Shown: piece after piece, positions 1-7,689 of the stretch | Numbering within the stretch: the first letter of the stretch is position 1 | Layout: each line of letters begins with the position of its first letter | Notes under the pieces: generated by a model | The model's input: only the letters and a program-made list of their open reading frames with translations | Database searches by the model: none | What the model was told of the DNA's origin: nothing | DNA from: a virus | DNA length: 7,689 bases | Strand: one strand, 5' to 3' | IMG/VR virus record: IMGVR_UViG_2671180228_000002 | Position numbers and translations under genes: made by a program

Positions 1-95
1 ATTCCAGTCCATAGCCGCCTCGGGTTCGTGTACGGGTGTAGCCTACAGGTGTTGACACCTACGGATGTAGGCGCGTATAAAGCCCCCATCGCCTA
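1..95. repeat. Left copy of the exact 95-bp terminal direct repeat (circular closure overlap)
   Basis: Bases 1..95 (attccagtccatagccgcc...cccatcgccta) are identical base for base to 7595..7689. Confidence 0.97.
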
Positions 96-107
96 TGGCT
101 GTAGGCG
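30..107. promoter_or_regulatory. Cluster of operator-like dyad repeats overlapping the promoter
   Basis: The motif TAYGGNTGTAG occurs three times: TACGGGTGTAG at 31..41, TACGGATGTAG at 60..70 and TATGGCTGTAG at 94..104. The second and third copies extend to CCTAYGGMTGTAGGCG (58..73 and 92..107), an inverted CCTAC-N4-GTAGG. There are also palindromes TGTAG-C-CTACA at 37..47 and AGGTGT-TG-ACACCT at 47..60, the latter centred on the -35 box. Confidence 0.6.
52..81 (+). promoter_or_regulatory. Strong sigma70-type promoter for the rightward (replication/morphogenesis) operon
   Basis: There is a perfect -35 TTGACA at 52..57 and a TATAAA -10 at 76..81 (18-nt spacer), or GTATAA at 75..80 with a 17-nt spacer. 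It sits between the divergent repressor gene and the first + strand ORF. Confidence 0.7.
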
Positions 108-122
108 GTCCCGCCACCGGCA

Positions 123-152
123 CCCCAAGGCCGCTGGCGGGTTCTCTTGGGG
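123..152 (+). other. Imperfect hairpin in the 5' UTR / packaged + strand
   Basis: CCCCAAG (123..129) pairs with CTTGGGG (146..152). An inner CCGC/GCGG stem lies at 131..134 and 137..140. Confidence 0.4.
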
Positions 153-172
153 CTTGGGGTAGGGGATAGGGG
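149..172 (+). other. Canonical G-quadruplex motif (four GGGG runs with loops of 3, 2 and 3 nt)
   Basis: The sequence is GGGGcttGGGGtaGGGGataGGGG. It is built from tandem heptamers CTTGGGG x2 (146..159) and TAGGGGA/TAGGGGT (160..173), and ends 1 nt before the ATG at 174. Confidence 0.6.
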
Positions 173-173
173 T

Positions 174-344
174 ATGGATCACCTTGAGTACGCAGAGCAC
201 TGCGAGCAGCACGCACAGTTCGCGCGCGATCTGTCCGTGTATTTCCGGTCGATCAACGAAACCGGCATGGCAAGGAGCTGTGATCTCGATGCGGAGCATT
301 GGGACTACATGGCATCCATACACCGCAACCGGGGTGAATCGTGA
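174..344 (+). CDS. Small hypothetical protein (56 aa), His/Cys-rich and acidic; first gene after the switch promoter
   Basis: The ATG at 174 is preceded by a G-rich SD-like tract. The track start at 147 is a TTG. By my count about 71 percent of third codon positions are G/C. The stop overlaps the next start (GTGA at 341..344). The sequence is MDHLEYAEHCEQH...C...H...H, with no recognisable HTH. Confidence 0.5.
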   Translation: MDHLEYAEHCEQHAQFARDLSVYFRSINETGMARSCDLDAEHWDYMASIHRNRGES

Positions 345-619
345 TCCATCCGTTCATTGCCTTCGTGCTGCTGGCGGCCATCGTGGCCGTATCCATTGGC
401 AGCGCCAAACTCGTTTCGTGGTGCCTCGACCGGCGTGGGGCGTCCGCCCGTCGCAGCGCACATGAAGCGGCCTTCGTAGCCCAGGCACGCGCCGAACTGG
501 CCGCAACCGGCTGGACCCCGAATCACGAAACGCTCTATCAGGCCGAGATTGCCGCCACCAAGCGCGGCGATCTGCTGGCCGCCGCTCGATTCGCCGAAGA
601 GCAGGAGCGCGCCGCATGA
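341..619 (+). CDS. Hypothetical single-pass membrane protein (92 aa)
   Basis: The GTG start overlaps the upstream stop. There is an N-terminal hydrophobic helix (IHPFIAFVLLAAIVAVSIGSA) followed by an Ala/Glu/Arg-rich helical tail. The stop overlaps the next ATG (ATGA at 616..619). Confidence 0.5.
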   Translation: MIHPFIAFVLLAAIVAVSIGSAKLVSWCLDRRGASARRSAHEAAFVAQARAELAATGWTPNHETLYQAEIAATKRGDLLAAARFAEEQERAA

Positions 620-792
620 GCAGGTACCCCTCATTCGCCGAGCTGGCAGAGTTCGATATGGGCCTCGCGGCAGTCGTTGTGTTCGTGTCGCTCGTCGTGG
701 GCGGAGCCATTGTCTCCATCGTGATTGAGCAGGCATGGCTGGCGCTTCGTCGCCTGTGGAAGCTTCGCAAGGATCGCTCCAATGGCCGGTGA
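616..792 (+). CDS. Small hydrophobic protein (58 aa), absent from the supplied ORF track
   Basis: My own translation is MSRYPSFAELAEFDMGLAAVVVFVSLVVGGAIVSIVIEQAWLALRRLWKLRKDRSNGR*. AGGAG at 603..607 lies 8 nt upstream of the ATG. It is ATGA-coupled to the upstream ORF and has one TM helix followed by a basic tail. Confidence 0.45.
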   Translation: MSRYPSFAELAEFDMGLAAVVVFVSLVVGGAIVSIVIEQAWLALRRLWKLRKDRSNGR

Positions 793-1888
793 GCGCGCGG
801 TGCTGGCCGAGTCGGGACTCCCCTCGTCTAACAGGGGAGTCAGTGAATTCAGGAACCCCGAGGGAACCCTGACGGTCGGCATCGACTGGTTCTCCGCTTC
901 GATCGATCTGCGCGCAGCGCTGGACGAGGTCGCGTTCCGTGATGGCGACAGCTTCGAAGAGGTCCGCCAGTGGATCGAGTTCTCCCCGGAAAACGCACGT
1001 ATTGCGGCCCTGCAGGTGTTCTGCTGGTTCTTCGCAGGGCTGGGCCTCGAACTGGATGAAGCAGCAGGCGGCGGTCGCTTCTACACGTGGCGAATCAAGA
1101 TCATCGACGCGGCCAAGAAGTTCGTCGGCATGATCGAACTGGGCGGCGAAGAGTGCCGCCGCGCCGATGGGACATATACCGCCCGCATCGAGCTAACCGG
1201 TGATGGATGCAAGGCGATAAGCGCAGCGCGCTGCGGCCATGCGCAGCGGTGGCTGGAGCTTCGAGCGAAGCTCGAAAGCTGCGCCGGAAGGATCACGCGT
1301 GTTGACGTGTGCGCCGATGACCTGGTGGGGGAATACCCATTGCGTCTGGCGCAGAAGTGGTACGCCGCTGGCGAGTTCGATAACCGTGGTCAGCGCCCGA
1401 AGGCGCAGCTGGTGGACGACTACGACAGCGGCGACGGCAAGACGTTCTATGTGGGCGGCAAGAAGTCGGAGAAGCAGCTTCGCGTCTACGAGAAGGGCAG
1501 GGAACAGGGCGATAAGAGTTCACCGTGGGTGCGCTATGAGGCGCAGTTCCGCAACTCCAACCGCAAGGAACTGCCCCTCGACATTCTGCGTGATCCGGCC
1601 TCCTACCTACTCGGGGCCTATCCGGTGCTGTCCTTTCTGCGCTGTGTTGCCACGCGCATCGAAATCACGAAAGCCGCCGTTGAGGCGACGTGGAAGAGCG
1701 TACGCCGCCACATCCGACGCCAGTACGGCGCAGCCCTCAATTTCATCGCCAAGAGTTGCCCGGACGATCAGGCATTGCGGGCGGTAATCGAATCCTGCAC
1801 TTCGCCATCGCTGCCGAAGTGGGTCACAGGCGAAACAGCAGCGCATTGGCCCGAAATCGCGGCCGTACAGCAAACCTCAAAAGGGTAA
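782..1888 (+). CDS. Rolling-circle replication initiator, Rep_trans (RstA / pT181 RepC-like) family, 368 aa
   Basis: Motifs typical of Rep_trans are present: GIDWFSASIDL near the N-terminus, RVDVCADD, and FYVGGKKSEKQLRVYEKG...PWVRYEAQFR with the candidate catalytic Tyr in RVYEK. The ATG at 782 has AAGGA 8 nt upstream. The track start at 725 is a TTG inside the upstream small ORF. Confidence 0.85.
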   Translation: MAGERAVLAESGLPSSNRGVSEFRNPEGTLTVGIDWFSASIDLRAALDEVAFRDGDSFEEVRQWIEFSPENARIAALQVFCWFFAGLGLELDEAAGGGRFYTWRIKIIDAAKKFVGMIELGGEECRRADGTYTARIELTGDGCKAISAARCGHAQRWLELRAKLESCAGRITRVDVCADDLVGEYPLRLAQKWYAAGEFDNRGQRPKAQLVDDYDSGDGKTFYVGGKKSEKQLRVYEKGREQGDKSSPWVRYEAQFRNSNRKELPLDILRDPASYLLGAYPVLSFLRCVATRIEITKAAVEATWKSVRRHIRRQYGAALNFIAKSCPDDQALRAVIESCTSPSLPKWVTGETAAHWPEIAAVQQTSKG

Positions 1889-1894
1889 CAGCGC

Positions 1895-2197
1895 ATGAGC
1901 ATCAAGATCACCGTCCTCAAGAACGAAATTGACGAACGCGTCGGCAGCTTCAAGAACGAAAAGGGCGAAGACGTCAAGTTCACCACTCGCAAGCAGAAGG
2001 CCAAGTTGGAAACCGCAGGTTTCGCCTACCCATTCGACGTGCGCCTGGAGGACGGTCAGAGCGGCTACCCCGAAGGTGAGTACGAGCTCGACGTCGAGTC
2101 CATGTTGCAGGTCAACAAGGGCGTTGCATCGCTAAGCAAGTTCACTGTGCTGCGGATGTTGCCGAAGGCTGCGCCGCGCGTAGCTGCCCAGGGCTAA
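1895..2197 (+). CDS. Probable ssDNA-binding protein (gV-like), 100 aa
   Basis: The call rests on size, position directly after rep, and a beta-rich charged sequence with no TM segment (MSIKITVLKNEIDERVGSFKNEKGEDVKF...). It is positional and compositional only. Confidence 0.6.
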   Translation: MSIKITVLKNEIDERVGSFKNEKGEDVKFTTRKQKAKLETAGFAYPFDVRLEDGQSGYPEGEYELDVESMLQVNKGVASLSKFTVLRMLPKAAPRVAAQG

Positions 2198-2199
2198 CG

Positions 2200-2421
2200 A
2201 TGTCCGATCCGGCACCCCTCTACGTGGTCGGCTGTGCTGCTGAAAACGTGCAGCAGGACGGCACGTGTTCGGTGCCTGTCTGGATGCCATACCACCAGCC
2301 AGTGTTGCCACCCCTGACATTGGCTGATGGAACCCTTGTCGCGTTCTCCATCGTTGGAGTTTGGGCAATCGGGTTGAAAGCGCGTCTCGTATTCCGCGCG
2401 GCGCGCATAGGGGTCTACTGA
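2200..2421 (+). CDS. Small membrane protein (73 aa), possible minor coat/assembly protein
   Basis: There is a C-terminal hydrophobic segment (TLVAFSIVGVWAIGL) followed by a basic tail. The stop overlaps the coat-gene ATG (TGATG at 2419..2423). Confidence 0.5.
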   Translation: MSDPAPLYVVGCAAENVQQDGTCSVPVWMPYHQPVLPPLTLADGTLVAFSIVGVWAIGLKARLVFRAARIGVY

Positions 2422-2678
2422 TGACGAGGAAAACCACAATGGAGTTCATGAACGCTGCTCGCCGTTTCGGCGCTTCCACCGTCGCCAAGATTGGCGCCGG
2501 TACCACCGCCCTGGTTGCTTCGGGTGCCGCACTGGCCTCGGGTTCGAGTTCGCCGGGTGCCGCCATCGCTGGCGAAATGGCCGGTGGCAAGGCCGATATC
2601 GGAGTGGTCATCGGTGCGTGCGCCGTGCTGATTGGCCTGATTCTGGTCTGGGCCTACACCCGCAAGGCTGCGAAGTAA
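2421..2678 (+). CDS. Major coat protein precursor (pVIII-like), 85 aa; predicted 46-aa mature form
   Basis: The long leader ends in ...VASGAALA, with a predicted cleavage before SGSSSP. The mature sequence SGSSSPGAAIAGEMAGGKADIGVVIGACAVLIGLILVWAYTRKAAK has an acidic N-part, a hydrophobic core and a basic C-terminus, like the 46-aa Pf1 coat as I recall it. AGGGG lies 7 nt upstream, and an intrinsic terminator follows the gene. Confidence 0.8.
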   Translation: MTRKTTMEFMNAARRFGASTVAKIGAGTTALVASGAALASGSSSPGAAIAGEMAGGKADIGVVIGACAVLIGLILVWAYTRKAAK

Positions 2679-2697
2679 CGGGGCCTGTGCTGAAACC

Positions 2698-2729
2698 GGG
2701 GGCGCACGGTAACGTTCGCCCCCTTTTTT
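2698..2729 (+). terminator. Rho-independent terminator after the major coat gene
   Basis: The stem is GGGGGCG (2698..2704) with CGCCCCC (2717..2723). It can be extended by ACG/CGT around a GTAA loop and is followed by TTTTTT (2724..2729). Confidence 0.8.
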
Positions 2730-2743
2730 ATGGGGGAATTGTC

Positions 2744-2806
2744 ATGGGCTACTTCATCATTGTTGGCATCTGTGGTGCTTGCTGGCTTGCGTTTGAGGGC
2801 ATGTGA
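2744..2806 (+). CDS. Tiny hydrophobic ORF (20 aa), possible pVII/pIX-like minor coat protein
   Basis: The sequence is MGYFIIVGICGACWLAFEGM*. GGGGGA at 2732..2737 lies 6 nt upstream of the ATG. The stop overlaps the start of the next gene (TGATG). It is shorter than the 32-33 aa of Ff pVII/pIX. Confidence 0.4.
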   Translation: MGYFIIVGICGACWLAFEGM

Positions 2807-4119
2807 TGAGGCGCATCTTGTTCTTGCTGCTCGCGCTTTTGCCATCGTCGGCATTCGCGATTGACCAAGGCGAGGCGACAGAGCAAGCGATCAGCAATAT
2901 TCGGCAGTCGTGCAGCGGGGCTGTTGCCGGTGCATCGATTGACTCGGGCACGATAGGCCTGATTGTGGGCCCAGGTAGCGTAAACGCATTCGGCAACTGT
3001 CTCTTTGAAAATGGTGGATTTCAGGGGCGCCATAGCTCTACCGTCGCATTCGATCAGTCCTGCGAAGCTCGGGGTACTAAGACCACGCCATTCTTTCCAC
3101 CATCTGGCTCCGTGTCTTGTAGTCGTGGTTGTGAGGTCAAGTATGCAGACAACGGCGACGACACCACGTCCTATTGGAGTACCGGTCAAAGCTGCAACGA
3201 GAAGCCGGATTGCACTAAGCAGGGCGGCAACATGATCTGGAACGGTGCGCTGAAGGTTTGCCAGCCCGTTGAGCCCGAGTGTCCCAAGGGTAAGGTAAAG
3301 GTCGGTAACGCCTGTACAGATGAAAAGCCTTGCCCGGACGGCATGGCGCTTGTGGCTGGGTCTTGCAAGAAGAAAGATGAAGAGTGCCCGGCTGGCATGA
3401 TTCGCAGCCCCTCGGGCCAGTGCATTCCCGGTGATGGTCAGTGCGCCAAGGGCGAGGTTCGCGGGCCAGATGGCACCTGCAAGAGGGACAAGGACAACGA
3501 CGGTCAGCCGGATACCGATGACCCCGAGAGCTTCTCTGGCGGCGACACCTGCGAGTCTCCGCCGTCGTGCAGCGGCTCGCCGATCATGTGTGGGCAGGCG
3601 CGGATTCAATGGCGAATTGAATGCAATACCCGCCGTAACAACAACATCAGTGGTGGTCAGTGTACGCAGGCCGGTATGCCGACATGCACTGGTGAGAAAT
3701 GCAATGCCATGGAGTACACCCAGCTTCTGATGCAGTGGCGATCAGCGTGTGCCGTGGAGAAGCTTGCTGCAAAGCAAGACACGCCTGGACAAGGTGGCAA
3801 CCAAGGTGATGCAAATGGCAACGGCGTAGCCGATGTGCTCGAGGGCAGGGGAGACGTTACGCCCATCGGCGATGGCGCGGCGGACATCGCTAGTGCCAAG
3901 AAGTGGGGAATTCCTCTTTCAACCGACAATCTCGACACAAGCAACATGTTCGGTGGTGGTGGGTCATGCCCGCAACCGCCGTCGATCACGATCATGGGCA
4001 AGACGGTGAGCGCTGGTGACGTTCCATACTTCTGCCGAATTGCAGCGATTCTGCGCGGGTTGATCCTCATCTTTGGTGCATACACGGCAATTCGAATTCT
4101 GATGGGAGCGGTCTTCTAA
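2806..4119 (+). CDS. Adsorption / minor coat protein (pIII-like; C-terminal half resembles TspB-type inovirus attachment proteins), 437 aa
   Basis: There is a signal peptide (MRRILFLLLALLPSSAFA | IDQ), 26 Cys, Gly-rich linkers and a C-terminal membrane anchor (FCRIAAILRGLILIFGAYTAIRILMGAVF). The gene sits between the coat gene and the pVI/pI genes. The ATG at 2806 is preferred over the GTG at 2803. Confidence 0.75.
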   Translation: MRRILFLLLALLPSSAFAIDQGEATEQAISNIRQSCSGAVAGASIDSGTIGLIVGPGSVNAFGNCLFENGGFQGRHSSTVAFDQSCEARGTKTTPFFPPSGSVSCSRGCEVKYADNGDDTTSYWSTGQSCNEKPDCTKQGGNMIWNGALKVCQPVEPECPKGKVKVGNACTDEKPCPDGMALVAGSCKKKDEECPAGMIRSPSGQCIPGDGQCAKGEVRGPDGTCKRDKDNDGQPDTDDPESFSGGDTCESPPSCSGSPIMCGQARIQWRIECNTRRNNNISGGQCTQAGMPTCTGEKCNAMEYTQLLMQWRSACAVEKLAAKQDTPGQGGNQGDANGNGVADVLEGRGDVTPIGDGAADIASAKKWGIPLSTDNLDTSNMFGGGGSCPQPPSITIMGKTVSAGDVPYFCRIAAILRGLILIFGAYTAIRILMGAVF

Positions 4120-4439
4120 TGGGCATGGTTTCTGACTGGATCACCGATGGCATTTCGTCTTTGCTTGGCAAGACCAAGGAAGCGGCAGCAGGAATGCTGG
4201 GCAAACTTCTGGCGACTTTCGGGCTGACTACCGTCACGTTCAATGCGCTGCTGCCCAAGCTGAAAGAATTCGTGATGCAGTTCATCGGCGGTATTGATGG
4301 GCAGGCTTACGAGATGCTTTCGTACCTTGGTGTCGGCACATGCTTCTCCATGATCTTTTCCGCCCTTACGGTGCGTATGGCGTGGAAAATCTTCATCGTT
4401 CCTAAGTCAGTCGCCGATGGGCTGGGGTCGGGCTCATGA
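4119..4439 (+). CDS. pVI-like minor coat protein (DUF2523-like), 106 aa
   Basis: The protein is hydrophobic and lies immediately upstream of, and ATGA-coupled to, the Zot gene. It has a TAATG overlap with the pIII-like gene. Size and position are typical of inovirus gVI. Confidence 0.6.
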   Translation: MGMVSDWITDGISSLLGKTKEAAAGMLGKLLATFGLTTVTFNALLPKLKEFVMQFIGGIDGQAYEMLSYLGVGTCFSMIFSALTVRMAWKIFIVPKSVADGLGSGS

Positions 4440-5626
4440 TCTACTGGTATACGGGCCAGCCTGGACACGGGAAGACGCTGCACGGCATCGAGCGGCTACT
4501 TGAATTCAAGGATCAAGGGCGCATCGTCTACGCCTGCAACATTCGCGAGTTCGACTACGCCAAAACTGGTGTGCTGGAAATGACGCCGGAACAGTTCAGG
4601 GACTGGCCGAATTTCTTGCCTGATGGCGCAGTTGCTCTGGTTGATGAGGCCTATGAACACGGCATGCTGCCTAAGCGTCCGACAGGCTCTAAGGTCCCGC
4701 CTCACGTTGAACAGCTGGCGAAGCACCGCCACAAGGGTCTGGATTTCATCTTCATCAGCCAGTCGCCGGATAAGCAGTGCGATCAGTTCGTGCATGACCT
4801 GATTGAACGCCACGTGCATGTGCGTCGCCGTTTCGGCACGAAGTTTGTCGATCTTCGCGAGTTCGACAAGTTCGAGGCCCGTGCAGAGAAAGCAACACCG
4901 CTGGTCACGAAGCGGCGCACACTGCCCAAGCGTCCTATGGGCATGTACAAGTCCACTGAGCTGGACACTACCGAGCGGCGCATCCCCTGGTACGTCATCG
5001 CGTTGCCGGTTCTGGCCGTTGCCGCCGTCCTTATGATGTATTTCGCGTTCGGGCGCATGGATAAGCGAATGAACGGCGGAGACAGCCCCGCAGTCGGCGG
5101 TACTGCTCAAGCGGCTACACCGCACGACGGAGCACCTGCGACGGCGGGCGGTGCTGCCGCGCCGAGCCCGGCACAGCCACTCAAGGACTACGTCGACAAG
5201 TTCCTCCCGCGCATCCCATCACAACCGTGGAGCGCACCTGTCTATGACGGCGCACTCAGCCTGCCGGCCGAGCCGCCGCGCATCTTCTGCATGTCGTCGC
5301 TCGGCGGGGAGAACGGCCTCGGTGAACAGGACAAGCCCAGCTGCACGTGTGTGACAGAGCAGGGGACGCGGTACGAATTGGCAGATGAACCCACCTGTCG
5401 CATGGTTGCGCGAAGTGGGCAATACGAGCCCTATTTGCCGAAGCGTGAGGATCGCCTCGTCGATGGGCAGACGCAGATAAATCGCGGCATGCAGGAAATC
5501 AATCAACGCCAGGTTGAAGGCACGGCAATTGCTCGCAGTCAGCGAGCTATGGGGAGCTTTCCAGAGTCTCCGCCCATCAGTACCACTAGCTACATGACCA
5601 CACCTCGCGGGGAGAATCGGCTATGA
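4436..5626 (+). CDS. zot: Zot-family assembly ATPase (pI-like), 396 aa
   Basis: The N-terminus MIYWYTGQPGHGKT carries a Walker A motif (residues 7-14), and ALVDEA (about 67-72) is Walker B-like. A central TM helix (IPWYVIALPVLAVAAVLMMYFAF) is followed by a Pro/Ala-rich linker and a Cys-containing periplasmic domain (CMSS...SCTCVTEQGTRY...C). Confidence 0.92.
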   Translation: MIYWYTGQPGHGKTLHGIERLLEFKDQGRIVYACNIREFDYAKTGVLEMTPEQFRDWPNFLPDGAVALVDEAYEHGMLPKRPTGSKVPPHVEQLAKHRHKGLDFIFISQSPDKQCDQFVHDLIERHVHVRRRFGTKFVDLREFDKFEARAEKATPLVTKRRTLPKRPMGMYKSTELDTTERRIPWYVIALPVLAVAAVLMMYFAFGRMDKRMNGGDSPAVGGTAQAATPHDGAPATAGGAAAPSPAQPLKDYVDKFLPRIPSQPWSAPVYDGALSLPAEPPRIFCMSSLGGENGLGEQDKPSCTCVTEQGTRYELADEPTCRMVARSGQYEPYLPKREDRLVDGQTQINRGMQEINQRQVEGTAIARSQRAMGSFPESPPISTTSYMTTPRGENRL

Positions 5627-6249
5627 CCAGCGGCGGTCGTGAGTTGCTCAAGTGGCTGGCGTTGGCACTGATGACCGGCGATCACGTCGTGACCGTTTTC
5701 CACTTGGGCCATGTGTCAGTTGTGTCCGAGCTTGGCCGTGTAGCGTTTCCGGTCTTCGCGTTGGTGATGGCGTTCAATCTTGCTCAGCCGGGCGCAGACG
5801 CAGCGAAGTCGGCCCGGCGTCTGGCGGCTTGGGGTATTGCGGCAACGCCCGTGGCTGTCCTGGCATTCGGCCAGTTGCTGCCGCTGAATGTCCTACTGAC
5901 GTTCGCTGTGGCCGCTGTTTGTGTATGGGCTATTGAACGCCGGTATTGGCTGCTGGTCGTGCTTCTCGCGGTCATCGCCCCGGCGTGGCTGGACTACGCG
6001 TGGCCGGGCGTGTGGCTTGTTCTCGCTGGATGGCGTTGGTACAGGGGGCAGGGTGGTCAACCGTGGCTGGTGTGGGGCTGCATGGGCCTGTTGTGCGCCT
6101 ATAACGGCAATGCGTGGGCTTTGCTCGCCATTCCGGCGCTGCGGCTCGGCCACTTCAACGTTGCTTTGCCGCGTTCCGGCAAGGTCTTCTATGGCTACTA
6201 CGTAGGCCACCTTGCCGCGATGGTGGCGCTGGCGGGACTAGGGACATGA
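5623..6249 (+). CDS. traX: TraX-family (F-pilin N-acetylase-like) polytopic membrane protein, 208 aa
   Basis: The motifs ELLKWLALALMTGDH, LGRVAFPVFALVMAFNL and LNVLLTFAV match my recollection of the TraX family consensus (LK.iA...M.iDH, GR.aFP.Fa). There are about 6 hydrophobic helices. The gene has an ATGA overlap with zot, and GGGGAG lies 8 nt upstream. Confidence 0.72.
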   Translation: MTSGGRELLKWLALALMTGDHVVTVFHLGHVSVVSELGRVAFPVFALVMAFNLAQPGADAAKSARRLAAWGIAATPVAVLAFGQLLPLNVLLTFAVAAVCVWAIERRYWLLVVLLAVIAPAWLDYAWPGVWLVLAGWRWYRGQGGQPWLVWGCMGLLCAYNGNAWALLAIPALRLGHFNVALPRSGKVFYGYYVGHLAAMVALAGLGT

Positions 6250-6687
6250 GCCGGACTGCACCCAGCCGTTCTCCACGCGCCTCAAGCGCGTATCGCCGAC
6301 GCATCGTTCATTCGGGCCTAGTGGCGGCGGTCGGTGCACGCGCTCATACTCTGCGGCCCGTTGCGCTTCTTCTCGGCGCTTCTCTGCCGCAATTTTCGCA
6401 AAGCCCATTGGGTCAGGGTCGTTGGCGATCTTGTTGAGATCATCGATCGCTTTGTTTAGCTGGACCTCTTGTTGCTTCTGGACGGCATAGCCCAGCGAGC
6501 CCAGGACTGTGCAGGTTGCGAGTCCGCAGGCGCTCATTCCAAGAAACACACCCAGGGCAACCTTCCATACCAAGCCGGTGCCGCTACCTGAAGTTTGGCT
6601 TCGAACAGGTCGATTGCGATTGCCGCGGAACTGCACGTCCTGCAGATCGGGCACGCTGAAGGTTGGTTCATGTCGTTCGCGGTCCAT
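6238..6687 (-). CDS. Hypothetical single-pass membrane protein (149 aa) with a charged helical and Cys-pair C-terminal domain
   Basis: The ATG at 6687 has GGGGAG 4 nt upstream. The track start at 6699 is a TTG. The TM segment is LVWKVALGVFLGMSACGLATCTVLGSLGYAV. The 3' end overlaps the traX-like 3' end convergently by 12 bp. Codon usage is visibly less GC3-biased than in neighbouring genes. Confidence 0.6.
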   Translation of the reverse strand: MDRERHEPTFSVPDLQDVQFRGNRNRPVRSQTSGSGTGLVWKVALGVFLGMSACGLATCTVLGSLGYAVQKQQEVQLNKAIDDLNKIANDPDPMGFAKIAAEKRREEAQRAAEYERVHRPPPLGPNERCVGDTRLRRVENGWVQSGSCP

Positions 6688-6727
6688 ACGGCTCCCCAAG
6701 GCGTCCTGCGCGCATTGTAGCCGGGGT

Positions 6728-6746
6728 GTAGGGGCGGCGCCCCTAC
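6728..6746. repeat. Perfect 9-bp-arm palindrome GTAGGGGCG-G-CGCCCCTAC
   Basis: It lies in the 56-bp gap between the two - strand genes and shares the GTAGG/CCTAC half-sites seen in the promoter operators. No T-tract follows on either strand. Confidence 0.7.
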
Positions 6747-6755
6747 GAAAGCGCC

Positions 6756-7136
6756 TTACACGCGCTGGCGAGGTCTCGGCCCCGGTACCGGCAGGACACC
6801 TGCAGGAGGCTCGGCGTCAGGGCCAGCCATCGCCACCGCCGACCGCTGTTTGCGCCGGCTCACCACGTCCCGCAGATTGACGACAGTGGCAGGACGATCC
6901 CATGCCACTGCAGGAAGATTGCCACCACGCTTGGAACTGTCGATCGACGGCGCAGAACGCGCAGCTTCCATCATCCGGCGCCATTCCTGCGCTTGGCAGG
7001 CGGTGAGCGACAGCCAGGCCAGATCCTCGGGAAGTAGCTCGCGGCCCTCAGGGGTGATCAAGCGATCACCGAGGAAAGAAAAACCGGCCCAAGGGCCGGT
7101 CAAGTCGATACGGTGGTGCGGGTCGAACACGATCAT
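6756..7136 (-). CDS. Hypothetical phage protein (126 aa), possibly DUF3653-like
   Basis: The N-terminal motif DLTGPWAGFSFLGDRLITPEGRELLPEDLAWL resembles the W.GW...G..L.tPeG pattern I associate with DUF3653 phage proteins. The gene is ATGA-coupled to the repressor gene (7133..7136). The C-terminal half is Pro/Arg-rich and low in complexity. Confidence 0.55.
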   Translation of the reverse strand: MIVFDPHHRIDLTGPWAGFSFLGDRLITPEGRELLPEDLAWLSLTACQAQEWRRMMEAARSAPSIDSSKRGGNLPAVAWDRPATVVNLRDVVSRRKQRSAVAMAGPDAEPPAGVLPVPGPRPRQRV

Positions 7137-7606
7137 GCCGCGATCTCATCCTTGGCCGGGGACTGAGGGCGCAGGCAAGAGCCGAGCCAGAGGCCCAGCC
7201 ATTGCCACGCGGAGCCAACAAAAGCCCAGATTCGACGGATACGCCATTTCGCATAATGTATATCGTGCAAGGCATTGCCAGTCTGCGGCATAGCCTGCAC
7301 GTCGTGGGGTAGGGTGAAGCCAACGGCCAGGCACAAGGCCATCGCCGTTGCAGCCAGACGTTTCCAGAACGTGCGCTCAGGCGAAGTAAGCGCCGCACGC
7401 TTCATGATCTCAATCGCCTGTTTTTCCGGCTCCGGATGCCCTTGGATACGGAGCGCATCTGCCACTACCCACACCTGCGGCACACGCCTACCCATGCGGT
7501 AGTGGCCGATTGCGCCGTCCGTGATACCCAGCAGCGGCGCCAGCTTTGAATAGCTCTCGACCTTGGCCGCCACGCGGGTTCGCTCAAAGAAGTCATTCCA
7601 GTCCAT
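7133..7606 (-). CDS. HTH transcriptional repressor (phage immunity-type, DUF3693-like) with hydrophobic C-terminal segments, 157 aa
   Basis: An HTH-like segment YSKLAPLLGITDGAIGHYRMGRRVP lies near the N-terminus. The gene is divergent from the main promoter, with GAGG 5 nt upstream of the ATG. Hydrophobic stretches are LAATAMALCLAVGFTL and IWAFVGSAWQWLGLWLGSCL. Confidence 0.72.
   Translation of the reverse strand: MDWNDFFERTRVAAKVESYSKLAPLLGITDGAIGHYRMGRRVPQVWVVADALRIQGHPEPEKQAIEIMKRAALTSPERTFWKRLAATAMALCLAVGFTLPHDVQAMPQTGNALHDIHYAKWRIRRIWAFVGSAWQWLGLWLGSCLRPQSPAKDEIAA
7246..7273. other. dif-like XerCD recombination site (candidate attP)
   Basis: The site reads ATTTCGCATAA-TGTATA-TCGTGCAAGGC. 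The first 17 bp match the XerC arm plus central region of dif (E. coli dif is GGTGCGCATAATGTATATTATGTTAAAT). Its reverse complement contains TATACATTATGCGAA, the 15-bp core that I recall being reported as shared by Xanthomonas dif and the attP of Cf1c, phiLf and XacF1. The XerD arm is degenerate, with about 4 of 11 matches. Confidence 0.75.
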
Positions 7607-7689
7607 AGCCGCCTCGGGTTCGTGTACGGGTGTAGCCTACAGGTGTTGACACCTACGGATGTAGGCGCGTATAAAGCCCCCATCGCCTA
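7595..7689. repeat. Right copy of the exact 95-bp terminal direct repeat
   Basis: Identical to 1..95. It contains the repressor start codon (7604..7606, minus) and a second copy of the promoter/operator region, with -35 at 7646..7651 and -10 at 7670..7675. Confidence 0.97.

Follow-up and report, generated by a model that had tools for sequence, protein, structure and literature searches.

The window, by which we mean the whole stretch of 7,689 nucleotides analysed here, carries genes that are all of inovirus type (rep, ssb, coat, pIII, pVI, zot, DUF3653 and HTH), and it raises the question of what a homologue of the F-pilin acetylase TraX does beside the assembly gene of a filamentous phage. 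Textbooks present the coats of these phages, on which phage display is built, as helical subunits that assemble by themselves and carry no modification; a phage enzyme that capped every coat subunit would insert a further maturation step into inovirus assembly. A reading made from the letters of the DNA had offered two candidate substrates for the protein, the phage's own major coat and the host pilin or receptor. The gene in question is the following.

5623..6249, plus strand: gene for a TraX-family polytopic inner-membrane acyltransferase of the zot-linked inovirus clade (208 aa), recognised by Pfam TraX, PHROG 5529, NF010454, an AlphaFold2 model and conserved residues

The open reading frame has been confirmed at this position, and both motifs quoted in its favour, LKWLALALMTGDH (residues 9-21) and GRVAFPVFALV (residues 38-48), are present in the product. 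Its assignment to the TraX family, proposed by the sequence-only reading together with a polytopic membrane nature, is far beyond chance: the Pfam profile PF05857 matches significantly (E=2.6e-42; 145.6 bits, cut-off 25) and covers residues 6-203 of 208, and PHROG 5529 matches with E=3.5e-83, residues 1-204 lying on profile positions 1-208 of 213. The AlphaFold2 model (pLDDT 94.7) predicts nine helices across the whole chain, as expected of a polytopic membrane protein. All ten conserved polar residues (K10, D20, H21, R39, N52, R66, N89, R184, Y193 and H196) have been found in the window protein; they are kept in at least 88% of 142 diverse TraX-family members and also in F TraX and IncP TrbP, and this conservation across the whole family, including the proven F enzyme, argues for catalysis. 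A Foldseek search with this high-confidence model against the PDB and BFVD has returned no match at E<=0.001, and a profile search of PDB sequences gave 0 matches at E<=10; no mechanism can thus be borrowed from a solved homologue.

N-acetylation of F-pilin after LepB cleavage requires F TraX (PMC7690428, PMC7555446), and the relation to this enzyme is one of family rather than of equivalence. Both proteins share PF05857, the character of a polytopic inner-membrane protein, and the conserved K, D-H, R, N, R, Y and H residues, and each is encoded by the non-essential, distal gene of an operon for filament biogenesis. The proven F substrate is a leader-peptidase-processed helical filament subunit, cleaved at A51|A52 to give the mature start AGSSGQDLM, and the AGSSG of F-pilin compares with SGSSS as the predicted start of the window coat. 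The window protein is nevertheless not an F-type TraX equivalog, as it reaches 48.9 bits on TIGR02755 (cut-off 149.35) and 43.1 bits on NF010260 (cut-off 419), against 408.7 and 539.3 bits for F TraX. It is only ~30% identical to F TraX and has 208 aa against 248 aa, and the window holds neither traA/traQ nor a T4SS, the proposed substrate being a phage coat and not a pilin. A pairing of TraX with an alpha/beta-hydrolase, seen on the F plasmid and on a Stenotrophomonas chromosome, has been set aside as coincidence, the two hydrolases being unrelated (BLASTP E=1.0).

The NCBIfam model NF010454 ("TrbP") is passed by the window protein with 278.6 bits (cut-off 206). This label is a naming artefact, because a real IncP TrbP obtains 150.1 bits and falls below the cut-off, whereas phage and Xanthomonadaceae proteins obtain 279-347 bits; what NF010454 captures is the Xanthomonadaceae/inovirus clade and not plasmid TrbP, and the shared name reflects model construction, not orthology. 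With IncP (RP4-type) TrbP the protein has in common ~35% identity, the NCBI name and the position as last gene of a trb/morphogenesis operon, but the plasmid gene closes a trbL-M-N-O-P series and the window is devoid of trb genes, so that its TraX is not the distal gene of a trb (MPF_T) operon. Database naming is hereby corrected, in that proteins called "conjugal transfer protein TrbP" are phage morphogenesis-operon genes.

The connection to the assembly machinery can be read from three further features.

4436..5626, plus strand: gene for the pI/Zot assembly ATPase, the directly upstream partner of TraX (Pfam Zot E=2.1e-14; PHROG 197 E=1.1e-79)
5623..5626, plus strand: ATGA overlap of the TraX start codon with the zot stop codon, read from the sequence
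5609..5614, plus strand: Shine-Dalgarno-like GGGGAG in the 3' end of zot, 8 nt before the TraX ATG, read from the sequence

The TraX ATG (5623-5625) overlaps the zot TGA in ctATGAcc, and this start/stop overlap implies translational coupling of TraX to zot; the GGGGAG element that had been ascribed to the gene as its own ribosome-binding site is in place as well. TraX is also the last gene of the module, as had been supposed, being the final plus-strand gene before the convergent minus-strand ORF 6238..6699. A promoter and terminator scan of the window was uninformative, as it gave 0 promoters and its 6 terminator-like sites match the 5.9 that chance would produce. The arrangement is general: zot has been found directly upstream in 75 of 75 IMG/VR homologues with enough upstream DNA and at 19 GTDB TraX loci, and equally tight junctions occur in Cf1c (zot end and TraX start at 3647) and in Xf109 (4842/4844).

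This coupling bears on a reading in which the gene would be a moron for lysogenic conversion and its product an envelope acyltransferase of general type, acting on a non-protein periplasmic acceptor (lipid, glycan or peptidoglycan) in the manner of phage Oac/OafA. Enzymes of the Acyl_transf_3 superfamily take acyl groups from acyl-CoA in the cytoplasm and pass them to extracytoplasmic acceptors, and the Oac/OafA O-acetylases resemble the window protein as phage-borne multi-helix membrane acyltransferases thought to use such acceptors. A weak sequence link at the family level is given by the 4 of 59 diverse TraX-family members that match PF01757 (best E=1.1e-6), and a standalone chromosomal orthologue of TraX has housekeeping genes as its neighbours (alpha/beta hydrolase, TonB receptor, AlkZ). 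RP4 TrbP, moreover, has no known role in RP4 transfer and is without a pilin-related phenotype (PMC11045733). The window protein itself, however, gives no PF01757 match even at E<=10, and whereas Oac/OafA enzymes have glycan acceptors and are independent morons, the window gene is tied into the assembly operon and its occurrence correlates with the N-terminus of a protein. The status of an independent moron, against which the sequence-only reading had already decided, has not been seen at any of the 75 IMG/VR loci. Leaving the coat association described below unaccounted for, an envelope acyltransferase appears improbable.

The gene as such is no novelty. Orthologues belonging to PHROG 5529 (49-58% identity over 94-99%) are already annotated directly after zot in Cf1c (Cf1cp5), XacF1 (ORF9), Xf109 (ORF8), Xf409, SMA6 (ORF192), XaF13 (ORF8) and fSU1; the window gene shares with those of Cf1c, XacF1, Xf109 and SMA6 the slot ahead of convergent DUF3653/HTH genes, and with the Xanthomonadaceae inovirus TraX genes in general the host clade. 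The coat/pVI/Zot module of the window has diverged from these cultured isolates, with Zot only ~37% identical, and the closest relatives of the phage are uncultured IMG/VR prophages (e.g., L085, TraX 96% identical). The inoviruses PSH1, SMA7 and phiSHP2 are without TraX, which is therefore dispensable for inovirus assembly in general; a modification of the coat by TraX would be lineage-specific and accessory, not a general need of assembly. What is new is a comparative result, the co-segregation of TraX with the start of the mature coat.

2421..2678, plus strand: major coat protein precursor (85 aa) and proposed TraX substrate, with an alternative start at 2439 (PHROG 1859 E=3.7e-05; leader, hydrophobic helix, basic tail)
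2538..2552, plus strand: S-G-S-S-S codons, the predicted mature coat N-terminus after an A-L-A leader-peptidase site and the proposed acetyl acceptor (sequence and motif comparison)

The coat had been described as built like a pilin, and this description can be verified in part: the 85 residues contain a hydrophobic stretch followed by a basic tail at the end, and among candidate leader-peptidase sites ALA|SGSSS fits the -3/-1 rule best. Cleavage there, which is a prediction, would leave 39 aa for the leader and 46 aa for the mature protein. A second start candidate (ATG 2439, with GAGGA 8 nt upstream) would shorten the leader to 33 aa. Homologous coats have been found at 100+ related loci. 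Within the window the motif A-x-A|[SATG]-G-[GS] is confined to the coat (pIII, e.g., would start IDQGE), and the A-L-A|S-G-S of the window coat fits this motif, which we propose as the feature accompanying the zot-linked TraX clade.

The association has been examined in a non-redundant set of 147 Zot lineages of Xanthomonadaceae inoviruses, arranged in a Zot NJ tree. A coat precursor with A-x-A|[S/A/T/G]-G-[G/S] has been found in 77 TraX-positive phages and a near-variant in 7, as opposed to 0 of 63 TraX-negative ones. Among unique coat precursors, where the counts are independent of which cleavage site is chosen, the motif occurs in 64 of 69 TraX-positive and 0 of 42 TraX-negative sequences, and the five TraX-positive exceptions are near-variants (SSGSPG, SGASPG, ADSASPG, GATSPG). 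An automatic re-picking of cleavage sites has been discarded, because its picks fell on A-x-A sites further downstream, within the mature part. Along the tree, TraX has changed its state at least 7 times and the motif has changed with it each time, no tip being TraX-negative and motif-positive. Two coat families hold both TraX states and are split cleanly between them, the first with SGGPAEAIT in TraX-positive against AGPGEAIT/TDPGAAIT in TraX-negative phages, the second with SGGGGVDVGDVV against ADIDISAVV. The coats of Xf109, SMA6 and Cf1c/XacF1, as far as they are readable, likewise have a Ser-Gly-Gly-type N-terminus.

Where a TraX-negative locus showed a TraX match elsewhere, the match belonged, in every case examined, to a second, head-to-head prophage across the dif core. 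A recent swap of the coat 5' end together with TraX has been rejected, since TraX-positive and TraX-negative modules are only ~72% identical in DNA and therefore represent old lineages. The association is in part one of co-inheritance, because coat and TraX lie in one module. Even so, the co-segregation of TraX with [S/A/T/G]-G-[G/S] lends real comparative support to the idea that the coat is acylated, and a TraX presence that tracks a Ser-Gly-Gly/Ser coat start suggests a coat-modification step.

The leaders of these coats have been considered as well, since TraX could be a non-catalytic assembly or insertion helper that would chaperone or dock coats whose leaders are long and weakly hydrophobic, in a way comparable to TraQ for F-propilin. 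The coupling to pI/Zot and the unusually long, Gly/Ala/Thr-rich leaders of window-type coats would agree with such a function; the Xf-type coats of TraX-positive phages, however, have ordinary signal peptides, the association concerns the mature N-terminus and not the leader type, and a mere helper would hardly retain the polar residues of the F enzyme. We regard this role as very unlikely.

We thus return to N-acetylation of the phage's own major coat after cleavage, which we judge, by comparison with related phages and with F, to be somewhat more probable than its negation. The TraX-family acetyltransferase would be made together with the pI/Zot ATPase via the overlapping stop and start codons. 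In a course that follows F-pilin maturation by analogy (leader peptidase, then TraX), the inner membrane would receive the coat precursor, leader peptidase would cleave after A-L-A and expose a flexible Ser-Gly-Ser-Ser-Ser N-terminus on the periplasmic side, and TraX, in the topology that we infer, would place an acetyl group, presumably from cytoplasmic acetyl-CoA, on the freshly exposed alpha-amino group, prior to incorporation of the subunit into the filament. The outcome would be a virion surface with ~10^3 blocked and charge-neutralised N-termini, and hence possibly with altered surface charge, antigenicity or aminopeptidase resistance. The searchable literature has yielded no acetylated or blocked coat N-terminus from mass spectrometry or Edman degradation for any TraX-positive phage, nor any biochemical sign that an inovirus coat is acetylated. 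The Xf coat (SGGGGVDV...) was reportedly protein-sequenced in 1978, and its N-terminus was free if this was direct Edman sequencing from residue 1. Two points from RP4 also weigh against this reading, the lack of a known role for its TrbP homologue and the cyclic nature of its pilin, in which no N-terminus is free.

The second substrate of the sequence-only reading, a host surface structure, is itself an older idea: TraX homology of XacF1 ORF9 was noted in 2014 and a modification of the host pilus was proposed, and XacF1-infected cells have less PilA and less twitching (PMC4076744). Acetylation of the type IV pilin or another phage receptor could in this way cause superinfection exclusion or the changes in motility and virulence observed in infected Xanthomonas. 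Such a host substrate, or a domesticated exclusion function, would also fit chromosomal copies under purifying selection, since ~17 Stenotrophomonas species have a syntenic, intact chromosomal TraX (median dN/dS 0.24) whose surroundings are free of phage genes out to 8 kb, and several Xanthomonas species have TraX beside dif without zot. These phage-free copies imply that TraX has some substrate or role for which no linked coat gene is required, and a purely coat-directed role does not explain them. The host-directed reading, on the other side, gives no reason to expect that TraX and the N-terminal motif of the coat co-segregate so strictly, and neither the window TraX, ORF153 nor the chromosomal TraX copy has a match among PADLOC defence families. 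TraX-negative phages, furthermore, co-reside with TraX-positive prophages at the same dif site, so that any exclusion is at least not absolute. The N-terminus of type IV pilins is made and N-methylated by PilD on the cytoplasmic side and is not a free periplasmic amine. A host-directed enzyme is, on balance, unlikely.

A more far-reaching reading, with a chance slightly below even, would make the zot-linked TraX a dedicated capsid-maturation enzyme that co-evolved with its [S/A/T/G]-G-[G/S] acceptor by repeated gain and loss; no system for post-translational modification of the major coat would have been described from an inovirus before. Chromosomes of Stenotrophomonas and Xanthomonas would have domesticated the enzyme, which would there work in trans to the benefit or the exclusion of filamentous phages resident in the cell. 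If coat acetylation is true, what is predicted for virion surface charge, antigenicity and stability changes, and TraX gains a second and experimentally easy substrate system, for which the cultured phages XacF1, Xf109 and SMA6 supply abundant coat protein. Inoviruses influence how Pseudomonas, Vibrio, Xanthomonas and Stenotrophomonas form biofilms and how virulent they are; the phage from which the window derives is a filamentous phage of Stenotrophomonas.

The window has been found to represent a complete circular inovirus genome with a unit of ~7594 nt and a terminal overlap, since its ends are redundant (1-95 and 7595-7689; bases ~16-80 reappear at ~7610-7674). On the DNA level, the phage shows mosaic kinship to the Stenotrophomonas phages PSH1, SMA7 and phiSHP2. 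ORF calls and profile searches have yielded the following genes:

725..1888, + strand, rep
1895..2197, + strand, ssDNA-binding protein
2200..2421, + strand, small membrane protein
2421..2678, + strand, major coat
2803..4119, + strand, pIII-like
4119..4439, + strand, pVI-like (DUF2523)
4436..5626, + strand, zot/pI
5623..6249, + strand, TraX-family ORF
6238..6699, - strand, ORF153
6756..7136, - strand, DUF3653
7133..7606, - strand, HTH repressor

A dif-like attP core, TTCGCATAATGTATA, is located at 7248-7262 within the HTH/DUF3693 repressor gene (7133..7606, -). This 15-mer is identical to the annotated attP in Xf109 and also borders many related prophages, which implies that integration of the window phage would be XerCD-mediated.

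The ORF at 5623..6249 lies as placed by an earlier sequence-only reading: its start codon and the zot stop codon overlap as ATGA, which couples it to the assembly operon, GGGGAG precedes the ATG by 8 nt, and the two peptide motifs given there have been recovered. The TraX homology proposed there has withstood the profile search, in which Pfam TraX matched residues 6-203 with E=2.6e-42, but it holds for the family only, as the F-type TraX equivalogs are far from reached (48.9 vs 149.35 bits and 43.1 vs 419 bits), refuting an identity as F-type TraX proper. Two profiles match best: PHROG 5529 'transfer protein', at E=3.5e-83, and NCBIfam NF010454, the model named 'conjugal transfer protein TrbP', at 278.6 bits over a cut-off of 206. 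The latter rejects the real IncP TrbP (150 bits) and accepts phage and Xanthomonadaceae proteins at 279-347 bits; the name 'TrbP' is therefore a misleading artefact, by which many phage proteins have been mis-named as conjugation proteins. Identity of the window protein is ~35% to IncP TrbP and ~30% to F TraX. The window protein keeps every catalytic-type polar residue that is conserved in a set of 142 diverse TraX-family proteins, F TraX included (K10, D20, H21, R39, N52, R66, N89, R184, Y193, H196), which argues for an active enzyme with F TraX-like chemistry. AlphaFold2 predicts, with high confidence (pLDDT 94.7), a membrane protein of nine helices, with no similar structure among solved or viral predicted structures. 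As 4/59 diverse TraX-family members also match Pfam Acyl_transf_3 (best E=1.1e-6), a distant link of the family to membrane acyltransferases is hinted at. Membrane acyltransferases of the Acyl_transf_3 type take acyl groups from acyl-CoA in the cytoplasm and transfer them to acceptors outside it.

In the phage collection, tblastn has detected the gene in Cf1c, XacF1, Xf109, Xf409, SMA6, XaF13 and fSU1 at 49-58% identity, always directly 3' of zot where the complete annotation was read (Cf1c, XacF1, Xf109, SMA6), and it is labelled 'TrbP' or 'trbP-related' in the Xf109, SMA6 and XaF13 annotations. The resemblance of XacF1 ORF9 to TraX, an 'F pilin acetylation protein', has been described together with a suggested alteration of host type IV pili (Ahmad et al., 2014; PMC4076744). 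Given these earlier reports, neither the sighting of the gene, nor its TraX homology, nor the host-pilin hypothesis of the sequence-only reading is new, whereas evidence for an enzyme matched to the N-terminus of the phage's own coat appears to be new within the literature searched.

This evidence comes from the coat precursors. For the coat of the window phage, the ~39-aa leader proposed earlier applies if translation begins at ATG 2421, which shares bases with the stop codon of the preceding ORF and has AGGGG 8 nt before it; a second plausible start, ATG 2439 with GAGGA 8 nt upstream, would shorten it to 33 aa. The precursor, SGSSSPGAAIAGE, carries the motif A-x-A|[S/A/T/G]-G-[G/S], in which the bar marks the predicted leader-peptidase cut. 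Further examples from phages with TraX (TraX+) are SGGPAEAITAEI, SGGGGVDVGDVV (Xf109 and SMA6) and SGGGGDFDG (Cf1c and XacF1). The motif resembles the N-terminus of F-pilin, the sole proven TraX substrate, which is cut at Ala51/Ala52 and then acetylated in a TraX-dependent manner; its mature start, checked against annotated traA, is AGSSGQDLM.

TraX is not generally needed for inovirus assembly, because the gene is absent from PSH1, SMA7 and phiSHP2. Zot queries have supplied further inovirus loci; whether TraX came next after zot decided if a locus counted as TraX+ or TraX-, and the coat gene has been located by its features (leader, acidic/amphipathic N-terminal part, hydrophobic helix, basic tail). 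Among unique sequences, 64/69 TraX+ vs 0/42 TraX- coat precursors carry the motif, a result unchanged by ~6 false calls among the 42, which are other small membrane proteins. The five TraX+ exceptions are near-variants (SSGSPG, SGASPG, ADSASPG, GATSPG), and ~45 further TraX- phages, whose phiSHP2- or phiLf-type coats have no leader, likewise show no motif. The two coat families in which TraX+ and TraX- phages both occur split cleanly, one into SGGPAEAIT... (TraX+) vs AGPGEAIT... or TDPGAAIT... (TraX-), the other into SGGGGVDVGDVV... (TraX+) vs ADIDISAVV... (TraX-). On a Zot NJ tree of 147 non-redundant sequences (77 TraX+ with motif, 7 TraX+ with near-variant, 63 TraX- without motif, none TraX- with motif), parsimony requires TraX to have been gained or lost at least 7 times, so that gene and coat N-terminus have co-segregated repeatedly. 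The lineages are old, contrasting TraX+ and TraX- modules sharing ~72% DNA identity. TraX matches near some TraX- phages, considered as their own gene, have been rejected, as they belong to a second prophage placed head-to-head across a dif core.

The most economical reading, which we consider marginally probable, is that the phage TraX caps the N-terminus of its own coat protein. A TraX-type acetyltransferase would be made together with pI/Zot, leader peptidase would expose the new coat N-terminus, and TraX would cap it in the inner membrane, after cleavage and before extrusion, in an order of steps exactly parallel to F-pilin maturation. Acetyl-CoA would presumably serve as donor and the alpha-amine as acceptor at a periplasmic active site, and the virion would lose one positive charge per subunit and carry a blocked N-terminus. 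Modification of a host pilus or receptor, the suggestion already published, does not predict the coat-motif association and is given lower weight; the same applies to a general envelope acyltransferase and to a non-catalytic helper. Part of the association must reflect co-inheritance, because coat and TraX are physically linked. Coat capping is stated with caution because no biochemical support for coat N-terminal modification has been found in the literature searched, because chromosomal copies occur for which coat capping does not account and because RP4 TrbP has no known role. The sequence of the Xf coat was reportedly determined on the protein itself decades ago, and its N-terminus might accordingly be free, a further reason for caution. 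If coat capping is true, a pilin-type N-acetylase has been re-used for capsid maturation, and this is directly testable in cultured phages.

The survey of TraX beside zot, as proposed earlier, has found zot immediately upstream in 75/75 homologous IMG/VR loci with enough upstream sequence, and the same arrangement at 19 loci in GTDB species genomes. Around 17 Stenotrophomonas species possess a syntenic chromosomal TraX (order alpha/beta hydrolase / TraX / ... TonB receptor / AlkZ; GTDB loci L028-L046 and L063, TraX at ~8001-8620 of each), accompanied by neither a dif core nor, over 8 kb, any phage gene. Intact and with pairwise dN/dS at a median of 0.24, the copies look like a domesticated or ancestral form; some TraX function therefore exists that needs no linked phage. 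TraX without zot also occurs in several Xanthomonas species. Some of these, as well as related IMG/VR contigs, have it directly beside a dif core: at loci L026, L143 and L146 the core lies just downstream of TraX, within ~50 bp. At L027 and L040 the core is further off. Such a copy looks like a remnant retained where new filamentous phages integrate. In an NJ tree that includes plasmid TrbP and TraX, these chromosomal clades nest among phage sequences, distant from the plasmid proteins. In each of six IMG/VR contigs (L201, L232, L296, L301, L310, L321), a TraX- prophage and a different, TraX+ inovirus prophage are placed head-to-head about one dif core. Simple XerCD tandem integration would not be expected to give this orientation, which may be an artefact of assembly.

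Concerning the remaining genes, ORF153 (6238-6699, -; 153 aa) is convergent to TraX, shares 12 nt with its 3' end and has no match in a PADLOC search; in other inoviruses of Stenotrophomonas, TraX- ones included, homologues lie 3' of either TraX or zot. The DUF3653 protein (6756-7136, -) is a homologue of PSB15 of phiLf-UK, an assembly checkpoint protein that binds the packaging signal and interacts with cardiolipin and thioredoxin (bioRxiv 10.1101/2024.03.19.585677); its NCBIfam match to the VC1465/XafT family is weak and below cut-off. Finally, a 58-aa small membrane-protein ORF (616-792, +; MSRYPSFAELAEFDMGL...) lies 5' of rep, overlapping the rep start, and its sequence is also present in phiSHP2-like prophages.

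Follow-up and report, generated by a model that had tools for sequence, protein, structure and literature searches.

What kind of site is the short dif-like sequence that lies inside a putative repressor gene of this phage, is it used, and what becomes of that gene and of the gene coupled to it when it is? Our answer is that the sequence is an attP, a single double-stranded dif mimic of the TLCphi/Cf1c type that would serve the host recombinases XerC and XerD (for this explanation as a whole we estimate a probability of about 0.85), and that the phage lysogenises at the dif of Stenotrophomonas. With this, the attachment site of the phage, its integration class and the genus of its host are established. 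The functional effects proposed for the split, a change of regulator isoform and a silencing of the downstream gene, are plausible predictions.

The window (the whole stretch of DNA analysed, 7,689 nt) comprises a 7594-bp circle and a 95-bp assembly overlap, and the direct repeat at its two ends marks it as a closed circle, either the replicative form or a tandem copy (Table 1). Pfam and PHROG scans of all its sizeable ORFs identified Rep_trans, an ssDNA-binding protein, coat proteins, Zot, TraX, DUF3653 and DUF3693; no recombinase or integrase was found among these ORFs, which bears out the absence of an integrase claimed in an earlier note on this DNA. The regulator gene and the DUF3653 gene are presumably transcribed as an operon from a predicted promoter in the control region, which contains TTGACA...TATAAA and GTAGG/CCTAC inverted repeats.

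Table 1. Features of the window around the attachment site (positions are those of the window)
Feature	Position	Strand	Basis or sequence
DUF3653 gene, 126 aa	6756..7136	-	Pfam, PHROG 2188, XacF1 ORF11 identity, literature
Regulator gene, 157 aa	7133..7606	-	Pfam, PHROG, AlphaFold2, Foldseek, hydropathy
Tail-coding segment, codons 121-157, RIRRIWAFVGSAWQWLGLWLGSCLRPQSPAKDEIAA	7133..7245	-	L126 copy; substitution pattern
Regulator codons 1-120, predicted to stay with the promoter after integration	7247..7606	-	geometry; natural fusions
attP (dif mimic)	7246..7273	.	unique; dif identity; L126 junction falls exactly here
XerC arm	7246-7256		ATTTCGCATAA
Central region	7257-7262		TGTATA
Degenerate XerD-side arm	7263-7273		TCGTGCAAGGC
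Divergent intergenic control region, start	7607..7689, on into 96-146 of the circle	.	sequence
Assembly overlap	7595..7689	.	identical to 1-95; 95-nt direct repeat, 100%, spacing 7594

The attachment site and the two genes around it

The 28-bp dif-like site described in the earlier note was confirmed by direct reading as ATTTCGCATAATGTATATCGTGCAAGGC. Its 15-nt core, TTCGCATAATGTATA, occurs once in the window even with two mismatches tolerated and was matched in 0 of 200 shuffles, and the number of exact 17-nt matches expected by chance from the base composition is 8e-8, so that the site is unique and far beyond chance. No second dif-like site was found in the window on either strand at up to 2-3 mismatches, and full dif 28-mers of the E. 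coli and Xanthomonas types had no match there at three mismatches or fewer; the window holds just the XerC half and the central region of dif. An attP of the CTXphi class, with two inverted dif-like sites and an attP(+) hairpin in ssDNA, was rejected on account of the single site.

A genome-wide dif scan returned at least 120 loci across many proteobacteria, which provide examples and not frequencies. In five Stenotrophomonas loci (L001, L037, L061, L069, and L126), dif reads ATTTCGCATAA TGTATA TTATGTT...., and the proposed comparison with the dif of candidate hosts gave identity to the attP at 11/11 positions of the XerC arm and 6/6 of the central region. The XerD arm of the attP matches that of the Stenotrophomonas dif at 3-4/11 positions (TCGTGCAAGGC vs TTATGTT....), and the XerD-side arms of related phages are mutually unrelated. 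The attP mimics the host dif, as in an IMEX (integrative mobile element exploiting Xer).

The gene that contains the site encodes a protein matching Pfam DUF3693 (PF12472; E=2e-16, 59.8 bits, cut-off 21) and PHROG 638 'transcriptional regulator' (E=1e-20). It consists of a lambda-repressor-like HTH (aa 1-73), a hydrophobic helix (aa ~76-99), a variable linker with the attP (aa ~100-125), which is the least conserved and least confidently modelled stretch of the protein, and a conserved Trp-rich C-terminal tail (aa 126-157). The AlphaFold2 model has a pLDDT >90 over aa 1-70, and Foldseek ranked the P2 C repressor and lambda cI highest, though at weak E-values (0.09-0.5); the putative label 'repressor' comes from this predicted fold and the family annotation only. 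The Kyte-Doolittle value of the tail is only ~1.0 over 19 residues, and no transmembrane segment is claimed. A frame check places the site across A112-W121 (ALHDIHYAKW), codon 112 being 7273-7271 and codon 121 being 7246-7244, in agreement with the earlier note. The C-terminus is -KDEIAA (-ELAA, -EIEA, or -EARAWI in relatives), and its codons run into the region where the DUF3653 gene starts. The exact 157-aa regulator is not on record in public assemblies, a tblastn search of phage records with it found only PSH1 and SMA9, and a literature search for 'DUF3693' found no paper.

The 126-aa ORF downstream had been recognised as translationally coupled, which holds given that its start overlaps the regulator stop (ATGA, 7136-7133); its identity had been missed, and it belongs to the XafT/PSB15 family, DUF3653. 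It begins 110 bp from the XerC arm, with the attP upstream. Its product exceeds the curated cut-off of 22.4 for Pfam DUF3653 (PF12375; E=1e-8, 35.6 bits), carries at aa 16-21 the sequence WAGFSF, i.e., the N-terminal WAGFXF motif of the family, and is 38% identical to XacF1 ORF11; a sequence search against solved structures gave no match. The gene is present in every sequenced Xanthomonas and Stenotrophomonas filamentous phage of the phage collection. The family, which is dif-associated in Xanthomonadales phages, includes XafT, the Xer activation factor of TLCphi (PMC6744903), as well as PSB15, the packaging-signal-binding protein of phiLf-UK, reported as required for assembly. By analogy with XafT, the protein encoded here may aid integration. 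However, in a start-codon mutant of phiLf-UK PSB15 the attL and attR PCR products persist and a packaging role was assigned (bioRxiv 10.1101/2024.03.19.585677), so the Xaf role may not hold in this clade. Two published DUF3653 functions, Xer activation and packaging-signal binding, thus meet in the same attP-side gene and need reconciling.

Among the best 120 regulator homologues, 107 have a site-encoded peptide at residue ~115, which reads YIMR in 52, IHYAK in 40, and YTLCE in 15. As the core is read in all three frames, it is the DNA site and not the peptide that is conserved. The core lies inside the regulator ORF, between the HTH domain and the DUF3653 gene, in 9/16 phage genomes (the window and 15 records), namely the window, PSH1, SMA9, XacF1, Cf1c, phiLf-UK, phiXv2, XaF13, and Xf109, and its distance to the regulator stop is 72-113 nt in the eight phages measured by script. 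When 6 phages are compared, most substitutions in the tail are at third codon positions (44/50/125 at positions 1/2/3), so the tail shows purifying selection in its own frame. Moreover, the tail frame is restored after the site whatever frame the site is read in, and the full-length protein is therefore under selection. In-frame tails are mostly on contigs <9 kb (14/18) and out-of-frame phage tails mostly on contigs ≥9 kb (23/33; Fisher p=0.0015).

Integrated copies at the chromosomal dif

A search of host genomes for prophage junctions, proposed in the earlier note, located one exactly at the site. The prophage in L126 is 99.5% identical to positions 342-7263 of the window and ends exactly at the attP, where the host XerD arm follows. 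Its left junction consists of the host TTATGTTTCCA arm, TGTATA, ATTTCGCATAA, the phage tail and the DUF3653 gene, which therefore stands at one prophage end beside the rebuilt host dif; the tail segment adjoining this dif is 100% identical to the window. The right junction consists of the regulator, TCGTGCAAGGC, the core and a relic tail, and here, at the opposite prophage end, the first ~120 codons of the regulator run into a foreign tail to give a 177-aa product. L001 and L002 have the same prophage topology, the same junction type is present in L001, L002, L061, and L139, and integrated copies lie at the chromosomal dif, between a canonical dif and a hybrid site, in L126, L001, L002, and L139.

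Most of what had been predicted for the integrated state is seen in these loci. The 126-aa ORF has moved to the opposite prophage end in L126, L001, and L002. The distinct operon structure foreseen for tandem prophages is found in the L139 array (site 10346), in which an element-element junction rebuilds an in-frame full-length ORF followed by the DUF3653 gene. The prediction that the repressor is kept to ~120 residues and then continues into host-flank sequence stood in its first part, as natural fusions break at codon ~120 in L126, L001, and L002 and in 107 of the best 120 homologues; the second part needs amending, for the new tail is often that of a relic or resident phage. On long contigs, many homologues stop right after the site or run into host or out-of-frame phage sequence. 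A differing host dif, junctions elsewhere or a strictly episomal phage had been named as grounds for giving up the claim; none of these was found, the L126 junction being at the site.

By homology with XacF1, phiLf, and TLCphi, integration would be catalysed by XerC and XerD. Recombination with the chromosomal dif inside the shared 17 bp would linearise the phage circle at the attP, and one prophage end would keep the promoter and regulator codons 1-120, fused to the sequence beside the chromosomal XerC arm, which may be host DNA or the tail of a relic phage or of a resident prophage. At the opposite end, a rebuilt canonical dif would be followed directly by the conserved tail segment and the DUF3653 gene, and excision, or a second element integrating upstream, would restore the full operon. 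Recombination at dif thus exchanges the heads of regulators and the tail/DUF3653 modules among phages; the sequences include chimeras that are out of frame as well as a prophage that is 99.5% identical and has another immunity head.

Possible meaning of the split operon

We tentatively propose, at odds below even, that the position of the attP acts as a genetic switch. Integration would cut the DUF3653 gene, whose product may be a Xer activator, a packaging factor or both, from its sole promoter and remove the Trp-rich tail from the regulator; a single prophage would be locked in, with no virion assembly, until excision or a second element re-plugs the operon. The DUF3653 gene probably has no promoter of its own, although a consensus sigma-70 scan of the regulator/DUF3653 region and the prophage junctions gave no usable signal and failed to pick up the promoter of the regulator itself, so DUF3653 could have a promoter that is internal or supplied by the host. 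In TLCphi, XafT was detected from the replicative form and not after integration (PMC9226527). The layout offers a testable structural explanation for such a loss of Xer-activator expression: if the switch exists, it would provide a structural answer to why XafT-type factors vanish after integration (PMC9226527), as well as a host-recombinase version of integration-dependent immunity.

It could well be, with odds a little short of even, that the arrangement reflects genome compaction only. In a genome of 7.6 kb with little free space, the attP would have settled in a tolerant linker, the proteins of the prophage and of the replicative form would be equivalent, and DUF3653 would be adequately expressed in both states. 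The weak conservation and low modelling confidence of the linker fit this explanation, as does the arbitrariness of the prophage tails, and part of the conservation of the C-terminal ...KDEIAA may be a DNA constraint from the overlapping start region of the next gene. Five out-of-frame phage tails are on contigs of 5-9 kb; should these belong to viable circular phages, a phage can do without the conserved tail. In addition, a TLCphi test plasmid with ~2 kb between the attP and the xafT region still integrated (PMC6744903), so xafT was functional there and its expression does not obviously depend on transcription across the attP. The third-position bias of the tail substitutions and the restoration of the tail frame behind a site read in any frame speak against compaction alone, as does the regulator-attP-DUF3653 order, which is kept in at least nine phages whose regulators are only ~23% identical. 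So do two published findings: the XacF1 prophage became unstable when the 5′ part of ORF12 was deleted (PMC5666396), and XafT could not be detected once TLCphi had integrated (PMC9226527).

A further alternative, which we consider unlikely, is an isoform switch like that of the mycobacteriophage BPs, whose gp33 repressor gene contains the attP and whose repressor, in its virally encoded form, carries an ssrA-like degradation tag at its C-terminus (PMC4557955). The full-length regulator made from the replicative form would then be inactive, membrane-held or degraded via its tail (-EIAA, resembling an ssrA tag), with the prophage form, which lacks the tail, acting as the stable and active repressor. 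As in that precedent, the attP is within the regulator gene and integration alters the C-terminus; full-length forms end in -EIAA, -ELAA, or -EIEA, the tail is hydrophobic, Trp-rich and conserved as protein, and XacF1 ORF12 stabilises the prophage through its N-terminal part (PMC5666396). Against this, many full-length homologues end in -EA or run longer (-EARAWI) and do not end in -AA, the last residues are under constraint from the ATGA overlap and from the region in which ribosomes bind for the gene that follows, and the long random tails of the prophage isoforms could themselves destabilise the protein.

Integration class and known systems

The earlier note had assigned the site to a VGJphi/Cf1c class. 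The Cf1c part of this assignment holds, Cf1c being listed with TLCphi, and the VGJphi part does not (PMC4246890). In the class definitions of the Das 2014 review, which we followed, a canonical XerC arm and central region with a degenerate XerD arm characterise the TLCphi class, in which Cf1c and phiLf are listed; the attP of VGJphi has no dif homology in the central region beside the XerD side, which excludes XerD catalysis and leaves XerC only (PMC4246890). The site described here has a central region identical to dif at 6/6 positions, and the TLCphi features are present, i.e., a single double-stranded site, a dif-identical central region, a degenerate XerD arm and an adjacent DUF3653 gene as putative activator. 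It is nevertheless conceivable, though improbable, that the phage follows the VGJphi route, in which XerC exchanges one strand pair and replication resolves the junction without XerD catalysis or an Xaf-type activator. The XerC-side homology is perfect, and the phiLf-UK DUF3653 mutant still integrated by PCR (bioRxiv 10.1101/2024.03.19.585677). According to a 2026 preprint, VGJ-type elements also encode an activator beside the attP, so that adjacency alone cannot separate the classes. The pattern of the central region and XerD arm argues against this route, as do the placing of Cf1c and phiLf with TLCphi (PMC4246890) and the neighbouring gene, which is of the DUF3653 (XafT) and not the XafV/ORF136 family. 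VGJphi of V. cholerae is, like the phage described here, filamentous and integrase-free with a single double-stranded dif-like attP, and it integrates reversibly at dif (PMC4246890); unlike here, its activator is XafV/ORF136. That the site is a chance match or inactive relic of a strictly episomal phage, as the closed circle of the window might suggest, is ruled out by the near-identical L126 prophage with its junction exactly at the site, by the same junction type in L001, L002, L061, and L139, and by the negligible number of chance matches expected.

The likeness to BPs lies in an attP inside a regulator gene, whose C-terminus is altered by integration. BPs integrates by its own phage-encoded tyrosine integrase, and its attB is not dif. 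No integrase is encoded in the window, so that host XerCD would act, and a second gene is displaced as well. The degradation tag and the difference in activity have been demonstrated for BPs; the -KDEIAA end here is a candidate tag, and the activity of the two forms may differ.

TLCphi, a satellite of V. cholerae, shares with the window a single double-stranded attP with canonical XerC arm and central region and degenerate XerD arm, as well as a DUF3653 protein encoded beside the XerC arm, and it integrates reversibly at dif (PMC4246890, PMC6744903). XafT, however, is one protein with HTH and DUF3653, whereas here there are two coupled ORFs with the attP between the HTH and DUF3653, and TLCphi is a satellite without morphogenesis genes. 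In TLCphi, XerD carries out the first strand exchange and XerC the second; for the phage described here, this order and an activation of XerD would be expected by analogy.

Closer likenesses are found among the Xanthomonas phages. In phiLf-UK, GenBank annotates 'xerc/d recombination' inside ORF10 (DUF3693, Cf1cp8-like), which is followed by the overlapping ORF112/PSB15, and phiLf-UK ORF9/PSB15 has the same WAGFXF motif; PSB15 is reported to bind the packaging signal and to be needed for assembly, and not to be needed for integration (bioRxiv 10.1101/2024.03.19.585677). phiLf2 differs in that the core has the opposite orientation relative to the genes and that HTH and DUF3653 are annotated as one in-frame ORF. 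XacF1 and Cf1c have the same 15-nt core in the HTH regulator ORF near its 3′ end (in XacF1 at 6504-6518, within ORF12 at 6427-6885), and the next gene of XacF1, ORF11, is a DUF3653 homologue that overlaps the regulator stop. The XacF1 regulator is only ~23% identical over the HTH (E=5e-5), its site is read as YIMRS, its tail has no relation to the one here and is shorter, its XerC arm deviates at the outermost base (ACTTCGCATAA), and its host belongs to another genus. For XacF1 it was shown experimentally in 2017 that the attP lies inside ORF12 and that integration at the host dif splits this ORF, and recombination was reported to depend on XerC and XerD (PMC5666396). Six GenBank phage records likewise annotate the attP within this regulator gene, and with the published XacF1 layout the arrangement is therefore already known in kind; it had been described for related Xanthomonas phages, and here it is found in a phage of Stenotrophomonas.

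The attachment site and its chromosomal junctions

The window is a closed circle of 7594 bp with a 95-bp assembly overlap. It is a Stenotrophomonas filamentous phage whose relatives are PSH1, SMA7, and SMA9. Rep_trans, an ssDNA-binding protein, coat proteins, a DUF2523 protein, Zot, and TraX are encoded on the plus strand, and a 153-aa ORF, a 126-aa DUF3653 ORF, and a 157-aa DUF3693 ORF (the regulator) on the minus strand. The phage lacks an integrase, as the earlier note had stated: Pfam and PHROG scans found no recombinase gene among the sizeable ORFs of the window. The TraX-family gene and the 153-aa ORF lie outside the core inovirus gene set. GTAGG/CCTAC inverted repeats, candidate operator or terminator elements, flank an intergenic TTGACA...TATAAA element and recur directly past the DUF3653 stop codon.

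The 28-bp dif-like site does span codons 112–121 (ALHDIHYAKW) of the regulator gene, and its 15-nt core is present once in the window and absent from shuffled sequences. The dif core was searched in one genome per species, and the host dif, taken from the Stenotrophomonas loci among the matches listed, reads ATTTCGCATAA TGTATA TTATGTT.... The phage site is identical to it at 11/11 positions of the XerC arm and 6/6 of the central region, while its third part, TCGTGCAAGGC, agrees with the host XerD arm at no more than 3–4 of 11 positions, the degenerate arm proposed from the sequence alone. Chance alone would give about 8e-8 exact matches of 17 nt, and it is near certain that the site is the phage attP. 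Among PSH1, XacF1, and the L001 and L002 prophages (L001 being a complete S. maltophilia chromosome), the XerD-side arms show no mutual relatedness. In phiLf2 and fSU1 the core points the other way from the regulator and DUF3653 genes, and its XerD arm, TTATGTCAGGA, looks canonical; the attP annotated in Cf2 retains TGTATATTATGTCAAAG, the central region and XerD arm, and lacks the XerC arm. Because these sites differ in arms or orientation, several attP designs occupy one position in the gene.

A 36-kb NCBI contig (L126) encodes a protein identical at every residue to the DUF3653 protein of the window, and the prophage on this contig is 99.5% identical to window positions 342–7263, with similarity ending at 7263. 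At the left junction, host sequence ...GGAAACATAA, TATACA, and TTATGCGAAAT restore a canonical dif; the tail segment of the phage, 100% identical, and the DUF3653 gene come next, in that order. The right junction, about 7.4 kb away, comprises the N-terminal part of the regulator, the phage arm, the core, a diverged phage-tail relic of about 65 bp, and unrelated DNA, and yields a 177-aa fusion product. The same topology was found in L001 and L002, with DUF3653 and DUF3693 at opposite prophage ends and the core at both junctions. In the metagenome scaffold L139, one junction in an array joins the head of an element's regulator to the following element's tail in the correct reading frame; the DUF3653 gene of that second element lies beyond, so that the full operon is rebuilt. 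These junctions bear out the predictions that integration re-tails the regulator at the site and moves the downstream ORF to the opposite prophage end, and the three predicted states, episomal, single prophage (L126, L001, and L002), and tandem (L139), all exist in nature. Recombination with dif inside the shared 17 bp would almost certainly split the regulator–DUF3653 operon.

L126 and the window carry different alleles of the HTH head, the intergenic region, and the first small ORF; the two regulators share about 39% identity overall and far less in the HTH part, which looks like an immunity-module exchange that broke at attP on one side. Next to the XerC arm, toward the chromosome, lies a diverged, truncated phage-tail copy of about 55–70 bp, probably the scar of earlier filamentous phages, with unrelated host DNA after it; several homologous proteins continue into this flank. 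In S. riyadhensis (L069), DUF3653 genes in opposite orientations flank dif on both sides, and the XerC-arm flank is a different one, found again in L088, which points to a second type of element that integrates at dif. The L139 array holds at least three dif-linked elements, of which one small element has a REP_ORF2-G2P replication gene; in a further one the regulator is of another HTH type and lacks the core.

Coordinates of features in the window and in the compared sequences
Sequence	Feature	Position	Remark
Window	attP	7246–7273	28 bp
Window	Regulator ORF	7606–7133 (−)	DUF3693
Window	DUF3653 ORF	7136–6756 (−)	
Window	153-aa ORF	6238–6699 (−)	no informative family match
Window	TraX-family gene	5623–6249 (+)	Pfam E = 3e-42
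Window	Hairpin	7082–7101 (−)	
Window	Inverted repeats, intergenic	7630–7668	
Window	Inverted repeats past DUF3653 stop	6727–6748	
L126	Prophage	9874–17302	99.5% identical to window 342–7263; different allele against window 7264–7594 + 1–341
L126	Truncated tail copy	17301–17365	
L001	Truncated tail copy	10362–10425	
L002	Truncated tail copy	10360–10430	
L069	dif between DUF3653 genes	5083–6112	
L139	Array	5755–17553	
L139	In-frame head–tail junction	10346	
phiLf2 (L127)	Core	5388–5415	
phiLf2 (L127)	ORF10, fused HTH–DUF3653	4989–5822	
fSU1 (L133)	Core	~902	
Cf2 (L135)	Annotated attP	885–905	
Xf409 (L138)	Fused HTH–DUF3653	614–1384	
XacF1	Core	6504–6518	

The regulator and its C-terminal tail

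The regulator matches PHROG 638 ('transcriptional regulator'). Its N-terminal domain is confidently modelled as five helices (pLDDT >90 over aa 1–70), and Foldseek places the P2 C repressor, lambda cI, and further XRE proteins at the top, at high probability but weak E-values. Two more helices (76–96 and 115–144) are modelled at low confidence and were not called transmembrane because their hydropathy is only moderate.

The Pfam DUF3693 profile stops at residue 118, at the site, and 107 of the best 120 homologues carry a core-encoded peptide at about residue 115, with all three frames in use (YIMR in 52, IHYAK in 40, and YTLCE in 15). Past the site, proteins from short contigs mostly go on, in whatever frame the site is read, to a conserved Trp-rich tail (FVGSAWQWLGLWLGSC...KDEIAA), whereas those from long contigs mostly stop, enter unrelated sequence, or read the phage tail out of frame. 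With contig size as a mere proxy for the episomal or integrated state, 14 of 18 in-frame tails were on contigs <9 kb and 23 of 33 out-of-frame tails on contigs ≥9 kb (Fisher p = 0.0015). Substitutions among six phage tails, counted over pairs that are not independent, numbered 44, 50, and 125 at codon positions 1, 2, and 3; this concentration at the third position shows that the circular form translates the tail and that selection acts on it. The overlap with the start region of the following gene places a further constraint on the -EIAA ending.

The DUF3653 gene and the class of the site

Three attP classes have been distinguished: CTXphi, with two sites in folded single-stranded DNA; VGJphi, with a central region without homology on the XerD side and catalysis by XerC only; and TLCphi, with a canonical XerC arm and central region, a degenerate XerD arm, and XerD acting first (Das 2014, PMC4246890). 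The window site fits the TLCphi class. The label 'VGJphi/Cf1c class' in the earlier note merged two classes, as the same review places phiLf and Cf1c with TLCphi. Homology makes XerC and XerD the likely catalysts of integration. The two partners carry different bases at the outermost position of the XerC arm, and each base has remained with its original flank (L139 and several fusion proteins reading ...YIMRK...), a pattern that fits strand exchange inside the central region.

The 126-aa protein belongs to the DUF3653 family, with WAGFSF at residues 16–21. TLCphi XafT (HTH plus DUF3653) activates XerD for integration, and DUF3653 genes cluster at dif, including those of all Xanthomonadales lysogenic phages (Midonet et al., PMC6744903). 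The phiLf-UK homologue was named PSB15, a packaging-signal-binding assembly factor, and its loss left attL/attR PCR products (Yeh et al.). Help from the DUF3653 protein in integration is plausible but contested, and the Xer-activator and packaging functions may both hold. Some phages have the HTH regulator and the DUF3653 protein fused into a single uninterrupted ORF (PHROG 34897, phiLf2, Xf409, and proteins P0030 and P0083), where attP occupies the linker and the domain order is that of XafT.

The DUF3653 start falls inside the regulator stop codon (ATGA), and a scan, insensitive in this GC-rich genome, found no promoter-like site between attP and that start; from these two observations we infer that the gene depends on the regulator's promoter. 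A terminator-like GC-rich hairpin with a T-run lies inside the first DUF3653 codons (TGPWAGFSF) and recurs in L001 and L002; it may reflect a conserved protein motif only.

Relation to known phages

In XacF1, attP sits in ORF12 ('a possible phage regulator'), which integration splits in two, and deletion of the 5′ part of ORF12 delayed integration and destabilised the prophage (Ahmad et al. 2017, PMC5666396). The layout matches that of the window: the DUF3653 homologue ORF11 overlaps the stop codon of ORF12, which contains the core. In GenBank, attP is annotated in an HTH ORF directly 5′ of a DUF3653 gene in phiLf-UK, phiLf2, phiXv2, Cf2, XaF13, and Xf109, and 9 of 16 phage genomes checked have the exact core within the regulator ORF, at 72–113 nt before the stop in the eight measured. 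Given the XacF1 work, these annotations, and the core positions, attP within the regulator is an established feature of this group of phages, to which the window phage adds a new member. The value that remains lies in a testable proposal, namely that the integration event would by itself unplug the Xer-activator/packaging gene and give the regulator another tail; the resemblance to the integration-dependent immunity of mycobacteriophages (PMC4557955) is an analogy.
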